Source: Trypanosoma brucei
Lineage: Eukaryota
Assembly: GCA_000002445.1 (NCBI GenBank)
Contig: CM000208.1
Span: 2,176,001 to 2,240,000, forward strand
Length of the DNA: 64,000 bases
Direction: 5' to 3'
Shown here: positions 1 through 64,000 of the stretch, one piece after another
How the letters are laid out: each line of letters begins with the position of its first letter
Position numbering within the stretch: the first letter of the stretch is position 1
The notes under the pieces: generated by a model
Seen by the model: only the letters and a program-made list of their open reading frames with translations
Database searches by the model: none
What the model was told of the DNA's origin: nothing
Translations under genes and position numbers: made by a program

Positions 1-1
1 G

Positions 2-286
2 GTAATGATGGGAATGAATCGTATTTATAGCAAGGGGAAGGAACAGGGGGAAGGTGATGAAGAAGAGGTAAGCAGTGGTGCCCGGGGGACGGAAGCTGAG
101 GTTTATGCCGGAGCAAACATTGTAATCAAACTTAGTAGCGATGACTGCATTTACGTTAAGGAGTTGCCAAACTCTCTTACACTCGTGTCAATGGTAAAAA
201 ATGAGTCCTTTCGTAACCGAATTCTCATTGATCATAACATCTCAGCATTCTATAACGCTGCTTATAGTATTTTCCGACGCAACTAG
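2..286 (+). CDS. Partial CDS: 3' end of a gene that starts upstream of the window (C-terminal ~94 codons, non-repetitive sequence)
   Basis: The frame is open from the window edge to the stop at 286. Its composition is complex, unlike the surrounding low-complexity DNA. It is followed by a T-rich tract (300-345) of the kind found in kinetoplastid 3'UTRs. Confidence 0.35.
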   Translation, partial: VMMGMNRIYSKGKEQGEGDEEEVSSGARGTEAEVYAGANIVIKLSSDDCIYVKELPNSLTLVSMVKNESFRNRILIDHNISAFYNAAYSIFRRN

Positions 287-1392
287 GGGTATTGAGTATG
301 ACCACACTCCTCCTTTTTTTTTTCTGTTCTTTTTTTTTTTCCCCGCGTGTGCGCGGTTTTGACCTGCGCATCCCCAGCGACTTGTTTGTCGTTTCTGCAA
401 CCCAGTACTCTCCCTCGTCCTTCACTTATTGGATTGTTTCGTGATATCCAAGTCACGGGAAGAGCGCTGTGTTTCGCCCTCCTGTTGATTTTTTAATTTG
501 TGTTTATGGTCACGGATGGAGTTACACAGTTATCATTTCAATTTCTTCCTCCCTCTTCCAGTTCTCCTTTCTACTGTTTTTTTTTGTTCTTGTTTTGGAC
601 AACCGCTTGTGCGCCACCAGTTGCGTCATGCAGTTTGCGTTTCAGTTGGGTGTTGGCAAGCCGGGGAAGGGAGCACACAAGTGAGGACGAAGGGTAGAAG
701 AGACGAATGTCTTTGCAGTGCCTCTTTTTCTTTTTTTTTTATTTGTTTCTTCTTCTAACTTTTTGAAACATTTTTTTTTTCGGGTGAATCCGCACGAGGC
801 CTCTGTCGGCGTATCTGTGTTCCCCTTTGTTTTTGCTTTCCCTTAACCTCCCGCATCATTCAGTGTTAACACCAACTACACTATTTTTCCCATGTTGCTT
901 TGTTTACCTTATACACATACATATATATACATATATATATTAGGAGTAGGGGAAACACGGAGGGTAAAGGACAAAGAGAGTCTGACCAAAAAAAAACAAC
1001 AACAACAAAAACAACAAAAAACAGGTGCAAAATAACCAACACCGCACTTGTGAGAGGACTATCATCGGGACTGTCGAATAAAAGTGTGTGATTTTTGAAA
1101 ACATTATTGCCGGGAAACGTAGAGACTCGATCCAAACCAAACAAACAAATAGGGGAAGAATTATCTGGATCAACAGAGCCATCTGAACCCGAAGGGAATA
1201 TATCTCGAGGTTCTGCACCACAACTTGGAAAGAAGGAAGGAACAAAAGAGAAGGAATAACGGAAGGTGGAGAGGAAAAAAAATAATAAAAGAAAAAAAGA
1301 GGGAGAGAGAGACCAGTTGGACAACTGCTATCGGAGGGAAATATAGCGCCACTAATTTGAAAAAAAAAAAGAAAAGGGTCCAGTTTAAACGA

Positions 1393-3525
1393 ATGGACTG
1401 TGTGTATAACTCAGTGGGCCCCCTGTCGCCCTTCTTATGGCCTGCGCCACATGCCAACTTGGTGCCACCTGGTTATTCACCAGGAACCGTGGCTGATACA
1501 ATGCTTCACATCAGTGACCTCACACTCAGTCTCGATGTGCTCGCAAAAGCATTGGATCACTCATATCATCCCGTTCTTTACGCGATGGAGACTCATCAGC
1601 TTCACACACGGGTACTTTACAAGCGTCAGTTTGATTTGATGCAGTATGGAATGGTGCTGGACGAGGTGGAACGGCTCGTTATTGTCAGGATGCCTGCGCT
1701 CTGTGGAGACTCCGGTAAGAAAGTTTCACAGGAATATGCCGCACTTTGTGAGGATGATCTCAACAGCGCTCCATGTGCCCGCCATCCCATTCTTCCTGAG
1801 CATTGTCTCATAGTTTATCAACTTCCTGCCAAAGGTGATGGCAACGATGCCGTGCCTACGCCGTTGTTCCGACTTGTGTTTCGAAACGAGTCCTTTAACG
1901 AGAGTATGAAAAGAGAACTTGCAGATAAGTTTCCGCTCTACCGGCTTCGTTCAGTATACGTGTCACACAAGATGTATTACCCCCTCCGTCATCAGGTACA
2001 ATTGTATAATGAAGCCTCAGCTGAGAGTGTGGATTTACCCGACTTTGATTTGGAAGAATCCTTAGGGTTGAAACCACTCCGCCAACTTCTCACAGCATGG
2101 ATGATGGTTTTGGAAGGAATTGCACCTTCGTGGTTGGTGGACAAGGGTGTTGGACCCGATGTTGTTACTCTTTTTCTTGCCCACCACAGGCCAGAGGGAA
2201 AGTATGATGTAAAAGAGGTGTTACAGGCGTACGACCAACTTCCTGTAGAAAATCGCGTTCGATGTTCCTATTACTTAACAGCAAAGCGTATGGAACAGCG
2301 CATCAAAGTGATGCCGCGTTTCCCCAACATGATAAACACGTGGAGGAAAGGTTCCTACGATGTGGAGTACTTCAGCGAAGTTGCTTCCGGGACCGAGCCA
2401 ACGAAATGTTTGGCGCCCTGTTTCCGGATGTTGCTTTGTAACAGGAAACCGGGAAGAAACTATGTTGAGGATGATGAGGTTGCCGCATTCATACCAACAG
2501 ATGCAGAATGCGAACCACTGCAGGTCTACAACACACTGGCGGCGGAACGATTACGCTTATGGGTTCTCAAAGGTCTTCTCACGGCCGAGCTGCATGGTAT
2601 ACACAACCTTATGATTGAATTTGATGTCGCCATGGTGGTTTCCGAATGTGTGGGTCTCCTTTGGGGCGGGGATGAGGAACAACGCCGGCGGGAGGTTATA
2701 TTTCATGTATGTAAAATTATTGTAGAAACCGTAGAAGATTATGTGCAGCACAGCGGTGTTATCTGGTGTGCTACCATTGTCACGTCCGATGAAGAATCCA
2801 TCCGGTCTGCAGAACTCTGCAAGGATATTTTGGAGGTCACGCAGATAGCAAAGGCCCGTGTCGAGATTGAAGAGGGACTGCGGGTCGCTTCAAGTGGGAA
2901 GGAAGATACTGAAGAGGCCCCATCCGCATCCTCAGAAACAGGTGTTAGCACGCCAGGTGACGAAAAGGAGGCCCACGAACAAGTGGATGAAGTTGCGGCG
3001 GATCCGGTTGATAACCTGTTGTACATCCCAGGAACATTTCAGACTATAACTAATTGTCAGATAGGAGTTGTTCCTTGCAGGCAACCATTCATCACTGCTT
3101 CAAAGATTTCAGAAGATGTGAGAGATCGTGCAATGCGTTGTGGTGTGCGTCTCAGTGATGCCGAACTGTATCCTATCTTCCTTGCCCTTTCTGGTGGAGA
3201 AGAGACGGTTCCCATAAGTAAAGTGGTGGGCCTCATTTTGGAAAAGCAGGAGGAGGCAACCAATACTGGTGGCAGGAGGGCGAGAGGAAGTTGCAGTATG
3301 TTGTGGCCTCATGATCATCCGATATGTGCACTTGACTTCTGTGGTGTGCCATGGGATGTGGTGAGTGTTACAAACTTCGTAAAGGGGTTCCAGAGGCGCC
3401 CATACCGTGCATGGGGGACAAAAGATTACAGAGCGTCACTCATGATGTCTGGCCGATGTGAAGAGTCGGACACACTGAATTATGTGGAATTCTCAATCAT
3501 GATGCTTGCATTAGCTCGCCAGTAA
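1393..3525 (+). CDS. Conserved hypothetical protein (~710 aa), no recognisable domain
   Basis: Long + ORF. The track start at 1225 is TTG and the first 56 codons are K/R/E low-complexity read-through of the purine-rich 5' region. The first in-frame ATG is at 1393 (MDCVYNSV...). Composition is complex for 2.1 kb. Confidence 0.65.
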   Translation: MDCVYNSVGPLSPFLWPAPHANLVPPGYSPGTVADTMLHISDLTLSLDVLAKALDHSYHPVLYAMETHQLHTRVLYKRQFDLMQYGMVLDEVERLVIVRMPALCGDSGKKVSQEYAALCEDDLNSAPCARHPILPEHCLIVYQLPAKGDGNDAVPTPLFRLVFRNESFNESMKRELADKFPLYRLRSVYVSHKMYYPLRHQVQLYNEASAESVDLPDFDLEESLGLKPLRQLLTAWMMVLEGIAPSWLVDKGVGPDVVTLFLAHHRPEGKYDVKEVLQAYDQLPVENRVRCSYYLTAKRMEQRIKVMPRFPNMINTWRKGSYDVEYFSEVASGTEPTKCLAPCFRMLLCNRKPGRNYVEDDEVAAFIPTDAECEPLQVYNTLAAERLRLWVLKGLLTAELHGIHNLMIEFDVAMVVSECVGLLWGGDEEQRRREVIFHVCKIIVETVEDYVQHSGVIWCATIVTSDEESIRSAELCKDILEVTQIAKARVEIEEGLRVASSGKEDTEEAPSASSETGVSTPGDEKEAHEQVDEVAADPVDNLLYIPGTFQTITNCQIGVVPCRQPFITASKISEDVRDRAMRCGVRLSDAELYPIFLALSGGEETVPISKVVGLILEKQEEATNTGGRRARGSCSMLWPHDHPICALDFCGVPWDVVSVTNFVKGFQRRPYRAWGTKDYRASLMMSGRCEESDTLNYVEFSIMMLALARQ

Positions 3526-4788
3526 AAGGTGGAATGTGTTGATGCCGATCATTTCTTCAGTATTTGTTTCCCTGTATTTACCACCCTCTCAATTCACTTG
3601 TTGTTTCATGTTTTCTTTATGTCACCTCAACTGTTGTGCGCGTGGCTTCGTCGCCATTTTGGTTGTCAAGTGCAGATGGTAGAGGGAGGAAAAAGGCGCA
3701 CACTTCAGTTGAGCGCTCGTTTCACTATGTATTCTATCACCTTCTTCTGTTTTGTTTTTCATTTTTCGCTACTTCAATGTGTACATGTCGTCGATGATTA
3801 ATTCTTCCCGATGTGTGCTCCTATGTATGTCTGTGAGCAGGAGGGAAAGGGCGGGTGTGATGCTTGGAGGTAACAAAAAAAAAAAAGAATCGGTAGCTTG
3901 CCTTCTTCTTTCCCTCCTTCGAAGAACAACGAGCGCCTGCTGCAAAAACAATTTTTTCTCTGTTTTGCATTTAGAAGGTTGTTTCTTCAGTTATGTCGCA
4001 GAAATGTAGGTCCGACAATCTTCTTTTCTTTTTCTTTTATCTCGTTTTGTAGATCTCTACCACATGTGCGTATGCCAAAGGTGTAATTAAAGCAGGTAGG
4101 AGGAACGAGAGGAAGGAGAAAAAAAAAAGAACATAGATTTATATTGTTCCCCTACATCGGAGCAGACTACGTCTGTAATATGCGGAACCAACCTTCTCTG
4201 CACTTTACTGTAAATGTCTGCGAGATCACGTGATGTACACAAATTGGCTGCGTTCCTCTCACCACGTTGGATGCTGGAAAGGACACACAAACGAGGACAG
4301 AGAAACAATAACAACAACAAAAAAAAGAAAAGAAGCAACAACTTATGATGACAATATTATTTCTTACTTTCTGATCCGTGATTTGATTGACACAAGCACT
4401 GTCTGTGCGAACGTATCGAGAACCTGATTATATTGTCTTTAAAAATCCCCTCCTTTACATTATTTCCCTCCTTTACCTTATTTTCCTATCTCTTATACAT
4501 GACGAGACCGAACGGTAACTCTCTGGAAACTCATCCCCTCTTTTCTGTAGATGTGTTTCCTCATCGGTTCCCGGAGAAACCCTTTACGAGTTTCCTTCAG
4601 CGCAACTCAAACTGTCTGTTGGATTGTTGTTTAGTTTTAGGACCAACCTTGTGGGTTTATGTGGAAGAATGAGATTGAGAAAAAAGGTATGACGATTGTT
4701 TTATCGATATGTTTTGTGTCTATTTCTCCCCTCTTTTACTGCACTTGCCTTCATTCGTGTTTTCTTCACGTTGGTTTTTTTCCCACCG

Positions 4789-4814
4789 GTGTGTGTGTGT
4801 GTGTGTGTGTGTGT
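4789..4814. repeat. (GT)13 microsatellite
   Basis: Uninterrupted GT dinucleotide run in intergenic DNA upstream of the 4944 gene. Confidence 0.9.
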
Positions 4815-4943
4815 CTTTGTTTCTCGTGCCGCCTCCAAGAAGTCAAAGCTATTAGAGTAAAGCCGCAAGAAAAAAATAAATAAATATATATACGTATATT
4901 ACAACGAAAGGAAAGTAAAAGGAAAAAAAAAGGATTATTATCA

Positions 4944-6179
4944 ATGTCTGCAACCGTCGCACAGCGCCCTTCTACGGCGCAGGAACGTATTCTTGCTTCC
5001 AACTGCCCTCCGCCGCCACCACCGCCCCCGGGATCCCCGTCGCACCGCCAGCGCGCCGCATACAACAACTTCGGCAGTGGCGTCTCCGCAATGTTTGGAT
5101 TTCAACCAACGGGCCTCGTCACCGCCATTGAAAATGAGACACAGGGACCAGTTGTCACTCGCAGGACAAAGTACCGTGACACCTCTGAGATCATTCTCGG
5201 ACCCAGCAAACCTTCTCAAATAAAGCACGGTGTCCGCCGCTATGATGGTCATGACGACTGCTCTGTGGGTTTGGCTCTTACCGACACTTGGATTCGCGGT
5301 TACGCCGATGATGAGGAGCCTCCCGCCCATGTCGTGAGGCAAAGGGGCCCGAAGGATAACCTTGAGGGAAATTGCTGCCGTGTCAAGACTGAGGAAACGA
5401 AACCACGCAAAATGCTTGCTCCAGGAAACCCACCTCCAAGGACGACAAGGCCTCCATACAGCGTTCCAGAGTATGATGGGAACAATGCTGAGGAAACCTG
5501 CCCCAAGCGCCTCTACAGGCACAAAGACAGCGGTAACATCATCTGCCCCGAGCCTTTGCCAAAGGGCACAGTTATCGATGACCGACCACGCGGAACGGTG
5601 CGCTCGCACCGCAACCGGTCGAACGAGTCTGTTGATGTACTCAACCTTGGCCAGTACAGCAGTGAGCAGCTCAATGAAGTGGAACGGAAACTCGTTGCAG
5701 GGCCTCGTGAATTCATTCCCCCTCCACTGCCTCCTCGCCAACGCCCAATCATCGCCCGTGTGCACACTCCTGCAAACGCAACCCACGACATTTTCGGTAC
5801 TGGCCAAGGTGTTGAAGATATTGAGCCAGTCCACTGCAAGAAACGCGGTGAGAGCGCCCCGAAACGCTCTGGTGAGTTTGACATCTTCGATCCCACTCCA
5901 CTACCGCAGCAACCCACGAAGGGGTACAACCCAAGCGATTTGTTGGTGTACGATGAGCCGTATGTTTCTGTGCAGGAGAAGCGTGAGAAGGCGGCTCGTG
6001 AGGCCCGTCGCAACCCTGAAAAGTATTGCCCAGGAAATGTTGTTACGTCTTCGCACAAGATAGAAAAGAAGACGGAAAGTGGCGTGGTCTTTCACTCCAA
6101 ATCTCAGGAAATCACTGCCCATGGTGGCCGTGCGCGTGGCTTGTACGCCCCAAGGGGAAGTTCAATCTCACTGTGTTAA
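4944..6179 (+). CDS. Proline-rich hypothetical protein (411 aa); possibly KHARON-like cytoskeletal/flagellar trafficking protein (tentative recollection only)
   Basis: ATG-initiated 1236-nt ORF with a poly-Pro run near the N-terminus and several PPxxP motifs. The minus-strand ORFs overlapping it are mirror read-throughs. The name is suggested only because T. brucei chromosome 10 synteny seems to fit; it cannot be verified here. Confidence 0.6.
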   Translation: MSATVAQRPSTAQERILASNCPPPPPPPPGSPSHRQRAAYNNFGSGVSAMFGFQPTGLVTAIENETQGPVVTRRTKYRDTSEIILGPSKPSQIKHGVRRYDGHDDCSVGLALTDTWIRGYADDEEPPAHVVRQRGPKDNLEGNCCRVKTEETKPRKMLAPGNPPPRTTRPPYSVPEYDGNNAEETCPKRLYRHKDSGNIICPEPLPKGTVIDDRPRGTVRSHRNRSNESVDVLNLGQYSSEQLNEVERKLVAGPREFIPPPLPPRQRPIIARVHTPANATHDIFGTGQGVEDIEPVHCKKRGESAPKRSGEFDIFDPTPLPQQPTKGYNPSDLLVYDEPYVSVQEKREKAAREARRNPEKYCPGNVVTSSHKIEKKTESGVVFHSKSQEITAHGGRARGLYAPRGSSISLC

Positions 6180-6439
6180 TTGTTGCAAAAGCAACGAAGC
6201 GTGGACGAAGTAACGGCAAACAGAACTAAGAGAGGATTTGTTTCGTTTTTTCGTTGTTTTTTTTTCGCTCTTTTTTTTTCTGTTTTGTCCGGCCCTACTC
6301 TTGGACACATGCATATGTATTTATAAATATGCGCGTGTGTCCAAAGTATCTTTGGTTGTATCTATTTTATGTAACAAGAAGTGTTCGTCTGACTGTGGGT
6401 ATATTCGGAAAGTGTGGATGCCAAGTGAAGGTGATACGC

Positions 6440-7930
6440 CTCCAATTTGAAAAGACAGAGATGTGAAGGGGGAAAAATAAGGAGTGAAGGGAAAAAGTGA
6501 ATAAACAAATGTCAAAAATCACGAAGAACGATGAGAAGTGAAGATGGGAGGTAAGGCTGGGGAAATAAAATAATGTTGAAGGTACGGAAGCTTTTCCCTT
6601 TTATCTATTTATATAAATAAATAAAAGGGGGGAAAAATGGCAAGTTTGGAATATTTCCCCGCGCTCCCACCGTTATCTTTTCTCCGTTTCTCCTTCCCCT
6701 TTGTTTCTCCACCTTTTCCTTTTTTTTTTCTTTTTTTGGTGTTTGAATCCGCCATGTTCCCCCTTCGGTACCGATCTCTGCATTTATGTGCAGAAAATAA
6801 AGGAGAGCTCAGGGAAGAATAGGCGATTTTGATGAATAAGCTTACCAACACAAGCTGAGACAAAACAACAACAACAACAAAAAGGAAAAGGAAAAGGAAA
6901 AGAAATATTGCAGGTAAAATAAATTCAAAGCAAAAAATAAAAAAAAAACAATGCAAATATGCGAAACCAACCCAGAATGAAAGAGAATATGAAGAAGGTT
7001 ATATGCTCATATTAATGAAGGTTGGGGGGATGGGGGGGAAAAAAAAGGAAGGGAACATGATGAACTGATGATATAAATTGTTAATGTATTTATTAGGTTC
7101 CACTCGTTTTCTTTATGTTGTTAAGTTTGAAGGTTGTGCACAAAAGAGCCACTTGAAAGGCATTCAACCATGGCTGAGCAGGACGGAATTGAAGGAAAGT
7201 GAGAGGGAACATGTTTTTGTATTTGTTTTTTCTTCTTTTTGTTTTACTAAAACTGAGGACCCCCCCCCCTCCCCTTGCCAGAAAAAAAAATGAAAAAAAA
7301 AGCAAGGAAGAGCTTGAAAGTGTTGCAAATACCCATATGCCAGAAAGTACTACCGCAGCAAAGAAAAAAAAATGAATGCAACATGACAGAATAAATTTGA
7401 AAAACAAAGGAAGAAGGATGAAATTTGTTTAAAAAGAAGCCGATAACTGTACGAATGAATGATTAAGTTAGTTTGTGCATGTAAGGAGGCAGAAAACGTT
7501 ATGACAGGGGGAAAAAAAGGAGAAGGGGACAAAAAAGGGGGCGGAAACGTGGAGGAATCACGCATTATAGTGACAACAACTCTTCTCCTGTCAAAAAAAA
7601 AAAAAACAAAGCAAAAAAAAAGGAAAAAGGGAAAGGAAAGAAGTAGTAGGGGATTAAAAAAAAAAAAGAAAGAGAAGAAAAAAAATATTGAGTTGGTTAA
7701 GGAGAAGCGTCCCGCTTTTGGGATATTGTACCAGGGACAAATAGCGACGCGGGGTTTGAACAAAATCAAACTAAAGAAGGGGGAAGGATCAGAAATGTAT
7801 GGGGGGTGGGGGACGAGGAGGATGGGAACAGGAAGGGAATATTATTTTAAAGAGGGGCCAGCAGAGAGAGAGAGAGAGAGAGGGTGAAAAAAAAAAAAGG
7901 AAAATGAAGTAAAAAAGACAGAGTAAACAA
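6440..7930 (+). repeat. ~1.5-kb strongly purine-rich (A/G) low-complexity tract on the coding strand
   Basis: Near-continuous G/A composition containing (AAC)n, (AAAAGG)n and (AG)n sub-repeats. It yields only K/E/G-rich pseudo-ORFs. Confidence 0.7.
7863..7882. repeat. (AG)10 microsatellite
   Basis: Uninterrupted AG run at the end of the purine-rich tract. Confidence 0.85.
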
Positions 7931-8312
7931 AGAAATGTTTACAAATATAATATATATATATATTTTATGTAATTAGTAAGGGACCTGCGGAGTCGGTGGG
8001 GTACCGTGTGACCGGGACTTTGCTGCCTTCTTCGTTACGCAAGCTAATACGAAAATACACATTAGGGACGAGTATGTGCGAGTGTGTATACGCACGTGCA
8101 GCTTTGTGTTTCGTCTCTGTTTCTATGAAGTCCGTTAAGCAGGGGAAGTAATTCGCTCATTACTCGCGACATATCCGAGGGGAAGGGCGAAAAGAAAAAA
8201 AAAGAAAAGCAGAAACAAACCCCCGAGAGATGTTAGGAACTTCCCTTTCGCCTTTCGCTCCACACCCCTGCCCCGTTATTTGTTATTTTCCTCTTTTCTC
8301 CATCCACTCATA

Positions 8313-8324
<12 letters not shown>

Positions 8325-8346
<22 letters not shown>

Positions 8347-8350
8347 TATA
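8325..8350. repeat. (TA)13 microsatellite
   Basis: Uninterrupted TA run ~50 bp upstream of direct-repeat unit A. Confidence 0.85.
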
Positions 8351-8397
8351 CTGTACCTCCTGCATTTGTCTTACGCGATGCTTGCAGGCCGCTACTG

Positions 8398-8933
8398 CTT
8401 GACGACCCATGATGCTCCCACAAGGCATATAGAGTGGTTGCCCTTATATTTCCATTCCCGTCACTATCTTCTCTCTTTTTTTCTTTTTTCTTTCCTTTTT
8501 TTCTTTCCCTGTGTTGTGTGTGTGTGTCAAACAGAAAAAGGAAACAAAGCTCCGGCAATGCTTCGTGTTTCTCGATTATCCCTTGCCATTGGCACGTACA
8601 GCCTGTTCATGAAGGAGCAAAAGAATAATCCCGCATTGAAGGGACTCCCCGTAGCAAAGCGGGGTCAGGCAACGGCTAAGTTATATCGAGAGCTTTCTGT
8701 CACTGAGCGTGAGGAATTGGCAAAGCGTGCCAAAGCTGCTCCGTCTGCAACGAGGAAAAAATCGGTACCGAAAACAAAAGGTAAAGAAAAGGTTACAGGA
8801 GGGGGAGGCAAACGTAAGGCATCGGAGTACACCGAATTTGTGAAGTCCAACATATCCAAATACAGTAATCTTCCACAACGGGAGCGCATGACTGCCGTAG
8901 CAAAGCTGTGGAAACAGCAGAAACAGATGCGAA
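8398..8933 (+). repeat. Direct repeat unit A (~536 bp) containing polyY/AG splice region plus the HMG-box CDS copy 1
   Basis: Appears base-for-base identical to 11393..11928 (offset 2995 bp) by visual alignment. Identity begins at CTTGACGACCCATGATGC and ends 5 nt before the stop codon. Confidence 0.85.
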
Positions 8934-8938
8934 AGTAG
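8558..8938 (+). CDS. Small basic HMG-box protein with MLRV mitochondrial-type presequence (kinetoplast-associated protein-like), copy 1 of a duplicated gene
   Basis: The first ATG lies after a polyY tract and an AG (8460-8535). The 126-aa product is Lys-rich. It contains an HMG-box-like segment (YSLFMKEQKNNPALKGLPVAKRGQATAKLYRELSVTEREELAKRAK) and a second partial box (SEYTEFVKSNISKYSNLPQRERMTAVAKLWKQQK). An identical copy starts at 11553. Confidence 0.75.
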   Translation: MLRVSRLSLAIGTYSLFMKEQKNNPALKGLPVAKRGQATAKLYRELSVTEREELAKRAKAAPSATRKKSVPKTKGKEKVTGGGGKRKASEYTEFVKSNISKYSNLPQRERMTAVAKLWKQQKQMRK

Positions 8939-10316
8939 ATCGAATCGCTTCATTATGCCGTGGAAAGCGGGAGTATTTTCATCTTTTTTTGTTTTTTTTT
9001 ACGTGTTGTTCACCTGGCCCGCTGTTGGAGCCAAGACATGAGTGTCTTTTTTGTTGTGGAAAGCGAGACAGAAATATGCTTTTCAAGGAAACTCACGTTC
9101 GCATAGTAGAGTCAATTTTTCAATGTCGAACTGAAAGAGGATACAAAAGATAGAGAAAAGTAGAGAAAGAGAGAGGTAGAGATAAAAAGAAACTCTTGTT
9201 TTGAAGTTTCGAATGGATATATAAGTTTCTATTTATATATCTGCTTATATCTGTCTGATAGAATTATTCATTTTCCCTTTTTTTTTATGTTGGTTGGAAG
9301 TGAGCGGATGAAGCAATATTCTTTTTTCTGTTTGTTTTACACTTCTTCGCTGACCCCTTCTATTTTTGATTCTGTTGCTAATTATAGAGGGTTTCTGTTG
9401 TGGATACTTGTGGGTGAGTGAGTGGGTTTGTATAAGTTTTTACCCTACACCTTTCACTCTACTTAGCGTGTCTTGTCGATTGCATTCTGTTCGGCAGAAT
9501 TCCCCCAACAAAAATATATTCACACCTTTTTTAAAAAAAAAAAATTGGTTCCACATCACACACATGCTGCGCACGGGATGTCAACTTTCCCAACCGACTA
9601 ACTAACTCCTCTCTATTTTTGAGCCTTTTTCCGTACCTTTGCCGTTGCTCTTCTTCTTCTTCATGTTTCTGTTGATTGTGTGCAAGATAGCTTTCACTGG
9701 TGGATTTAGGCAATTTTCAAAGGAATTGCGGTAACGGAAACATCTAACGAAGGCAGTGTGTACAGTCTCATTACTAGCATTGGCGTCTGTTTAAATCAAT
9801 AAATCAATATATATATATATTAAATTGCTTTAGTTTTGGCTCGTGTCTGTGCAGATCAGCCTTGTAGTAAAGGTGGTTACAGCACAGGGTAGGGGTCACT
9901 GAGAGAAGCATTGGAAAAAATTTACAACTGTAGTCATAACTACTTATCCATACAAGCATATACGAACATAGAGCTTTTTGTTTACTTTTTGCGTACCTCC
10001 ATAAGACGCAACCGCAGGGATCAAGTCCAACAAGGAGCGTTGAACGAAGCAACGGGAACTCGTCGGCACCGCCTTGTCGTCGGGTCTTTCTTGCGCTCGT
10101 CAGTGGTGGGAGAAAAAGGAAACATATCTTCACCACCACTTCCACGAGTTCCACTGACAGTTTGGTCACTTGCAACCGGTCGCACTATAGAATTTTTACT
10201 ATCACAGAAATATAGCTGTGGAGCATCGTAGTTGCATAACTGTTTATTTCTTTTTCGTCGTCGCACAAGAACAGCAATTAGGAGGGTGAAGAACACGTGC
10301 TACATTATCTTCTCGC

Positions 10317-11030
10317 ATGTTGCGTTTTACGGTTGCGCTGTGCAGCATTCGCAAAATGGCTTTAAAGCTCTTCCGCGATGAGCAATTACATAGTGCTAAC
10401 CTGCAGGGTCTCTCGATGGCTCAGAAGCGAAAAGTTATTGAAAAGAAGTTTAATCATCTTGGACGGAATGAGATGAGAGTTCTGAGACAGCGGGCTCGTG
10501 AAATGCATGACAATGTGGTGTTAGCGGCGGGTGCGGGTGCGGGTGCGGGTAAGGGTGATTTTCAACCAAGACACCCAAAGATAACCGCATATGAACTGTT
10601 CTTTAAGGAACAGTCATCAAACCCATCCATATCTTCCATTACATCCCCCAGACTGCGCGAGAAGCGAGTTTTTGCCATATTTCAAACATTACCCGAGAAG
10701 ACACGAAAACAATTGGAAGAGAGGGCTGAGCAACTCTCACAAAGCGGTGGGCAACGGAAAATTTCCCCCGCTGTAAAGGTACCAAAACCAAAGAAGGAAA
10801 TACAGACAAAGGCATCGAAGAAGGCGCCCACCAAACGAACTGCAGCTAAGAAAAAGCAGAAACCTTCTACTTACAGGGCGTTTGTAAAGGAACAAATGCC
10901 TCTCTTAAAGCACCTTCCGCCGGCTGAACGCATTAAAACCATCGCAAAGAAGTGGAAGGCACAAAAGGGTGAGAAGAAACCTACCAAACGGACTGGACCA
11001 TCTGAGAACAAGGCAGCAGGCAAAAAATAA
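10317..11030 (+). CDS. Two-HMG-box basic protein with MLRF presequence (237 aa; KAP-like, cf. two-HMG-box kinetoplast proteins such as KAP6)
   Basis: ATG start. There are two HMG-box-like segments (ITAYELFFKEQSSNPS... and STYRAFVKEQMPLLKHLPPAERIKTIAKKWKAQK) and a Lys-rich C-terminus. The gene contains a (GGTGCG)4 hexamer repeat that encodes AGAGAGAG. Confidence 0.75.
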   Translation: MLRFTVALCSIRKMALKLFRDEQLHSANLQGLSMAQKRKVIEKKFNHLGRNEMRVLRQRAREMHDNVVLAAGAGAGAGKGDFQPRHPKITAYELFFKEQSSNPSISSITSPRLREKRVFAIFQTLPEKTRKQLEERAEQLSQSGGQRKISPAVKVPKPKKEIQTKASKKAPTKRTAAKKKQKPSTYRAFVKEQMPLLKHLPPAERIKTIAKKWKAQKGEKKPTKRTGPSENKAAGKK

Positions 11031-11392
11031 CCCAAATGGGTTTTGTCCAGCCTCGGACTTTTTGTTTGTTTTGAACGGCCATTGAAGGCTCATGGGAAAG
11101 AGAGAGTGGAATATCGAAGAATAGCTGCAGCAGTTGGCACAACAAACTCCCGTGTAACTTTATGCACGCTGTTAGAGGGGTGACTCATAGGTAATGCGCA
11201 GAGCATATGCGAATATGTACGGTGGTGCTAGCATGGCTTGTCAAGAAGGAAAATAGGACCACCGCCACTGTACATTTGTCACATTCAAAATATGTTGCCA
11301 TTCTCATTAAATCGAAGTTGTTAAAACTTTTGTGCTGGTGGAAGAATTTCAGCAGTATGACTTCTTTCTGCTGCGTGGTTTAGTGTATTTTA

Positions 11393-11928
11393 CTTGACGA
11401 CCCATGATGCTCCCACAAGGCATATAGAGTGGTTGCCCTTATATTTCCATTCCCGTCACTATCTTCTCTCTTTTTTTCTTTTTTCTTTCCTTTTTTTCTT
11501 TCCCTGTGTTGTGTGTGTGTGTCAAACAGAAAAAGGAAACAAAGCTCCGGCAATGCTTCGTGTTTCTCGATTATCCCTTGCCATTGGCACGTACAGCCTG
11601 TTCATGAAGGAGCAAAAGAATAATCCCGCATTGAAGGGACTCCCCGTAGCAAAGCGGGGTCAGGCAACGGCTAAGTTATATCGAGAGCTTTCTGTCACTG
11701 AGCGTGAGGAATTGGCAAAGCGTGCCAAAGCTGCTCCGTCTGCAACGAGGAAAAAATCGGTACCGAAAACAAAAGGTAAAGAAAAGGTTACAGGAGGGGG
11801 AGGCAAACGTAAGGCATCGGAGTACACCGAATTTGTGAAGTCCAACATATCCAAATACAGTAATCTTCCACAACGGGAGCGCATGACTGCCGTAGCAAAG
11901 CTGTGGAAACAGCAGAAACAGATGCGAA
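11393..11928 (+). repeat. Direct repeat unit B (~536 bp), copy of 8398..8933
   Basis: See unit A. Divergence starts at ...GCGAA|AGTAG (copy A) versus ...GCGAA|GTAAG (copy B). Confidence 0.85.
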
Positions 11929-11936
11929 GTAAGTGA
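11553..11936 (+). CDS. Small basic HMG-box protein, copy 2 (identical to copy 1 except the C-terminal ...MRSK vs ...MRK)
   Basis: Lies inside the second ~536-bp direct repeat. The protein is identical to the 8558 copy up to the last 2-3 codons. Confidence 0.75.
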   Translation: MLRVSRLSLAIGTYSLFMKEQKNNPALKGLPVAKRGQATAKLYRELSVTEREELAKRAKAAPSATRKKSVPKTKGKEKVTGGGGKRKASEYTEFVKSNISKYSNLPQRERMTAVAKLWKQQKQMRSK

Positions 11937-12610
11937 TATTCTTCACCTACTGTCACTATGGTGTTGGTCGTTTCCCTAACAATAGAAACTGAGCTTGTCA
12001 CAGCACTTGATACGAAGCGTGTTACAGGTAACTGAGTGTAGTTTCGAACACGTTTACTCGAGTCGGTACGTGGAAGTCGTAAAGTTAGACATTACGTGAA
12101 ATGTTGCAATCCGGCGGTAGCGCTGCCGCAACAGTTTGTTTAATCACCCACAAGCCGAAGGGGTACAGGAACGTGTGAGGGCAAAGAAAATAAAAATAAA
12201 AAAGAGATACATAGAACAAAAAAAACAGATATTCCGGAAGCACGAGCAAAAGCCGAGAGTGGGGCGTACTTAGAACGAAATAGATAGAAACGTGGGTCGC
12301 CACCCCCTTCGCTCCTACTGCATCACTCATATACCTGAAAATACAATCGAAAATGACATGATGCAGCTGTAGCTGCGGTGCATACTATGTTTATTGTTAT
12401 TTTGTACCGCCTTATATATTTGATTCACTTTGTATCACTACTTTTGCCTCATTTGCTTTTCTTCCCCCAACTGTGTAATGGAGGTGCCCACCACCTACAC
12501 ATCCAACCAAGTTAGCAGCAAGGTTATTTGAAGCTATACTCTCCGTTACAAAGTTGATTAAGTAACGCATATTTTTGTTCAGGAAATCCTTTAATAATCG
12601 ATAGGAAGTG

Positions 12611-13120
12611 ATGTTGCGCTTTACACGTTTTGTTGCTGCTGCTGTGAAGAGCGGCGTTGGCAAAAAAGCCGCTAAGACACCACTGCCTGTGGGGAATGCT
12701 GCGAGTGCCAGACGTGGCGCCCGTGTTGATGCCATTCCGTTTAATGACAATGTGTCTGTACCTAAGGTAAATGCCAAAAAGATGGTACCACCTCCAAGTG
12801 TAAGCAACATTGGCAAAGAAAAGGCTGTTTCTTCCATGAAGGCGAGGGGAGGTGCCAAAGTTAATGCGAAACCACTGGCATCCTTAGGAAAGGTTACGAG
12901 TGAGAAGCCAAGTGGCAAGGTAAAGAAGACGCCGTCACCTACGAGGAAACCAACAGAACCTATTACTGTGGTGGAGACATCCTCCGGTAGGAAGGGTGGT
13001 AACAAGGCTGCGTCTTTGGCACCGAAGTTGAAGAAAACTGTGAAGCAAATCCACCGTAAGGTCATGCAAAAAAATGCTGGCCGTAAGCCCAAGAAGGCGA
13101 TGGGTAAGGCGAGTGCTTAA
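12611..13120 (+). CDS. Lys/Ala-rich basic protein with MLRF presequence (169 aa; histone H1-like kinetoplast-associated protein-like, cf. KAP3)
   Basis: The track start at 12608 is GTG and the ATG is at 12611. Composition is K/A/P/S-rich and strongly basic. The N-terminus MLRFTRFVAAAV is presequence-like. The 226-aa antisense ORF 12412..13092 is rejected. Confidence 0.6.
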   Translation: MLRFTRFVAAAVKSGVGKKAAKTPLPVGNAASARRGARVDAIPFNDNVSVPKVNAKKMVPPPSVSNIGKEKAVSSMKARGGAKVNAKPLASLGKVTSEKPSGKVKKTPSPTRKPTEPITVVETSSGRKGGNKAASLAPKLKKTVKQIHRKVMQKNAGRKPKKAMGKASA

Positions 13121-13740
13121 TGCCACATAACAAATAGAATTATGTGAGTGTGAATGAACATATCACATCTGCGTGTGGAAGTAAAGTGGGGTGGGTGATG
13201 ATAGAGGTGCGGAGGGTAGGCGGGAGTATGCAGGTTCCGGGGACTACTGACTAGCGCACTCATGTGTTAGTGGTGTATTACCTTAATACTTGTTGCTTCT
13301 TTTTTCATCCTGTCCTTACCACCACCCAACTCTATTGTTTTCTTTTTCCTTTTCATCGGGTTATCCCGTTGACGCTAGGCGTCACTCAATAGATGCATTT
13401 CCCTGTTGTCGTCGTTTCTTATTTTGTGATATATTTTGTGTAGTCATAGAGTGTTTGAGCATATCACAATGACTTGTGTGCGCGTCTTTTCTTTTCACGT
13501 TTTCGATTATGAGGGAACACACCGTCATTTTGATCACTCAAGAGGGTATCCGCTCACTCGCAGCGTTTCAAGTAACTGCATGAATATGTTATCTTTTTAA
13601 TTTTCTTACCGCTCCTGTTCAGAAATCGACAAATTTTTATTTGTCGATTACACTGTTCTCTTTGTCACAGAAGCATTAATAGATATTTAAATTTTTTTGA
13701 TATTATGTTGCTCTGTTTTTATTGAGGTATTTTCACAATT

Positions 13741-13808
13741 GATATTTATTCCTTTATTTTCTATTTATCACTTTTTCTTTTTTTGTCCTTTCTGATGTTT
13801 TGTATTTC
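13741..13808 (+). promoter_or_regulatory. Polypyrimidine tract ending in CAG before the 13845 ATG
   Basis: T-rich run ending ...TGTATTTCAG. Confidence 0.5.
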
Positions 13809-13844
13809 AGCCAAGGGTTTTCCTTCGTCGGCAAAGGTTTGACG

Positions 13845-15101
13845 ATGCCAATAAAGGGTTCGAGGAAGAGTCCTACGAAGGGCCCAAAAGAGGTGTGTAA
13901 AAATGGGAGCCCTCATGTGGGTCCTGATTCCGTGAGGCGTAAGGAAAACCCAAGCGAATCACTGATATCGCGTCTTCAGTTCATACTTTCTGGTGCAGTG
14001 GGCGGTAGGCCGGGCGGTTGTGCTGATCGAGTTGGTGTCACTGGGCCCCCAAAAGGTGGCGGCGAACTTGTCCGACTTGCTACTATCCTTCACGGTTGCT
14101 TTCTAATTACGATGGCGGGAAAGGCGCAATTAGGTGTTGGTAAGATTGACCATTGCGTCATCGCCACCGTTGACGAACGTTGGCTTGAGGCGATTACTAG
14201 GTACTGTGGTTTTACGGTTGTACCGCGCGATATCATCGAGTGTGGGGCCGCCTTCCCTGAATGGCTCTCTGCTTTCGAATCGGTTGTTGAGCATGGTGTG
14301 TCTAATGGTGGAACAAACTGTGCACATTCAACGCCGGTTGTCAAGGTGAAGTTGGTTCGTAACTTAGTGCCTTCCGTTGCGGAGGCGGAGCAATTCTTGC
14401 GGGAGCGATGGGGTGGGGAAAACTCTTGGCGCCACGGGCGAGTGGAAGAGGTTTTGAACTCCTCCAGCACTGCAGCCGTGAGTTCGAACAGTGCTGGAGA
14501 GGTTTTGCGATTCAACGAAGGTGCTGGCGCTGCTGCGACTTCAGTTGTGGGGAGTGTTAGCGATGAGGAGTTGCTGAGACAACTTTCTGCAGAACTGAGG
14601 GCGACACTAACCGGTGAAAGGCTTAAAGGGGTATTGGCACAGATGCGGAGAGAAGCACTTGGCCTTGAAGCGAGAGAGGAGGAGCTCATTAACAGGCGAC
14701 AGCGGCAGGAACGCCTTCTCTCTACATATGATCTGGCGCGTGTTCTTTTAGGTGAGAAGAGATCAGCCTGCAACGTGGCGGAGCTGGTCGAACAAATGGT
14801 TCGGCAGAATCGTTTTGGGGACGGGAAGGAGGGTATCATTGAACAGCTCGTGTGTCTTACCAAGGTTAAAGAAAGCGGTATGACAATAATTAGGGTGGAT
14901 GAAGGAAAGGGCACCAATGAGTCTAAGCGTAAGAGACGTGCGAAGGCAACTTCTGACACTGCTTCACTTACTTCGAGAAGGGTAGAGCTTAGCGCTAGTT
15001 CCACACTGAAGGAGCTGGAGATTTCCGTTCTTCGGTTAGATCGTACGCTGGCCTCCAGGGCTGGATTGCACCAGGTCTTACAGCGGGAGCAACCCCAGTG
15101 A
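13845..15101 (+). CDS. Hypothetical protein with a central coiled-coil region (~418 aa)
   Basis: The track start at 13800 is TTG and the first ATG is at 13845 (MPIKGS...), directly after the polyY tract 13741-13808 and a CAG. Heptad-like segment: LRQLSAELRATL...EEELINRRQRQERLL. Confidence 0.6.
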   Translation: MPIKGSRKSPTKGPKEVCKNGSPHVGPDSVRRKENPSESLISRLQFILSGAVGGRPGGCADRVGVTGPPKGGGELVRLATILHGCFLITMAGKAQLGVGKIDHCVIATVDERWLEAITRYCGFTVVPRDIIECGAAFPEWLSAFESVVEHGVSNGGTNCAHSTPVVKVKLVRNLVPSVAEAEQFLRERWGGENSWRHGRVEEVLNSSSTAAVSSNSAGEVLRFNEGAGAAATSVVGSVSDEELLRQLSAELRATLTGERLKGVLAQMRREALGLEAREEELINRRQRQERLLSTYDLARVLLGEKRSACNVAELVEQMVRQNRFGDGKEGIIEQLVCLTKVKESGMTIIRVDEGKGTNESKRKRRAKATSDTASLTSRRVELSASSTLKELEISVLRLDRTLASRAGLHQVLQREQPQ

Positions 15102-15212
15102 AAAATGTGTGTTCCGTTCGTTACAGTATGTTTAGTATTTTGATCATTGAGTAGTGTACATTGGAAAGCTGCCACGACTCACCAGTGGTTTGCATAAAAC
15201 TCTAAGGGTGCA

Positions 15213-15305
15213 TGTGTTTTTTATGTTTTCTTCTTTCTTTTTCCGTTTCTTTGTCCTTACGTGGTGTTACCTTTTTAATTCCTTATTTGTTCTTCCCATT
15301 ATCCG
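15213..15305 (+). promoter_or_regulatory. Polypyrimidine tract + downstream AG: candidate trans-splice acceptor region for the 15399 gene (and polyadenylation guide for the upstream gene)
   Basis: ~90 nt that is >90% C/T, followed by AG dinucleotides before the first ATG. Confidence 0.55.
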
Positions 15306-15398
15306 ATGCCATTGTGGGTCAGAGGACCCCAGTCATTAGCAGTTAGGAAGCACAAGTGGGGCAACGTCAGGTGGAGAAAGTGAGTGATTTGCTGCAGG

Positions 15399-18300
15399 AT
15401 GGGCTTACCCTTCCTTTGCCATACTCGCGTTTGTTTGTTCTCCAACAAAATACCTTTCGTTTTGTGTGGTTCCCGCTTCGCCCCAGCAACCCTGCACGCG
15501 CATCACACAGCTGCTGGTGGGGGGGAGACGCTAAACTTTCCTGAGCTGTCGTCACCCTCCACTTCTAAGGAGCCCTCCGTGGGCAGCGATTCACCACAGA
15601 AGAAAAATAAAAAGCAAGCGTTTGATGCCCTGGCACGTTGGTGCGGCGGTCACCAGCAGCTGCTAATGCGAATCCAACAATCGGCCGAAGATACTTCGGC
15701 GGGGGTTGTATTTGAAACCCCATTGACTGAGGTCGACAGCGCCGCGATTAGATGGCTGCAGGGGTCCACGGAACAGCTCACATGTGGGCAATCATTGCTG
15801 GTTTGTAGTTTTGTGTGCGAAGTACTTTATTGCCAGCTCAACAGTGCTTCAGGTGGTATCGGTGTGGAAGAGGCGCAACGACTGCAAATACATGCACTCA
15901 CAAACCGGATTGCGGCACTTCTTCAGAGGGCTGATGAGAGCAACAAACTTGAATCACAACCTCTCTCAGTTCTTATGAGCTGCGCTTACGTAGTACAGCG
16001 TCTCAAGTATGTGGATAACCCTTTGTTCGGGGAGACCCAACGGTCGCTGGTTAAAGTACCACCTTCAATTATGTTTGCACTTCTTCACAAACTGCGTGGT
16101 GATGGTTTGGGGAAGCTATTCCAACTGGACGAGCGCACGGCTACCGATGTTTGCCTTTCCTTTTTATTTATCGCCACTGAGGAGCATCGCCAGGCGTTCT
16201 TTTCCAGCGGGGATGCCGCGCTTGTGAGCAACGTTCTTCGCCGCCTCGTACGGCACACCGCGTCGAAAACACGTAGGATGCGAATCCAGAAGGAGGGTGA
16301 CATCATTGATTTGCTGACTGTGGATTCACCCAGCGACGGAGATGCACGGCAAACCCCTGTGTGTACGAGCGGGACCGGTTTTACTTCACCTAGTATGCGA
16401 GAGTGCGCTATGATTATGCAGAATGTCAGTTTCAGTTCCCCAAGCAACCGATTGGAACTACTGTTGTATTTGTTGTGCGTACGCAGGAACCTTGCACAGT
16501 GCTCGTTAAAGGATATAGAGTTAGTTCCTACCGTTCTCAGTACAGTAGCGAACATCCGCTCAGCGGAGGCGTGCAGTATACGTAAAAAGATAATTTCACA
16601 GTTATGGCTACCGGAAAATAATCCTACACTCGTTGCACAGCTCCTCGTCCACTCGGGCGAATCGATACCGCGCTATGTGACGTACCTGCAAGGGGTACCA
16701 CCGAGCAAGCTTTCTCCTGGGGACGCCACACAAGTGATTCTGTGTGCTGGTACATACCTTTCATATGAATCTTTGCAACTTTACATAATGGCAGCGCTTC
16801 GTGACATTATGCCGAGCTCCTCTTTGATCACATTGGGCGCAGAAACTACGTCTGCGAGTGTGCCGGCAACGGCGTCAGTGCCTACAAGGGTTCCTGCTTG
16901 TGATTCCTTGGAGACTGTTTTGTCGGTGCTGCTTATGCGAGTAGAGGAGAAAGGTGGTAGCCTTAGCGAAGTTGAGAAAGATGCCTGTATGGAGTACATT
17001 CGTCGGTTGAACGAACTTATTGATTGGTGTGCGTCCGCTCCAACATCATCCCCAAAGCTGGCGTTGCAACGATTGATGTTGCTCACGAAACTTTTCAACA
17101 GGGGTCTAGTTGTGCACGCGCCCGAAACAGTTGTGGAGTTGGCTGTGCAGTCGCTTCAACTGGATCCTGGAAATACCATGATGAATACCCTGAAATGCGT
17201 CTCGGAGGCATTGCCGTTAGTTTCCGACGACAAGAAACGGTCCATCATCATTGAAAAGATGATTTCCTACAGTGGCACTCGTACAACTTCGTCGGTAATA
17301 CGCTTTTTGCTGCTTTTGGCTCCACTAGTTGATGCAGATAGTCCACACAGTTGTGAGTTGGTTGAGCAACTGCTAAAGTTTCATACGTTGAATCCCCACA
17401 AGCTGCGGCAAGCATCCGTGGAGGGTGTTGCTAAGGGAATCGATGTTTACACGCTTCTTCTTATTAACGGAATTGACTTCCTTTTGGCTAGTGGGGATTG
17501 GCGTTCATCACCTTCACAACTTCAGAATGTTATTACCACTTGGGTCCGCGATTATACTTTATATGTTATGGATCCAGCGCGAAAACAAAAGATAGATGAT
17601 GGGACCGCGGCGCATGTCGCTCCTGCTACAAAAGGTGAAAAGACCGATGTGGTGCAGCACCAACAACCGTCAAGGCTGAATGAGGGCGGCGAACTCCCCA
17701 CGCTATCCGGTCCCAATGACGATGAACTGGAGCAGGTCTTTACGTGCTTGCTTCGCGCCGGAGTAAAACTACCGCATGCCTTTTCAAGTGAACTTCTTTC
17801 CAGAATTCACCGCCTTCAAGCGAAGCAGAACCCTGCAGACGGTACGGATCAACAGGTTGTATTTCCCCTTCCCGCTCACTTTGTATTCTGCTGCAAACTG
17901 GATGTCCCCGTTGAAGTGTCTGTTACTCCGGAAATGATGAAGTACCATATCGACGCATGTGATTACCGAATAATTCATTGCGTGATCACTGCTTTCTTCT
18001 CAGCTGCCGGAACTTTTAAACACAACATTAACGATCTTTTATTATGCAACATGCGTTTGGCTTCTCGCTCCTTCGAGTTATTCATCCAACGGCTGGGGGA
18101 AGAGGCGAGCAGGTCATTTCGCCCAGCTACCGTTTCGTCTGTCGTGGCAAACACGTTGCGGTTTGTTGTGAACCACATCACGAAGCAGGAGCGGTGCCAA
18201 CGTGTTTTACGGAAGCTTAACGAGAAGGGAGGAATTGAAGCAGGGGAAGAACTAGAAGGTGATCGGTCTCTTATTGTTGAACATACACGGCTTGGTGAAT

Positions 18301-20324
18301 TGTTAACCCGGATGATTGCCTATCTATCGGGTGCGCACGTGAAAAATGTGGGGCTCTCAGTGCTTGATCGGTTGTCTTTGTTGTCCCCCGCCTGTGGAGA
18401 ATACCTCATGATGCGGCTTTCCACACAGCTCAGTGAATTTACGCAGGTGGAGTTGCTCTATCTGGTGCAGAAGTATCCGAAATCACAGGATTTAGTTGCC
18501 GAATTGCTAGGGAAAAGTGATCTTGTGAGTTCGATGGACTTCGGTGATTATATGCGTGTCATGCGAAATCTTCCCATGTCGATTAACGCACTGGTTATTG
18601 GTGCCCATCTACCAGGACTCAACTTTCAGTGGTGCACCCGGATTTTGTCGTCGTTATCAGTGCGACACGAGTCAGTGCCGTTGCATCTTCTGGCGTCGGT
18701 GCTACGGCGTCTCAACGATGTGACAGAAAGCGCTACCCTGACGGACCGCAATATAGCGTTTGTTGTCCTGCAGAAATATCTGCAGTTTGATCAGACATCA
18801 GGCGATGGTGGTGACTTGGAAGAACGGCAGCGACTCATAAAATGCAGTTGCGACAAACTGTTGGTACTGAGCAGGATTAACTCACTTGATACGTTAAAGG
18901 AGTTTCTCGTAGAATTTCCGGAGGCCCTGAGCGGTGTCATTTGTGAAAGTCTGAGTAAGCACGTCGTGCAACATATTGTTGGCGGGTTACTGAAAGATCT
19001 TGACGGCCTCTTGACTCTCTGCCGCCTGTTGCATCGGCACAAACTTCTCACCAGTGATGTCAAGGTGGCAATTGTGGATGGTTTCTTCATGAAGACGCTT
19101 CAGAGCGAGGTAGAAGGTCGTGCTAACATCGAAGGCGAAAGCAGTCAGGGACTTCAGCCGTTGAATTCGCTGAGGGGTGCATCCTTGAAGACAACCCATC
19201 CAGTGTCTAATGTTCTAGCACTTGCTCTGTTACTCAGTGATGGTCCGTTGCATTTTCCCGGGGCCTCCAACAGTTCCAGTACTATTTGTGGTGATAATGA
19301 ACGTTGCGCTGTTAGTAGTATGTTTCAGGTTGTGAAAGAGTCGTATACTTCCCCACGGGACCGACTGCTTATCGCGAACACATTGGTGGGTCAGAAGGGC
19401 CCAAATGCTCTGACTGTTGTCGCAAAAGAAATTTGCACGGAACTGATTGAAAACTGTGAATCTGTGACCTCCAATGATTTTTCTAGACTTCTTCAATGCA
19501 TCAGCAGGCTAAAGTGTTGGTCTGAGCTGGACCTTGCCAACTCACGATTTGACGAAGTTTTTCAGCGGTCCTGCACCCAGGCCGATGCCCACAGCCGCTG
19601 CGTTGCGTTCAGGGCTGTTTCCTTTGAGGCTGACATATTCCGAAGGTACGAATCGTTTATGATTCCTCTTCTTCAAGAAACTGTGGACGTTATGTCGAAC
19701 GAGGATCTTGAAACAGTACTCTCATCAGTGCTTAGCCTGCCGTTTACCGAGGCTTTAGAGTCACTCATCGACGCTATCGGAACCCGACTTCTTCGTATGA
19801 TTGACCAATGCCGACGCAGCGCATTAATTCGACTGTTACAGTGTCATGCTGTCTTCGGCATACAAGACGACGCTCTCGTTAGTATTTGCGTTGCCACGCT
19901 GACGGACCAGTGTGGTCGCGACTTTCGACTGGACACTGCGCAGGTGTTGGCACTCCTTCAGGCTGCGGTCGATCTGGACTTTTTTTTGCCACCTAAGTTG
20001 GTCACCAGTTGCTTCACCTGGCTCGAGCATCACGTGGAAAACATGACCATAACGCAACTGGGCCACGCAGTACGTCTTGCAGTTGACGTGGAAGTGGGTT
20101 ATACTGCCGCCGTGCACACGCTGACACTCCGCGCGTTGGAACAGCGGGATGCCATACGCAGTAATGCGTCGTTTCGTGAGGCGGTGGAAATGCTGTGCGA
20201 TGAGTTCAGCGCCGAGATTCCTTGGCATTTGCGGGCCCCTGTTTTGCGTAGGCGGTACCAGTCGGAAAGACTGCTGGAGTACCTCGACAAGCGGAGACTG
20301 GCCGTTGACTCTACAGTTGCGTAG
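15399..20324 (+). CDS. Large conserved hypothetical protein (~1640 aa; alternative start at 15666 gives ~1552 aa)
   Basis: Uninterrupted 4.9-kb + frame, Leu-rich and of complex composition. The track start at 15384 is GTG. The first ATG after the strong polyY tract 15213-15305 is 15399. A second polyY/AG at 15407-15486 would instead make 15666 the first AUG. Confidence 0.6.
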   Translation: MGLPFLCHTRVCLFSNKIPFVLCGSRFAPATLHAHHTAAGGGETLNFPELSSPSTSKEPSVGSDSPQKKNKKQAFDALARWCGGHQQLLMRIQQSAEDTSAGVVFETPLTEVDSAAIRWLQGSTEQLTCGQSLLVCSFVCEVLYCQLNSASGGIGVEEAQRLQIHALTNRIAALLQRADESNKLESQPLSVLMSCAYVVQRLKYVDNPLFGETQRSLVKVPPSIMFALLHKLRGDGLGKLFQLDERTATDVCLSFLFIATEEHRQAFFSSGDAALVSNVLRRLVRHTASKTRRMRIQKEGDIIDLLTVDSPSDGDARQTPVCTSGTGFTSPSMRECAMIMQNVSFSSPSNRLELLLYLLCVRRNLAQCSLKDIELVPTVLSTVANIRSAEACSIRKKIISQLWLPENNPTLVAQLLVHSGESIPRYVTYLQGVPPSKLSPGDATQVILCAGTYLSYESLQLYIMAALRDIMPSSSLITLGAETTSASVPATASVPTRVPACDSLETVLSVLLMRVEEKGGSLSEVEKDACMEYIRRLNELIDWCASAPTSSPKLALQRLMLLTKLFNRGLVVHAPETVVELAVQSLQLDPGNTMMNTLKCVSEALPLVSDDKKRSIIIEKMISYSGTRTTSSVIRFLLLLAPLVDADSPHSCELVEQLLKFHTLNPHKLRQASVEGVAKGIDVYTLLLINGIDFLLASGDWRSSPSQLQNVITTWVRDYTLYVMDPARKQKIDDGTAAHVAPATKGEKTDVVQHQQPSRLNEGGELPTLSGPNDDELEQVFTCLLRAGVKLPHAFSSELLSRIHRLQAKQNPADGTDQQVVFPLPAHFVFCCKLDVPVEVSVTPEMMKYHIDACDYRIIHCVITAFFSAAGTFKHNINDLLLCNMRLASRSFELFIQRLGEEASRSFRPATVSSVVANTLRFVVNHITKQERCQRVLRKLNEKGGIEAGEELEGDRSLIVEHTRLGELLTRMIAYLSGAHVKNVGLSVLDRLSLLSPACGEYLMMRLSTQLSEFTQVELLYLVQKYPKSQDLVAELLGKSDLVSSMDFGDYMRVMRNLPMSINALVIGAHLPGLNFQWCTRILSSLSVRHESVPLHLLASVLRRLNDVTESATLTDRNIAFVVLQKYLQFDQTSGDGGDLEERQRLIKCSCDKLLVLSRINSLDTLKEFLVEFPEALSGVICESLSKHVVQHIVGGLLKDLDGLLTLCRLLHRHKLLTSDVKVAIVDGFFMKTLQSEVEGRANIEGESSQGLQPLNSLRGASLKTTHPVSNVLALALLLSDGPLHFPGASNSSSTICGDNERCAVSSMFQVVKESYTSPRDRLLIANTLVGQKGPNALTVVAKEICTELIENCESVTSNDFSRLLQCISRLKCWSELDLANSRFDEVFQRSCTQADAHSRCVAFRAVSFEADIFRRYESFMIPLLQETVDVMSNEDLETVLSSVLSLPFTEALESLIDAIGTRLLRMIDQCRRSALIRLLQCHAVFGIQDDALVSICVATLTDQCGRDFRLDTAQVLALLQAAVDLDFFLPPKLVTSCFTWLEHHVENMTITQLGHAVRLAVDVEVGYTAAVHTLTLRALEQRDAIRSNASFREAVEMLCDEFSAEIPWHLRAPVLRRRYQSERLLEYLDKRRLAVDSTVA

Positions 20325-20599
20325 CTTGCTCGTGGATAGCCGGAGTGGCAGTGGGGAGTGCATCTTGTTGAAACTTGTATTATTTTTTCCCAACACTTTG
20401 TGTTGGTTCACTCGCGGCTTGGTCGCTACGTATCACTTTTTGTATCGTTGTGTACGTCGAAAGGATTGTTTGCCGAAATACTATATGTAATCACATTTTC
20501 CAAGCGAGTGATCCTCATGTGTTTGTACTAACTATATGCTAATTTCTCCCTGTTAAACTCCGCTTCTCCCTCTGATGTGCTTGACTTCTTGAAGCGCCT

Positions 20600-21280
20600 A
20601 TGATGCCTGCACCGAACGATGGCATATTAACGGAGGAGATAGTTCTCCGGTGTTCTCGGCAATATGACGTAGACGCCGTGCGGTTTGTTGTGCTGCACGG
20701 GTTGCGGTTGAGAAAATTGGGGGATGGTTTCGCTAAATGTAGTGCAATTGTGCGATTGGATATCTCAAGGAACAACCTCACTAGTCTCTCTGGCATTGAG
20801 CCGACCGCAGGTTCGCTGCAGTACCTCAACGCAGCGGAGAACCTCATCACGGATGTTTCCGCAGTAAAAGAGTGCAAATTACTGGAGGTGGTGATGTTGG
20901 AGGGGAACAGGATTGGTAGCGAAGCTGCTCTCCGACCCCTAGCACAACTGCCTGAACTCCGCCAGCTTGTGCTAAAAAGGGAGGTAGCCTTAGAGGATGC
21001 GGATGAAACGTTGGAGTTGGACAATCCCGTGTGCGAAAAGGGAGGGTACGAGGAGATCATACGCCGTTACTTTTCTTCGGTCATGTTTGTGGACGGTTGT
21101 TATATGCTAAATGAGGCGACTTCTGACGTTGTGACTAGCGTGTTCAAACCACTACCACCCCTTGATACACTAAAAGCACCGCAGGATAGCAATGCAAAAG
21201 CTGACGTGGAGGAACGATTGTTTGTAAACGTTGTCGCAGAGTGCGCTGAGGCTTGTCGGAAGGCGCTGGCATTACGGTGA
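20600..21280 (+). CDS. Leucine-rich repeat protein (226 aa; SDS22/U2A'-like LRRs)
   Basis: ATG start. Repeated LxxLxLxxNxI(x)x units (LDISRNNLTSLSGIEP..LQYLNAAENLITDVSAV..LEVVMLEGNRIGS). Confidence 0.7.
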   Translation: MMPAPNDGILTEEIVLRCSRQYDVDAVRFVVLHGLRLRKLGDGFAKCSAIVRLDISRNNLTSLSGIEPTAGSLQYLNAAENLITDVSAVKECKLLEVVMLEGNRIGSEAALRPLAQLPELRQLVLKREVALEDADETLELDNPVCEKGGYEEIIRRYFSSVMFVDGCYMLNEATSDVVTSVFKPLPPLDTLKAPQDSNAKADVEERLFVNVVAECAEACRKALALR

Positions 21281-21525
21281 GACATGTTCAGTACATTGGT
21301 TATCTATTAGGAGTGGGATAGGCATTCTGAACTGGAACTCTTTACCTGAATCAACTGGGAGAGTTGCTGCAGCTTCATCACACTGCTGTTCTTTGCTTAA
21401 CCCGTATCGTTTTTATTTTTATTCCGAAATAGGAGTGCGCTTTGGAACTACAAAGACAGCGTAATTCTCACTTTACTTCCCATATCTGTCTTGTTGTGAT
21501 ATATATTGTGTAGGTGTGGGTAATA

Positions 21526-22956
21526 ATGATGGGTGATGCTGGTAGTTTCTGCAAGCGTGGTCCCGAAGACTTTAAAGTTGGAGTACCGGACAACGCAGTC
21601 CGTTCCGAGGGCCGTATCACGTTGGGTGACTACGTCATGATCACTGGTGGTGGTATGAAGCGTATTGTGCATGTGCAGGCGGGTGGTAAACTTCGTCTTG
21701 GGAGCTCTGGGTCTGTGCAGCTTGACAAGCTTGCTGGTGTGCGGTTTGGTGAGGTGGTTTACTATGACCCGAGGAGTCGTGTTTTTGTCCCCACCAACGA
21801 TTACCCAGATCTCGACATTACAACCTTGGAGGAGCACATCGAAGACGGTAGGGACAACCGGCACTTAGTTGACGAAAATAAAAGTCAAGTTTTATCTAAC
21901 GAAGAGATTGCGGAGATGCGTCGAGAAAAGGGTGTGGATGTGTTTCTCAATACCCTTGTTGAAAAGAGTGCGACGTTCCACGCCAAAACCGCGTACTCGC
22001 AGGAGAAATACTTGCGTAAGAAGAAGAAGCGCTACGGTGTTCTTTACAAAATTGAGCGTGTTACGCCCGATGGGGTGGCGGAGACATATTTGCCCACAAT
22101 TAACCCGACAGACGTGGAACCCGAGTCGCGGGTGCTCAGGTTGCGTGCGGACACGCTGGCGCTGATTCTACATCACAGTGATGTACACAGTGGCAGCCGC
22201 GTTATCGTCTATGATAAAACTAATGGTCACCTCGAGGCGGCGTTGCTTACCCGCCTCGGTAGTGATGGTATAATATTCCAAATAATGGACCGAACGGCGC
22301 AACCTAACATGTTCCCTTCGCAAACGATGGGCATAGAGAACGTCCGGGAACTGTGGAAGGCGGTTCCCCGTAACGCTGCCTTCTTGCGCGGGGAAGAGGA
22401 CACAGAGAATGAAGAAAAGGCGACAGAGAAGGTTAATAAGAGGGGCAAGGAGGGGGGAAGCGAGGTTTCTCAGTGGTTGCGTGGGATCGACGCCCGCCGC
22501 ATGCTGCAGGAGCGGCCCGCCGATTCGCTTATTATTGTTGATGACGAAGATGACGCGCCGGCTGCACTCGACGATTTGTTGCCCTTTGTAGCATTGAATG
22601 GTCACATTGTTGTGCATAGCCCCTTTCTTGAAGATTTGACCGCGCTGTTTACGAAGCTTCGGGGAGAGTGTGTGAACATATGCATTTCCGAGGTATGGTG
22701 CCGCCATCATCAGGTACTTCCCAACCGCACTCACCCTACGGTTCGGATGAGCACAGCGAGCGGTTATCTGTTGACAGCGATTAAGGTAAACGAGAGTACC
22801 ATTAACTGTAGTGGTGCTGGTGCACCACAGTCACCAATCGAAGAGGTGACCCCATCAGTTCCTGCGGAGGTTCCCGCGGTCGATGGGAGACTATCGCGTA
22901 AGCATCCAAGAGCTCAAGAAAACGGTGAACAAGAAGGAAATCTTTCAGACTCGTAG
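21526..22956 (+). CDS. TRM6: tRNA (adenine58-N1)-methyltransferase non-catalytic subunit TRM6/Gcd10
   Basis: The track start at 21514 is GTG and the ATG is at 21526. Clear family blocks: DENKSQVLSNEEIAEMRREKG, KSATFHAKTAYSQEKYLRKKKKRY and C-terminal ISEVWCRHHQVLPNRTHPTVRMSTASGYLLTA. These match the DDGKSQKL..., TFRDKTEFAQDKYIKKKKKKY and SETWLRNYQVLPDRSHPKLLMSGGGGYLLS blocks of TRM6/TRMT6 proteins. Confidence 0.85.
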   Translation: MMGDAGSFCKRGPEDFKVGVPDNAVRSEGRITLGDYVMITGGGMKRIVHVQAGGKLRLGSSGSVQLDKLAGVRFGEVVYYDPRSRVFVPTNDYPDLDITTLEEHIEDGRDNRHLVDENKSQVLSNEEIAEMRREKGVDVFLNTLVEKSATFHAKTAYSQEKYLRKKKKRYGVLYKIERVTPDGVAETYLPTINPTDVEPESRVLRLRADTLALILHHSDVHSGSRVIVYDKTNGHLEAALLTRLGSDGIIFQIMDRTAQPNMFPSQTMGIENVRELWKAVPRNAAFLRGEEDTENEEKATEKVNKRGKEGGSEVSQWLRGIDARRMLQERPADSLIIVDDEDDAPAALDDLLPFVALNGHIVVHSPFLEDLTALFTKLRGECVNICISEVWCRHHQVLPNRTHPTVRMSTASGYLLTAIKVNESTINCSGAGAPQSPIEEVTPSVPAEVPAVDGRLSRKHPRAQENGEQEGNLSDS

Positions 22957-24085
22957 CAGCGTCAGCATTTCAGTGCCTTATCATCGTGGTTCTACAACAA
23001 ATCAGCGAATTCCACTCACCGCCTCCGCTGGAGAACAGAGGAGTGAGTGACCTAGCAGTAAAATGGGTTTGTTCATTAGTTGTTGTGTTCGTTTATTTCG
23101 TTTGTGGTGTACTGACGCCTTTTGAGCACTCTACCTTGCAGAAGTGCTCTTGGGTGTTATGATTAGCTTCGACTTCCCTCTTTTTCTATTTTTTCCACAC
23201 GCACGCACATGCACATACATACCTTGCATGTAAAAGAAAGGTACACGGCCTTACAAGCGTCTTCCATACGCCTGCAAGCCAAAACAAAATCACCTCGTGT
23301 AAGATTAACTGGCGGTTGACCGCTTAAAACAGCACAGCTTTCGACGCGTTCAGAGGAGGAAATTGAGAGTAATATCACCCAGGAAATGATTTACGACATT
23401 ACCACTCCGCAGTACCAGCAGTTCCTCCGCTCATGCGGCCGCCGCCGTGAGGATTACGTGAAGGGATCGTCCACAGGTTTCTCGGGTAACAAGCAGACCA
23501 CGAAGCCGGCGGGAGCTGCAAGTACTGGGCTGTAGCGTATAACCCACCATTCCGGAAAGAGGAAGAGAAGTACATATGGGATGAGGGCCGTTACTTCAGT
23601 ACGAAAGGGTTCTGCAGGAAGAATAAATAAAAGGAAGAGAAACGTATTTCCTTCCACTACTCTCGTTGGCCGGCTTAGTGCTAATAAAAGCAAAGCTATC
23701 TTCTTGTTCGACCTGGTTGGCGGATCGGCGAAGCAAAATGATGAAAAAAAATAATAAGAGAAGGAGAAATTCAGACACTGCTAAAAGAGGATGGGGTATT
23801 TTACGGAAGAGAGGGGAGAACTGAAGAGCAACAAAAGAGAAATATGATGATTTTTCTTTTCTTGAGGTTAGCCTCGTTTTTGTCAGTTAACTTAGTTCTC
23901 CCACGGCGCTGTACGTCGTTTCAATCGGAGATGCCTCCATCCTTTTCCATTGATGAGTGCTCGGTTCTTTTTCATTATTTTTAAATTTATTTTGAGGGTT
24001 CTCTTTCCGTGTTCTCAACATGGCTTTTGTAGCGTTAATAAAGAGTTGGGTAGAGGGGGCGTAAAGGAGAAAAAGGAAGGTAAAA

Positions 24086-24601
24086 ATGAAGCGATTTTTT
24101 GACAAGCTATACCACACCACTGGCTTTATCGTGGACCCAAGTCAGCGCAGCGTCGCTAGCCACGTAAGCTCTCTGTTGTTGCAGGGCTCCATAGCCTTTT
24201 CTTTATTAGGAACGATTGGCGTAGACACCTCACCGCTAGTTGCAGCTGCAGGGGTGATTGGTGCTACTGCTGGATTTGCCTGTAAAGATTTTGGTGCTAA
24301 CTTTATAGCGAGTATTGTTCTGAGCAGTCAACCTTCTTTACGTACTGGGAACAGAATTTCAATAGGAACCGGTGCTGGCGCTGTCAAGGGGGAGGTGGTC
24401 GACTGGGACACTCGGTACCTATATCTTCGCACTTCGGAGGGTCACCTCTTGCATGTGCCCAATAGTATGATTCTCACTTCAATCGTAACGTGGGAGAGTA
24501 GTGAGAGTAAGCAGAGGTTGGGGGGGAATGAACCACAAGGTTATTCGCCCACACCGCCCCACACAGTGCCATGTAATGATTCTGCTTCTGGAACGAAGTA
24601 A
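24086..24601 (+). CDS. Small-conductance mechanosensitive channel (MscS)-like protein, minimal 171-aa form
   Basis: ATG start. Pore-lining TM3-like glycine/alanine helix (LVAAAGVIGATAGFACKDFGANFIASIVL) followed by the MscS beta-domain signature (PSLRTGNRISIG..GAVKGEVVDWDTRYLYLRTSEGHLLHVPNSMI). Minimal MscS homologues of this size are known in trypanosomatids. Confidence 0.8.
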   Translation: MKRFFDKLYHTTGFIVDPSQRSVASHVSSLLLQGSIAFSLLGTIGVDTSPLVAAAGVIGATAGFACKDFGANFIASIVLSSQPSLRTGNRISIGTGAGAVKGEVVDWDTRYLYLRTSEGHLLHVPNSMILTSIVTWESSESKQRLGGNEPQGYSPTPPHTVPCNDSASGTK

Positions 24602-24941
24602 AGTTAGGTAATATTCAGTTGTTTTTTACAACGCCCCTTGCGTGCATAGGTGAAGGTGTAAGAGCGATTGGGGAAATTGTAGAGGCGTATGTCCATTATC
24701 GGAAGAAACGCAAAGGGGGTTGATTTGTTTTTGGTGGGTGACTAACTTGACCGCGGCGTGGTCGTTAATAAAATACTTATAGCATGGCTATCATCCGTGA
24801 CAACGTGACGACTGACATACCTTTTTCACCCTTCTACTTGCTTGTTGTTTATAGCAGTTGAATACGAACACACCGTTCTACAGAAAGGTCTGGAAAAGTA
24901 AGGAGAGTGGTAAGAATTTGCTTCTTCTATGGTTGTTGAAT

Positions 24942-27900
24942 ATGGCGTCGCTCTGTTTCACTGACGTTGGTACGCTTTGCAGGGACGTTGAACCGACGCG
25001 ATCGTTTCCCGCGTCCCCAACTTGCATCGAGGTGCTGTCAGGGGTACATCTTATCGCATCCGTAAACGCCCGAGCGAACCAATGCATAGTAGAACTTTTG
25101 GTTGGCGATAAGGTTGCCGATACTTTTAGTCGTGCAGGGTCCGAGGAACCAGGTAACAGCGGCAGCCGTTTATCCACCCCTACGGGGGCCGGGAAAACAC
25201 CCAATTTCACCGTGCCAACAGTCGATACTGCAGTGAAGGAGTGGCTCGATGCACTTCGAGCCAGCTTCCGTACGGCCAAAGTGTTGGATGTGCTTAAGGA
25301 GGATGAAGGCGTCGTCACGGCCATTGAGTTCGTTCGTGACGTCACAAGAGCGTCAAGCGGCGGCGAGGCAGAGCAGGAGGGAGTAAATAGGTCAGTAAAG
25401 CGTCCATATGTGCATCTCTTTATTGGCACTTCTCGTGGAACTGTTGTGATATGTAACGCTCTGCGTGGGACAATTATGGCCATCGCGATGTTTCAGGACT
25501 GTAACAGATTTGTACGGCAGGGCAGTCGCCGAAGCTCCCTTGCCCAAGGAGCCTCCGTAACTAGCGCTCAGTGTACCGAGTCTGTTGTTCGATTTGCCGC
25601 TCACATGAGCACTCTGGACACCTTTCTCAATCCGAACGTTCCCCAGAACACATCTGCCGTACATAGTGGGCATCTAAACACAGTTTATATTGTAATGAGC
25701 AGCGGTAGAGTTGTTGCACTCGGTAGGGGGGCAATCGATGTGTTCTTGGAGACAGCAGAGGGGCACTTGGATGGAGCGCGACCGCACTTAGTACTGGAGT
25801 GGGTGGAAAACAGCACCTTCAGTTCGTTTCCTGTAGCCGGACCAGCCGCTCGATTTGCCTCGCATGTACGATGTATTCTTTCCATGTCTGAAGTCGACCC
25901 GAACACTGGTATTCGGCTTCGAGCACCAAGATCAACGGCGGCAACAACGGACCGCTCAATTAAGGATGCCGCATTTTATCTTAGTTGCAAGTGCGATACA
26001 ACGGATGTACTTACCGATGGGCCAGAGAATCGAGAATATCTCCTCCTATGCGGACGCGCCCCTGCTCTCGCCAGCTACGCATGTAAGAGAACTGAAAAGG
26101 GATTTTCAGCCCGCCAGGCAATTGGAGCTGTCGCTTCGATGCTTGGTGGCGTGAAACGTTTACTATGGGCGGGGGGCTCGGAGGGCGAAGGGGATGAATC
26201 GTCTTTCACCGCGAGGGGACTCTCTGTAAGTTCACAGTCCGCCAGAAATGTTTTCCCGGAAGGTGATATGACATTTGATGTTGTTCAAGTGGATCCCACT
26301 TTACAGTGGGTCGCTTGTTATAGTGAGAGCGCAGGACGTATTTACGTATACGACCTAATGGGTGATGCTGTTTGTCAGGTCGTGAAGGGCTGCCGTTCGG
26401 TGGAGTTTCAGTGGCACGTGGCAACGATAGGGGGAAAGCGCATGCTTCTTCTTGTTATCCATCGAATTCTTCGACATTCCGTGGAAATGTATTCTCTTCG
26501 CCTCGGGAGGCGTGTGGCTGCTCGGTATGTTCCTTCAGGGTCCATTTTGCTTCGTTCGGGCTCATCGGTGCTGATCCCGCGGGTTCTGATGCTCGTTCCC
26601 GATGGTGTGGTGACGGCGATAGAGGTGAAACTGGACCGGGCTCACGGTGCTCTGCCCTCCAGCTCGAGTTGCATTTCAGGTGTCACGCTGGGCCGTGGTC
26701 GCTCCGATACGGTCGTTACCGGTATTGACGTACATGGCGGTGTGACGTGTGTGCGAGGAGGGTTTCCAACACCGTATGATGTGTTGGTTGCCGCACTTAG
26801 CCTTCCGCTTCCCAACCCTGTGACGGAGGGTGACTCATTTGACGTATATTGTCTTCGAATCAGCAAGTTGGAGGACGTCATTAAGAGACAATTTTCTCCT
26901 GGAGTGTTTGACGATTGTTGTCTTCCAGTGGGTGCAGGTACAGAAGAGGCAGATATTCCACCGGACGTATCGGCTGCACAGTGCCTAAACTACGTTCAAC
27001 TTCGCTTGGTTTGCGTAGCCAGTTACCGTCGGGCACTGTTTAATGGTGTAAATACCAAAACAACCCAAACTTCCCTGAAGGAGTTCGCAATGCGCAGCGC
27101 TGCCGGGCCGGTTTTTACCGCGCAAGGGGAACTCCACCCAATTTTAAAAGGAATGGTGGGCGATGTTACGGCTGTCCTTCTGGCAAAAAAAGATGAGACC
27201 TGCTTCAGTCACGTCGCAAGCATAATTCCTTCTCTTGAAAAGTTGCTGATGAGGCGCAGCACTGCCTCAGTACCAGAGGGCGATCCTACTGGGCCGGTAG
27301 TGCCCATGTCCTTGGGAGATTTTCTAAAGTTGTTTTATTGTGGTGGCCACAAGCTAGCGTTTCTGCGAGAATCAGTGGGATATGCGAATGGTTGTGTCGA
27401 TTCCTTTGATGAGTGGGCAGAAATTGGGTCCGTTTTCTTTGGTGGTGGTGTTGGTTGTTTTCCGCAACAAGTGGACGTGTTCAACTCTCTTGGATTTCGA
27501 ACGGTTGATGTGGTGATGATGGCATTATGTTGGTTGTGTCGATCTTTTGCACGCACCTTGTCGCCGTCTTGTTTGGGTACAGTTGCGGAGCTCCTCTTCT
27601 TTTTGAGGAATTCGGGAGAGGAGGCGTTCCTTACTGGAGTGGAGGCTATTCCATGCTTGATAGGGAGAAAACATCTTGAAAGAAGACGGTCCGAAGCCCA
27701 CGTATCACTTCTCACTCTTCTTGTATTGCTTCGGCAGCGCGAGAAGCCGTTTGGTTCTGCTTACCGTGCCAGGTATGAGCTTTCATTGAAGCGTCTTTTA
27801 GGCTTGCATTTGATGATAATTCGATATGAGACTCCCCTAGAGGATGGTGATGGGTGGGACTCCCAAACTACGGAAGCTCCCTTGTATTTGAGTTTGTGCG

Positions 27901-29564
27901 ATTTACTCCCGCAGGAAGGTGGGGATGCGTTAAATATTCTCCTCCTAAGGCAATTTCCTCCACCTCTGACCCTAAAACTGTGTAGTGAGATGCCAGGGAG
28001 TAACGTTGTCAAGGAGGCATTAGCAGGCGTGGATCACTTACATTGGGTGAAACAGCTTTTTATGATGAATGCGGCACCTCCACCCTGGGCTGTGGACGCC
28101 CCATGGTACCGCGAGGGGACGTGGGATCACGTTGTATTTTTATCAGAAGTGATTCAGCCTACTATTAAGTTCTTTAAGCTTGTCACACAGGGCACACTGC
28201 CAACGCTCGTTTGGGTTTCCGCTGCCTCCTCCAAGCAGTTAGCCGGTCTCAGCGTATTACTCGTTGTGGGGCTGGCGGTGCTTGAGCGGGAGTTGACTCC
28301 TCTCCGTTGTGAGCGACTTGCATTCCTCACAGACGGCATGCTTCCGGACTCAAACCTGTTTGAGGGAAATGAAACCGAGTTCAGTGATTACTCGCGCCAT
28401 CCTCTGGGAAGTCGGTCTACTCGGGACTACTTCAACAGTTGCCGTGAATTTTTGCACCTGAATATCCAAATGGTGAGGCAATTACTAGGAGGTGATGACT
28501 ATATCCACGGCAAAAAAGTAGCTGATTCGGTGGTTGAATTTCTTTCGGTTGATGACGGGGCAATTTTCCCACTGGTACCAGTAGAGCTCCGTCGATTGCT
28601 TTATTTCTTTACGGTGCACATTTGCGGTAACCTTAGGGGGTTACTGCAGCGTTTAAGGGAGGCCTGTTGTTTCATGGACACAGTTGCGTTCTTTGCCTTT
28701 AAAACGGCAGGATCCCTGTGCTTACCCTCTCTCCAACTCCCTGCAATATCGTGGGTCACGATGTTTGAGGATCGATCGACGGTGTTGTGTTTTCTGAAGG
28801 GGACATGCGCCGATAACCAGGAAGGGAAGTCTTTGCCAACTATGGTAGAGAGGATGAAGGCGCGAAGTGAGCTCGTGAGGATGATAACATTTGCGGACGT
28901 GCTCGACACTCGATCTGCTCTCAGTAACAGTTTCGTTGAGGACCTTTCTGAGGCGCTCGGACTAAACCACGTGGCAGCCGACTTCCACCTCTTAGTGCTG
29001 CTTGATGTTTGCTCAAGGCTTCTCCTTCCAAGCGAAGAGGTGTGTCGATTTCTGAATAACGTGGCCAGTCGTCACTTGGCTGCACTAATTGCGGTTTTCA
29101 ATTGTAAGCTGCTCATTAAATGTTGCTTTGGGTATTATGCGGACGCGAAGAAAACTATTCCAAGTTGTAATCGTCAGGAGAAGCAGCGACTCGCTCTAAA
29201 GGTTCAAGGTCTTGACGATGCAATGTCCGAGGACTTTCGCTGCTGGGTACACTCGAACGAACTTGAGGGGGACGAGGCTATCGGTTCTTCAGAAACGGTT
29301 GACTCCAATAGCAATTCGCAGCTTGAGTACAGGCTGTTTTGGGGTTCAGCGTGGTGTGAAGTGCATTACGCTGGTGTTGTGAAGTGCAAAGTGATGTCGC
29401 GCCTGGACCAATCACAGGATTCAGAGAAGTTGCGAGATTTTCATCGACTTCTCTTTGTACTGGCCCGAACTGCTGCTGAAGGAGCATCGACGCTACCATT
29501 GGGCTTGCGTCGTATCGCATGTGAACTTCCCTCTGTTGCGGCAAGGGTCACGGCGTTGATATGA
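24942..29564 (+). CDS. Large conserved hypothetical protein (~1540 aa)
   Basis: The track start at 24858 is TTG and the first ATG is at 24942 (MASLCFTDVG...). 4.6 kb of complex coding sequence with no domain I can name. Confidence 0.6.
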   Translation: MASLCFTDVGTLCRDVEPTRSFPASPTCIEVLSGVHLIASVNARANQCIVELLVGDKVADTFSRAGSEEPGNSGSRLSTPTGAGKTPNFTVPTVDTAVKEWLDALRASFRTAKVLDVLKEDEGVVTAIEFVRDVTRASSGGEAEQEGVNRSVKRPYVHLFIGTSRGTVVICNALRGTIMAIAMFQDCNRFVRQGSRRSSLAQGASVTSAQCTESVVRFAAHMSTLDTFLNPNVPQNTSAVHSGHLNTVYIVMSSGRVVALGRGAIDVFLETAEGHLDGARPHLVLEWVENSTFSSFPVAGPAARFASHVRCILSMSEVDPNTGIRLRAPRSTAATTDRSIKDAAFYLSCKCDTTDVLTDGPENREYLLLCGRAPALASYACKRTEKGFSARQAIGAVASMLGGVKRLLWAGGSEGEGDESSFTARGLSVSSQSARNVFPEGDMTFDVVQVDPTLQWVACYSESAGRIYVYDLMGDAVCQVVKGCRSVEFQWHVATIGGKRMLLLVIHRILRHSVEMYSLRLGRRVAARYVPSGSILLRSGSSVLIPRVLMLVPDGVVTAIEVKLDRAHGALPSSSSCISGVTLGRGRSDTVVTGIDVHGGVTCVRGGFPTPYDVLVAALSLPLPNPVTEGDSFDVYCLRISKLEDVIKRQFSPGVFDDCCLPVGAGTEEADIPPDVSAAQCLNYVQLRLVCVASYRRALFNGVNTKTTQTSLKEFAMRSAAGPVFTAQGELHPILKGMVGDVTAVLLAKKDETCFSHVASIIPSLEKLLMRRSTASVPEGDPTGPVVPMSLGDFLKLFYCGGHKLAFLRESVGYANGCVDSFDEWAEIGSVFFGGGVGCFPQQVDVFNSLGFRTVDVVMMALCWLCRSFARTLSPSCLGTVAELLFFLRNSGEEAFLTGVEAIPCLIGRKHLERRRSEAHVSLLTLLVLLRQREKPFGSAYRARYELSLKRLLGLHLMIIRYETPLEDGDGWDSQTTEAPLYLSLCDLLPQEGGDALNILLLRQFPPPLTLKLCSEMPGSNVVKEALAGVDHLHWVKQLFMMNAAPPPWAVDAPWYREGTWDHVVFLSEVIQPTIKFFKLVTQGTLPTLVWVSAASSKQLAGLSVLLVVGLAVLERELTPLRCERLAFLTDGMLPDSNLFEGNETEFSDYSRHPLGSRSTRDYFNSCREFLHLNIQMVRQLLGGDDYIHGKKVADSVVEFLSVDDGAIFPLVPVELRRLLYFFTVHICGNLRGLLQRLREACCFMDTVAFFAFKTAGSLCLPSLQLPAISWVTMFEDRSTVLCFLKGTCADNQEGKSLPTMVERMKARSELVRMITFADVLDTRSALSNSFVEDLSEALGLNHVAADFHLLVLLDVCSRLLLPSEEVCRFLNNVASRHLAALIAVFNCKLLIKCCFGYYADAKKTIPSCNRQEKQRLALKVQGLDDAMSEDFRCWVHSNELEGDEAIGSSETVDSNSNSQLEYRLFWGSAWCEVHYAGVVKCKVMSRLDQSQDSEKLRDFHRLLFVLARTAAEGASTLPLGLRRIACELPSVAARVTALI

Positions 29565-29853
29565 TTAGGTGGTCATACAAGTTGATGTGTGGTGTCCTGT
29601 TGTAAATTTGGTACGTTCCTCGGTGGATCACACGTCTATGTGTTCTACTGATACATGAGAAGTTGATATCGTTTCCGATCCAGTGTTGAAACGTTTGTTT
29701 TTATTTTCTTTTACTTTTAGTTTTTCTCGTCGCACGTGGTATGCCATGTGCTCTAGTGATCAGTACGAAGGTTGTACGGGCTTCTCTTTACTGTTTGTGA
29801 TTTGCATGTTTTTACCCCATATTACCATTGTGTGACGCCTGTTTTCCATATTT

Positions 29854-31911
29854 ATGTTTCCACCTTGTCTGAAGCAAAGTAATCAGAAAAGAGGGTGTGT
29901 GTGGGGTGATATGACTGTAGTCGAGTCTCCTTTCACCATGCATGACCGCGAGCGGCTGGTCGGGATTCGTTTCTCTTTGCTTAACGCACACTTGGTGGGT
30001 CGCGAAGGGATCGGAGCGTTCAAGCGCCTAGTGGTGTCCATGAAGACACTCTACTCAGACTTTGTGGTGAGGGAGTTGTCACTTCTGTACAACGATGGTA
30101 AACCCCTCGTATTGGAGTCGTTGCAGCACACCGAGGCAGATGCCAAACCACACGATACGGTAGGAGCGAAGAGGCAACGGGATGCGGAGTCAGGCGGCCG
30201 TGATGGCGTGGCTGATATCGGGGAAGTGGCACTAGAAGGCATTCGCGCGAAACTTGAGGGAGTTGTTCCTGCCGAAGAACTGGACTCCGTGACGAAGTCG
30301 CTATGCGCCGGGGAGCCCTCAGTTACACTCCGATGTTCCCTCACGAAACCCCAACGTACCCGGATTCACGAGGTGGTGAGAGAGCTTCTTGGCGGGCGGT
30401 ACATTAGTCGAGCGGAGAGCGGAACCCTTGTGATCGAGAGGGCAACGCATGCAACGAGGCGAGCGGATGAACGGCGTCTGAATCCAGTGCGAAGTCAGAA
30501 GTTTCTACATTTCACTCTCTACAAGGAGAATATCGATAGCAACCATGCACTTCGGGAAGTGGCTTCGTACCTCCATGTGCCTACCCGGAGTCTTCTTTTC
30601 AGTGGAACAAAGGACAAACGTGCTGTGACTCTGCAACGTGTCGCAGTGCGTGGAGTGTCACCAGAAAAACTGATAGGAATCAACAGTCGATCTTTTGGAC
30701 AGGACCGCAAGGTGAAGGTGTGCAGTTTTAGAACGATGGACCACGGGTTGCGCCTTGGTGACGCTGTGGGCAACCATTTCCTTATTGCCCTTCGACTTTT
30801 ACCTGAAAGTCGGGACATCGATTCCGACACTCTGAACACTGTTGAAAGCACCATCAACCGCGAAGGTGTGGTGAACTACTTTGGTACCCAACGATTTGGG
30901 ACAACTGACGTGCTTACAGGTGATGTTGGTATTCAGCTTCTTTCGGGTCACTTCGAAAATGCTCTACGACTGGTATTTCGCTCAAAATCAATGGTCGAGC
31001 CGAGTATGCTTGCCGCAGTTGATGCCCTTGAAAAAGGGTCCTTTGAGGAAGCTGTGAAACTTGTACCGCACTATTGTCACCAGGAACGCGATATGCTGAA
31101 CCACTTGGTAGACTCCCCTAACGATTTCCTCGGTTCCTTTTCCAAAATTCCTCGAACAATGAGCATGATGTACTTCCACGCAGTACAGAGCCTAATATGG
31201 AATATTATGGCTTCCAAGAGGTTGGAAGTGGGTGTGGTGCCTCAGGTTGGCGACTTGGTACTCAAATCCCGTTACACAGCCCGGTTGAGGTGTAATCAGC
31301 AGTCCGATTGTCTTGAGGGGCTTGATTTAAGCGCAAACGAAATGGACGACACAACAGAGGAAAAGGAGAGGGGCCTTCCTGAAGTGGTTCATCTCACCAC
31401 TGAAGACGTGGCAACAGGCCTCTTTCAGATAGCGGATATTCTTCTTCCAGTACCAGGCCCTGACGAGAAACTGCAGTACCCCACTGTTAGCGCATGTGAT
31501 CGCAGTGCCTATATTGAAACCCTTGCTTTGAAGGGGGCTGAAAGCCTTGTGAGGGCTAGCAACCCCCTTGTGAAGTTGTTTCATTACCACGGAGCCTATC
31601 GACATCTTGTTGTGAAACCTAGGGGGTTCAGGATGCGTCTTTGTAATACAAAAAGCTTACGGGAGCCGATTATTCCCACGGACCTCGAGCTTCTAACGGG
31701 CAGCAAGGGATGTGTAGAAGAGGCCACTGGTGCGTCTGTCAGCAATGGAGATGGCACCAACTTGCCGTGTAAGGCGATTGTGGTGGAATTTTCCCTTCCT
31801 CCAGGAGCGTACGCCACGTGTGTGCTGCGTGAATTCTGTGACTGTCGTACGGAAGGGTACCATCGCGCATCGTCGAAAGCCGCTGGAAATAGTGAGCCAT
31901 CCGCTGGATGA
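29854..31911 (+). CDS. PUS7: tRNA pseudouridine synthase, TruD/Pus7 family
   Basis: ATG start. The N-terminal FVVRE.. block, catalytic FSGTKDKRAVTLQRVAV (the TruD 'GTKDKRA' motif) and NYFGTQRFG are diagnostic TruD/Pus7 motifs. Confidence 0.85.
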   Translation: MFPPCLKQSNQKRGCVWGDMTVVESPFTMHDRERLVGIRFSLLNAHLVGREGIGAFKRLVVSMKTLYSDFVVRELSLLYNDGKPLVLESLQHTEADAKPHDTVGAKRQRDAESGGRDGVADIGEVALEGIRAKLEGVVPAEELDSVTKSLCAGEPSVTLRCSLTKPQRTRIHEVVRELLGGRYISRAESGTLVIERATHATRRADERRLNPVRSQKFLHFTLYKENIDSNHALREVASYLHVPTRSLLFSGTKDKRAVTLQRVAVRGVSPEKLIGINSRSFGQDRKVKVCSFRTMDHGLRLGDAVGNHFLIALRLLPESRDIDSDTLNTVESTINREGVVNYFGTQRFGTTDVLTGDVGIQLLSGHFENALRLVFRSKSMVEPSMLAAVDALEKGSFEEAVKLVPHYCHQERDMLNHLVDSPNDFLGSFSKIPRTMSMMYFHAVQSLIWNIMASKRLEVGVVPQVGDLVLKSRYTARLRCNQQSDCLEGLDLSANEMDDTTEEKERGLPEVVHLTTEDVATGLFQIADILLPVPGPDEKLQYPTVSACDRSAYIETLALKGAESLVRASNPLVKLFHYHGAYRHLVVKPRGFRMRLCNTKSLREPIIPTDLELLTGSKGCVEEATGASVSNGDGTNLPCKAIVVEFSLPPGAYATCVLREFCDCRTEGYHRASSKAAGNSEPSAG

Positions 31912-32325
31912 TGACGCTGATGCGCATCGTATCCCTTTAGGGTAAAGCCTCTGGCTGCACCGCGGTTCTTTAGGAATAAGGTAGCCACCAGTTGTTTCGG
32001 GTATATACACATGTTAAAAATTTTAAAAAAGTTAAGCGCTGTGCGAGGTGCTGTAAGCACCCTTCGTCGGTTTCTTTACATCGTCTCCTGCAGGAGTGGA
32101 AGCTCCTAAACTTTATGGAGTCAAGAGATCTCTTATCACACTATTTCTTTCTTCCAAAGCAGCGTCTACGCTAACTATTGCTCAATCGCTTCGTTTCCCT
32201 ATATCGTGCAGCTGTTTCTCCCATCGCGGAAAACCACAGAATCGCCGACAGTGCTCGTTATGTTTTTATTCTGCTTTACTTTATGTAGGTACATCGTTTG
32301 CTTGCCATAGTTAACTGTGCGTGCC

Positions 32326-33741
32326 ATGTCCTCCACGACACTAGTGGAGACCCTTCAAGAAGAAATTGGCGCGCTTCAAGCAGAGGTAGCGCGCTTACGT
32401 ATTATGGTTCACCGCGTTACCCGCGGCACCGATGCCGTAATTTGCCCTGCGACTAAAGGTGATATTCCCCATAGAATTCCCCATGAAAACGGGAGCGCTA
32501 GTGAAAAGAGCATGGGACATGCGGACGTCGTTTCTCAGGACCTGGTGCTACTTTTGAAGCGCTTGCTGCAGTCCCCTGGAATCTGTCTTGGACAGTCAAG
32601 TGACACAGCGCCGGTATGCACTGATGCGACGGCTGAGCCAGATGGATCCACCAAAAAGAAACCAAAGCGGAAGAGAAGAGAGAAAGGTGAAAGGAAGCAA
32701 GAAGAAGCAGAGAATAAGTCGCGACCAAGAGAAGTCACTGAGCGCTCCAGTGGGCTGTCACCAACAAAGAAGCAACCAGTCGAGTGTGCGATTCCATCGG
32801 ATCCCAAAAAAACTCCAGTACGTGAGCAGGCTGGTGAAAAGGAAGAGAGGGCGGTGCTTCCCGCAACAAGGAACGTAAGCACCCCGCGACGCGCATCTGC
32901 GTCAGAGGAGCCACGTCTAGCGCCTGCAGCAACCACAGGATCCAAGCAAAGCAACGAAGATAACGTTGTTCAGCAGCAAACCGTGAGAAAGCGTTCGGTC
33001 CCGCCTCCTTCTCCGGGGTCTCTGGTGAGCATCCCACGTGATGGTTTTCTGTCTTATGAACACCATGATGAGGAACCTACGCATCAGCCACCACTCGTGG
33101 GGGTCACCCAAAGGGTAGGTCGGAGGGCGCTTTCTTCTAGCAGTTCAAGTGACGACTTACCTGTCGGTACGGGTTGGGTACCCACCGCGTCCGTGTTGGA
33201 TGAAGAGACCCCGCAAATGGAAGAAGTGAGCCGGGCTACCCGCAGTATTTCGTCGGTGGGTCGGCTGGCTGAGCGGAGCCGTCCTTCCCCCGTGAGGGAC
33301 ACAAATTTGACTGATATTGATGATACCCATTTGTCCATAAAGTCTCACAGAGGGATTGTAGAGTGTGTCCATGAGTCGAATGATGGTCTGGACGGTGCTC
33401 GAGGAAGAATGCAATTTGTTTCGGTTGATTTTTCACGGTCACAACAAGTAAAGAGGCGGAAGTTGCTGTCTCGACTTCGCGATTCAAGTTTCGATTCGGA
33501 GGAGACATGTGAAGAGGATCTGATGGCAGAACATCCCTCACCCACTCAGCGCTCCACTACGCTAAATGCACAGCAGACAATCAAGCCACCTCAAATACCC
33601 AACGAAGTTGAGCGTGCTGGGAGTACTTCCACCCGCAGTGAAGTCGCTATGAGCCATCGATCTTATACTCATGCTCAAAGTGCAGGATATGTGCTTGATA
33701 TGCTTAGCGATTGCGAGTTTACCGAGGACGTTGCTGCGTGA
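32326..33741 (+). CDS. Hypothetical protein, N-terminal coiled coil, basic/Ser-rich low-complexity middle (~471 aa)
   Basis: The track start at 32317 is GTG and the ATG is at 32326. Heptad N-terminus (TLVETLQEEIGALQAEVARLRIMV). The multiple minus-strand ORFs across it are antisense artefacts. Confidence 0.5.
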   Translation: MSSTTLVETLQEEIGALQAEVARLRIMVHRVTRGTDAVICPATKGDIPHRIPHENGSASEKSMGHADVVSQDLVLLLKRLLQSPGICLGQSSDTAPVCTDATAEPDGSTKKKPKRKRREKGERKQEEAENKSRPREVTERSSGLSPTKKQPVECAIPSDPKKTPVREQAGEKEERAVLPATRNVSTPRRASASEEPRLAPAATTGSKQSNEDNVVQQQTVRKRSVPPPSPGSLVSIPRDGFLSYEHHDEEPTHQPPLVGVTQRVGRRALSSSSSSDDLPVGTGWVPTASVLDEETPQMEEVSRATRSISSVGRLAERSRPSPVRDTNLTDIDDTHLSIKSHRGIVECVHESNDGLDGARGRMQFVSVDFSRSQQVKRRKLLSRLRDSSFDSEETCEEDLMAEHPSPTQRSTTLNAQQTIKPPQIPNEVERAGSTSTRSEVAMSHRSYTHAQSAGYVLDMLSDCEFTEDVAA

Positions 33742-34078
33742 TGTGGTGACTAAAGGGAGAGTTTTAATAGACCATTGAACAATTGGGGGTGTTAATGCCT
33801 GGGTTCTCGAATAACAGTGCATTGTTTTCAAAACCACTACAAGTTTACCATGGGCTTGTAGATTAGTGAACTGCAAGCGTGTGGTAGCGGGATGGAGATG
33901 TGTGTCATCGTCACTGGTTGCTGTGAATGCAATTTCGCGTCCAACTACGCTCTTCTTTCTCTTTCTGTGTTGTTTTGCTGCGCCAACTATCCCTGTATGA
34001 GTGCGGTTGTGCTTGTAGACAGACTTGTTTAGGGATTACGCTCTTGTTACCGTGTTGTTACGGAGCTTCCCAGGAAAT

Positions 34079-35869
34079 ATGACCGCGAGGTTCACTGCCC
34101 TCTGTGAAGAACTAAGTCGTTTACAGGTGCGTGCGTTACGTCGTGATGGGAATCCATTAGATATCGCCGTGGAGGCTATTCGAGCGATTCGGATCAACCG
34201 CGATAGTATCGAGCCTTTGCGGCAAAATATCCCGCATGTGCCACTCTTCTTAAGGAGCTGCGCAACTCTTCTCAGTCGTTCGGTGACCTCTGAAGCGGAC
34301 GATGCTATCGAATCCACAGGAAGGCTCGCGGAGGTGTACGTTGGTGGCAATCACGGCGATGTTAATGACTCGGCGGCGGTACTTCAGTCTTTGGTGCAGT
34401 TGTCTCGCGTTCGGTGCGAAAGAGCAGCATGTGTTGGCGATGCTGCCAAGGTGTTATCCTCCTCGTTGAAACCGTTAGTGCCTGCGGCTCTGCATAATAC
34501 CTTGCAGAAGTGGCAGCAACATAAGGTGCGCCCACACACGTCAAGCCTCCTGTCGCTTTTGCGGGGAACAGACGCAGTGTATGGTGGGAGCTTTCAGTTT
34601 ACCCCGGTTGGGGCAGATATGATGGGCTTGCTTCCTATCAAAAGTAAGGTGCAAATGGAAGCAAAAATGCAAAAGTGCGAGCACTCACGCGATATTCTTC
34701 GAGCTCTGTGTGAAATGCAATTCTCAAAACTTGACGCAGGTATATGTTTGACCAGCCAAGCTGAATGTGGGTTTTACCAGTCCGAGCTGTGTAATATTTG
34801 TTGTGAAGTTCTCTTCTCCACTCACGCACTGATGACCAGTCAGCAGTTAGCACAGGTTGTCCACAGCCTCGGTGTTCTTCAGCATCGACATATCCACCAA
34901 AAGTTCTTTTCGAGTCTGATCGACTTCAAGAATTGTAACGCAGAAGCGGTACGACAGCACATAATGGGGCTCGCCATGCTTCGTCAGCCGCCACCCAATG
35001 ACCGTCGTTTGATGGATGGGGTATTTCTGCATGTCTTCCGCCCAACTGATCCTCTTGATTACGATTCCTCACCAGAGGCTGCCCTTTCACCGGGATGGTT
35101 CGTAGATGTGGGTCACGCACTTACCTGTCTAGGAATCACACATCACAAATATCGTTTGACAATGGCCCGAACGGTTCGGAGAAGTATCGCTTCCATGTCC
35201 ACGCAGGAGCGCTGCAAGTTGTTGTATGGTCTTGGTGGCGTCTCACTAGATTCTGTGCCGGCGGAACTTCAGGGGTCATGGAAGGGGAAAGTGATTCGGA
35301 CAATTGAGGTATTGGAGCAAAGACTTCGCAGCAATGTTGATCCGGTGGATGGGCCGTCCGTTATGCACGCACTGTTGTTTGCTGGTATACGCGAACACCC
35401 AATGATTCCTCAGCAGCCTGACTTGGCGTCGAACGAGAATCCGGTGGAAACTCTGCTCCGGACTTGGGCCACTTGCCCGAGGGAGCGTGTGTTATACTTG
35501 ACGGAACAAATACGCCCCAGTCATCTGGGGAGCGATCCCGCGACGACATTGTCACACGTCTGTGGTATCATAGCTAACAATTGTGGTGGTGTGGGTACTG
35601 ATTCGTACCGTTTTGGGCCACTATGTGATGTTATACGCACTCATGGGGGTTCCATGACTGTTGATGAAGCAATGAGCACGATTGAGGCTATCGAACGGAT
35701 GAAGGCGGGGGACCGATTTAGTGGTGCTTTGGTCAGCCTTCTGGGAAGTTTGTGGAATCAACGAGAGAGTATGACACCAGAACAACGAATGCGCTGTTGC
35801 CGCTTGTTGGAGAACGTGGGACACTTGGAAATAGCGGTTAACCTTCTTGACTACATTGTCTCTCAATAG
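34079..35869 (+). CDS. Hypothetical Leu-rich helical protein (~596 aa)
   Basis: The track start at 34025 is TTG and the first ATG is at 34079 (MTARFTALCEEL...). Complex composition for 1.8 kb. Confidence 0.55.
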   Translation: MTARFTALCEELSRLQVRALRRDGNPLDIAVEAIRAIRINRDSIEPLRQNIPHVPLFLRSCATLLSRSVTSEADDAIESTGRLAEVYVGGNHGDVNDSAAVLQSLVQLSRVRCERAACVGDAAKVLSSSLKPLVPAALHNTLQKWQQHKVRPHTSSLLSLLRGTDAVYGGSFQFTPVGADMMGLLPIKSKVQMEAKMQKCEHSRDILRALCEMQFSKLDAGICLTSQAECGFYQSELCNICCEVLFSTHALMTSQQLAQVVHSLGVLQHRHIHQKFFSSLIDFKNCNAEAVRQHIMGLAMLRQPPPNDRRLMDGVFLHVFRPTDPLDYDSSPEAALSPGWFVDVGHALTCLGITHHKYRLTMARTVRRSIASMSTQERCKLLYGLGGVSLDSVPAELQGSWKGKVIRTIEVLEQRLRSNVDPVDGPSVMHALLFAGIREHPMIPQQPDLASNENPVETLLRTWATCPRERVLYLTEQIRPSHLGSDPATTLSHVCGIIANNCGGVGTDSYRFGPLCDVIRTHGGSMTVDEAMSTIEAIERMKAGDRFSGALVSLLGSLWNQRESMTPEQRMRCCRLLENVGHLEIAVNLLDYIVSQ

Positions 35870-36198
35870 GGGAGTTGAATGCGGTAGGGATAGGGTGGGA
35901 GCCGGCGGGATTAATACAGTGCTTCAAATATCGACGGGGGACATAAAGAGAACCCTTTTTTTTGTTCAAGACATCTTCCCTCCTTTTACCTTCGCGTTAA
36001 CGACTGATATGCCACTCTTATCACTATTTCAGGGTGAATTCTGTGAGTCAAAGTTTCTTTACTCTTAAACGTTTTTTCCGCATTTTATTTTCATAATAAC
36101 AACCTCTTTATTGTTGCTGTGGTAATAGTTTAAAGTTTTTTCCAGCAACAACATTCGAAAACAGGCAAGCAGAGAGAAAAAAAAGAAGAGAGTGAACC

Positions 36199-38121
36199 AT
36201 GAGTTTCGCCCCTACGCGGTCACTACCCAACGAGGTAAACGAGCCTTTGCCAACGCTGCAATCCGAGGAATCAGGGGAGGCGACATATGTTCATCCTGAT
36301 GCCCGTGCTCTTTTTAACAAGGTACCATGCCTTCGCCGTCTCCCAATGTTTGGTACAGCTGCAGAAGGTTATGGTCCTAAAGCTGTGATGTCCATCAGTT
36401 TGTCGTATTTCCTATGCAAAGGCTTGTCTGACTACTTGGTTCGAGACTCTCTTCTGGCCATGTTTACCCAGCGTTTTGGAGTGGATGTTTCCGTTTACCA
36501 ACGTTTAAGCAACGTCGCGAACATGGGATGGTCCGTTAAGCCCTTGACCGCAGTGGTTAGTGATATCTTCCCCTTATTTGGTTACAGTAAGCGGTGGTAT
36601 ATGTTCATTTCATGCCTCATAGGCCCATTACTATCCCTTGGCTTTGGCTTGTTACCAGGCAAAGAATCAAGTGCAGCCATAGGTGCTGCACTAGTTTTCC
36701 TTTGCTGTTTCACTAAAGCCAATGTGGACATCCTTGCTGAGGGTCATTACAGTCGCATGATGCGCCGGGTCCCAGCTCCAGGTCCAGCTCTTGTAAGTTG
36801 GATTTGGTGGTTCATCATCGCTGGGTCTTTCGTTTCATCTTCTGTCGTTGGTCCTTTGGGCGACGCAAAGATCCCTCAAGTGGCTTCGTTCATTGCGAGT
36901 GTTGTGCAGATATTGGTATTGCCTTTCTTCATTTTCAACTGGTTTGGTGAACTTCCAAACCGCGAGGAGCGCTACGGTGATGCCCTACTTCTTTACAAAA
37001 AGGAACGTGAGGAGAGGGAGAAGAAGTGCGACCCATTTTCTGATTCTCTAACACAGCCAGATAGGGCCATAAACAGCGAGTCTAACCCATTATCCACAGA
37101 GGGGCCTGATGCAGCGGGGCTCGTTCCGTATGAGGGTGGGGCACCCACGGGTGACGGAGACTTAAGCTCATTTCACTTTCAGGAGCCAGGTTCTTGCTGT
37201 TGTGGTGTGTTTGAGTACAACAAGGAAGTCGTCGAACGTAACGGTCGCGCCACAGTTTACAGCATTCTCATTGGTTTGTTTGTACTGGTTGTGGCTGTAA
37301 CTTCCGTTTTAGGTTCAACGACCTACCTAACTGTGGTAGCTATTGTGGTTTCCTTGTTGCACTGCAGTTTCAATTTCTACGCTTTTCCGTTGATCATTGC
37401 GAAGGCTAACCTCTTCGGTTACTTGCAGAGGGCCACATCAGTAAGCTTCCCCGGTGCACTTTCAAACTTCTTTATCGCTGAAGCCGATTGTCTCGCAGAT
37501 GGCCCGCACTTCAGCTTTGCCTTCTATCAGACTGTTGGAGGCATTATCAGCTGCGCCGCATCGATAGTTGGCATCATGCTGTTCAACTACATTTTTTCGA
37601 AACGCACGTACCGAATGACCTACTTGTCGACACTTTCCCTCGGCATTTTTTCAAGTATCTTCGATCTTGTACTTGTTATGAGGTGGAACCGGCCGCACGT
37701 TAGTGATCACGCGCTGTACATCATGGGTGATGCCATTATATCTCCCGTGATTTCCATGTTGAATTGGATGCCTCAAATTGTCCTACTTTCGCGGTTGTGT
37801 CCTAGGGGAAGTGAAAGCACAGTGTATTCCATTCTTGCCGCCTCCAGCAACTTGGGTGCTTCCATGGGAAGTGTCGTTGGGTCAGTTGTCATGGAGTATG
37901 CCTTGCCCGTGTCATCAAAATTGCCTTGCAACTTTGAAAATCTGAAGTGGCTCGTCGTGATTGCAGGTTTCTTGGCACCGCTGCTTCAGATACCAATGGT
38001 TTTCACTCTCCTTCCACGTGCGCGCATGTGCGACGATCTTGACGTAGACAATGCAACAGCCAAGAAAAAGTCAGAGATTCAGAAAGAAGTTGCTGAAGTG
38101 CAGGAGAGCGGTAGTACTTAA
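36199..38121 (+). CDS. Folate/biopterin transporter (BT1/FBT family; pteridine transporter-like)
   Basis: ATG start and ~12 hydrophobic segments. BT1 signature around MGWSVKPLTAVVSDIFPLFGYSKRWYM (family consensus Y/WGxKPLwgxxSDxxPxFGYRRRPY). Confidence 0.85.
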   Translation: MSFAPTRSLPNEVNEPLPTLQSEESGEATYVHPDARALFNKVPCLRRLPMFGTAAEGYGPKAVMSISLSYFLCKGLSDYLVRDSLLAMFTQRFGVDVSVYQRLSNVANMGWSVKPLTAVVSDIFPLFGYSKRWYMFISCLIGPLLSLGFGLLPGKESSAAIGAALVFLCCFTKANVDILAEGHYSRMMRRVPAPGPALVSWIWWFIIAGSFVSSSVVGPLGDAKIPQVASFIASVVQILVLPFFIFNWFGELPNREERYGDALLLYKKEREEREKKCDPFSDSLTQPDRAINSESNPLSTEGPDAAGLVPYEGGAPTGDGDLSSFHFQEPGSCCCGVFEYNKEVVERNGRATVYSILIGLFVLVVAVTSVLGSTTYLTVVAIVVSLLHCSFNFYAFPLIIAKANLFGYLQRATSVSFPGALSNFFIAEADCLADGPHFSFAFYQTVGGIISCAASIVGIMLFNYIFSKRTYRMTYLSTLSLGIFSSIFDLVLVMRWNRPHVSDHALYIMGDAIISPVISMLNWMPQIVLLSRLCPRGSESTVYSILAASSNLGASMGSVVGSVVMEYALPVSSKLPCNFENLKWLVVIAGFLAPLLQIPMVFTLLPRARMCDDLDVDNATAKKKSEIQKEVAEVQESGST

Positions 38122-39774
38122 TATCATTAGGGCGCAGCGACGCTTCGTTTACAAGCTTTTCAAGGCGAGGAGGAGCTCGGTGTAAACACGTTTTTTTCTT
38201 CCCTCCTCTCGGAGAGATTGCAACTGCATTTTCCCTTATTAATTATTTTCGTTCTTTTCCTCAGGTGCGGCACATTCTTCCGGGACTAAAGCGAACGCGC
38301 TTTTTCTTGCGTTGCGTCGTGAACACCCGTTAGCCGCCACGACGAAAATTCTCTTACCTTGTTGTTTGTTTTCCCATTTTTAAAAAGATTACGGAGGCTG
38401 TGCGTAGAAGTTGTTGCGAGCAAAAACACATCTACAAACAGCTAAATCAAGTCAAAGAACTTACGGATAATTCCAAACTTACGTTTTACTACTGTAATCC
38501 CTTCCCTTTTTTAATTGTTGTTTCCTCTTCTTTTTTTTTCCGTTTCCTTTCCTGTTCGCTTATATGTCTGCCTTGTCCGTAGACGATTGTTGTACTTCTT
38601 TGAGTTCTTTAGCAATTTGTTAAATCAGGGGTGACCAGATCCCCCTTTCCCCCTTTTTTTTTCAGCAACCGGTGTTGTAAAAAATTTTCGTGTGTTATTG
38701 CCGTTCTTAATCTGTTCCCTTTTTTCTTTTTCCCTTTCCTTTTTTTCTTAACTACTTTTCATCTTTTTTTATTTTTGTTTCTCTTGTTTTCACTGCTGAT
38801 TAACGGCTGGCAGTGCAGTATGCGATCGTTATATATTTTCTTTTTTTTGTTGTTGTTTCACTTCGGTTCAGGGGAGCACGTGCGGATATTTAAAAATTCC
38901 GACACGCGCGTTTGTTTATATTTAGATGATGAAAGTTTCATCCATTGTTGTCACTCAAAACTTATTTTTTTCTGTTTTGTTTTTAGAACAACTCGTCTTC
39001 TTTTTATCGGTATTTTCGGAAGTTATGCTTCTTTTTTTGTTTGTTTTTAAATGCTAGCGTCGCTGTCATTTGCACAACGGTATATATGCATATAAGCTGT
39101 TCCTACACCTGAACTTAGTCTGTATAACCTTTTTGAAGCGCTCCCATCACTGACTTAACCGTGAATTTCGCTCCTTTTTAAAATTTTTTTTTGGTTTAGT
39201 TTTCTTGACCTCTTACTTGCCTACACTACAAACAAACAAGAAAAAAAAAAAGAAAGGTAATATGACGATGCAAGGCTTTGTTTCAATGAGTTTCGAATTG
39301 CTGACGCCAACCCCCTGGCCTCCCGGATGAGAAAATCACATATATCTGTTTCCTCCATGCTTTCGTTTATCTCCTTCTTTCGCTTCATCATCAGCTGTGC
39401 CTTTCTCAACAAAAATGTTCTTTTTTTTTGGGGGGGGGGAGGGGGTAACAATTCGGTGTATACCAAAAACATACGAAAGAACCGAGTAACTTGTCACAGT
39501 GATTTTGCACCATTTGTTAGTGGTTGACTAAAAGGTGAATGGTACCACTAAGGGAGAGGAGGACGGTGTGGATGATACAAGGTCCGATGAAAAAATATTA
39601 CAATATGAAAGCAGGGAAACCGTAAGCGCGGGCGTGCGTTTTTATATTCGTCTTGTTTCTCTCTCTCTCCCTCTCTTTATTTCTCGTTGAGCAGGTGGGC
39701 ATTCTGCGGCGTAGCGTTAAAGGAAGAGAATAAAAGAGAGGAAGAGAGATAGAGAAATAGAGTTAGGGGAGTAC

Positions 39775-40500
39775 ATGAGCTGGAGGGTTTCCTGCAAGAC
39801 TGCACTGTTGGATGAACTCTTCACATACATCGCTGGGAAAACTGATGCGAACACATTACAAAAGGAATGTGTTTTAGCTCTGCCACAACTGGAAACATTG
39901 GCAAAGATGTTAGGTTTTTCACTAGATGACATGTCAATGTACCGCTTGGCGTGGAGCTGGTCGTGCGAGGCGCCACTGTGCATTCGAAAAAGTGAATTTG
40001 TGAATGGGATGAATGCCATTTGTAGTGGCGTGAAGCTTTCCGCCACCGCGACTTCCTCCACATGCTCGGCGTCACCGGTTAAATCACCCAAGAAGGAATT
40101 TGAGCCAATTCTCTTGGCGTTGCGGAACCATGTTGAAACTCTGGATGGTGCGTTGCGCGGTGATGTGACAAAGTTTAGACATTTTTACCGCTTCATTTAC
40201 AAGTGGGTTCAGTCTCCTTTAACGATGGAGAGGAATATGGGTCAAGTAGGAATGTCCATCGAAACCGCTGTGGAATTATGGCGGATGCTTTTTCCACACT
40301 ACAGGGAGTTTAAACGATTGGATGACTGGATAACATTCTGTATGAGTAAAAAGCTTTTCCCTCACGGGATCATTAGTCGAGATTTGTGGGAGCAGTTGCT
40401 GGAGTTCACCTTTGTGACAGACTACAGCAAGTATGATGTTAGTGATGCATGGCCCAGTGCAATGGATGATTTTGTTGAGTACGTTAAATCAAAAGTGTGA
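39775..40500 (+). CDS. DCN1-like protein (DCUN1/PONY domain only; cullin neddylation co-E3-like)
   Basis: ATG start. PONY-domain blocks: FRHFYRFIYKW, DDWITFCMSK...ISRDLWEQLLEFTFV...YDVSDAWPSAMDDFVEYVK (family consensus ...DxWxxFL...isxDtWxxlLeF...YDeegAWPxLIDeFVe). No N-terminal UBA. Confidence 0.8.
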   Translation: MSWRVSCKTALLDELFTYIAGKTDANTLQKECVLALPQLETLAKMLGFSLDDMSMYRLAWSWSCEAPLCIRKSEFVNGMNAICSGVKLSATATSSTCSASPVKSPKKEFEPILLALRNHVETLDGALRGDVTKFRHFYRFIYKWVQSPLTMERNMGQVGMSIETAVELWRMLFPHYREFKRLDDWITFCMSKKLFPHGIISRDLWEQLLEFTFVTDYSKYDVSDAWPSAMDDFVEYVKSKV

Positions 40501-41958
40501 AACGAATAAGAAACGCCGCGTTCCTTTTGGTGTGAAATATTTGAACCTTGGGAAGGACTGGGAGACAAAGGAATCTTTAACTTCGTTTCACACGCCCGCA
40601 GTAATCGACTCAGCATATGCCAAAAGTAGCAGTGATCGGCTCTCCTTTGCCGCGTGATGGATTTTTGATTCCTGTTGTTTTGCCAACTTGTGTTGAATGC
40701 ATGGTCTCTTTTGTACCTACTTATGTGGGGGTTTCGATTTGAACCTTTGATGTGGCGCGACATTTTGTTGTTGCATTTTTTTTTAGCTATGATGTGAATG
40801 AATATCCTTTGGAGTGGGGACGAAGATATATCAAAAATGTCATTTCGGGAAGATGAAATATTGCTTGTTCTTCTTCTGCCGATTCTGCAGAGGGAGGTGA
40901 TGTGCCTATATTTCTCCTCCTCCATACACACGCTATAACATTAACGAGAATTACGACAGCAGCAGCACAAAATGATGTTGGTTACCTTGTACTGCCCCTC
41001 TGTTGGTGGTTCCAGTTAGTGATAACGTAGAACGACGAAGCGAAGTGGTTTCCTCAGACCTACATGTTTCAAGTGGTGCGCGAAAATTGTGCGTTCGTTT
41101 TCACAGGGATGTAATGTCCCAAATAATTTTGAGGCGTAAACAACTCACCTACGGTGTGCCACGATGACTTTCAGTGTTTCCTTTTAACTAGTAATTCAGA
41201 GTGTGAAGCGGTGTTAAATGGTGCATTTGAGAGTCACTCGGAGGGTGCGGGTTTAAGTAGTTTATCTACCTTTAGTTAAACACCGTTGCTGCTCGCCAGA
41301 CTGCAGTGCCTCACAAGTCACCAAAGATTATTCTGCGAGAACTGAGATAGCCATTTGTTACCCGGCGGTGGTTCGATTGGTGGCGTCAGTTATTTGTCTT
41401 CCTTCCGATGAAAGTCTTGCGGGGCTCTTTTCTTCTTTTGTTGTTGTTGTTGTTTCGCTCGAGTGAGTGAGTGCTGCGGTGCAAACGTATTGGGTGTGTA
41501 TAGTATGATTGGCTATGGGATACGGTGCCGTTTTTTGAGGCGGGTTGGGTGTTGCCCTCAGTGACATGATGCGTCTCTTCCTTCTCTACTCCTCATTGCG
41601 CTACAAGTACGGCCTATGAAGCAGAATATCCATCAAACGAGATTCGGGCAATCGTTTCAACGGGCGTATTTGGCTTGAGTTGTGAAACTTAGTGTTTTCT
41701 TAATGAAAAGAACACGTGAGGCATAACACCATCACTTTAACCTCGCCTTCCTACTTTTGCGCGTGACGACTAATGTGTAGTGTTTACGATGTTACTTTCT
41801 GACGCAGGGCATCGACTGTGCAGCCCTATTTTTGTTGTTGTGGGCGTGACATTATTGGTGCTGTGGCCGACCTACTCACCACTGACTCAGTTTCCTTCGT
41901 CAACTTTGCTACTCCGCGGTTGCCGGGTGTATTCTTATCTTCCATAAAATTGTAGTAG

Positions 41959-44202
41959 ATGGCAAAAACACTTAGCGATGCCTTCCCTGACACGGATGGT
42001 GCCATCTGTCAGTCCTTCTTCCAAAGCACTGATTTTGGTGAAAAGACGTGGCAAGAGGTTGGTCTCTACGCTCAATGCGACGAACGTACGTTTTGGACGG
42101 TGGTTGCCAATCACAAAAATGTGGCGATTGTCCTGAAACAGTTAGTCGATGCGGTTAACACTGCCCACAGCTCTGCCTTCTCCAGAAAGCTTCAACCCAC
42201 TGATGAGAATAGCGTTGTTACAATATTTGTTCGAGTTGCCAGCACCACATCCACCGTGCTTGCGGCTGGCGCAAGTATCTCGAGTCTGGCGAATCGTTTG
42301 ACCGAAATCATTGCCCCGTCGTTACTGGTGTCCGTCTCTGTGATGCTATTACGCCACTCGGGGACGATAGCATCTGCAGCAGTCACTGGACTTATCCTCC
42401 TCAACCCCGCGTACCTCTGTGCAATGCCATCTATCATAAACTCATGGTGTGATGCCACATCTTCTTTGGCCGCACAGTGCTGTAGGGACCTGTCAAGGGG
42501 AAGGCACCAAAGGCTTGCTGGTGATGTTGTCCCTTTTTTCGAGAACGCTTACCGCCACATGAAGCAACTCTGGTCTCTTATGCACTGTGCACCGTTTCTT
42601 GCGGAATATGTGCCACTGTCTCGTGCGCTCAGCTGCCTTCGCGTTGTTGTGGATCTCATCTCACCAGCACTTCAGCATTTTGTCCTCACATGTGACGCAT
42701 TGGTGAATCACCGTGGACAACTTTCAAAGGCTAACTCTGTAATCGTAAATGCTGCCGTAAATACTGCATCTATACTTGTTCTCTTCCGTACATACCGGCT
42801 GGCATATGGCGAGGGACGATCTTATTGCGTGGATCACGTTGTGGAGTCCACATATGAGTCTATCACCGGTTACATTACAAAAAAAGTTTCGGGTGCACCC
42901 GCGCTCCTGCTTTCAAACCCCACGTGGCCGTTAACTTCGGTGCTGCATGAGCTGGTTTTACCCCGCCATGAGGACAGAGACTTTCGGTTGGGGAAGTTGT
43001 TTGGTTTGTTGAATGAGTCCGTTCAGGATAGTAAAGACTTTGCCGATGGGTTCGCGGGGTGTCGCCCTCGGTTCTTTGAAATACTTTTATTGGAGTTAGT
43101 CCACCAGTCGTTTCACATTGATTCGCTTTTGGAGAAACATTTGGTTACTGCTACGGAGGCTGAAGAATGGGGAGCATCCGAGCGCACCATAACACAAGCA
43201 ATTGCGGGTATTGTTGATAAAAGCAAAGGGAGCTGTGCCAGCCCGCCCGGCGATTGTGGTGATATTGTCAACCCACCCATTCCTCCACATCGGCACGGTA
43301 CGTCAAGCAACCCGCTAGTAAATATTGTCCTGGATGTTATGCCACACTTCAACGTTAAGGGTATTGAGGCGGCTTTAAGTTACTACAATAATGATGTTGA
43401 ACACTTTATACTTGATGCTTCAATGGAATATATTGTGCCTCACATTTTTGAGCAGTTGATGGAGCCGGAACCCTCCTTAATTGCGGAGATGTTACGCGAC
43501 GAAGATGATGATACAATGCGTGGAACTGAGGTGCCTCCGGCACAGCAGCACGTCATTACTTCTGAAGACTATGATAATGAACTTGAAGGTGTTGACATAA
43601 ACTTATTAATTGGATGCGACTTGTATGAAGCTATCAATGGTTCCGCTGAGCAAATTAGCTGCAACGACTTCTCCGAAGAATTTCAGTACTCTACGCTGCA
43701 TTCAGGGGACCATGGGCACCACAATGTGGGTGGAACGTTTGAGGTCGATGAAGTGCTCAAGGAGAAGATTCGCATGTTGACAGAGATGATGTACGAAGAT
43801 GAGTATGACGATACACAGGATGGCACGGAGGTTCGTGGACTCGGGAAGCAGTTCAACACAGATGACGTAGAGTCGCTGTCGTCAGGCGAGGAAAGAAATG
43901 AAAACTATGAGGTGACTCATGGAAATGAAGGCGTGGCCACCGAGGATGCATCTGCGGCCCCAACAAGTAGTGATGGCTTTGCAGCTATGCCTTCCAATAC
44001 TGCCACACATCGTCCACGGACACTTTACGACGAGAAGCGGTTTCATATGGATCGAACTAAGCAGCACGACGCACGAGTTAAAGCTGTTAGGGAGGCCAAA
44101 CAAAACACCCCTTCTTATACCAAGAAGAAAAAGACGATGCAAAGGAAGCCGAGGGACAGCGGAGCACTTACCCGTGCTGCGAGGAAAGGCAGATTGGAAT
44201 GA
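41959..44202 (+). CDS. Hypothetical protein with central CUE-like ubiquitin-binding motif and acidic/basic C-terminal tail (747 aa)
   Basis: ATG start. Segment LVNIVLDVMPHFNVKGIEAALSYYNNDVEHFILDAS fits the CUE pattern (MFP-like MPHF, then a helical ...LxxxxNDVExAxxxLL). Acidic DE-rich stretches, then a K/R-rich tail. Confidence 0.6.
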   Translation: MAKTLSDAFPDTDGAICQSFFQSTDFGEKTWQEVGLYAQCDERTFWTVVANHKNVAIVLKQLVDAVNTAHSSAFSRKLQPTDENSVVTIFVRVASTTSTVLAAGASISSLANRLTEIIAPSLLVSVSVMLLRHSGTIASAAVTGLILLNPAYLCAMPSIINSWCDATSSLAAQCCRDLSRGRHQRLAGDVVPFFENAYRHMKQLWSLMHCAPFLAEYVPLSRALSCLRVVVDLISPALQHFVLTCDALVNHRGQLSKANSVIVNAAVNTASILVLFRTYRLAYGEGRSYCVDHVVESTYESITGYITKKVSGAPALLLSNPTWPLTSVLHELVLPRHEDRDFRLGKLFGLLNESVQDSKDFADGFAGCRPRFFEILLLELVHQSFHIDSLLEKHLVTATEAEEWGASERTITQAIAGIVDKSKGSCASPPGDCGDIVNPPIPPHRHGTSSNPLVNIVLDVMPHFNVKGIEAALSYYNNDVEHFILDASMEYIVPHIFEQLMEPEPSLIAEMLRDEDDDTMRGTEVPPAQQHVITSEDYDNELEGVDINLLIGCDLYEAINGSAEQISCNDFSEEFQYSTLHSGDHGHHNVGGTFEVDEVLKEKIRMLTEMMYEDEYDDTQDGTEVRGLGKQFNTDDVESLSSGEERNENYEVTHGNEGVATEDASAAPTSSDGFAAMPSNTATHRPRTLYDEKRFHMDRTKQHDARVKAVREAKQNTPSYTKKKKTMQRKPRDSGALTRAARKGRLE

Positions 44203-44444
44203 TGAATCAGCTGCAGTTTGGCGACGATTTACCCACACCTGGGGGCTTTGTTGCTGCTGTACAGTTTGACTCTTTGACCACATTGTTGGGCGCTCCCAAA
44301 GCCCCAACTTGTTAAAATTTTCAAGGTCGCTACTGTTGCGGCGGCAGCCCTCGGCACAGATTCTTTTCTTATAGCACGCTGTTTCTCCCGCCTGAAATTT
44401 TTTGTCCTAAATGGAAAGTATGAATAAAATAGGCAACAGTTAGC

Positions 44445-45401
44445 ATGTGGCAACGCCTCAGGTTCGACAGGTTGTCCTCTTCGGTGCGACGCACGAACTT
44501 GAATCCCCTCAAACCATGTGCTGCTCTGACCGAGCAGCGTGCCGAACTGCGCAATCTACATCAATACCCCACTGCCCGACACAAAAGTTTAGTTAAAGAT
44601 CGCCTCCGCTTCGCACGAAACTGGTGGTTGACGGGTGGAAATAATTATGAATTAGTTCACGAGGTGGGTCACGAACGAGAGGCAACGGAGTGCTTCGCCG
44701 AATACGCTCAGGACTCCAGCAGGGACGTTTATTTGATGTCAACGAATAGACTTAGCGATTTACCCCCCGGGGACAGACTTAAAGCAATTGTGGGTCTTAT
44801 GCGCTCCCGTTGGGAAGTGAAAGATGCTAACCGCGGTTATGACAAAGCCAAATTGCTACTCCAGGCTTTGGAGTGCTTTAGTGAAATGAAGGCGTCTGGC
44901 CAAATTGGGGACTTTAACTCGCTTCCAGAACCAGACCAAGATACTTTTCTGCAGTACGTTGAGGGTTGCTCGCGGTTTGCTCAAGCATGCTCTCATTCCC
45001 ATCCCGATGCCGTGAGGGTTCTGCTTCGGGCAGCTCAAATTTGTGAGGAGATGCGTTGTGTTGAGAAAAGGGATGAAATGATACAGGTGACGGAAGCAGC
45101 TGCCAATCGAATGGACAGGGCGTATGCCTTTAGTCGTCCCCACGATACTTTGCGTGCTGCGCCTCCATCGTTGCATGAAAACGAGGATTGTGTTCGGTTG
45201 AAGAATACCGAGGAGCTGAGGCGACGATTTGGGAATACTGCTCCACACGTGCTAGAGAAGCCCAAACGTGTGGACTGCCTCCGCATACATCGCAATCGGC
45301 CTCTCCTTTTGCATCCTATGAAGGACAACAACAAACTGTTGGAGCTATCAAAGTTACCCGCGAGGCCAGAGTTTGATTCGTGGACTTCCCATCAAACTTA
45401 G
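44445..45401 (+). CDS. Hypothetical protein (318 aa) with R/S/L-rich N-terminus resembling a mitochondrial presequence
   Basis: ATG start (MWQRLRFDRLSSSVRRTNL...). Complex composition. Confidence 0.5.
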   Translation: MWQRLRFDRLSSSVRRTNLNPLKPCAALTEQRAELRNLHQYPTARHKSLVKDRLRFARNWWLTGGNNYELVHEVGHEREATECFAEYAQDSSRDVYLMSTNRLSDLPPGDRLKAIVGLMRSRWEVKDANRGYDKAKLLLQALECFSEMKASGQIGDFNSLPEPDQDTFLQYVEGCSRFAQACSHSHPDAVRVLLRAAQICEEMRCVEKRDEMIQVTEAAANRMDRAYAFSRPHDTLRAAPPSLHENEDCVRLKNTEELRRRFGNTAPHVLEKPKRVDCLRIHRNRPLLLHPMKDNNKLLELSKLPARPEFDSWTSHQT

Positions 45402-45741
45402 CGTGGCGCATGGCGTATGATCACGGGTTTGCGTATTCACCAAGTCAGTCGGCGTTTCCTCTGGCCAACTTATGGGGCACCTGGCACGTTAGCTAGTGCA
45501 TTATTTTTCCTTTTTATGTGTGCTTTGCGCAAAACACTTCATACTGGTAGTCGGCACTGTGCTTCTGTCACGCACACAAGACAATTATCTGGAAAAAAAA
45601 TGTCTTCTGTCCTTTATTTCTCGTTATTTTTCCTTTCCCTGTCGCTCCTTTGCCTGCGCATACACTTCCAGGGTGCAGTTCTTCGGGTAAAGGAAGTGGT
45701 GGGGAGTGGTTGTGAGGCCGGTTAGCGGAGCGTTAATCAAC

Positions 45742-46455
45742 ATGTCCCGGTACAGTACAGGCATCGAAAATATTCCCTCGCTTTTTGATCTAGCGAGTGC
45801 ACTGACGGGGTTCATTGCAGATTTCACGCAAGTTGTTTTCGGAAACACACAAACTTCCTTTACAGCAGCGGCATTGGAGGAGACTGACCGTGGCAACTAT
45901 GATCCGGTAGCTCGTAGTTGGGAAGGCACGGGCGGCTTAAACTACCGTGTGCCGCTATATCCTATTCCTAGTGAAAGACATACGCGTGAACGAACACGCA
46001 ACATCAAAATTCTTATGGACAACTGTCGGCGGATTTGTGTTGAGGATGAGCTCCCCAGTACAAAAGAGGAACTTCAATTTTGGACTGCCTATCGATTTAT
46101 GAAGTACCAAATGTACCTAACACCTACGTGTGTGATAATGCCACCGCTGTACGTTATGTGGCGCATGTTTCACGATCGCATTCCACGGCCTTTCCGCGGA
46201 CGGACAATACCAGTTACACTTTCACTCGCTCTGGCGGAGCAGTGGGCAGATGCAACATACCCCGGTCATCAGTTCTTGTCGACGGCACTGAGGGCGAAAA
46301 CACCGATGGGTGATGCTGCCAGGGCTGAATGGTTGCGACTTCAACCAATCGACATTCCCTATTACATATACGCTGCCTATCAGTTTCAGCATTTCTTTGG
46401 AAATGTTCCCAAAGAGATTCTGTTTGGTGGGGACATTGCCGGCTATTGCAGCTAA
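45742..46455 (+). CDS. Hypothetical protein (~237 aa)
   Basis: The track start at 45706 is GTG and the first ATG is at 45742 (MSRYSTGIEN...). Aromatic-rich C-terminus. Confidence 0.45.
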   Translation: MSRYSTGIENIPSLFDLASALTGFIADFTQVVFGNTQTSFTAAALEETDRGNYDPVARSWEGTGGLNYRVPLYPIPSERHTRERTRNIKILMDNCRRICVEDELPSTKEELQFWTAYRFMKYQMYLTPTCVIMPPLYVMWRMFHDRIPRPFRGRTIPVTLSLALAEQWADATYPGHQFLSTALRAKTPMGDAARAEWLRLQPIDIPYYIYAAYQFQHFFGNVPKEILFGGDIAGYCS

Positions 46456-47370
46456 TTATACTAGTGTGAAGGAAAGCAGGGGAGAACCTGATACCATCTG
46501 GAGTACCCTAATTTTTGGAGAGCAGTTGCGGTTTTCGTGATGCTTCTTTTTCCCCACCGTCACACCGAGTTACAAGAATTACGTGCCATTATGGGGGTGA
46601 TCGTCACAGTACGTTACTGTTATCGTTCGTGTTGTTTCGCGCCTGTCGACTGTTACCAATTATTTTTATTCGTTTGCGTTCGGTGGAGTGTTGGTCTCGC
46701 GGAGACTGGAATGAAGAGTTGACTAACGTTACTGTCACCGTTGGCGTGTGCGTGTCGATATTATCTTCTGGGTTGGGGAAGCCATATCACGGCGAGGGGA
46801 ATAGGATAAAGGTGGAAATTCGGAAGAAACAAGACATATACACTTACTGTACAGATGCTGATGCTTCACTTTCGTGGTTGCCTTGTTTTTGTTATCGGAA
46901 CGGGAGAGTGTCGCCCTTTCCGGCACACAACGATGAGCGTTTTCTAACTTCATGGGAACTGCGCGAAAGTTGATAATAGGACATTTTGTATTAATGCCAT
47001 TTGATGATTCCATCTACTCTCTGGGCCGAAGTCACAACCGGCAGGCTAGCGTGGTTAAAATCAGCCGGCAGAGCTACTTTGCGGGGTTTATCTGCTTTTT
47101 ATTGGTTTGTTTTGGTGCGCCCCCTCCGCGTCTGCATTTATTATGGTTACAGTGTGTCCGCTGTGGTGGTGGCCTGGTGTGTTACGACATGTTCTTGGTC
47201 CCGATACTTCCGGTTTTTACCGCTTTGTGTCTTGTCACATAATGTGCACCTTGCAAAGGGTGGATATTCATGATCTGCCTTTATCAGGAGTTTCACTATT
47301 TTTTTATGTATGTTATAGGACGAGGCTCTGTGTGGATTGCTGAATTCTGGTGCATGTGTGCGGGCGAGTG

Positions 47371-47500
47371 CTTTTTCTAACAGTTTTCCTTCGCCTTTCT
47401 TTCTTTTATTTTTCCCTGCTCTCAGGTACACCTCCCCCTCATTAATACTTTTTTCATTCGTCAACGTTGTTGCATTAATACGAGTTCTGCCACCGTTCAG
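47371..47500 (+). promoter_or_regulatory. Polypyrimidine tract ending in CAG immediately before the helicase ATG: candidate trans-splice acceptor region
   Basis: C/T-rich 47371-47424 and 47440-47497, with CAG at 47498-47500 followed by GTATATG. Confidence 0.55.
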
Positions 47501-47504
47501 GTAT

Positions 47505-49574
47505 ATGTTGAATGAACGGCGGCCTCAGGTGCATTTACCCGTGACGGAGGCTCGCGCCGCAATTGTCCGCATGATTCGCCGCCATAATGCCGTTGTTATT
47601 GTAGGTGAGACGGGTTCAGGAAAGACAACACAAATTCCGCAATATGTGTGGGATGATATCGTCTCAAAGGGGGACGGAGGCATTGTTGGATGCACGCAAC
47701 CACGTCGTGTGGCTGCTGTGAGTATCGCGCGGCACGTCGCACAGCAAAGGGGTGGTAAAGTCGGCGGTGAGGTGGCTTATGCCGTACGATTTGATGACAC
47801 ATGCACAAAAAATACGAAGATAAAGTTCATGACGGACGGTATTCTTTTGCGAGAGATCCAGACGGATCCTGATTTGACGCATTATCGCTGTTTGATTCTT
47901 GATGAGGCACACGAACGAACGCTGCACGGTGATGTACTTTTCGGTCTTCTTAAAGACATTGCCAGACGCAGGAAGAACACACTATCCATTGTCATAATGT
48001 CCGCAACGCTCAACGAGGAGCACTTCTCAAAATTTTGGTGGGATGCGCCGGTTGGCGTGATTCACGGCAGGACTTTTCCGGTAACTATTTATCACACAGT
48101 TGAGCCGCAGGCCGATTATGTGGAGGCAGCTGTGAGTGCCCTTCTACAGATTCACCAACGGGAGGAACCAGGTGATGTTTTGTGTTTCCTTACAGGGAGG
48201 GAGGAAATTGAAGATGCTAAACGGATGCTCGAGCAGCGCATGAAGTTGCTCCCAAATGACATAGGAGATTTTGTTGTTCTTCCGCTTTACTCTGCGATGC
48301 CGTACGAGCAGCAATTGGTTGTGTTTGACCCTGCTCCACCCGGGAAGCGTAAGATAATTATTGCGACAAACATTGCTGAAACTTCTATTACCGTGGAAGG
48401 CATAAAGTACGTGGTGGACAGCGGTGTGGTGAAAGCGAAGCACTACAATTCAAAGACAGGAATGGAAGTGTTGGCAGAAGTTGATGTTAGCAGGGCTCAG
48501 GCGACACAACGTGCAGGACGGGCAGGGCGCGTGGCGGCAGGGAAGTGTTTTCGTCTGTACACCGCTCAGGCCTTTGAATCGCTGCACGAGAACACGGTGC
48601 CGGAAATACAGCGGTGCTCGCTAATTAGCGTAGTGCTGCAGATGAAGAGCCTCAACATTGATCGTATTGCTGACTTTGAGTTCATGGATGCACCGAACCC
48701 GCACGCGTTAACAAAGGCGGAGGAAACACTGATGCTGCTGAACGCTCTGGATAGCGAAGGGTGCGTTACGCCGCTGGGAAAGCGGCTGACCGACTTCCCC
48801 ATTGAGCCAGCAGCAGCTATGGTGCTATTGGCAGGAAAGGCTTTAGGTGTCGAGCGTGAAGCAGTTATTGCTATTGCGATGACAAGCACCGAAAACTTGT
48901 TTGTTACATCCCGTGACATGAAAGAAAGGGCTGACAGGTGCAAAGGGGCCTTTGCGAAGTCCGCAGGAGATCACGCAACTCTGGTTAGCATCTACCAGGC
49001 GTTTAAACATTCACCAAAGGATCAGCGAAAGTTATGGTGCGAGACAAACGCCATCAGCTATCGCCAAATGCTAAAAGTTCAAGATGTTATTACGCAGCTT
49101 ATGGCTATACTTGCTGAGGGTGATGACGAGGAATTGTTAGCTACTTTAGTGCCCAAGTCAGTTCGGCAAGCGCTGTCCCATAAGGCGACGGACGAGAGTT
49201 GTGCCGTCGTCAGTGGGAGTAATGACGACAACACCGTGACGAACGGTTATGACCACCAGTGGGAGCCTGGTGCGAATGGAAGGTCTAGTGGACTAAAGTT
49301 TCGTGATTTTGAGCTTCTTCGTCGCGCGCTTTGTTGCGGTTATTTTCTTAATGTAGCCTTTTACAATGCAAAAATTGGCAACTTCCAAACCGTAGTGGGA
49401 CAGCAGGTGGTGCACATCCACCCCTCATCGGTGCTATTCACGTTGCGAAGAAAGCCAGCATTAGTACTATTCAACAGCGTTGTGCGTACAACAAGACGAT
49501 ATATGCAAAACGTTTCCGTTGTGCAGGAGGCCTGGCTTCGTGAAACATCGTCTTTCTCACGTATGATGTTGTAA
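47505..49574 (+). CDS. ATP-dependent DEAH-box RNA helicase (DHX-type, with C-terminal HA2/OB domains)
   Basis: The track start at 47337 is TTG and runs through a polyY tract. The ATG at 47505 follows CAG. Motifs: GETGSGKTTQIPQY (I), DEAHERT (II), SATLN (III), TGREEIE, IATNIAETSITVEGIKYVVD (V), QRAGRAGR (VI), plus an OB-fold tail. Confidence 0.9.
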   Translation: MLNERRPQVHLPVTEARAAIVRMIRRHNAVVIVGETGSGKTTQIPQYVWDDIVSKGDGGIVGCTQPRRVAAVSIARHVAQQRGGKVGGEVAYAVRFDDTCTKNTKIKFMTDGILLREIQTDPDLTHYRCLILDEAHERTLHGDVLFGLLKDIARRRKNTLSIVIMSATLNEEHFSKFWWDAPVGVIHGRTFPVTIYHTVEPQADYVEAAVSALLQIHQREEPGDVLCFLTGREEIEDAKRMLEQRMKLLPNDIGDFVVLPLYSAMPYEQQLVVFDPAPPGKRKIIIATNIAETSITVEGIKYVVDSGVVKAKHYNSKTGMEVLAEVDVSRAQATQRAGRAGRVAAGKCFRLYTAQAFESLHENTVPEIQRCSLISVVLQMKSLNIDRIADFEFMDAPNPHALTKAEETLMLLNALDSEGCVTPLGKRLTDFPIEPAAAMVLLAGKALGVEREAVIAIAMTSTENLFVTSRDMKERADRCKGAFAKSAGDHATLVSIYQAFKHSPKDQRKLWCETNAISYRQMLKVQDVITQLMAILAEGDDEELLATLVPKSVRQALSHKATDESCAVVSGSNDDNTVTNGYDHQWEPGANGRSSGLKFRDFELLRRALCCGYFLNVAFYNAKIGNFQTVVGQQVVHIHPSSVLFTLRRKPALVLFNSVVRTTRRYMQNVSVVQEAWLRETSSFSRMML

Positions 49575-50075
49575 AGAGCAGTAATTCAGTTAAAATTTTC
49601 CACCTTGATCACAACGGCAGGAAAAGGGGTACCGCGGGGATGTTCGTAACTTTAAGAGGAGTGACGTCTACATCGCCTCCCGCTTAAATAAGCATACGAC
49701 TGCGCCTGCGCATGCATGAATGTATGGGGTAAACATTGGAGGATATGGTCGCAACGTTACATTCGGATAAAAATTGAGCGAGCAGTACAATAAGTATTTT
49801 TGTGTATTTGTAATCTACATAAATACCCCTGTTTTTTCCCCTTGTTAACTACATGTGGAAAGGTATCTTAGGGCTACTTAGTTTGTGTCTCCTCACATGT
49901 GTGCCTGCTCACGCGCATCCATTTTTGCGACTACAAGCCTCCTTTCCCTTCCCTTTCCTTGCATAGCATCCGTTGCATCAACACCGTTGCAACACGGGTC
50001 AGTTGGACATCCATTAGGTAGTTTGGTTCAAATATAACGGGCAGGTGTGAGCCATTTGGTGTAAAGGGTAGTGCT

Positions 50076-52010
50076 ATGGGTTCTTTTACTTCCTGTGACC
50101 AACGCCCAACGGCATCGACTACCGCTGCTCCGCATTCTTATGATGCTGATAAGGTGCTTCGAAACTTTGACACCTCAACCCCCACCGCCGCCGTCATTGG
50201 TGCCGGCATTACGGGTGTGCACATCGCCTACGAACTCGCTCAGTTGGGATTCCGCGTAACAGTTTTCGAGCAACGCCGGGATATTGGCCTTGGTGAAACG
50301 CAATACGCGCTTCCATTTGTTGGTGTCGGTTTGCTTCATCCTTACATTCATTCCATTCGGATGGGTCGCGAGCTGCTATGGTCAAAACTGAAATTGAACT
50401 CGAAAGACATAGTAACTGTTGACTTCTCGTGGAATTTCCTCTTCTCATCCTTCATCCACCGCTGGCTATGGGCGAGGAAGTGGGGTAAGCTGAGAGCAGA
50501 AGAGGTGATGAAGTATACAAACAATTTGGCACGCTTAAGTGTGGGTGTTATTGATGAACTTTCCCACAAACACAAAACCCTTGCACCGTACGTTCTAAGT
50601 CGGAACGTCACTGTGCAGACGTTGGAGGAGGGGCCTCGCGCCGATAAGCGGGAAGCAATACTGCACCAGGCCGCAACAGCCCATCGTCAGCCGTTAATGG
50701 TTGATTTGGTGGGATGGACACGCGAGCTGGCTAAAGTTTGTCGTGAGAAATACGGTGTAGAATTTGCAGTTGGCGAGAAACTTTTGGATTTCAAGACGAC
50801 CCTGTCCTTCGGAGTGGAAGTGGTGTCTGGTCTGCGTTTCTCACGTAACGTTGACGGGCGCGTGGAGTATAAAAACCGGGTCTTTGACGTCGTTGTTCTT
50901 GCCGCCGGTGCACAAACGGGTGAGTTGACGTGGGAGTCGTCACAAATCCCCATCGTTGGATTGGCTGGCTGCTCCGTTGCTCTGCGTCCTGGAGCTGGAG
51001 AGGGAGTTGGGGAGCTTATGGGGAAGTTGCACCTCTCTTCACCCGGTTTGGTTATGGTTTCTCCAGAAAGTCACCTTGTTTGCTACAGGACGTCAGCTAG
51101 TAATGATGCTGGTGGGGAAGTGCTTTTCCTTCAGGGTCTATTGTCTCTGGACTGCACCGTAAGGACTTTGCCACGCGTTGGGAGAATGCTTTCACGCATA
51201 GAGGCACATCTACGGGAGAAGTGCCAGATTAATATCCCGCTTTTGCACCGCTATCGTGAGTGTGGTGGGAGACAACAGCTGGATGATGGTAACACACACG
51301 TTGTGACGAGCAATCCGGTAATGCATGCTGCAGAGTACATTCGTTCTTCTACACCGGACGGCGTTCCGTTCATTGGTGATAACGGTGCCGCGTTTAATTC
51401 TTTCATATGTGCAGGCTTTGGTGATCATGCTGCCGACATGGCTCCAGGTGCAGCAAAAATACTGGCGAAGTTTATCGAATTAAAAGCATGTGCAATGCAA
51501 AGACAGGATGAAAAGACGATGGAGCGCGACGGCTATAATATTGCCGCTGTTATGTCGGACGAGCGCGTGGAGAAAACGCGGCGAGAGCTGCAGTTACTCC
51601 TTAACGGCTGCCAGACTATTGACGATATTCCCCCAGGAGGGGAATTGGAGAACTTTGTGCAGCTTCCGTATTCTTACACACGTTTTGATGGGGTTGTGAA
51701 GGACCAAATCCCCGATGTGGCGCACGTTTCGCTTTTGCAGCGGGTGTCTGACATGGAGAAACGTTTGCTTCAAACTTTTGCTCCCTGGGAGCATTACATC
51801 AACCAGCAGGCTATCAAACTCTCGCGTCGCGATAACGTCCCCGATTGGCTGAGGACCATTGTGTATTACTACTTTCTGGACGAAAGTGACGATCTGGAGA
51901 TGCTGAAGAACAAGCAGAAGTACGTGGAGGGAATTCGCCGTATACGTGAGCAATTTGAGGAAGGTAATGAAACGTCAGCCAGTGGGGCCACTCCGTCATC
52001 GTCATCGTAG
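50076..52010 (+). CDS. FAD-dependent oxidoreductase (DAO/glycine oxidase superfamily) with N-terminal MGSFTSC acylation motif
   Basis: ATG start. Rossmann dinucleotide fold AAVIGAGITGVHIAYELAQLGFRVTVFE. The N-terminus MGSFTSC fits the N-myristoylation consensus (Gly2, Ser6) with an adjacent Cys7. Confidence 0.75.
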   Translation: MGSFTSCDQRPTASTTAAPHSYDADKVLRNFDTSTPTAAVIGAGITGVHIAYELAQLGFRVTVFEQRRDIGLGETQYALPFVGVGLLHPYIHSIRMGRELLWSKLKLNSKDIVTVDFSWNFLFSSFIHRWLWARKWGKLRAEEVMKYTNNLARLSVGVIDELSHKHKTLAPYVLSRNVTVQTLEEGPRADKREAILHQAATAHRQPLMVDLVGWTRELAKVCREKYGVEFAVGEKLLDFKTTLSFGVEVVSGLRFSRNVDGRVEYKNRVFDVVVLAAGAQTGELTWESSQIPIVGLAGCSVALRPGAGEGVGELMGKLHLSSPGLVMVSPESHLVCYRTSASNDAGGEVLFLQGLLSLDCTVRTLPRVGRMLSRIEAHLREKCQINIPLLHRYRECGGRQQLDDGNTHVVTSNPVMHAAEYIRSSTPDGVPFIGDNGAAFNSFICAGFGDHAADMAPGAAKILAKFIELKACAMQRQDEKTMERDGYNIAAVMSDERVEKTRRELQLLLNGCQTIDDIPPGGELENFVQLPYSYTRFDGVVKDQIPDVAHVSLLQRVSDMEKRLLQTFAPWEHYINQQAIKLSRRDNVPDWLRTIVYYYFLDESDDLEMLKNKQKYVEGIRRIREQFEEGNETSASGATPSSSS

Positions 52011-52345
52011 TTGACCTTCCACGACCAGTTGGTATGTGAAAGCTCGACTGTTTTATTCGTGCGGTTTACCTCCTTTCTTTCTCGTTAACACATTTTCCTT
52101 GAGTACATTTTTTGCACCTTGTGTTGACCCTCGCCGGGTATTATTTTTACTTTGGTTTGGCTGATCGCCTCGGTTTCACCTTTTTCTATTCTGATCAAAC
52201 GTCCTTCGATTGTGAGTTGCGTGAAGCGGCAGGGACAGCGTTGCTGTGCACTCCCATTGCGGTTGATTACAATCCTCTGGAGAGTCTACAGGACAAAAGG
52301 GAAACAAGGGGAGGTTGGACACATCAGTGCGACAAGTGTTAAAGT

Positions 52346-52363
52346 ATTATTATTATTATTATT
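52346..52363. repeat. (ATT)6 microsatellite
   Basis: Trinucleotide run immediately upstream of the 52376 ATG. Confidence 0.8.
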
Positions 52364-52375
52364 TTGTAGTGCAAC

Positions 52376-53278
52376 ATGGGGAAAGCACCAGTCAAAGGTG
52401 TGTTTCTGGTGCTGGTGGCGTTAGTGCCCATGTTCCCCGCAGTAGACGCCAAGAAGGAGAAGCCCATGAATGTCCCGTTCCCACAGGATGCTATCGACGA
52501 TGTACGCTGTGATGTGTGTCGCCTCATGGCAAAGCGCGCTTACGGTTATGTGTACGAACTGTTCGTTACAAGTGAACACACTCGGATTCCTGTCAACGAG
52601 GAAAACGTGCTTGTGGCAATCGAGGACATATGCAATCCCTTAGCGGCTTCGGGACAGTGGATTCGGCAAGTCGCCGTAGACACTTCGTCACCGGCTGCCG
52701 CAAAAGGGCCCTTTCACATCACACTTACTGAATTGCCACATCACTCGAAGTGCAAACGCACGTGCAAGACGCTGTCTGACGCTTGTGAGGCTGTTGTCGA
52801 CGACGACGACATGGACCAGTTCTCCTCAAAGCTCCTTATATTGAAGAAGTACAAGGATGCATCTGCTCTCGCCGATGCTACTTGTGGGGTATCGGCTTTC
52901 TGCACCTCACGAACAGGTTTTTCCTCAAAGAGATACAAGGAGTTACTTACGCTGGTCGCATCGGACGTTGTGGAGGTGATTGAACAGAAGGAAATGGATA
53001 TTGAACGATTCATGGATGAAATGGAGCGTAAAGGGAATAGGCGCCAGGAAATCTACTCCCGGGAAGAAGTTATAAAAATGCAGAAAAGCCTAATCGAGGG
53101 GGACATTGAGACTGCAGCAGGTATTGATCCTTCCCTTAATAAGCTCACGGAAGAAGAGCAACTGGCTCTGCAGCAAATGCTAAAGAACAAACCAATGGGT
53201 AAGAAGAGGCCTCCCGAGGACGCAGGTCAAGCTGCCTCTCCAGAGGGTGATTCAGCGGAGGTGAACCCTGATTTGTAG
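52376..53278 (+). CDS. Secretory-pathway protein with signal peptide and paired-cysteine (saposin-like/Canopy-DUF3456-like) pattern
   Basis: ATG start. Hydrophobic N-terminus MGKAPVKGVFLVLVALVPMFPAVDA and a CxxC...C...CxxxC...C...CxxxxxC cysteine spacing, followed by an acidic/coiled C-terminal half. Confidence 0.55.
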   Translation: MGKAPVKGVFLVLVALVPMFPAVDAKKEKPMNVPFPQDAIDDVRCDVCRLMAKRAYGYVYELFVTSEHTRIPVNEENVLVAIEDICNPLAASGQWIRQVAVDTSSPAAAKGPFHITLTELPHHSKCKRTCKTLSDACEAVVDDDDMDQFSSKLLILKKYKDASALADATCGVSAFCTSRTGFSSKRYKELLTLVASDVVEVIEQKEMDIERFMDEMERKGNRRQEIYSREEVIKMQKSLIEGDIETAAGIDPSLNKLTEEEQLALQQMLKNKPMGKKRPPEDAGQAASPEGDSAEVNPDL

Positions 53279-53838
53279 CTGAAGTCCCCAACGTGCGTTG
53301 AAGCGCTACCGCGGACAAAGAGAAGGTACTGGCACACAATGGCTGGTAACCGAGTGCTGTTGTAGTTGGTGGGCTGACGTTTTGGGATTCCATAAAGAGA
53401 GGTTGCGGGATAGCGAGCGGATCGTAGCGTTGGTCTGTACGTTATTCGCCGCGTTGTTACTTTGGATGTGCTTATGTCGCTGTGAGAGTGTTGTAACAAA
53501 CTCGTAAATGTCTTTCGGCACCACCCGTTTCTGGATTAGAAGGCTAGCAGCGCCGTATTCTTGTTATTGTTGTGCCTGTATGCAAGTGTGAATTCCTATT
53601 TTTTTTATTTTTGTAAATTATAAACCCCATCGTGTAGCAAAGACAGAGTAGCAACGGAAAGTGCGCAAATCTGTTCCAAGAAGGGGGAGGGACAGTGGGT
53701 TAAGGCAATAAATCTATTGACCAAGCGCGTGGACACTCAGGTTGCCCGCTCAATTGGCCTTACAAGGCATTTTTTTCCCTTTCGGCGTGAAGCGTTGCGG
53801 TTGTGGGAAAAAAAAAAACACAAAATCGAGCACGGCAT

Positions 53839-55758
53839 ATGACTGCGACTTCCGGCTTTGATTGGTTGTGCGATGCACGACGAGCCTTCTGTGCCTACGG
53901 TGTGGACCTTATTCGGACTGGGTCCATACTTGTACGTACTACACCGTCTGTGACTTATCGAGCATCGGTTTTGTTTCAGCGTTTTCAGGCTGCTGCTGAG
54001 GAAGTTCGTCAAAAACGTGGGGACTACCATAGTGAAGAAGGCTTCCAACGTGGTGCCATCAGCAGAAGCGGGATTGAGGAAACATGTGTCATGGGCATTG
54101 GCTTAGAAACGTGTCGGCAGGCTACGTATACAATTCCTTCTCACGTCGGCACTGAGTGTTCTCCAGGAGTTCTTGTACTTGGTGATCTGTTCGCCCCACT
54201 GGACTATTGCTTGTACCACTTTGAGGATCACGATGACATCGTCTACTTAGCTGCAGCTTGCATTTTAGTAGCAGCGAAAGTCGAAGACCCATCCACACGG
54301 ATTCGCTCTATCGTCAGCGTTTTCATGAGGCTCAACCAACGTCGTCGAAATGAACCAGTTATCGAACTCCTGCAGCCACCACCCGAACGATACGAGAATT
54401 TCAAAACACGCGTGCGTGAGGCTGAAGAGATTGTTCTCCAGACGCTTGGTTTCCAAACGTTCGTTGAGTGCCCGTTCAAATACGCCATTATATTCCTTGG
54501 AATACTCGTTGGGAATGATCCCGTTGACGGAGGGCTGGTAGTTACTGTCGGTGCATCACCGCCCCAACCGCCAGCCGCCGCCGGTGCTGCGAACCCAACC
54601 ACTCCACTTGTAGGTAGTCGTCCATTGCAGGGTAGTGAGGCTTTTAGTTGCCCTTCTGCCAAAAAGTGGCTTGCAGATGCTGTCTGCTGGTTGAATGACA
54701 TCCCTCGTTGGCGTGAACTTTACGCTGAAGAGGCATATGTTCTTGCGGTGTGCGCGCTCTACTGGACACGACCACCTGATGTCAGCGGTCTCCCGGAAGA
54801 GTGGACGGCGGCATTTGGAGTGGAGTCGTTCAAACGGGATTCAGTGCTTAGTGTTTACCGCGAAAACTTGGACGGGGCTTTGGGATCCGAGAAGCATAAA
54901 ATAGAGGTTCTCCTGACCGCACGACACGAGAAACCCGATTACCCAACAATGGGACAACCAGCGCGTGTTGCCAATGCGGAGGATGAAGCCGCAAGCGGGG
55001 GAAAACCACTGCTGCCGCCATCTGACGTTAGCGCTGTAGGAACCGACCCGATGCCAATTCAGGTGAAGCCTACTGAGCCAAATGCGCCGATTTTCATACC
55101 AGATATTGTGGTCGGCACCGCCATCTCCGCCGGTCCTATTATTCCACCACCCTCCCCATCTGTTGTAACACCGCCATCGTTGGCGGTATTGCAGTCGGCC
55201 CTAAGCATCCCAATCACTCTTCCTCCCCAGCAGCCAATAAGCAGCAACACTACCAGTGCTGGTGGTATAAGTTGCAGCGGTCCATTGGGTTTGGAGGAGG
55301 TATTGCCGGGTGGAGGGGAGGAGTACAACAAGAGTTTGCCTCTGGAAGCCGTTGCGCCAGGCATTGCTGAACTTCGCCCCGCCGAGGAGGAGTACCAATT
55401 TGAGGACTTTAAAGAGATGCAGCGTAGGAGACGCCAGAAAGAGGAAGCAGAGCTACGGCAAACAAAGCGGAGGAGAAGCAGTAGTCGACGGCGACGCCAT
55501 CGTTCGGATGAGAAACGAAGGCGTCGGTCTGACAGTCACGACAGACGCCGTTCTGATAGTCGCGAGAGGCGTCGACGCCCACGAGCGCCAAGTCCCCACA
55601 AAAATCGCTCAGGGGACCGCCAGCACCAGCACCAGCACCATCATCGACAACATCCGGCTGCTTCCTCTCAGCGACCAAAGAGTGACCGTAGGGATGACAG
55701 ACACCGCAACGACGACTACAAACGAAATGATGGCAAATCTCAGCGGCGTCGAAGGTAG
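53839..55758 (+). CDS. CYC12: Cyclin L-like transcription/splicing cyclin with C-terminal Arg/Ser (RS) domain; candidate CRK9-partner cyclin (CYC12-like)
   Basis: The track start at 53803 is TTG and the ATG is at 53839. Cyclin-box blocks ASVLFQRFQ and DIVYLAAACILVAAKVEDPSTRIRSIVSVF match cyclin L (TGQVLFHRF..., [28 protein letters not shown]). The C-terminal 120 aa consist of RRRS/RSDS/HQHQHH repeats, an RS domain. Confidence 0.8.
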   Translation: MTATSGFDWLCDARRAFCAYGVDLIRTGSILVRTTPSVTYRASVLFQRFQAAAEEVRQKRGDYHSEEGFQRGAISRSGIEETCVMGIGLETCRQATYTIPSHVGTECSPGVLVLGDLFAPLDYCLYHFEDHDDIVYLAAACILVAAKVEDPSTRIRSIVSVFMRLNQRRRNEPVIELLQPPPERYENFKTRVREAEEIVLQTLGFQTFVECPFKYAIIFLGILVGNDPVDGGLVVTVGASPPQPPAAAGAANPTTPLVGSRPLQGSEAFSCPSAKKWLADAVCWLNDIPRWRELYAEEAYVLAVCALYWTRPPDVSGLPEEWTAAFGVESFKRDSVLSVYRENLDGALGSEKHKIEVLLTARHEKPDYPTMGQPARVANAEDEAASGGKPLLPPSDVSAVGTDPMPIQVKPTEPNAPIFIPDIVVGTAISAGPIIPPPSPSVVTPPSLAVLQSALSIPITLPPQQPISSNTTSAGGISCSGPLGLEEVLPGGGEEYNKSLPLEAVAPGIAELRPAEEEYQFEDFKEMQRRRRQKEEAELRQTKRRRSSSRRRRHRSDEKRRRRSDSHDRRRSDSRERRRRPRAPSPHKNRSGDRQHQHQHHHRQHPAASSQRPKSDRRDDRHRNDDYKRNDGKSQRRRR

Positions 55759-56134
55759 TCAAGAGGAGCATTTTCCTCTCGCTCCCGAATGTTTTGCCTT
55801 CTCCAACACTTGGGGAAGGCACTGGTATGCGGTAGTCGGTATACCGGCGTCTCAGGTTCCTTTTATATTACTTATTTTAAGTAGGCAGCGGTTGTGCCTC
55901 ATTTATTTATTTTACAGCATAACCGTGTCGCAGGTGTGCGCATGATAAACTTTCCAAGAAGTCCGACACCACTGGCCACTCAACACCCTCTATTCACTTC
56001 CACTTATTTGTTTTCAAGGTGAACAGAAACATCGTTGAAAGAAGCAAGGAGGGTGCAGCCGGTGTTGCTTTCAGTGCCTGTGTTGTTGTGTTTGAGTTTG
56101 TGTTGGCGGAGGGCAACTGTATGTGATTTGAAGT

Positions 56135-56680
56135 ATGACGGCGCCTCTTTTCAGTGCGACCGATGTTCCTGCGGTAGTCACTGAACTTGCACTAAAGAGG
56201 TATGCGGAGTACCTTGTGCGGCGTCGCGAAAAACCTGAAGCAGCGGAAGGAATATCAGGCACTACACTTGAGGAAGCTCTGGCACCGCTGTATTTGCTTC
56301 ATGGAAATACATTCACCTCCGCGATTGGAATTGCGATCCATGGGGCAGAGCACATTTTGAGGTGTGTCGTGCGTCAAGCGGCAGATAGCAATGAAGAAGA
56401 GGGGAAGCAACAACAGCATCAGGACAATCAGGACGGTAAATTCTCTACCAACAGATGCGCGTACATGGTGGGTGATCACTGTATTCTGTCTCTTTTCTAC
56501 TGCAGCTGCAGGGCGTACGGTTACTCTTGCATCAAGCGGCAGGAGGCATCGACGTGCAAACATCTACTTGCTTTGCGGATAGCTCTATTACTGGAGGAAA
56601 ATGGGCTTGCGACTGACTGCATACGTGAAAAGAGGATAACCACAGAGCAGTTTCAGGAAATGGTGCAGAGGCTTCTATGA
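56135..56680 (+). CDS. SWIM-type zinc-finger protein (181 aa; SWS1/ZSWIM7-like)
   Basis: ATG start. CxCx(n)CxH arrangement: FYCSCRAYGYSCIKRQEASTCKHLLAL. Confidence 0.6.
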   Translation: MTAPLFSATDVPAVVTELALKRYAEYLVRRREKPEAAEGISGTTLEEALAPLYLLHGNTFTSAIGIAIHGAEHILRCVVRQAADSNEEEGKQQQHQDNQDGKFSTNRCAYMVGDHCILSLFYCSCRAYGYSCIKRQEASTCKHLLALRIALLLEENGLATDCIREKRITTEQFQEMVQRLL

Positions 56681-57193
56681 AAGGTGCATTGCTTGTTTTT
56701 ATATTTGGTGGGGTTTACCACGAGTAATTTGTTACTGGTGGTTGGTCTCGCCTATTCTTCCGTGTTTATTGCTGTGTGTTGAACTTCGGGGACGCTGGAA
56801 AACACTTGCGGAGTTATAATAATAACAATTATTTTCACAAAACACTATTCCCTCACCTACCTTAAATTCCTTTGTCGCCGGCATCTTCCTTCCCTTTTCG
56901 ATACCTCTCGAAAACCCAGAGAGTGAAGATCGCCGAAATCATTATTGGGAGTTGGAGGAAGAGACGAGAGATTGCGGAGACATGATTCCATCAAATTGAT
57001 ATCTCAATAGGTCCAATGCCTTAACAGGCGTGTACCCTCTCTTTCCGCCGTTGTGTTGTTAAGAGGAAGTTGCAAATATCTATCACCGTCTTTACATTCG
57101 ACGGTGTCTCCACCCTTTTTTTAAAAAAAAAACACCGCTTTTTTTTTTTTCAACACTCATGGCGAAAGGTTTTTTATTTTTTTTGTAGCTGCG

Positions 57194-58450
57194 ATGTCAG
57201 CGTCAAGTGATTTGGATGCCACCTCCGATGAGGATGAGAACCACTTTAGGAGAGGTAATGGGAGTCTCGTTTTGCAACTCTCCGTTTTGTGTGACGCCTC
57301 GTTTGATCAGCCGCAACGTCCCTTCGGTGAGTTTTTTTGTAGGCCGTCGATGCCAACAAGGGAAACGTGTACAACAACCCTCCTAGTGAACTTGCTCTGG
57401 TTTGCGCGCAATTACTATAACTTGGTACTACTTGCCTCAATGGGAGTGATTTTATTTGCCCCACCGTTTGCATTGGCGGTCTTGTCGGTAAGCATTACCT
57501 ATATATTGAGGTCGCGAAACGGAAAAAGCGGAGCACCTTGTACTAGTCCCCAAAATGATATGTTACAGAAGAAGAAAAAAGGGAACCATCCTACCGTCAT
57601 GCTTTTTGGATTGATCAGGTTTCTCGTTTTTATTGGGACATGCTACGTGTGTGGGTTTCTCTTTATTACGGTGTGCTTTGTTGGCGTGGTTGCATTGTGC
57701 CTCTTTCATGCAATGTTCACACCGTACACCGATAAGGCCTTCGAGCTATACAGCGACGTTCTATGCTGCCGTCGCCTACCATTGCGTTTGCCGTGTTCTC
57801 CCACGAGGCAGTTCACATGCGTAGATCCTTCATTTGATGCACTGAGTAGGCAAGGCAGCACGGTTATGTCTCCTCGTGGCGGTAGCTGCAGTAAAAGTAG
57901 TAGTCCTTGGATGGGTACCCGCACGCCTGAGGTGTTGCATCACTCCTTTTCATCATCTTCGCGACCTTCACAGGGGGAGGGAATACACAACGGGTGGCCG
58001 CTGTCAGAATCCCGCAGGACAGTTTTAAGTACTCAGCGAGGGGAACGGCTAACGGGACGGCGACAATCACACCTAAGCGAGTGGGGAAGTCGACAGCAGG
58101 TGCGGGGGCGTCACAGGTCACCAGCGGCACTCGATGTTAGTGATTTTCAGAGCGATGTGGAGCCGCATGACAGCTTGGTATGCGCTCATGCGGGTACCGT
58201 AAGGCTGACGCGAGTGAAAGAGAGTATTTCTATTTCACCAATGGAGCAACATCTGGAGCGCAATCTGTCCCGGATGTGTTCGGGCTTCAGTGGGGAAGCA
58301 GTGACGCAGGGGAGTGTGTTGGATTTATGTAACGATGTGTGTAGCGCACTTGAAACCGCGGCGTTAGAGGATGAGGAAGGGGTTTTCGAGCAAACCACTG
58401 CATCCCAACCGATCGCACCACCTACTGAAGCTGCACCGTGCCTGATGTAA
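57194..58450 (+). CDS. PRA1 (prenylated Rab acceptor/Yip3) family protein with ~230-aa Ser/Arg-rich C-terminal extension
   Basis: ATG start. PRA1 core: RPFGEFF...LLVNLLWFARNYYNLVLL, then two hydrophobic hairpins (VILFAPPFALAVLSVSITYIL and LFGLIRFLVFIGTCYVCGFLFITVCFVGVVALCLF). Confidence 0.7.
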   Translation: MSASSDLDATSDEDENHFRRGNGSLVLQLSVLCDASFDQPQRPFGEFFCRPSMPTRETCTTTLLVNLLWFARNYYNLVLLASMGVILFAPPFALAVLSVSITYILRSRNGKSGAPCTSPQNDMLQKKKKGNHPTVMLFGLIRFLVFIGTCYVCGFLFITVCFVGVVALCLFHAMFTPYTDKAFELYSDVLCCRRLPLRLPCSPTRQFTCVDPSFDALSRQGSTVMSPRGGSCSKSSSPWMGTRTPEVLHHSFSSSSRPSQGEGIHNGWPLSESRRTVLSTQRGERLTGRRQSHLSEWGSRQQVRGRHRSPAALDVSDFQSDVEPHDSLVCAHAGTVRLTRVKESISISPMEQHLERNLSRMCSGFSGEAVTQGSVLDLCNDVCSALETAALEDEEGVFEQTTASQPIAPPTEAAPCLM

Positions 58451-59820
58451 TACATCGTCCGGGGCATGAAATGGATTGCGTTTGGACATAGCGTTAGTGA
58501 ATGGCGGAGTGGAAAAGTGTGCAGTTGCATTGACTGGCAATATAACGAAATGGTTTGAATAGGGTGGGACGAAGCGAACCTTTAAGTGGTTCTCGTTGGC
58601 ACGACCATCATATGTCTACCTGATTTATCAGATTTACGCAGCGGTGTCTCCTATAATTTTGGTGCTGGTAACACACACACATATATATATATATACATTT
58701 TTTTTTGTGTGTGTGCGCATTAAAACGTGTATGGAAAAAATACATAGGTATGAGAAGAAGTAGAGTGTGGCGTCGAGTATATAACTAAGCACATCAAAGG
58801 GACAAATGTAGGCGAGGAGAGCGGAGGTGCTGGGAGGGGTTTGAGTGTCTGTTAGTTTCTGTCACTTCGTGTGCGGAAAGGGAAATGTTTTTTTTTTTTT
58901 ACTTCCTCACAGTGGTATAATGAAGGAATCGGTAAAAGGCAAACGCTCCGCACTTCCTTTGCTTTACCTCCGTTCTCTTAATTCTTGTGCAACTGTATTT
59001 GTTGGTTTAATGGTGGCGCTGGTGTCACCCCTTCCCCTCTGTGTCTATTTTACTATAGACGTTTTTATCTATTTTTCTCCCGAATTTTTACTTTATTCCG
59101 CTTGAATTATTATCATTTGTGCGACCCGAACTTCTTTTCCGTTTCTCAAACTATACTCCCTTCAGCGGAGCCGAGAGGAGGTGGAATAGGAGTTAACACC
59201 ATGTCCTTCCCCCTCCCCCCACGAAAAAAAAAACAAACAAACAAAAAAGGGATGGGAGCGTACGCGTGTGATGCGCAACATTGCATTATATGAGTTGTAT
59301 TACCCACTTGCTTGCATGTGTTTGTTCCTTCTTCGTGCTAACCGCGGACTTTTGGTGGTCCCGGCCTCCTCGCAGTCCCCCTAATGTGTGTGTTGTCGGC
59401 GGCATACCCGTTAATGCTTATAATTTTTGACCTTTCTGCTGTGATGCATCAGTTGTTTATTTCATTTGGTCTGGTTTCCGCCCCAACTATGAGTCCGACA
59501 GTCATTTCCCATCTTCGCGAACCAACAGAATGTTTGCTTTGCGCATCAAGTGTTGTGTTACTTCTTCGGGTGACTGTTGGTTTGCATTACTTGTCATTAC
59601 TTTCTTACCTAAATGGGAGTCCAAGATACCAGGGAGATTGCTCGCATTACATTAGAACAAATGCTGTGTTTACTTTGATCGCTGCCATTCCCCTAACGTT
59701 TGTGTTTCTTCCTACTTTTTTTCTTTTCTGAAAGCGACTTGTGACTTGCCTTTCTTCAAGAGCCAAATAAAATTAGAAGTCTACACGGTTGGGAGGGGGG
59801 AAAAGGAACGTATTCGGACC

Positions 59821-59822
<2 letters not shown>

Positions 59823-59864
<42 letters not shown>
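59823..59864. repeat. (CA)21 microsatellite
   Basis: Uninterrupted CA run ~200 bp upstream of the IleRS ORF. Confidence 0.9.
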
Positions 59865-59868
<4 letters not shown>

Positions 59869-59940
59869 AACAGGCGGACATAAATCCGAACGTGCGAGTA
59901 AATAATATATATCAACACATATATCTCTTTCACATTTGCA

Positions 59941-60108
59941 CTTCTTGTGTTCGGTATTTTTCTTTCCTTTCCTCTTTTTTCCTTCTTCTCCTATCATTAT
60001 TATTACCATTGTTGCTGACATTCTTGTACCTGTGGTTCTAACCCTCTCTGTGCTATCGTCTTGTCCAAATGAATCGATGCTACTCCCTCCTTTGTTCCGT
60101 GCTGAACA
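59941..60108 (+). promoter_or_regulatory. Long polypyrimidine, AG-free stretch whose first downstream AG lies inside the IleRS ORF (after ATG 60069): candidate proximal trans-splice acceptor excluding the first AUG
   Basis: No AG dinucleotide could be found between ~59898 and 60107. The first AG is in ...CTGAACAG|CGG at ~60107. Confidence 0.5.
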
Positions 60109-63100
60109 GCGGTAAACGTGCCCAAACGAGTTTCCCGTCGACACGGCGTACCGTAATTCACTCACGTGTGTTGCCAAGCGAATCCATAACGTCTTCCTTT
60201 TCTCCACCGGAAACCACAACAGCATCAAAAGATAAATCTAGAGGGGAGGCAGCGAGTAAAACCACGATGACTGGACCACTACAAAACTTTGGCGATGAAC
60301 TTAACTTCCCAAAAATGGAAGAAGAGGTGCTGAAGCACTGGGAGGATATCGATGCATTCAAAGAATGTCTTAAGCAATCAGAAGGAAAGAAACCGTACAC
60401 ATTTTACGACGGACCGCCATTCGCGACGGGGTTGCCACATTACGGGCACCTCTTGGCTGGCACCATTAAGGATATCGTGTGTCGCTATGCCCATCAAACT
60501 GGCCATCACGTCGACCGCCGGTTTGGCTGGGATTGCCACGGGCTCCCCATTGAGTTTGAAATTGACAAGGAATATGGAATTAAATCTTCGCATGATGTGA
60601 AGAAGATGGGCATCGAAAACTACAACAACGCATGCCGCGCCATCGTGATGCGTTTTTCGGAGGAGTGGCGTAAAACTGTGACACGCATGGGGAGGTGGAT
60701 CGACTTTGACAACGACTACAAAACGATGTATCTCTCGTACATGGAAAGTGTTTGGTGGGTGTTCAAAAGTCTCTGGGATAAGGGTCTCGTGTACAGGGGA
60801 TTTAAGGTGATGCCCTTCTCAACGGCTTGCACCACTCCCCTCAGTAACTTCGAGGCCAACTTGAACTACAAGGACGTCAGTGACCCTTCACTAATGGTTA
60901 CCTTCAGGACTAAAGATGACCCGAACACATTCCTTATAGCTTGGACAACAACACCGTGGACACTTCCAAGCAACCTGGCGCTTTGCGTTCATCCGGATAT
61001 CGACTACGTTAAGGTCCTTGACAGCAAGACAAAACGTCACTACATCTTTGGCGAACCGCGACTTGGGGAGGTTTATCCCAAGAAGAAAGGCGATGGCAAG
61101 AAGGGCACGGAGGCATCCCCGTATACTATTGTCAGTCGTATGAAGGGGAAGGAGCTTGTCGGGACAAAATACGAACCGCTGTTTCCCTACTTTGAGGAGA
61201 AATATGGAGCCACCGCGTACCGTGTGCTGTGTGACGCGTACGTAGCGACGGACTCTGGCACGTGTGTTGTGCACCAGGCCCCCGGGTTTGGTGAGGAAGA
61301 TAATCGCATATGCATCGACAGCGGTGTTATAACGAAGGAGGATATGCTTTGCCCTGTCGATGAAAATGGTTCTTTCACCCCAGATGTGGTGGATTTCCAG
61401 GGTCGTTACGTGAAGGAAGCCGACTCAGACATTATCAAGTACTTGGAGTCAAAGGGACTTGTCCATAGTAAGGGATCCATTGTTCACAGTTACCCATTCT
61501 GCTGGCGCAGCGAAGCACCGCTGATCTATAAGGCGGTTGACACGTGGTTCGTGAAAGTGGAGTCTTTGCGTGAGCAACTTCTTTCTGCGAATGAGGAAAC
61601 GGAGTGGGTACCCGACTTTGTTAAGGTTAGGCGTTTCTCCAACTGGCTTGCCGACGCCAAAGACTGGAACGTTTCCCGTAACCGCTACTGGGGTACTCCC
61701 CTTCCTATTTGGCACAGCGAAGACTGGGAGGAGGTTGTGTGCGTTGGTAGTGTGGCTGAACTGGAAGAACTTTCCGGCACGAAGGGGATCACCGATATTC
61801 ACCGCCATTTCGTTGATCAGTTAACGATCCCAAGTAAGCGCCCGGGTATGCCCCCACTGCGTCGCGTGGAAGTGGTCTTTGATTGCTGGTTCGAGTCGGG
61901 CTCCATGCCCTATGCGCAGATTCACTACCCGTTCGCGGCTAAGGATAGTTTCGTTGGGGAAAAGTTCCCTGCGGATTTTGTGGCAGAAGGTCTCGACCAA
62001 ACACGCGGCTGGTTCTACACGATGCTTGTTCTCGGCGTTGCCCTCTTTGGGCGGGCCCCTTTCAAAAATGTTGTTGTGAACGGACTTATTCTTGCCGAGG
62101 ACGGTAAAAAGATGAGCAAACGACTGAAGAACTACCCCGAGCCTGGAATCATCATAAATACGCACGGTGCAGACGCTCTGCGTATGTACATGATCAATTC
62201 CCCGGTGGTGCGGGCGGAACCATTGCGCTTCAGGGAACAGGGTGTAAAGGGCATTGTCAGAGACGTGATGCTACCTCTGTTTAATGCCGCAAAGTTTTTT
62301 ATTGCGAATGCCAACTACTGCGTGGAGTTGGGTGGAAACGTGGCGACCGATGTTGTGAGCTCCAATGAAATGGACCGCTGGATTTTGGCGTCGACGCAAA
62401 CGCTTCAACAATACGTAAAGCGTGAGATGGAAAAGTACCATCTATACAATGTCGTTCCCGGGGTCCTTCGGTTCGTTGTGGATCTTTCCAATTGGTACGT
62501 TCGTATGAACCGCCGTCGTATGAAAGACACTGTTGACTTGGAGGACCGCTCGAGGGCACTCTCGACAATGTTGAACGTTCTTTTTGCTGTTTCCCGTATT
62601 ATTGCCCCTATTGCTCCGTTTGTTGCAGAAATGTTGTACCTACGCATCAAACCACTGCTTCCACAGGAGCAGCAGCTTAAATCGGTGCACTTTCACATGT
62701 TCCCGGAGGACGACATATCGAAGCATGACGAAGTGTTAGAGCGTGCTATGACTCGTATGGTCACCATTGTCGAGCTTGCTCGTGTTCTTCGAGATCGCAT
62801 GGTTATTCCTATGAAGCGACCGGTGCGTCAAGTTGTCGTTGTTCATCCTGACGAGGCGTACCTTGATGACGTTCGGAAAGTGGTTACGTACATCAAGGAG
62901 GAGGTGAGTGCCTTTGAGGTTGTTCTTTCCTCCAGTGATGAATACGTCACAACCCAACTGGATGCGAGCATGGAAAACTTGGGTAAACTCTACCGCAACG
63001 AGGCACCACAAATCCGCAAGGCGATTCAGGCATTGGGACCAGCAGCGGTTACTGAGTTTCTCAAAACTGGCGAAGTGGAGGTGCTCGGCAAGAAGATATC

Positions 63101-63500
63101 GCGTGACGATGTGAAGGTGATCCGTAAAGTAAAGGATGGCATAACTGACTTTGAGAGCAACACTGACAATGATGTGGTCGTTCTCTTGGACAAGCGAGAT
63201 GACCAAACGTTGGTGGACTCATGGCGCGCGCGGGAGTTCGTTAACCGAGTGCAGCAGCTCCGCAAGAAGGCCAAACTCATCGTCAAAGACATTATTGAGG
63301 TCTACTTCGAGACGGAGGATCCGGAACTGACTACCTCGATCCTCAACTGCTCTGAGCAGGTTAACAAAACTATCCGGGGGAAATGGGAAACAATGGACAA
63401 GCTCCCTAAAGGGGCTAAGCTAATTGCGGAGGAAGACAACTCGATATCGGGAGTTGGAATAAGAATTGTTTTCACACAACCGTCGGCTGGTGAATCGTAA
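60069..63500 (+). CDS. IleRS: Isoleucyl-tRNA synthetase with N-terminal mitochondrial-type extension; internal alternative initiator Met at 60267
   Basis: Class I signatures: HYGH (PFATGLPHYGHLLAGT), KMSKRL and the editing domain. The length and overall order are typical of eukaryotic IleRS. The first 66 codons (MNRCYSLLCSVLNSGKRAQTSFPSTRRTVIHSRVL...) look like a presequence. Confidence 0.95.
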   Translation: MNRCYSLLCSVLNSGKRAQTSFPSTRRTVIHSRVLPSESITSSFSPPETTTASKDKSRGEAASKTTMTGPLQNFGDELNFPKMEEEVLKHWEDIDAFKECLKQSEGKKPYTFYDGPPFATGLPHYGHLLAGTIKDIVCRYAHQTGHHVDRRFGWDCHGLPIEFEIDKEYGIKSSHDVKKMGIENYNNACRAIVMRFSEEWRKTVTRMGRWIDFDNDYKTMYLSYMESVWWVFKSLWDKGLVYRGFKVMPFSTACTTPLSNFEANLNYKDVSDPSLMVTFRTKDDPNTFLIAWTTTPWTLPSNLALCVHPDIDYVKVLDSKTKRHYIFGEPRLGEVYPKKKGDGKKGTEASPYTIVSRMKGKELVGTKYEPLFPYFEEKYGATAYRVLCDAYVATDSGTCVVHQAPGFGEEDNRICIDSGVITKEDMLCPVDENGSFTPDVVDFQGRYVKEADSDIIKYLESKGLVHSKGSIVHSYPFCWRSEAPLIYKAVDTWFVKVESLREQLLSANEETEWVPDFVKVRRFSNWLADAKDWNVSRNRYWGTPLPIWHSEDWEEVVCVGSVAELEELSGTKGITDIHRHFVDQLTIPSKRPGMPPLRRVEVVFDCWFESGSMPYAQIHYPFAAKDSFVGEKFPADFVAEGLDQTRGWFYTMLVLGVALFGRAPFKNVVVNGLILAEDGKKMSKRLKNYPEPGIIINTHGADALRMYMINSPVVRAEPLRFREQGVKGIVRDVMLPLFNAAKFFIANANYCVELGGNVATDVVSSNEMDRWILASTQTLQQYVKREMEKYHLYNVVPGVLRFVVDLSNWYVRMNRRRMKDTVDLEDRSRALSTMLNVLFAVSRIIAPIAPFVAEMLYLRIKPLLPQEQQLKSVHFHMFPEDDISKHDEVLERAMTRMVTIVELARVLRDRMVIPMKRPVRQVVVVHPDEAYLDDVRKVVTYIKEEVSAFEVVLSSSDEYVTTQLDASMENLGKLYRNEAPQIRKAIQALGPAAVTEFLKTGEVEVLGKKISRDDVKVIRKVKDGITDFESNTDNDVVVLLDKRDDQTLVDSWRAREFVNRVQQLRKKAKLIVKDIIEVYFETEDPELTTSILNCSEQVNKTIRGKWETMDKLPKGAKLIAEEDNSISGVGIRIVFTQPSAGES

Positions 63501-64000
63501 TGTGTGCATGGTGTTTCTTTATCCCATGCTCGGAACTTTGCCTCAGGGGAATCTCCCCTCTGTTTCAGACCTTAAAGACTGATGTAAGAATAAACGCAAG
63601 GGGCTTGGAGAACACCAGCAGGACGGTATGCTGAAGCGGGGGAAGTGGTAGTAGCAAAAAAAACTAAGAAGAGGCAACCGTAGGTGAGGAGGGGAGGGAT
63701 GAAGTAATGTTGTGAATATGAGATTTAAAAAAAAGGATGCATGGGAAGCAAAAAGGACAACAAAAAGAAAAGAATAGTGGGGATGGGTCGGCGGGTGGAT
63801 AGGGTGAGGTAACAACGGAGGAAAGAACAGACTGCATTTCAACATTGTTGTGATGTATACACCTTTTCATCCATTTTTTGTTTAATTTTTCCTTTTCAAA
63901 ATATTTTCTAGTGATAACATAGAAGCTACTTTAAAGGAGTAGGTGTTTTGTTGTACTGACTTTTATTGGTTCCTAGCCTTCACCCAAGAGTATTGTCTCG

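What the first reader, a model, noticed from the sequence alone, without database searches (positions are those of the whole stretch)
8398..11928. Perfect ~536-bp direct repeats duplicate an HMG-box kinetoplast-protein gene around a third paralogue
Two copies of a 126/127-aa HMG-box gene lie 2995 bp apart and are apparently base-identical. Identity runs from ~160 nt upstream of the ATG, including the polypyrimidine tract and AG acceptor, to 5 nt before the stop. The sequence between the copies holds a distinct two-HMG-box paralogue (10317..11030). The downstream 3'UTR-like regions are unrelated: ~1.4 kb after copy 1, ~0.67 kb after copy 2. The last codons also differ (..MRK* vs ..MRSK*). In kinetoplastids mRNA abundance and stage regulation are set largely by 3'UTRs. 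The arrangement therefore looks like concerted evolution (gene conversion) that keeps the CDS and 5' processing signals identical while allowing differential regulation, or simply dosage. A perfect 0.5-kb repeat is also a substrate for recombinational copy-number change, and a classic site for assembly collapse.
Basis: seen in the sequence. Interest (0 to 1): 0.6.

Follow-up and report, generated by a model that had tools for sequence, protein, structure and literature searches.

The report
Known duplicated KAP4 genes flanking KAP7
The perfect 536-bp repeat is real: it is the already described pair of Trypanosoma brucei KAP4 genes (small mitochondrial DNA-packaging proteins) on either side of KAP7, kept alike by gene conversion, so it is a textbook case rather than a discovery.

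Summary
Window 8398-8933 and 11393-11928 are 536/536 identical, 2995 bp apart, and their flanks are unrelated. The window is T. brucei TREU927 chromosome 10.

The genes are TbKAP4.1 (126 aa), TbKAP7 (237 aa) and TbKAP4.2 (127 aa). Cavalcanti et al. 2009 already described this KAP4a-KAP7-KAP4b order. They proposed one duplication followed by within-species homogenisation through gene conversion.

My additions:
- Perfect identity is specific to this lineage. In T. b. gambiense and T. equiperdum IVM-t1 the copies differ at 5-6 sites, and four copy-specific variants are shared by both genomes. Both window copies carry window-specific states. That requires conversion after these lineages split.
- T. 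cruzi, T. theileri and T. melophagium have KAP4a-KAP7-KAP4b-KAP4c, and the paralogues cluster by species. T. vivax has one KAP4.
- Published RNA-seq maps one trans-splice site inside the repeat and two unrelated 3'UTRs (593 and 412 nt).

Differential regulation of the two copies remains untested. Interest is low.

The parts
8398..8933 (+). Direct repeat, copy 1 (536 nt): 160 nt of 5' flank/5'UTR plus all but the last 2 sense-codon bases of the KAP4.1 CDS
   Evidence: Exact identity to 11393-11928. The boundaries are the same in T. b. gambiense and T. equiperdum IVM-t1.
11393..11928 (+). Direct repeat, copy 2 (536 nt)
8558..8938 (+). TbKAP4.1 CDS, 126 aa (Tb10.6k15.1480 = Tb927.10.8950). It starts with an MLR... 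sequence of the kind described for KAP mitochondrial presequences. It has one full HMG-box-like domain, a Lys-rich linker and a two-helix half box.
   Evidence: ORF. Exact protein match RHW68807.1, and the core of EAN78291/XP_823119. Named TbKap4.1 in PMC2700280 Additional file 1. Old/new gene ID pair from Archer 2011 Table S1. Fold.
8378..8557 (+). Spurious N-terminal extension of the deposited 186-aa gene model. It reads through the polypyrimidine tract.
   Evidence: P0014 (186 aa) equals the window ORF from the ATG at 8378. Kolev 2010 Table S1 lists this ORF as having a misannotated start, with the splice-acceptor site inside it at 2184535 = window 8535. Cavalcanti 2009 also flagged it. The ATG at 8378 lies outside the repeat and has no counterpart in copy 2.
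8467..8534 (+). Polypyrimidine tract (8467-8510), (TG)n, and the AG trans-splice acceptor (8533-8534). The mRNA 5' end is at 8535, giving a 23-nt 5'UTR. The identical element in copy 2 is at 11462-11529.
   Evidence: Sequence. Experimentally mapped splice-acceptor site 2184535.
8939..9531 (+). KAP4.1 3'UTR, 593 nt, unique sequence
   Evidence: Kolev 2010 Table S13: predominant poly(A) site 2185531, 3'UTR 593 nt. Coordinate offset is 2,176,000. No similarity to the copy-2 3' flank.
10317..11030 (+). TbKAP7 CDS, 237 aa. It is a diverged KAP4 paralogue: an extra N-terminal HMG-like box plus a KAP4-like module.
   Evidence: Exact match EAN78292/XP_823120, named TbKap7. Residues 89-213 align with the whole of KAP4 at about 30% identity. 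Residues 1-65 align with KAP4 box 1 (hhalign probability 93%, E 4e-7).
11553..11936 (+). TbKAP4.2 CDS, 127 aa (Tb10.6k15.1460; Tb927.10.8970 by inference from gene order)
   Evidence: Exact match EAN78293. XP_823121 is TbKap4.2. Poly(A) site table.
11937..12348 (+). KAP4.2 3'UTR, 412 nt, unique sequence. It contains one cycling-element-like octamer, AATAGAAA, at 11981-11988.
   Evidence: Kolev 2010 Table S13: predominant poly(A) site 2188348, 3'UTR 412 nt. Octamer found; it is not statistically enriched.
12611..13120 (+). Fourth gene of the cluster: a 169-aa basic protein with an MLRFTRF... N-terminus (Tb10.6k15.1450 = Tb927.10.8980). It is not part of the repeat.
   Evidence: Exact match EAN78294. 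Tb927.10.8980 is counted among kDNA-associated proteins and is lost from flagellar extracts on TAC102, TbmtHMG44 or TbKAP68 knock-down, PMC10374059. Positional orthologues.

Best explanation
The window is T. brucei TREU927 chromosome 10. The repeat is the two-copy KAP4 gene (TbKAP4.1 and TbKAP4.2) on either side of the diverged paralogue KAP7, all inside one polycistronic unit.

KAP4 is a nuclear-encoded, very basic 14-kDa protein. It starts with an MLR... sequence of the kind described for KAP mitochondrial presequences. It has one complete HMG-box-like domain, a lysine-rich linker and a two-helix half box. By homology to Crithidia, T. cruzi and Angomonas KAP4, and to TbKAP6, it binds and compacts kinetoplast DNA.

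The duplication is old. Non-reciprocal recombination (gene conversion) between the two copies repeatedly homogenises a fixed 536-bp tract. That tract runs from 160 nt upstream of the ATG, through the polypyrimidine tract, splice acceptor and 5'UTR, to the last sense codons.

In the TREU927/OVI lineage the last conversion covered the whole tract and is recent enough that no difference has accumulated since. Other T. brucei lineages retain about 1% divergence between the copies.

Both copies are expressed. They yield mRNAs with the same 5'UTR and essentially the same protein, but with unrelated 3'UTRs of 593 and 412 nt. The minimal functional consequence is doubled dosage of a kDNA-packaging protein whose mRNA peaks in late G1. 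Whether the two 3'UTRs add differential control is not known.

Shown here or in cited data: the repeat, gene identity, fold, synteny, the conversion signature, the mapped splice and poly(A) sites, and the late-G1 peak. Inferred: kDNA binding by TbKAP4, dosage as the selective benefit, and the mechanism (mitotic or meiotic) of conversion.
For: - Repeat: exact 536-nt pair with unrelated flanks.
- Gene identity: exact protein matches to TREU927 entries. XP_823119, XP_823120 and XP_823121 are TbKap4.1, TbKap7 and TbKap4.2, with gene conversion already proposed.
- Coordinate check against Kolev 2010: ORF 2184378-2184938, splice-acceptor site 2184535, poly(A) sites 2185531 and 2188348. All fit the window with an offset of 2,176,000.
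- Conversion signature: gambiense and IVM-t1 copies differ at 5-6 sites. Four copy-specific states are shared by both genomes (8401, 8457, 8459, 8761). Both window copies share window-specific states: 8788 A against G in all four other copies, and a differently structured polypyrimidine tract.
- All three CDS differences among T. brucei copies are synonymous third-position changes.
- Orthologous flanks differ by about 3% between the window and those genomes, while the window paralogues differ by 0%.
- Old duplication: T. cruzi, T. melophagium and T. theileri have KAP4a-KAP7-KAP4b-KAP4c in the same gene neighbourhood. Their paralogues are 82-96% identical within a species and no more than 71.5% identical between subgenera, so they cluster by species.
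- KAP4 is 36% identical over its full length to a 210-aa T. congolense 'kinetoplast DNA-associated protein', probably KAP6.
- Expression: Tb927.10.8950 has both unique and multi-mapping reads and peaks in late G1 with amplitude 1.63 log2. The two genes together give 10.9 RNAs per cell.
- KAP4 was detected by mass spectrometry in flagellum/TAC extracts.
Against: - T. vivax has only one KAP4, upstream of KAP7. So a single ancestral duplication requires a loss in T. vivax, and independent duplications in Salivaria and Stercoraria cannot be strictly excluded.
- The polarity of the variable sites could not be set, because no close outgroup DNA was available. The direction and number of conversion events are therefore unknown.
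- Perfect identity in the reference could not be checked against raw reads.
- No Pfam HMG_box hit reaches threshold for the T. brucei protein.
- No direct functional data on TbKAP4 itself were found.
Confidence: 0.9

Rival explanations
1. Assembly or consensus artefact. The locus truly has two diverged copies (or one copy), and the perfect identity or the duplication was produced by reads from both copies being merged during assembly or polishing of the reference.
For: Repeats of this size do get mis-assembled. T. equiperdum OVI shows a collapsed single chimeric copy, with the 2.5-kb middle left as an orphan contig whose ends overlap the repeat by 32 nt. No raw reads could be examined here.
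Against: The two-copy KAP4-KAP7-KAP4 arrangement, with the same boundaries, is present in independent assemblies: T. b. gambiense DAL972 and T. equiperdum IVM-t1 (MiSeq plus PacBio hybrid). Syntenic arrangements occur in three other species. Each copy has its own unique flanks and its own experimentally mapped poly(A) site. The window haplotype, including its private states, recurs 536/536 in the independent OVI strain. The orphan OVI contig proves that both junctions exist there too.
Confidence: 0.04
2. Recent duplication without conversion. KAP4 was copied to its second position only recently in T. brucei, and the copies are identical simply because there has been no time to diverge.
For: There is zero divergence in the window. 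T. vivax has only one KAP4.
Against: The same arrangement and the same repeat boundaries occur in gambiense and IVM-t1, with four fixed copy-specific differences shared by both. The copies therefore pre-date the split of these haplotypes and had already diverged. The window copies share derived or private states against all four of those copies, which needs transfer between copies. KAP4 genes flank KAP7 in T. cruzi, T. theileri and T. melophagium as well. The flanks show no trace of co-duplicated sequence.
Confidence: 0.03
3. Purifying selection alone. Strong constraint on a DNA-binding protein keeps the two copies identical without any recombination.
For: The protein is 100% conserved across all T. 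brucei copies, and all CDS differences are synonymous.
Against: Identity in the window also covers all synonymous sites and 160 nt of non-coding 5' sequence. That stretch includes a length-variable polypyrimidine/(TG)n tract which differs between strains yet is the same in both copies within the window. Orthologous non-coding flanks differ by about 3% between the same genomes. Across species the paralogues cluster by species at the nucleotide level.
Confidence: 0.03

Closest known systems
TbKAP4.1 / TbKAP7 / TbKAP4.2 locus as described by Cavalcanti et al. 2009 (BMC Microbiol 9:120, Additional file 1; PMC2700280)
   Same: It is the same locus and the same genes: XP_823119, XP_823120 and XP_823121 (exact sequence matches). 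That paper already states that T. brucei has two KAP4 copies interspersed by KAP7, that paralogues cluster by species, and that the parsimonious explanation is one duplication followed by intra-species homogenisation by gene conversion. It also flags the wrong start codon of TbKAP4a.
   Different: That paper worked at the protein and phylogeny level in two Trypanosoma species. It gives no nucleotide boundaries and no comparison among T. brucei lineages. New here: the 536-bp tract limits, identity that is perfect only in the TREU927/OVI lineage, the single-copy state in T. vivax, and the three-copy state in T. theileri and T. melophagium.
T. cruzi TcKAP4a-TcKAP7-TcKAP4b-TcKAP4c cluster
   Same: Same gene neighbourhood (a roughly 700-aa gene, a roughly 410-aa gene, KAP4, KAP7, KAP4..., a basic 170-190-aa gene, a roughly 430-aa gene). 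Homology between copies covers the CDS and sometimes the proximal 5' flank. The C-terminal tails and 3' flanks differ.
   Different: T. cruzi has three copies rather than two. They are 89-91.5% identical rather than 100%. The adjacent b/c pair shares about 260 nt upstream, while a/b share only about 20 nt upstream.
TbKAP6 (Tb927.10.8890), a mitochondrial two-HMG-box kDNA protein essential for minicircle release (Wang et al. 2014, as summarised in PMC10719067 and PMC7463775)
   Same: It lies about six genes upstream on the same chromosome and has an MLR... N-terminus and a basic composition. KAP4 aligns over its full length (36% identity) with a 210-aa T. congolense 'kinetoplast DNA-associated protein' that is probably KAP6. 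It is the likely functional analogue in kDNA binding.
   Different: KAP6 has two complete HMG boxes and a C-terminal tail. KAP4's second box stops after helix 2. KAP6 is single-copy. Its essentiality is shown, whereas TbKAP4's is not.
Mitochondrial HMG-box packaging proteins TFAM and Abf2p
   Same: Tandem HMG-box architecture with a basic linker, and a mitochondrial DNA-packaging role. TFAM is the best sequence-profile hit in the PDB. TFAM and Abf2p are among the top structural hits.
Concerted evolution of T. brucei tandem gene arrays (Jackson 2007, BMC Evol Biol 7:54; PMC1855330)
   Same: Duplicates in a polycistronic genome evolve in concert through gene conversion. Conversion tracts can span start or stop codons and UTRs. 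Structural heterogeneity limits homogenisation.
   Different: This is not a head-to-tail array. The two copies are separated by a different gene and share no intergenic sequence. Jackson observed that physically separated duplicates with unique UTRs tend to escape homogenisation. Here homogenisation persists across a 2.5-kb unrelated spacer.

Membership tests
KAP4 (kinetoplast-associated protein 4) | Orthology to the genes named KAP4 in the trypanosomatid KAP classification | tested here: met
   The window proteins are exact matches to EAN78291 (core)/XP_823119 and EAN78293. XP_823119 and XP_823121 are listed as TbKap4.1 and TbKap4.2 in PMC2700280 Additional file 1. A T. vivax homologue is named 'Kinetoplast-associated protein 4' by its source.
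KAP4 (kinetoplast-associated protein 4) | Short (about 9 aa) N-terminal mitochondrial presequence beginning MLR..., small size, very basic composition | tested here: met
   The sequence starts MLRVSRLSL. The 126/127-aa protein is Lys/Arg-rich. Published values for TbKap4.2 are 14.3 kDa and pI 10.8. Cleavage itself was not tested.
KAP4 (kinetoplast-associated protein 4) | Conserved position next to KAP7 | tested here: met
   KAP7 lies between the copies in the window. The same neighbourhood occurs in T. cruzi, T. vivax, T. melophagium and T. theileri.
KAP4 (kinetoplast-associated protein 4) | Localisation to the kinetoplast and binding or condensation of kDNA | not testable with these tools
   Only indirect evidence: KAP4 was detected by mass spectrometry in T. 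brucei flagellum/TAC extracts and depends on TAC102. Localisation is shown in T. cruzi and Angomonas.
HMG-box superfamily | Significant match to a curated HMG-box sequence model (Pfam HMG_box / HMG_box_2 above the gathering score) | tested here: not met
   There is no HMG-box family at E <= 1 for the T. brucei proteins. T. cruzi KAP4 scores 18.4 bits on HMG_box_2 (cut-off 22.4). T. melophagium KAP4 scores 27.9 bits on the HMG-like YABBY C-terminal model (cut-off 28.6). The family profile against PDB sequences gives TFAM as best hit at E 0.1.
HMG-box superfamily | Three-helix L-shaped fold of about 55-75 residues, structurally superimposable on solved HMG boxes | tested here: met
Concerted evolution by gene conversion | Lineage-specific variants shared by the paralogues of one genome but absent from both paralogues of related genomes | tested here: met
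   Position 8788 is A in both window copies and G in all four gambiense and IVM-t1 copies. The window-type polypyrimidine tract is in both window copies, and a different type is in the other four.
Concerted evolution by gene conversion | The duplication is demonstrably older than the last homogenisation | tested here: met
   Four copy-specific differences are shared by gambiense and IVM-t1. The repeat boundaries are identical in all T. brucei genomes. KAP4 genes flank KAP7 in three stercorarian species, with species-wise clustering of paralogues. Caveat: T. vivax has a single KAP4.
Concerted evolution by gene conversion | A sharp tract boundary with unrelated flanking sequence | tested here: met
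   Identity drops from 100% to background at both ends. No flank homology is found with a word size of 7.
Head-to-tail tandem gene array (dosage array in the sense of Jackson 2007) | Repeat unit contains the CDS plus a shared intergenic spacer, with copies directly adjacent | tested here: not met
   The copies are separated by 2459 bp of unrelated sequence that holds KAP7. The 3' flanks are unrelated.

The most novel reading that the evidence does not exclude
The two KAP4 copies may be sub-functionalised at the mRNA level. Selection would keep the conversion tract ending just before the stop codon, so that one identical kDNA-packaging protein is made from two mRNAs with unrelated 3'UTRs (593 and 412 nt). 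These UTRs could confer different cell-cycle or life-cycle control. Only the copy-2 3'UTR carries a canonical cycling-element octamer (AATAGAAA at 11981-11988). In one published procyclic data set only copy 1 passed the read threshold, and it showed a late-G1 peak.
Probability: 0.15. Interest if true: 0.35.

Novelty: already known. Interest (0 to 1): 0.15.

Why it matters
It matters little beyond housekeeping. The locus, its gene names and the gene-conversion explanation were published in 2009.

The practical value is threefold:
- The deposited 186-aa model of copy 1 is wrong. The true product is 126 aa.
- The repeat is a proven trap for short-read assembly and for read mapping. Expression, RNAi and CRISPR reagents aimed at the CDS hit both genes, and only the 3'UTRs distinguish them.
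- Perfect identity in TREU927/OVI against about 1% divergence in gambiense and IVM-t1 gives a small, datable example of ongoing conversion across a 2.5-kb spacer in T. brucei.

If the two 3'UTRs proved to regulate the copies differently, it would be a neat but minor case of regulatory sub-functionalisation in an organism that lacks promoter-level control.

Tried and rejected
- Pfam scan of the three window proteins for HMG boxes: nothing at E <= 1. I therefore turned to a profile-versus-PDB search, structure prediction and fold search.
- First coordinates for the CDS were off by one and were corrected.
- Look-up of the 186-aa TREU927 model in the contig index: not on record. The window's source was instead fixed by exact protein matches and by the Kolev 2010 coordinates.
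- The TbKAP6 paper (PMC4135736) is not held. The Siegel 2010 supplements are not held. The PMC10374059 supplements contain no KAP4 gene IDs.
- Residual homology in the flanks, which would have revealed a larger original duplication unit: none found.
- Cycling-element scan with MATAGAAR: 12 hits in the window against 7.3 expected, and 4 of 100 shuffles reached 12. Only one plus-strand hit lies in the locus, so it is not evidence.
- tblastn with the 169-aa protein found no hit in other species at 1e-3. Relaxed BLASTP of the positional orthologues shows only weak similarity, E about 1e-5.
- No close outgroup DNA was available to polarise the variable sites. For T. congolense, only protein sequences are held.
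- Rejected as explanations: recent duplication, selection alone, and assembly artefact (see the rival explanations).


Full report
OBSERVATION

The repeat is real and exactly as described. Extending base by base from the reported start gives 536 identical bases, window 8398-8933 = 11393-11928, with spacing 2995. The neighbouring bases differ on both sides. The repeat finder and BLASTN against the whole window find only these two copies. Sensitive BLASTN of the flanks finds nothing (best E 0.1).

The coding sequences are 8558-8938 (126 aa...QMRK*) and 11553-11936 (127 aa...QMRSK*). The gene between them is 10317-11030 (237 aa). Identity starts 160 nt before the ATG. It includes a 44-nt pure pyrimidine run (8467-8510), a (TG)n stretch and the first AG after them (8533-8534).

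WHAT IT IS

The translated products are exact matches to T. brucei entries annotated 'kinetoplast DNA-associated protein, putative':
- EAN78293 for the 127-aa copy.
- RHW68807 for the 126-aa copy.
- EAN78291/XP_823119 for a 186-aa model that adds 60 residues upstream of copy 1.
- EAN78292/XP_823120 for the middle gene.
- EAN78294/XP_823122 for a fourth, 169-aa basic ORF at 12611-13120.

Coordinates published for TREU927 chromosome 10 (GeneDB v4) fit the window with a constant offset of 2,176,000:
- ORF Tb10.6k15.1480 at 2184378-2184938 corresponds to window 8378-8938.
- Its mapped splice-acceptor site, 2184535, corresponds to window 8535, the base right after the AG I had picked from the sequence.
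- Its predominant poly(A) site, 2185531, gives a 593-nt 3'UTR.
- For Tb10.6k15.1460 the poly(A) site, 2188348, gives a 412-nt 3'UTR. This measures exactly from the copy-2 stop at window 11936.

Kolev et al. list the 186-aa ORF among models with a misannotated start codon. So the real product of copy 1 is the 126-aa protein.

ALREADY DESCRIBED

Cavalcanti et al. 2009 (PMC2700280, Additional file 1) name XP_823119 TbKap4.1, XP_823120 TbKap7 and XP_823121 TbKap4.2. They state that T. brucei has two KAP4 copies and T. cruzi three, and that the two common copies are interspersed by KAP7. They note that KAP4 paralogues cluster species by species. [quoted passage not shown] They also flag the start-codon error in TbKAP4a.

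Jackson 2007 (PMC1855330) gives the general picture of concerted evolution by gene conversion in T. brucei duplicated genes.

TEST OF GENE CONVERSION WITHIN T. BRUCEI

I fetched the locus from T. equiperdum IVM-t1 (L001), T. equiperdum OVI (L002) and T. b. gambiense DAL972 (L003). IVM-t1 and gambiense have the same KAP4-KAP7-KAP4 arrangement and the same repeat boundaries. Their copies are not identical: 6 mismatches in IVM-t1, and 5 mismatches plus a TGTG indel in gambiense.

Four differences are copy-specific and shared by both genomes (window positions 8401, 8457, 8459 and 8761). So the two copies had already diverged before these haplotypes separated, and they have not been converted across those sites since.

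The two window copies are identical to each other and share states found in none of the other four copies. Position 8788 is A against G. The polypyrimidine tract differs by several substitutions or indels. Whatever the polarity of these changes, a state that is private to a lineage yet present in both paralogues needs transfer between the copies after the lineages split.

Orthologous non-coding flanks differ by about 3% between the window and those genomes. Zero paralogue divergence in the window is therefore recent on that scale. All three coding differences among T. brucei copies are synonymous third-position changes. Purifying selection holds the protein, but it cannot explain identity at synonymous sites or in the 160-nt non-coding part.

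DEEPER HISTORY

T. cruzi (L004), T. melophagium (L007) and T. theileri (L008) all show the same order. It runs: a gene of about 700 aa, a gene of about 410 aa, KAP4a, KAP7, KAP4b, KAP4c, a basic 170-192-aa gene, a gene of about 430 aa, and a gene of more than 1500 aa.

On a codon alignment the paralogues are 89-91.5% identical within T. cruzi, about 90% within T. melophagium and 88-96% within T. theileri. Identity between subgenera is no more than 71.5%, and the neighbour-joining tree groups the copies by species. Only T. theileri b and T. melophagium b keep a hint of orthology (86.5%).

In every species the homology covers the CDS, sometimes with proximal 5' sequence. The C-terminal tails and 3' flanks differ.

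T. vivax (L005, L006) has one KAP4 upstream of KAP7 and no second copy. So either T. vivax lost a copy, or the duplications in Salivaria and Stercoraria were independent. This does not affect the evidence for conversion within T. brucei.

ASSEMBLY COLLAPSE

In the short-read T. equiperdum OVI assembly the scaffold carries a single chimeric copy, with the 5' flank of copy 1 and the 3' flank of copy 2. The 2.5-kb middle segment sits on a separate 2555-bp contig. That contig spans window 8902-11424, so it runs 32 nt into the repeat at each end. This is a textbook repeat collapse.

It also shows that both junctions exist in OVI. The OVI repeat is 536/536 identical to the window's, so the window haplotype is seen in an independent strain. 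IVM-t1 is a MiSeq plus low-coverage PacBio hybrid assembly.

THE PROTEIN

Pfam gives no HMG-box hit for the T. brucei proteins. The T. cruzi orthologue scores 18.4 bits on HMG_box_2 over residues 6-61 (cut-off 22.4). A T. melophagium copy scores 27.9 bits on the HMG-like YABBY C-terminal model over residues 66-119 (cut-off 28.6). A nine-sequence KAP4 profile finds TFAM as its best PDB sequence match at E 0.1.

The AlphaFold model has mean pLDDT 73.7. It shows three helices at 13-20, 32-44 and 48-60, then a disordered Lys-rich linker at 65-85, then two helices at 90-102 and 107-126.

KAP4 aligns end to end (36% identity) with a 210-aa T. congolense protein that is probably KAP6. In that protein the second box is complete. 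KAP6 is described as a two-HMG-box protein.

KAP7 residues 89-213 align with the whole of KAP4 at about 30% identity. KAP7 residues 1-65 are homologous to KAP4 box 1 (hhalign probability 93%, E 4e-7). KAP7 is therefore a KAP4 relative with an extra N-terminal box.

EXPRESSION

Both genes yield processed mRNAs with distinct 3'UTRs. Together they give about 10.9 RNAs per procyclic cell (Kolev Table S6).

In Archer et al. 2011 Table S1, Tb927.10.8950 has unique reads of 270/440/203/152 and multi-mapping reads of 124/405/294/168 in early G1, late G1, S and G2/M. It peaks in late G1 with an amplitude of 1.63 log2. The neighbouring Tb927.10.8980 does the same. Tb927.10.8970 is not listed in a table restricted to models with more than 300 reads.

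This fits supply of kDNA-packaging proteins ahead of kDNA replication. It hints at unequal abundance of the two mRNAs, but it is not a test of differential regulation. One cycling-element-like octamer lies in the copy-2 3'UTR (11981-11988) and there is none on the sense strand of the copy-1 3'UTR. The motif is not enriched in the window.

VERDICT

The finding is already in the literature.

The increments from this work are:
- The exact tract limits.
- The lineage-specific nature of the perfect identity.
- The extra species.
- The demonstrated assembly collapse.
- The link to the mapped transcript ends.

Noticed in passing
window 12611-13120 (Tb927.10.8980); L003 10844-13330; L005 11294-16375: The 169-aa basic gene just downstream of KAP4.2 is itself copy-number variable. 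T. b. gambiense has two copies (a 1176-bp repeat, 98.98% identical). T. vivax has at least four tandem copies of the positional orthologue (179 aa, period 1485 bp, 99.2-99.7% identical). The protein starts MLRFTRF... like a KAP. It is reported as a kDNA/TAC-interface protein that is lost on TAC102, TbmtHMG44 or TbKAP68 knock-down. Its mRNA peaks in late G1.
   Followed up: partly
L004 9818-10396, L007 12419-12931, L008 9881-10393: The stercorarian positional orthologues of the 169-aa gene carry an HMG-like 'Y(A/V)RFY...KLWRAT' motif that is not evident in the T. brucei protein. Sequence similarity between the salivarian and stercorarian versions is very weak (E about 1e-5), which suggests a fast-evolving KAP-like gene. 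Pfam finds nothing in the T. melophagium protein.
   Followed up: partly
window about 10527-10550 (inside the KAP7 CDS): A GCGGGT hexanucleotide repeat encodes (AG)n. The window and T. equiperdum OVI have a 237-aa KAP7. Gambiense, IVM-t1 and several Logan read-set assemblies have a 235-aa form with one unit fewer. This is an in-frame microsatellite polymorphism.
   Followed up: no
window 8378-8557: The deposited 186-aa model of copy 1 (XP_823119, and the gambiense equivalent) starts at an ATG outside the repeat and translates the polypyrimidine tract. The mapped splice site at 8535 shows that it is an annotation error.
   Followed up: yes
window 8324-8351 and 9806-9820: (TA)n microsatellites. 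The first lies 47 nt upstream of repeat copy 1. The region 7400-8397 is the most indel-rich part of the locus between strains (93-95% identity with 9-13 gaps).
   Followed up: no
window 10111-10124: A 14-nt exact match (AGAAAAAGGAAACA) to the start of the KAP4 5'UTR lies about 190 nt upstream of the KAP7 ATG. It could be a relic of shared ancestry of the KAP7 and KAP4 splice-acceptor regions, or it could be chance (roughly 0.1 expected in this 7-kb region).
   Followed up: no
window 11981-11988: The cycling-sequence-like octamer AATAGAAA (consensus (C/A)AUAGAA(G/A)) occurs in the KAP4.2 3'UTR only. It is not statistically enriched in the window: 12 hits against 7.3 expected.
   Followed up: partly

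What the first reader, a model, noticed from the sequence alone, without database searches (positions are those of the whole stretch)
8558..13120. Cluster of four small basic nucleic-acid-binding proteins sharing an MLR(V/F) N-terminal presequence (KAP-like locus)
Four consecutive genes encode small, Lys-rich proteins: two identical single-HMG-box proteins, one two-HMG-box protein and one Lys/Ala-rich H1-like protein. The three distinct families begin MLRVSRLSL.., MLRFTVALCSIRK.. and MLRFTRFVAAAV... Short cleavable MLR-type presequences and K/A-rich or HMG-box bodies are the defining traits of kinetoplast-associated proteins that package kDNA. A physical cluster of these genes suggests local duplication and divergence of kinetoplast chromatin proteins.
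Basis: partly seen in the sequence, partly recalled or inferred. Interest (0 to 1): 0.5.

Follow-up and report, generated by a model that had tools for sequence, protein, structure and literature searches.

The report
Known trypanosome kinetoplast-protein gene cluster (KAP4–KAP7–KAP4)

Summary
The window is T. brucei brucei TREU927 chromosome 10, shown by exact protein matches. The four ORFs exist at the stated coordinates.

- **Genes 1–3.** They are XP_823119, XP_823120 and XP_823121. Cavalcanti et al. 2009 already named them TbKAP4.1, TbKAP7 and TbKAP4.2, described the KAP4–KAP7–KAP4 arrangement and proposed gene conversion.
- **Gene 4.** It is XP_823122, which is Tb927.10.8980 by gene numbering. 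It was not called a KAP in 2009, but it has since been tagged and seen at the kDNA.
- **KAP6 and KAP3.** Neither lies in the cluster: KAP6 is Tb927.10.8890 and KAP3 is on chromosome 11.

- The two KAP4 copies are identical over 536 bp (5'UTR and CDS) but end differently, MRK versus MRSK.
- No protein reaches any Pfam HMG threshold. AlphaFold models matched almost only HMG-box structures, though weakly.
- KAP4 has one three-helix box plus a C-terminal two-helix half-box. KAP7 has two boxes plus the half-box.
- Gene 4 is Lys/Ala-rich with no detectable domain. It shows no similarity to KAP4 or KAP7 beyond the presequence.

Small additions:
- Gene 4 has positional counterparts in other trypanosomes that share only the N-terminus.
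- Its copy number varies between species.

Verdict: already known, low interest.

The parts
8558..8938 (+). TbKAP4.1 coding sequence (126 aa, 14.2 kDa, pI 10.8). By numbering this is Tb927.10.8950. The database model XP_823119 is 186 aa because it starts at an upstream ATG (8378).
   Evidence: ORF and translation. The exact 126-aa sequence is in the protein collection and clusters with XP_823119/EAN78291. Named TbKap4.1 in PMC2700280 additional file 1. Orthologues at 55-64% identity, named KAP4 or kinetoplast DNA-associated protein.
10317..11030 (+). TbKAP7 coding sequence (237 aa, 26.9 kDa, pI 10.9). By numbering this is Tb927.10.8960.
   Evidence: Exact match to XP_823120/EAN78292/Q38A78. 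Listed as TbKap7 (26.9 kDa, pI 10.9): with the same values computed. Homologous to KAP4. 39-42% identical to the syntenic T. cruzi, T. theileri, T. melophagium and T. vivax proteins.
11553..11936 (+). TbKAP4.2 coding sequence (127 aa, 14.3 kDa, pI 10.8). By numbering this is Tb927.10.8970.
   Evidence: Exact match to EAN78293. TbKap4.2 (XP_823121, 14.3 kDa, pI 10.8).
12611..13120 (+). Tb927.10.8980 coding sequence (169 aa, 17.6 kDa, pI 11.7). It is a Lys/Ala/Pro/Ser/Gly-rich basic protein with an MLRFTRFVA presequence and no recognisable domain.
   Evidence: Exact match to XP_823122/EAN78294/Q38A76. The gene number is inferred from consecutive accessions, anchored at Kharon = Tb927.10.8940 and KAP6 XP_823113 = Tb927.10.8890. 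kDNA localisation and RNAi phenotype. Dependence on TAC102, HMG44 and KAP68. No Pfam hit. The only sequence relative is T. congolense P0025.
8398..8933 (+). Copy 1 of the 536-bp tract that is identical between the two KAP4 genes. It covers 160 nt upstream of the ATG (pyrimidine tract, AG, 5'UTR) and the CDS up to the last codon or two. It is a probable gene-conversion tract.
   Evidence: blastn and MAFFT: no mismatches, sharp edges, flanks that cannot be aligned.
11393..11928 (+). Copy 2 of the 536-bp identical tract.
8467..8534 (+). Uninterrupted pyrimidine tract (8467-8510), a (TG)n run and the first downstream AG (8533-8534). This is the probable trans-splicing acceptor of KAP4.1, 23 nt before the ATG at 8558. 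The identical element for KAP4.2 lies at 11462-11529.
   Evidence: Sequence read directly. Identity of the two copies. Use as a splice site is inferred; it was not tested.
8585..8743 (+). KAP4 box 1 (aa ~10-62), a predicted three-helix HMG-like module. The same residues in KAP4.2 are at 11580-11738.
   Evidence: AF2 model helices 13-20, 32-44 and 48-60, pLDDT 82-88. Foldseek top 50 are all HMG-box chains. T. cruzi orthologue HMG_box_2 at 18.4 bits against a 22.4 cut-off over aa 6-61.
8819..8932 (+). KAP4 C-terminal two-helix module (aa ~88-125, SEYTEFVK...LPQRERMTAVAKLWKQQK). It resembles HMG helices 1-2 and the YABBY domain, and has no third helix. The same residues in KAP4.2 are at 11814-11927.
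   Evidence: AF2 helices 90-102 and 107-125, pLDDT ~90. Orthologue YABBY hits in 7 of 11 members, best 27.9 bits against a 28.6 cut-off.
10347..10532 (+). KAP7 box A (aa ~11-72), a predicted three-helix module. It aligns to KAP4 aa 1-59.
   Evidence: AF2 helices 11-23, 34-46 and 50-72. BLASTP E 5e-4.
10578..10742 (+). KAP7 box B (aa ~88-142), a predicted three-helix module. It aligns to KAP4 box 1.
   Evidence: AF2 helices 91-99, 111-123 and 127-142. BLASTP alignment of KAP4 11-122 to KAP7 89-217, E 4e-12. Foldseek.
10863..10973 (+). KAP7 C-terminal two-helix module (aa ~183-219, STYRAFVKEQ...PPAERIKTIAKKWKAQK). It is the counterpart of the KAP4 C-terminal module.
   Evidence: AF2 helices 185-197 and 202-219. 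Alignment. Weak YABBY match at aa 164-213, E 0.5.
10527..10550 (+). (GCGGGT)4 hexanucleotide repeat inside KAP7, encoding AGAGAGAG in the linker between boxes A and B. It is one unit shorter in T. b. gambiense, T. b. equiperdum and Logan versions (235 aa).
   Evidence: TRF. Protein alignment. Cluster members.

Best explanation
The region is the KAP4.1-KAP7-KAP4.2 cluster of T. brucei chromosome 10 plus the adjacent kDNA protein gene Tb927.10.8980.

**Expression and import.** All four genes sit in one + strand polycistronic unit. Each mRNA is presumably trans-spliced at an AG after a pyrimidine tract (inferred). Each protein carries a short M-L-R-(V/F)-(S/T) N-terminal presequence of the kind that is cleaved on import into the kinetoplast-bearing mitochondrion. 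Cleavage was shown for the C. fasciculata KAPs and is inferred here.

**KAP4 and KAP7.** They are divergent HMG-box-like DNA-binding proteins:
- KAP4 has one three-helix box, a Lys-rich linker and a C-terminal two-helix half-box.
- KAP7 has the same plan with an extra N-terminal box.

By analogy with CfKAP4, TbKAP6, TFAM and Abf2p, they would bind and bend kDNA and neutralise its charge. That would contribute to condensation of the network and to its remodelling during replication (inferred; not tested for the T. brucei proteins).

**Tb927.10.8980.** It is a very basic protein that is probably largely disordered. It resides at the kDNA, and its retention in flagellar extracts depends on TAC102, HMG44 and KAP68. 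The most likely role is a charge-neutralising or bridging component at the kDNA face. Homology to KAP4/KAP7 is not shown.

**Concerted evolution.** The two KAP4 genes are kept identical by gene conversion over a 536-bp tract that covers the 5'UTR and CDS but not the 3' flank.
For: **Identity**
- Exact protein matches to T. b. brucei TREU927 chromosome 10 entries EAN78290-78295 and EAN78303.
- Published names TbKap4.1, TbKap7 and TbKap4.2 with matching MW and pI, and a published description of KAP7 lying between KAP4a and KAP4b.

**Presequence**
- Read directly from the sequence.
- The same rule (M-L-R, hydroxylated residue 5, hydrophobic residue 9; 9 aa cleaved in C. fasciculata) is described in PMC2700280.
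- Four of four cluster genes start MLR, against none of the other large ORFs.

**Homology of KAP4 and KAP7:**

**HMG-like fold**
- AF2 models have mean pLDDT 74.5 and 71.9, with the structured modules at 79-93.
- For KAP4, all top 50 Foldseek PDB matches are HMG-box chains. Examples: HMGB1 tandem E 0.055; Abf2p; TFAM; single boxes at rmsd 1.4-1.7 A over ~50 columns.
- For KAP7 the list is likewise dominated by HMG boxes. Examples: HMGB1 tandem E 0.025, prob 0.96; SSRP1 HMG rmsd 1.5 A over 65 columns.
- The KAP4 profile's best PDB sequence hits are an HMG protein and TFAM, at E 0.4-0.6.
- Orthologues give sub-threshold YABBY, HMG_box and HMG_box_2 hits.

**Kinetoplast residence**
- TcKAP4 immunolocalisation and CfKAP properties.
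- KAP4 and KAP7 mutant phenotypes in A. deanei and T. cruzi.
- Tb927.10.8980 tagged at the kDNA, with a growth defect on RNAi. It is depleted after TAC102, HMG44 and KAP68 RNAi.

**Gene conversion**
- A 536-bp tract with no mismatch and sharp edges.
- KAP4 paralogues are closer within a species than between species: 99% in T. brucei, 82-87% in T. cruzi, 85-88% in T. melophagium and 86-95% in T. theileri, against 57-75% between distant species. Between the sister species T. melophagium and T. theileri the values are 76-91%, so one cross-species pair (4b, 91%) exceeds the within-species values.

**Synteny:** Kharon - KAP4 - KAP7 - KAP4 (- KAP4c) - small basic gene - orthologue of the 418-aa gene, in T. 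cruzi, T. melophagium and T. theileri. T. vivax has the same upstream genes, one KAP4, KAP7 and then an array of the small basic gene.
Against: - No Pfam HMG family is reached at its curated threshold by any of the four proteins or any orthologue.
- No Foldseek match has E<=0.001, so the HMG assignment rests on predicted structure and on the consistency of weak hits.
- The KAP7 model used only three sequences.
- No DNA-binding, import, cleavage or localisation data for T. brucei KAP4 or KAP7 were found in the held literature. Searches gave only proteomic mentions.
- RNAi of Tb927.10.8980 did not visibly affect kDNA, which argues against a major packaging role for gene 4.
- Gene 4 is assigned to Tb927.10.8980 by consecutive numbering, not by a direct identifier.
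Confidence: 0.9

Rival explanations
1. Gene 4 (Tb927.10.8980) is a diverged tandem duplicate of KAP4. On this reading the whole four-gene cluster descends from one HMG-box ancestor, and the box was lost in the salivarian lineage.
For: - It directly follows the last KAP4 copy in every species examined and shares the MLR-type presequence.
- The positional counterparts in T. cruzi, T. melophagium and T. theileri carry the motif Y-x-R-F-Y...M...LWRAT.
- hhalign places that motif in register with the KAP4 C-terminal half-box (Y-x-x-F-V-K...R-x-x-A-x-A-K-L-W).
Against: - The hhalign match is not significant (E 0.13, probability 0.5%).
- Smith-Waterman scores of gene-4 proteins against KAP4 are within composition-matched shuffles (z <= 2.7).
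- BLASTP of gene 4 against KAP4 and KAP7 finds only the presequence.
- Pfam finds nothing in the stercorarian counterparts.
- Once the first 14 residues are removed, T. brucei gene 4 is no more similar to the T. vivax or stercorarian counterparts than shuffled sequence (z <= 1.2). Even orthology across that divide therefore rests on position and N-terminus alone.
Confidence: 0.2
2. Tb927.10.8980 is not a DNA-packaging protein. It is instead a structural component of the interface between the kDNA and the tripartite attachment complex, recruited through HMG44 and KAP68.
For: - It is one of only three proteins depleted from flagellar extracts after RNAi of TAC102, of HMG44 and of KAP68.
- It was found in the TAC42 depletion screen, and in the TAC53 pulldown at p > 0.05.
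- RNAi gives a growth defect without a visible kDNA change.
Against: - The authors concluded that it does not meet the criteria for a TAC subunit.
- Its extreme basicity (pI 11.7) and lack of any predicted domain fit non-specific nucleic-acid binding equally well.
- The two roles are not mutually exclusive.
Confidence: 0.3
3. The four proteins are nuclear chromatin proteins (HMGB-like and H1-like), and the shared N-terminus is coincidental.
For: They are basic, Lys-rich and HMG-like in fold, as nuclear HMGB and H1 proteins are.
Against: - All start with the KAP-type presequence, and none of the other large ORFs in the window does.
- Orthologues were localised to the kinetoplast.
- No linker-histone globular domain was found.
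- The genes are the published TbKAP4 and TbKAP7.
Confidence: 0.02

Closest known systems
KAP4 of Crithidia fasciculata / Trypanosoma cruzi / Angomonas deanei (kinetoplast-associated protein 4)
   Same: Genes 1 and 3 are the published T. brucei members (TbKap4.1 and TbKap4.2). They share the presequence, the size (~14 kDa) and the pI (~10.8), and are 55-64% identical to other Trypanosoma KAP4 proteins. Two or three paralogues flank or follow KAP7 in Trypanosoma.
   Different: T. brucei has two copies, against three in T. cruzi, T. melophagium and T. theileri and one in T. vivax. The T. brucei pair is homogenised to 100% over 536 bp. The held literature contains no functional study of the T. brucei proteins.
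KAP7 (Cavalcanti et al. 2009; functional work in T. cruzi and A. deanei, PMC12395728)
   Same: Gene 2 is TbKap7 (XP_823120). It is adjacent to KAP4 in all genomes, has the presequence, and is 39-42% identical to the syntenic proteins of other trypanosomes.
   Different: The 2009 tree placed KAP7 uncertainly, near KAP1. Here it aligns directly with KAP4 over the whole KAP4 body (E 4e-12), with an extra N-terminal box. That makes it a KAP4 derivative with an added box.
TbKAP6 (Tb927.10.8890), a two-HMG-box kDNA protein essential for kDNA replication
   Same: It is a basic mitochondrial HMG-box protein of the same chromosome region, reported as related to KAP4. Its T. congolense counterpart P0011 was retrieved with KAP4 at 36% identity.
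   Different: It is not one of the four genes. It lies five genes upstream of Kharon1, outside the window. Its essentiality, stimulation of topoisomerase II decatenation and in vitro condensation were shown for KAP6 only.
Mitochondrial HMG-box packaging proteins TFAM (mammals) and Abf2p (yeast); nuclear HMGB1
   Same: They are among the best structural matches of both models and the best sequence-profile matches in the PDB. Shared features are tandem boxes, mitochondrial targeting and a DNA packaging role.
   Different: Sequence similarity is below every curated threshold. The last module lacks helix 3. The presequence is much shorter (~9 aa).
YABBY domain (PF04690), a plant helix-loop-helix domain resembling HMG helices 1-2
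   Same: The C-terminal two-helix module of KAP4 orthologues matches it, in 7 of 11 members with a best score of 27.9 bits. One T. melophagium KAP4 is even annotated 'YABBY protein'.
   Different: The matches are below the gathering score of 28.6. There is no zinc finger and the proteins are not plant proteins. The resemblance is one of shape and motif, not family membership.
Histone H1-like KAPs (CfKAP1-3, TbKAP3 = Tb927.11.16400)
   Same: Gene 4 shares the Lys/Ala-rich composition, the high pI and the presequence.
   Different: No sequence similarity was detected to anything except the T. congolense counterpart. KAP3 is encoded on chromosome 11.

Membership tests
KAP4 (kinetoplast-associated protein 4) | Sequence orthology to named KAP4 proteins | tested here: met
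   Genes 1 and 3 fall in the same 90% cluster as XP_823119, and gene 3 is identical to EAN78293. These are TbKap4.1 and TbKap4.2 in PMC2700280. They are 55-64% identical to the T. congolense, T. vivax ('Kinetoplast-associated protein 4'), T. cruzi, T. theileri and T. grayi proteins.
KAP4 (kinetoplast-associated protein 4) | Short N-terminal M-L-R presequence (9 aa, cleaved in C. fasciculata) | tested here: met
   MLRVSRLSL is present, and M1, R3 and L9 are invariant in 11 orthologues. Cleavage itself cannot be tested with these tools.
KAP4 (kinetoplast-associated protein 4) | Small, highly basic, Lys/Ala-rich | tested here: met
   14.2-14.3 kDa, pI 10.8, K 16.7%, A 10.3%.
KAP4 (kinetoplast-associated protein 4) | Localisation to the kinetoplast and binding or condensation of kDNA | not testable with these tools
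   Shown for CfKAPs and TcKAP4. For T. brucei KAP4 there is only proteomic detection in flagellum/kDNA extracts.
KAP7 | Identity with, or orthology to, the published KAP7 set, and position next to KAP4 | tested here: met
   Gene 2 is XP_823120, which is TbKap7. It lies between the two KAP4 genes, and the syntenic proteins in four other species are 39-42% identical.
HMG box (Pfam PF00505 HMG_box / PF09011 HMG_box_2) | Sequence match at the family's curated (gathering) score | tested here: not met
   There is no HMG hit at E<=1 for any of the four window proteins. The best orthologue hits are HMG_box_2 at 18.4 bits against a 22.4 cut-off and HMG_box at E 0.02.
HMG box (fold level) | Three-helix L-shaped fold superposable on solved HMG boxes | tested here: inconclusive
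   The AF2 modules have three helices at pLDDT 82-90. All top 50 Foldseek PDB matches for KAP4 and most of the top 50 for KAP7 are HMG boxes, with rmsd 1.4-1.7 A over 50-65 columns and probability up to 0.98. However, every E-value is above 0.01, and the models are predictions.
YABBY domain (PF04690) | Match at gathering score, together with a C2C2 zinc finger | tested here: not met
   The best score is 27.9 bits against a 28.6 cut-off, in an orthologue. The window proteins give E 0.5 or nothing. No zinc-finger cysteines are present in the sequences.
Linker histone H1 / H1-like KAPs | H1 globular (winged-helix) domain, or detectable similarity to KAP1-3 | tested here: not met
   Gene 4 has no Pfam hit. 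phmmer against 1.84 billion representatives finds only itself and the T. congolense counterpart. Only the composition is H1-like.
Kinetoplast-resident protein (for gene 4) | Experimental localisation to the kDNA | not testable with these tools
   Literature: Tb927.10.8980 was tagged in situ and localised to the kDNA (PMC12453217). The link from gene 4 to that identifier is by consecutive accession and gene numbering.

The most novel reading that the evidence does not exclude
**Proposed reading.** The gene after the last KAP4 copy (Tb927.10.8980 and its positional counterparts) is a fifth, extremely fast-evolving member of the KAP cluster.
- It keeps only its import presequence, M-(L/M)-x-(F/L)-T-R, and its genomic slot across Trypanosoma.
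- In stercorarian species it carries an HMG-half-box-like motif (Y-x-R-F-Y...LWRAT). In salivarian species the mature part has been replaced or has diverged into a domain-less basic chain.
- In salivarian species its copy number is labile: at least 4 tandem copies in T. vivax, 2 in T. congolense, 2 in T. b. gambiense and 1 in TREU927.

**What it would mean.** The kDNA-TAC interface would then contain a dosage-sensitive, lineage-specific basic protein derived from the KAP4 family.

**Evidence.**
- Position and flanks.
- N-termini.
- Arrays and copy numbers.
- Motif alignment, not significant.
- Shuffle tests.
Probability: 0.3. Interest if true: 0.35.

Novelty: already known. Interest (0 to 1): 0.15.

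Why it matters
**Background.** kDNA is one of the most unusual genome structures known. The proteins that pack it and link it to the segregation machinery are still incompletely described in T. brucei, where only KAP6 has been studied in depth.

**Practical points for work on this locus**
- The two KAP4 genes share identical coding sequence and 5'UTR. Any RNAi or CDS-based tagging hits both copies; only the 3' flanks distinguish them.
- The 186-aa database model of KAP4.1 almost certainly starts too far upstream.
- KAP4 and KAP7 share one modular plan, 1 or 2 full boxes plus a half-box. This suggests testable differences in DNA bending and bridging.
- Tb927.10.8980 belongs physically to this cluster and varies in copy number between species.

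None of this changes the current picture of kDNA biology.

Tried and rejected
1. **Pfam on the four proteins.** Only chance-level hits appeared (S1FA, DUF6170, GeBP-like_C, YABBY at E 0.5), and no HMG family.
2. **KAP4 profile against PDB sequences.** The best hits are an HMG protein and TFAM, but at E 0.37-0.6, so they are not significant.
3. **Word-indexed homologue searches.** For KAP7 and gene 4 these returned only near-identical sequences and one T. congolense protein. Exhaustive phmmer for gene 4 added only the T. congolense counterpart; a third hit is a repetitive unrelated protein that I regard as spurious.
4. **Is gene 4 derived from KAP4?** BLASTP, hhalign and shuffle-controlled Smith-Waterman were all non-significant. 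I therefore rejected it as a claim and kept it as a rival.
5. **A frameshifted HMG-like motif in the T. brucei gene-4 region.** tblastn with the T. cruzi and T. melophagium counterparts found none in any frame.
6. **Further KAP relics or pseudogenes in the window.** tblastn with 24 KAP-cluster proteins found none outside the four genes.
7. **Literature gaps.** The primary TbKAP6 paper (PMC4135736) is not held. The supplements of PMC10374059 contained none of the gene identifiers.
8. **Candidate identities for genes in the cluster.** I considered whether gene 2 might be TbKAP6, and rejected it because KAP6 is XP_823113 = Tb927.10.8890. I considered whether gene 4 might be KAP3, and rejected it because KAP3 is Tb927.11.16400.

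Full report
**1. What is in the sequence**

Four + strand ORFs lie at 8558-8938 (126 aa), 10317-11030 (237 aa), 11553-11936 (127 aa) and 12611-13120 (169 aa). Their N-termini are MLRVSRLSL, MLRFTVALC, MLRVSRLSL and MLRFTRFVA. They are 14.2, 26.9, 14.3 and 17.6 kDa, with pI 10.8, 10.9, 10.8 and 11.7 and 16-18% lysine. None of the other 23 large ORFs whose first ATG could be read starts with MLR. The shared N-terminus is therefore a property of this cluster, not of the genome at large. All large ORFs in the window are on the + strand, as expected for one trypanosomatid polycistronic unit.

**2. Where the window comes from and what the genes are called**

Exact-sequence look-ups place the window on the 4.05-Mb chromosome 10 of T. 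brucei brucei TREU927.

| Window ORF | Accessions | Identity |
|---|---|---|
| 4944-6179 | EAN78290 | 'flagellum targeting protein kharon1' |
| gene 1 | EAN78291 / XP_823119 | annotated at 186 aa |
| gene 2 | EAN78292 / XP_823120 / Q38A78 | |
| gene 3 | EAN78293 | |
| gene 4 | EAN78294 / XP_823122 / Q38A76 | 'hypothetical protein, conserved' |

Additional file 1 of Cavalcanti et al. 2009 (PMC2700280) lists the published names:
- XP_823119 is TbKap4.1.
- XP_823120 is TbKap7, at 26.9 kDa and pI 10.9.
- XP_823121 is TbKap4.2, at 14.3 kDa and pI 10.8.
- XP_823113 is TbKap6.

[quoted passage not shown] It proposes one duplication followed by homogenisation through gene conversion, and it flags a probable start-codon error for TbKAP4a.

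Gene numbers follow from two anchor points. TbKH is Tb927.10.8940, and TbKAP6 is Tb927.10.8890, which is XP_823113. Counting in steps of ten, the four genes are Tb927.10.8950, 8960, 8970 and 8980. This step is an inference.

TbKAP6 therefore lies five genes upstream of Kharon1 and outside the window. TbKAP3 is Tb927.11.16400 on another chromosome.

**3. The two KAP4 copies**

blastn and MAFFT show that 8398-8933 is identical to 11393-11928. The tract is 536 bp with no mismatches, and the flanks on both sides cannot be aligned.

The tract starts 160 nt upstream of the ATG and ends within the last codons, so the proteins end MRK* and MRSK*. It contains three upstream elements:
- an uninterrupted 44-nt pyrimidine tract (8467-8510);
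- a (TG)n run;
- the first AG at 8533-8534, 23 nt before the ATG.

This is the usual layout of a trans-splicing acceptor, although its use as one is inferred. The ATG used by the 186-aa database model (8378) lies upstream of this signal and outside the duplicated tract. Copy 2 has no equivalent ATG. The 126-aa ORF is therefore the likelier product, in agreement with the 2009 remark.

KAP4 paralogues are more alike within a species than between distant species:

| Comparison | Protein identity |
|---|---|
| within T. brucei | 99% |
| within T. cruzi | 82-87% |
| within T. melophagium | 85-88% |
| within T. theileri | 86-95% |
| between distant species | 57-75% |

Between the sister species T. 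melophagium and T. theileri the values are 76-91%, so one cross-species pair (4b, 91%) exceeds the within-species values. Overall the pattern fits recurrent gene conversion.

**4. Architecture of KAP4 and KAP7**

BLASTP aligns KAP4 residues 11-122 with KAP7 residues 89-217 (32% identity, E 4e-12). It also aligns KAP4 1-59 with KAP7 1-61 (E 5e-4). KAP7 thus looks like a KAP4 body preceded by an extra copy of the first module.

Sequence-level tests for an HMG box all fall short:
- Pfam gives no HMG family for any window protein, even at E<=1.
- Among eleven KAP4-type sequences, YABBY is hit in 7 (best 27.9 bits, cut-off 28.6, on the C-terminal module).
- HMG_box is hit in 3 (best E 0.02), and HMG_box_2 in 2 (18.4 bits, cut-off 22.4, on the first module).
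- A profile of the eleven sequences finds an HMG protein (2mrc) and TFAM as best PDB sequence matches, but at E 0.37-0.6.

AlphaFold2 models:

| Protein | Input alignment | Mean pLDDT | Predicted helices |
|---|---|---|---|
| KAP4 | 11 sequences | 74.5 | 13-20, 32-44, 48-60 (pLDDT 82-88); disordered linker 66-84; 90-102, 107-125 (pLDDT ~90) |
| KAP7 | 3 sequences | 71.9 | modules 11-72, 91-142 and 185-219 |

Foldseek against the PDB returns no match at E<=0.001. Even so, the match lists are dominated by HMG-box chains:
- For KAP4 all top 50 matches are HMG-box chains. They include HMGB1 tandem boxes at E 0.055, Abf2p, TFAM, and single boxes at rmsd 1.4-1.7 A over about 50 columns.
- For KAP7 most of the top 50 are HMG boxes. 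They include HMGB1 tandem at E 0.025 with probability 0.96, and the SSRP1 HMG domain at rmsd 1.5 A over 65 columns with probability 0.98.

My reading is as follows:
- KAP4 has one full HMG-like box plus a C-terminal half-box. The half-box comprises helices 1-2 and carries the most canonical Y-x-x-F...P-x-x-E-R...W-K signature.
- KAP7 has two full boxes plus the half-box.
- Membership of the Pfam families is not met.
- Fold-level resemblance is consistent, but it rests on predictions and weak statistics.

**5. Gene 4**

Gene 4 has no Pfam match and no similarity to KAP4 or KAP7 apart from the first ten residues.

Exhaustive phmmer against 1.84 billion representatives finds only two real hits:
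- its own cluster;
- one 161-aa T. congolense protein (TCIL3000_10_7750; 37% identity, E 4.6e-16).

The literature on Tb927.10.8980 says the following.
- It is one of three proteins lost from flagellar extracts after RNAi of TAC102, HMG44 and KAP68 (PMC10374059).
- It localises to the kDNA when tagged in situ (PMC12453217).
- Its RNAi gives a growth defect without a visible kDNA change, and it does not meet the criteria for a TAC subunit (PMC12453217).

It is therefore a kDNA-resident basic protein, but not a demonstrated packaging factor. 'H1-like' describes its composition only.

**6. Synteny**

Loci were retrieved through KAP4 orthologues.

| Species | Gene order |
|---|---|
| T. cruzi | Kharon - KAP4 - KAP7 - KAP4 - KAP4 - 192-aa basic gene - orthologue of the 418-aa gene |
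| T. melophagium and T. theileri | the same order, with a 170-aa basic gene |
| T. vivax | Kharon - one KAP4 - KAP7 (not called in that assembly; L003 9917-10678) - at least four copies of a 179-aa gene in a 1485-bp tandem array at 99.3-99.7% identity |

The flanking genes are true orthologues. Kharon is 45-62% identical across species, and the 418-aa gene is 40-44% identical.

The basic genes after the last KAP4 copy share the N-terminus M-(L/M)-x-(F/L)-T-R-(F/V/L) with gene 4. Once the first 14 residues are removed, T. brucei gene 4 is no more similar to the T. vivax or stercorarian proteins than to shuffled versions of them (z <= 1.2). The T. brucei-T. congolense pair (z 18.6) and the stercorarian trio (z 12-34) are each clearly related.

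The stercorarian proteins carry a motif, Y-x-R-F-Y...M...LWRAT. hhalign puts it in register with the KAP4 half-box, but without significance (E 0.13).

The database holds two accessions for the identical gene-4 protein in T. b. gambiense (CBH16006 and CBH16007) and in T. congolense (CCC94000 and CCC94001). Copy number therefore seems to vary between lineages.

**7. How it most likely works**

Shown here:
- gene identities;
- the presequence motif;
- homology of KAP4 and KAP7;
- the conversion tract;
- synteny.

Taken from the literature:
- nine-residue cleavable presequences, kinetoplast localisation and kDNA condensation for the C. fasciculata KAPs, and kinetoplast localisation of TcKAP4;
- effects of KAP4 and KAP7 mutants on kDNA arrangement, replication and damage response in A. 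deanei and T. cruzi;
- KAP6 biochemistry;
- Tb927.10.8980 localisation.

Inferred:
- T. brucei KAP4 and KAP7 are imported, trimmed and bound to kDNA through their HMG-like boxes and lysine-rich linkers. In that state they would bend DNA and neutralise its charge, as TFAM and Abf2p do.
- Gene 4 acts as a largely unstructured polycation at the kDNA face.

**8. Verdict**

The ORFs, the presequences and the basic composition hold. The claims of identical proteins, the box counts and the Pfam-level HMG call do not.
- The interpretation as a KAP locus shaped by local duplication is supported.
- The locus has been in the literature since 2009, and the fourth gene was characterised in 2023-2025.
- The additions made here are minor: the modular plan of KAP4 and KAP7, the exact conversion tract, and the positional counterparts and copy-number variation of gene 4.
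- Novelty is 'already known' and interest is low.

Noticed in passing
window 34079-35869 (+): This 596-aa, 65.9-kDa ORF is EAN78303/XP_823131. By consecutive numbering it is Tb927.10.9070, the protein named KP66 in bioRxiv 10.1101/2024.04.22.590512, which is dually localised to the kinetoplast and the mitochondrial lumen. The ~50-kb stretch from KAP6 to this gene therefore encodes at least six kinetoplast proteins.
   Followed up: partly
window 8378-8557 (+): The TREU927 and DAL972 database models of KAP4.1 are 186 aa because they start at ATG 8378. That ATG lies upstream of the pyrimidine tract and AG, and outside the tract shared with KAP4.2. The extension translates the pyrimidine tract itself (LSFFLFSFLFFFP...) and is probably an annotation artefact.
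   Followed up: yes
window 10527-10550 (+): The (GCGGGT)4 repeat inside KAP7 encodes AGAGAGAG. It is one unit shorter in T. b. gambiense, T. b. equiperdum and Logan-derived sequences (235 aa against 237 aa). It is thus an in-frame microsatellite polymorphism in the linker between the two boxes.
   Followed up: partly
L003 11294-16375 (T. vivax, GCA_021307395.1 SOPI01000024.1): A tandem array holds at least four copies (period ~1485 bp, 99.3-99.7% identity) of a 179-aa Arg/Ala/Ser-rich protein starting MLCFTRFVAAAARR. This protein is the positional counterpart of gene 4. The array runs off the end of the fetched locus, so the full copy number is unknown.
   Followed up: partly
L003 9917-10678 (T. 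vivax): A 253-aa KAP7 orthologue is present but was not called as a gene in this assembly. It is called in a second T. vivax assembly (L004 2431-3192).
   Followed up: yes
L001 9818-10396, L002 12419-12931, L005 9881-10393: The T. cruzi, T. melophagium and T. theileri genes in the gene-4 position share a conserved motif, Y-x-R-F-Y-x-A-L...G-x-V-x-G...M...L-W-R-A-T...R-V-x-A-A, that is absent from the T. brucei, T. congolense and T. vivax proteins. It resembles an HMG half-box, but neither Pfam nor hhalign supports that.
   Followed up: partly
P0004 (T. melophagium KAP4b, L002 10474-10854): This KAP4 paralogue is named 'YABBY protein' in NCBI and UniProt, evidently from a sub-threshold Pfam YABBY match (27.9 bits against a 28.6 cut-off). 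The name is misleading for a kinetoplast protein.
   Followed up: yes
window 6200-8350 (+): The long gap between Kharon1 and KAP4.1 is low-complexity sequence. It has T-rich runs, then A/G-rich runs (GC skew 0.27 and AT skew 0.21 for 6001-8000), then (AG)10 and (AT)13 microsatellites. The ORFs listed there translate simple repeats and are unlikely to be genes.
   Followed up: no

What the first reader, a model, noticed from the sequence alone, without database searches (positions are those of the whole stretch)
59690..60320. IleRS: sequence signals consistent with dual targeting through alternative trans-splicing
The IleRS ORF opens with a 66-codon extension (MNRCYSLLCSVLNSGKRAQTSFPSTRRTVIHSRVL...) that looks like a mitochondrial presequence. 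An in-frame Met follows at 60267 (MTGPLQNFGDELNFPKMEEEVLKHWEDID), where conserved IleRS sequence begins. The strong polypyrimidine tract 59941-60060 is followed by an AG-free stretch, and the first AG (~60107) lies after the first ATG. A trans-splice there would remove AUG1, and the next AUG in any frame is Met67 at 60267. A further internal polyY tract (60190-60210) with AGs at 60222-60235 provides a second candidate site. A more distal polyY/AG region (59691-59760) could give a longer 5'UTR that includes the (CA)21 repeat and AUG1. This matches the reported mechanism for trypanosome IleRS, where a long transcript encodes the mitochondrial isoform and a short one the cytosolic isoform.
Basis: partly seen in the sequence, partly recalled or inferred. 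Interest (0 to 1): 0.55.

Follow-up and report, generated by a model that had tools for sequence, protein, structure and literature searches.

The report
Known T. brucei IleRS dual-targeting splice sites
This is the 5' end of the Trypanosoma brucei isoleucyl-tRNA synthetase gene, the same gene in which alternative spliced-leader addition was shown experimentally in 2012 to produce a mitochondrial and a cytosolic enzyme, so the finding is correct but already known.

Summary
The ORF 60069-63500 is residue-for-residue T. brucei TREU927 IleRS (Tb927.10.9190, old ID Tb10.6k15.1220). From the published ORF coordinates, the window is Tb927_10_v4:2,176,001-2,240,000.

Rettig et al. 2012 (PMC3273800) demonstrated the proposed mechanism on this gene. 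A long trans-spliced mRNA keeps AUG1 and encodes the mitochondrial isoform. A short mRNA, 3-4 times more abundant, starts at Met67 and encodes the cytosolic isoform.

Their junction primer (SL 3' end + CATCAAAAGA) maps uniquely to 60223-60232, directly after AG 60221-22 and 44 nt before AUG2, as published.

That RNAi left the cytosolic isoform unchanged. So AG 60108 can be at most a minor site.

New here, but modest:
- The internal polyY, AG and ATG-free leader are conserved in six other kinetoplastids, including Bodo saltans.
- The 211-nt AG-free zone is the longest in the window.

Verdict: already known, low interest.

The parts
59705..59757 (+). Distal polypyrimidine tracts (59705-13, 59715-29, 59749-57) that precede the long-variant acceptor
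   Evidence: 25 of the 30 bases before AG 59733 are pyrimidines.
59759..59762 (+). AG pair (59759-60 and 59761-62): inferred spliced-leader acceptor of the long (mitochondrial) mRNA
   Evidence: Inferred. The published long-variant-specific RNAi fragment '-307..+141' (448 bp) equals 59762-60209. No spliced-leader read could be examined here.
59763..60068 (+). 5'UTR of the long variant, about 306 nt, free of ATG in all frames. It contains (CA)21 and the 36-nt polyY.
   Evidence: ATG-free gap 59661 to 60069. The published long-variant qPCR primers map at 59887-59906 and 60003-60022.
59823..59864 (+). (CA)21 microsatellite in the long 5'UTR. It has 11 units in another T. brucei isolate (L002).
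59957..59992 (+). 36-nt uninterrupted polypyrimidine run with no AG for 116 nt downstream
59899..60107 (+). AG-free zone, the longest in the window, spanning the 36-nt polyY and AUG1
60034..60036 (+). GG followed by 60036, the 5'-most spliced-leader addition site reported by Kolev et al. 2010 (Tb927_10_v4:2236036), 33 nt upstream of AUG1. The acceptor is not AG and its significance is uncertain.
   Evidence: Kolev Table S1. Sequence context.
60069..60071 (+). AUG1, the start of the mitochondrial precursor (130.6 kDa)
60069..60266 (+). 66-codon N-terminal extension. Residues 1-35 are basic (+6), have no D/E and are rich in Ser/Thr, with an amphipathic N-terminus. An S/T/P-rich linker follows.
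   Evidence: Published MitoProt score 0.80-0.81 and TargetP 0.90, with predicted cleavage after residue 43. The extension is conserved across kinetoplastids.
60108..60109 (+). First AG after the 36-nt polyY, preceded by an 11-nt polyY at 60083-60093.
   Evidence: The RNAi argument rests.
60192..60205 (+). Internal 14-nt polypyrimidine tract lying within codons S42 to P46. It is the longest pyrimidine run in the ORF and ends 16 nt before the acceptor AG.
   Evidence: Homologous tracts occur in 6 other species.
60221..60222 (+). AG acceptor of the short, major (cytosolic) mRNA. The spliced leader is joined to 60223.
   Evidence: In the published junction primer CTGTACTATATTG+CATCAAAAGA, the gene-specific part maps uniquely to 60223-60232. 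[quoted passage not shown]
60223..60266 (+). 44-nt 5'UTR of the short variant, with no ATG
60267..60269 (+). AUG2 (Met67), the start of the cytosolic isoform (computed 123.47 kDa, published 123.5 kDa)
60069..63500 (+). IleRS ORF (Tb927.10.9190), a eukaryotic-type class I aminoacyl-tRNA synthetase
   Evidence: Exact match to XP_823143.1 / Q38A55_TRYB2. Pfam PF00133, PF08264 and PF19302 on the cluster.

Best explanation
This is the 5' region of the single T. brucei IleRS gene, Tb927.10.9190. The polycistronic precursor receives the spliced leader at alternative acceptors.

(1) The upstream acceptor is most likely the AG pair 59759/59761, behind the 59705-59757 polypyrimidine tracts. It gives a long mRNA with an ATG-free 5'UTR of about 306 nt. 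Scanning ribosomes start at AUG1 (60069) and make a precursor with a basic, amphipathic presequence. This precursor is imported into the mitochondrion and probably cleaved.

(2) The internal acceptor is AG 60221-22, 16 nt behind a 14-nt polypyrimidine tract that is itself part of the coding sequence of the presequence linker. Splicing there removes AUG1 and leaves a 44-nt leader. Translation then starts at Met67 (60267) and the enzyme stays in the cytosol.

The short mRNA is 3-4 times more abundant, partly because it is more stable.

What was shown experimentally by others: the two mRNAs, the two protein isoforms and their locations, and the loss of the mitochondrial isoform together with loss of tRNA-Ile charging in mitochondria after RNAi against the long 5'UTR.

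What was shown here: gene identity, the mapping of the published reagents onto the window, the sequence signals and their statistics, and conservation in other kinetoplastids.

What is inferred: the exact long-variant acceptor nucleotide and the presequence cleavage site.
For: - Identity: the protein is an exact match to T. brucei TREU927 IleRS, and the upstream neighbour is an exact match to the TREU927 PRA1-family protein. ORF coordinates 2236069-2239500 in Kolev Table S1 equal the window coordinates plus 2,176,000.
- Masses: computed values of 125.85 kDa (after residue 43) and 123.47 kDa (from Met67) match the published 125.9 and 123.5 kDa.
- Short-variant site: the gene part of the published junction primer maps uniquely at 60223-60232, right after AG 60221-22 and 44 nt before AUG2.
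- Long-variant region: the long-variant primers map at 59887-60022, and the RNAi fragment -307..+141 equals 59762-60209.
- Published experiments: fractionation, isoform-specific RNAi, tRNA-Ile charging and mRNA decay.
- Presequence features: +6 net charge, no acidic residue in residues 1-35, and a hydrophobic moment above the 95th percentile of the rest of the protein.
- Upstream AUGs: the long 5'UTR has none (P about 0.004), and there is no AUG between the internal acceptor and AUG2.
- Conservation, protein: the extension, with an R-T-V-I-[HY] motif, and an in-frame Met just upstream of GPLxNF are present from Bodo saltans to Trypanosoma and Leishmania.
- Conservation, DNA: all 7 loci examined have an internal polyY, then an AG, then an ATG-free leader to AUG2.
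- Codon choice: in 6 of 7 species the extension holds the longest pyrimidine run of the whole ORF. Synonymous-recoding P values range from 0.0025 to 0.5.
Against: - No spliced-leader-containing read could be examined directly here. The Logan contigs that encode the 1077-aa product are genomic, not transcripts.
- Kolev et al. give 2236036 (window 60036, a GG acceptor) as the 5'-most spliced-leader site, rather than a site near -307. The long-variant acceptor may therefore differ between strains or data sets, or there may be a third AUG1-containing mRNA.
- Kolev et al. also list the gene under 'misannotated start codon'.
- RNAi against the long variant gave no growth defect.
- The synonymous-recoding test is weak in individual species, and the species are not independent.
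Confidence: 0.93

Rival explanations
1. The 36-nt polypyrimidine run at 59957-59992 drives spliced-leader addition at the first downstream AG (60108), and this is the main route to the AUG1-less cytosolic mRNA.
For: - AG 60108 is the first AG after the strongest local polyY.
- It has its own 11-nt polyY (60083-60093) 15 nt upstream, and 22 of the preceding 30 bases are pyrimidines.
- After it, the next AUG in any frame is Met67.
- The stated minimal requirement for a trans-splice site is a polyY of at least 10 nt with an AG 5-20 nt downstream.
Against: - The published major junction is at 60223.
- RNAi against 59762-60209 would hit a transcript starting at 60110 over 100 nt, yet it left the cytosolic isoform unchanged.
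- AG 60108 lies 116 nt from the end of the 36-nt run. This is far outside the usual -14 to -43 window.
Confidence: 0.05
2. One mRNA, two starts. A single AUG1-containing transcript yields both isoforms by leaky scanning or inefficient import, and splicing plays no role.
For: - Dual targeting from one mRNA is common in other eukaryotes (established knowledge).
- There is no ATG between 60078 and 60267, so leaky scanning past AUG1 could reach Met67.
Against: - Two mRNAs were seen on northern blots and by SL trapping.
- RNAi specific for the long 5'UTR removed only the mitochondrial isoform.
- A junction-specific primer amplifies the short variant.
Confidence: 0.03
3. AUG1 is an annotation artefact. 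The true gene starts at Met67, and the upstream 66 codons are untranslated 5'UTR.
For: - Kolev et al. list the gene among ORFs with a misannotated start codon.
- Several orthologues (L. donovani, L. guyanensis, T. grayi, Novymonas, Phytomonas) are annotated from the downstream Met.
- A gene caller chose Met67 on genomic Logan contigs.
Against: - The extension is conserved at the protein level from Bodo to Trypanosoma and Leishmania, including the M[LF]R[CR] start and the R-T-V-I-[HY] motif.
- A larger, mitochondrially located isoform was detected, and it depends on the long mRNA.
- The long 5'UTR has no upstream AUG.
Confidence: 0.02

Closest known systems
T. brucei IleRS (Tb927.10.9190) dual targeting by alternative trans-splicing (Rettig, Wang, Schneider, Ochsenreiter, NAR 2012; PMC3273800)
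   Same: It is the same locus. The protein is identical, the published primers and RNAi fragment map onto the window, the 44-nt distance from the internal acceptor to AUG2 is the same, and the isoform masses match.
   Different: Nothing differs in kind. This analysis adds window coordinates for each element, the observation that the acceptor's polyY lies inside codons 42-46, the AG-free and ATG-free statistics, and DNA-level conservation in six further kinetoplastids.
Other T. brucei aminoacyl-tRNA synthetases proposed to use the same route (AsnRS, ProRS, GlnRS, GluRS; Nilsson et al. 2010 Table S7, PMC2916883), and L. tarentolae AsnRS/GlnRS/HisRS (PMC8319005)
   Same: A single gene, an N-terminal mitochondrial targeting sequence, a major spliced-leader site internal to the annotated ORF and a minor site upstream of AUG1.
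   Different: For those genes the evidence is mostly spliced-leader mapping plus prediction. IleRS is the experimentally validated case. In L. tarentolae only two spliced-leader reads were obtained for IleRS, both of the short form.
T. cruzi LYT1 alternative trans-splicing (Benabdellah et al. 2007, cited in PMC2916883)
   Same: Alternative spliced-leader acceptors include or exclude an N-terminal signal and so change the compartment of the protein.
   Different: A different gene and a different signal. It is not an aminoacyl-tRNA synthetase. This comparison rests on the citing paper's description only.

Membership tests
Dual targeting of kinetoplastid IleRS by alternative trans-splicing (Rettig et al. 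2012) | The gene is the eukaryotic-type IleRS of T. brucei (Tb927.10.9190) | tested here: met
   Exact 1143-aa match to XP_823143.1 / Q38A55_TRYB2. ORF coordinates match Kolev Table S1 with an offset of 2,176,000.
Dual targeting of kinetoplastid IleRS by alternative trans-splicing (Rettig et al. 2012) | An N-terminal extension with features of a mitochondrial presequence lies upstream of a second in-frame AUG, where conserved IleRS sequence begins | tested here: met
   Residues 1-35 carry +6 net charge, have no D/E, and show a high hydrophobic moment. Non-kinetoplastid cytosolic IleRS proteins start at the position of Met67. Published MitoProt and TargetP scores are 0.8-0.9. No targeting predictor could be run here.
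Dual targeting of kinetoplastid IleRS by alternative trans-splicing (Rettig et al. 2012) | An internal spliced-leader acceptor between AUG1 and AUG2, 44 nt upstream of AUG2 | tested here: met
   The gene part of the junction primer maps at 60223-60232 directly after AG 60221-22, and 60267 - 60223 = 44. A 14-nt polyY ends 16 nt upstream of that AG.
Dual targeting of kinetoplastid IleRS by alternative trans-splicing (Rettig et al. 2012) | A spliced-leader acceptor upstream of AUG1 that gives a long mRNA retaining AUG1 | tested here: inconclusive
   PolyY tracts and the AG pair 59759/59761 coincide with the 5' end (-307) of the published long-variant RNAi fragment, and the long-variant amplicon maps at 59887-60022. 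The exact junction is not given in the text held, and Kolev et al. report 60036 as the 5'-most site.
Dual targeting of kinetoplastid IleRS by alternative trans-splicing (Rettig et al. 2012) | No AUG between each acceptor and its start codon | tested here: met
   There is no ATG in 59662-60068 and none in 60078-60266.
Dual targeting of kinetoplastid IleRS by alternative trans-splicing (Rettig et al. 2012) | The long product is mitochondrial, the short product is cytosolic, and both are active | not testable with these tools
   Published fractionation, RNAi and tRNA-Ile charging data.
Class I aminoacyl-tRNA synthetase, IleRS | Catalytic domain (PF00133) with HIGH-type and KMSKS-type motifs, anticodon-binding domain (PF08264), and C-terminal PF19302 | tested here: met
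   Precomputed Pfam hits on the cluster and on the called genes. PHYGHLLAG and KKMSKR are visible in the translation.

The most novel reading that the evidence does not exclude
The two-acceptor architecture may be ancestral to Kinetoplastea, with the internal splice signal maintained by selection on codon choice. In T. brucei, T. cruzi, T. vivax, T. theileri, Leptomonas pyrrhocoris, Leishmania sp. Namibia and the free-living Bodo saltans, the Ser/Phe/Leu/Pro-rich linker of the presequence is encoded so that it forms a 10-22-nt polypyrimidine tract. An AG follows, then an ATG-free leader to the second Met.

In addition, T. brucei specifically has a 211-nt AG desert around a 36-nt polyY and AUG1. 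This may serve to prevent efficient spliced-leader addition just upstream of AUG1 and so keep the mitochondrial isoform the minor one.
Probability: 0.45. Interest if true: 0.3.

Novelty: already known. Interest (0 to 1): 0.1.

Why it matters
Trypanosomes encode no mitochondrial tRNAs and mostly have one gene per aminoacyl-tRNA synthetase, so each enzyme must reach two compartments. IleRS is the textbook demonstration that the choice of spliced-leader acceptor decides this. Re-finding it from raw sequence shows the signals can be read, but it adds nothing new to the mechanism.

The small additions here could help in designing splice-site mutants or in annotating the orthologues that currently lack the presequence. 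These additions are exact coordinates, the coding-embedded polypyrimidine tract, conservation down to Bodo, and the AG-free and uAUG-free zones.

Tried and rejected
1. Direct evidence for spliced-leader junctions. The two 1077-aa Logan proteins in the same 90% cluster (P0004, P0005) looked like products of short transcripts. Their contigs (L001, L002) are genomic DNA that continues upstream through AUG1 and the CA repeat. The Met67 start is only the gene caller's choice. An exact look-up of the window's own Met67 product found nothing.

2. Genome-wide spliced-leader site tables. No supplements are held for Rettig 2012 or Siegel 2010. Kolev Table S4, which lists all spliced-leader sites, is truncated in the stored copy and does not reach this gene. 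Only the Table S1 line (5'-most site 2236036) and the poly(A) table were usable.

3. I considered that the Kolev 60036 site could be an SL-primer mispriming artefact, because 60021-60035 (TTCTTGTACCTGTGG) loosely resembles the spliced-leader 3' end. The similarity is weak and out of register, so this stays an untested caveat.

4. A literature search for the gene ID returned only the Rettig paper. The hnRNP F/H paper only cites it.

5. An Rfam scan of the whole window found nothing in the finding's region.
Full report
**What is there**

The window carries a 1143-codon ORF on the + strand at 60069-63500. Its product is identical, residue for residue, to the isoleucyl-tRNA synthetase of Trypanosoma brucei brucei TREU927 (XP_823143.1, Q38A55_TRYB2). 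The upstream ORF at 57194-58450 is identical to the neighbouring TREU927 PRA1-family protein.

Kolev et al. 2010 list this gene under its old ID Tb10.6k15.1220 at Tb927_10_v4:2236069-2239500. These are the window coordinates plus 2,176,000, so the window is chr10 2,176,001-2,240,000. All ORFs of 250 aa or more that do not overlap a longer ORF lie on the + strand, and two T. brucei chr10 snoRNAs (TB10Cs5H2 and TB10Cs5H3) lie at 4159-4579. Both fit a T. brucei polycistronic unit.

**Checking the observation**

- AUG1 is at 60069, and the second in-frame Met is codon 67 at 60267.
- (CA)21 lies at 59823-59864.
- The region 59941-60060 is 78% pyrimidine, with a 36-nt uninterrupted run at 59957-59992.
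- There is no AG from 59899 to 60107, and the first AG is at 60108-09. The 211-nt distance between neighbouring AGs is the longest on the + strand of the window. The median distance is 10 nt, and a geometric model expects 0.0095 such gaps.
- The only other ATG near AUG1 is the out-of-frame one at 60077. After it, the next ATG in any frame is 60267.
- The internal polyY is 60192-60205, the longest pyrimidine run in the 3.4-kb ORF, with AGs at 60221 and 60230 and more beyond.
- The distal polyY tracts lie at 59705-59757, with AGs at 59733, 59759 and 59761.
- A further feature: 59662-60068 has no ATG at all (P about 0.004 for 306 nt). An mRNA spliced in the distal region therefore has no upstream AUG before AUG1.

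**What it is and how it works**

- SL trapping and northern blots show a long and a short trans-spliced mRNA.
- HA-tagged IleRS runs as two bands. The larger co-fractionates with mitochondrial HSP70 and the smaller with cytosolic eEF1a.
- RNAi against the common ORF removes both isoforms and blocks tRNA-Ile charging in both compartments.
- The short mRNA is 3-4 times more abundant and more stable.

The published reagents can be placed on the window.
- The short-variant qPCR primer CTGTACTATATTGCATCAAAAGA consists of the last 13 nt of the spliced leader fused to CATCAAAAGA. That decamer occurs once in the window, at 60223-60232, directly after AG 60221-22. 60267 minus 60223 is 44, matching the paper's statement that the second AUG lies 44 nt downstream of the second acceptor.
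- The long-variant amplicon maps to 59887-60022.
- The 448-bp long-variant RNAi fragment ('307-141', that is -307 to +141) equals 59762-60209. It begins at the AG pair 59759/59761 and ends 14 nt before the short-variant junction.
- Computed masses are 125.85 kDa for the protein cleaved after residue 43 and 123.47 kDa from Met67. These reproduce the published 125.9 and 123.5 kDa.

The experimentally used major site is its second candidate, AG 60221-22. That site has typical geometry: a 14-nt polyY ending 16 nt upstream, against a genome-wide polyY position of -14 to -43.

AG 60108 has its own 11-nt polyY and could be a minor site that gives the same protein. However, RNAi against 59762-60209 overlaps such a transcript by 100 nt and did not reduce the cytosolic isoform. 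It therefore cannot be a major source.

The long-variant acceptor is inferred, not read from a junction sequence. Kolev et al. give 2236036 (window 60036) as the 5'-most spliced-leader site. This site is preceded by GG and lies 33 nt upstream of AUG1. It remains unexplained. It could be a third AUG1-containing mRNA, a strain difference or an artefact.

**Presequence**

Residues 1-35 carry six basic and no acidic residues, with nine Ser/Thr. The hydrophobic moment of residues 1-18 (0.53) exceeds the 95th percentile of the rest of the protein, which is 0.51. Published MitoProt and TargetP scores are 0.80-0.81 and 0.90, with predicted cleavage after residue 43.

**Comparative evidence added here**

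Orthologues from T. vivax, T. theileri, T. melophagium, T. cruzi, T. rangeli, T. conorhini, Angomonas, Strigomonas, Leptomonas, Porcisia, Leishmania sp. Namibia and Bodo saltans all carry the extension. It has a conserved start (M[LF]R[CR]) and an R-T-V-I-[HY] motif, then a variable S/T/P-rich linker, then an in-frame Met 3-25 residues before the conserved GPLxNF. Non-kinetoplastid cytosolic IleRS proteins begin at that point.

At the DNA level, T. cruzi, T. vivax, T. theileri, L. pyrrhocoris, Leishmania sp. Namibia and B. saltans (L003-L008) each have a 10-22-nt polypyrimidine tract inside the linker coding sequence. The first AG follows 12-65 nt later, and there is no ATG in any frame from there to the second Met.

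In 6 of the 7 species the extension contains the longest pyrimidine run of the entire ORF. Recoding the extension with each gene's own synonymous codon usage reaches the observed run length with P = 0.07, 0.125, 0.03, 0.5, 0.014, 0.0025 and 0.034. These values are suggestive together, but the species are related.

Others have noted that the architecture is conserved (T. cruzi 'data not shown'), and L. tarentolae gave two short-form spliced-leader reads. This comparative result is therefore an extension of earlier work, not a discovery.

**Verdict**

The finding is a re-identification of a published, experimentally validated mechanism at its original locus. Novelty: already known. Interest: low.

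Noticed in passing
window 60034-60036: Kolev et al. 2010 Table S1 gives the 5'-most spliced-leader addition site of this gene as Tb927_10_v4:2236036 (window 60036). It lies 33 nt upstream of AUG1 and is preceded by GG rather than AG. This differs from the roughly -307 start implied by Rettig's long-variant reagents, and the same table files the gene under 'misannotated start codon'.
   Followed up: partly
window 59897-60108: This is the longest AG-free interval on the + strand of the whole 64-kb window (211 nt; the median is 10). It covers a 36-nt polyY and AUG1. It is not conserved in T. cruzi, which instead has an (AG)n repeat just upstream of AUG1, nor in T. vivax. It is therefore a T. brucei-lineage feature that may limit spliced-leader addition just upstream of AUG1.
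   Followed up: partly
window 59823-59864; L002 1105-1126; L001 1-27: The CA microsatellite in the long 5'UTR varies in length between T. brucei isolates: 21 units in the window and 11 in the Logan contig from ERR7929164. The contig from ERR7929161 breaks inside the repeat. Rettig et al. postulated an undefined destabilising element in this 5'UTR.
   Followed up: no
window 60144-60164 (residues 26-32, RRTVIHS); orthologues: The motif R-T-V-I-[HY] is conserved in the presequence from Bodo saltans to Trypanosoma and Leishmaniinae. It is much better conserved than the rest of the extension. It may mark a processing-peptidase site different from the MitoProt-predicted cleavage after residue 43.
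   Followed up: no
P0011 (T. grayi), P0023 (L. guyanensis), P0033 (L. donovani), P0036 (Novymonas), P0040/P0043 (Phytomonas): These orthologues are annotated from the downstream Met and so lack the presequence in the databases, whereas close relatives (Leishmania sp. Namibia, Porcisia, Leptomonas) are annotated with it. The short models probably omit the mitochondrial isoform. Their upstream DNA was not examined.
   Followed up: no
window 4159-4225 and 4510-4579 (+): Two H/ACA-type snoRNAs, TB10Cs5H2 (74.3 bits) and TB10Cs5H3 (74.7 bits), both well above the Rfam gathering scores. This fits a chromosome 10 origin.
   Followed up: no
window 64000 and beyond: Kolev Table S13 places the major poly(A) site of IleRS at 2240083 (3'UTR 583 nt), which is 83 nt beyond the end of the window. 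The 3'UTR is therefore truncated here.
   Followed up: no
L003-L005, downstream of IleRS: In T. cruzi, T. vivax and T. theileri the gene downstream of IleRS encodes a NERD-domain protein (PF08378). Synteny on that side could not be checked in the window because it ends 500 nt after the IleRS stop codon.
   Followed up: no
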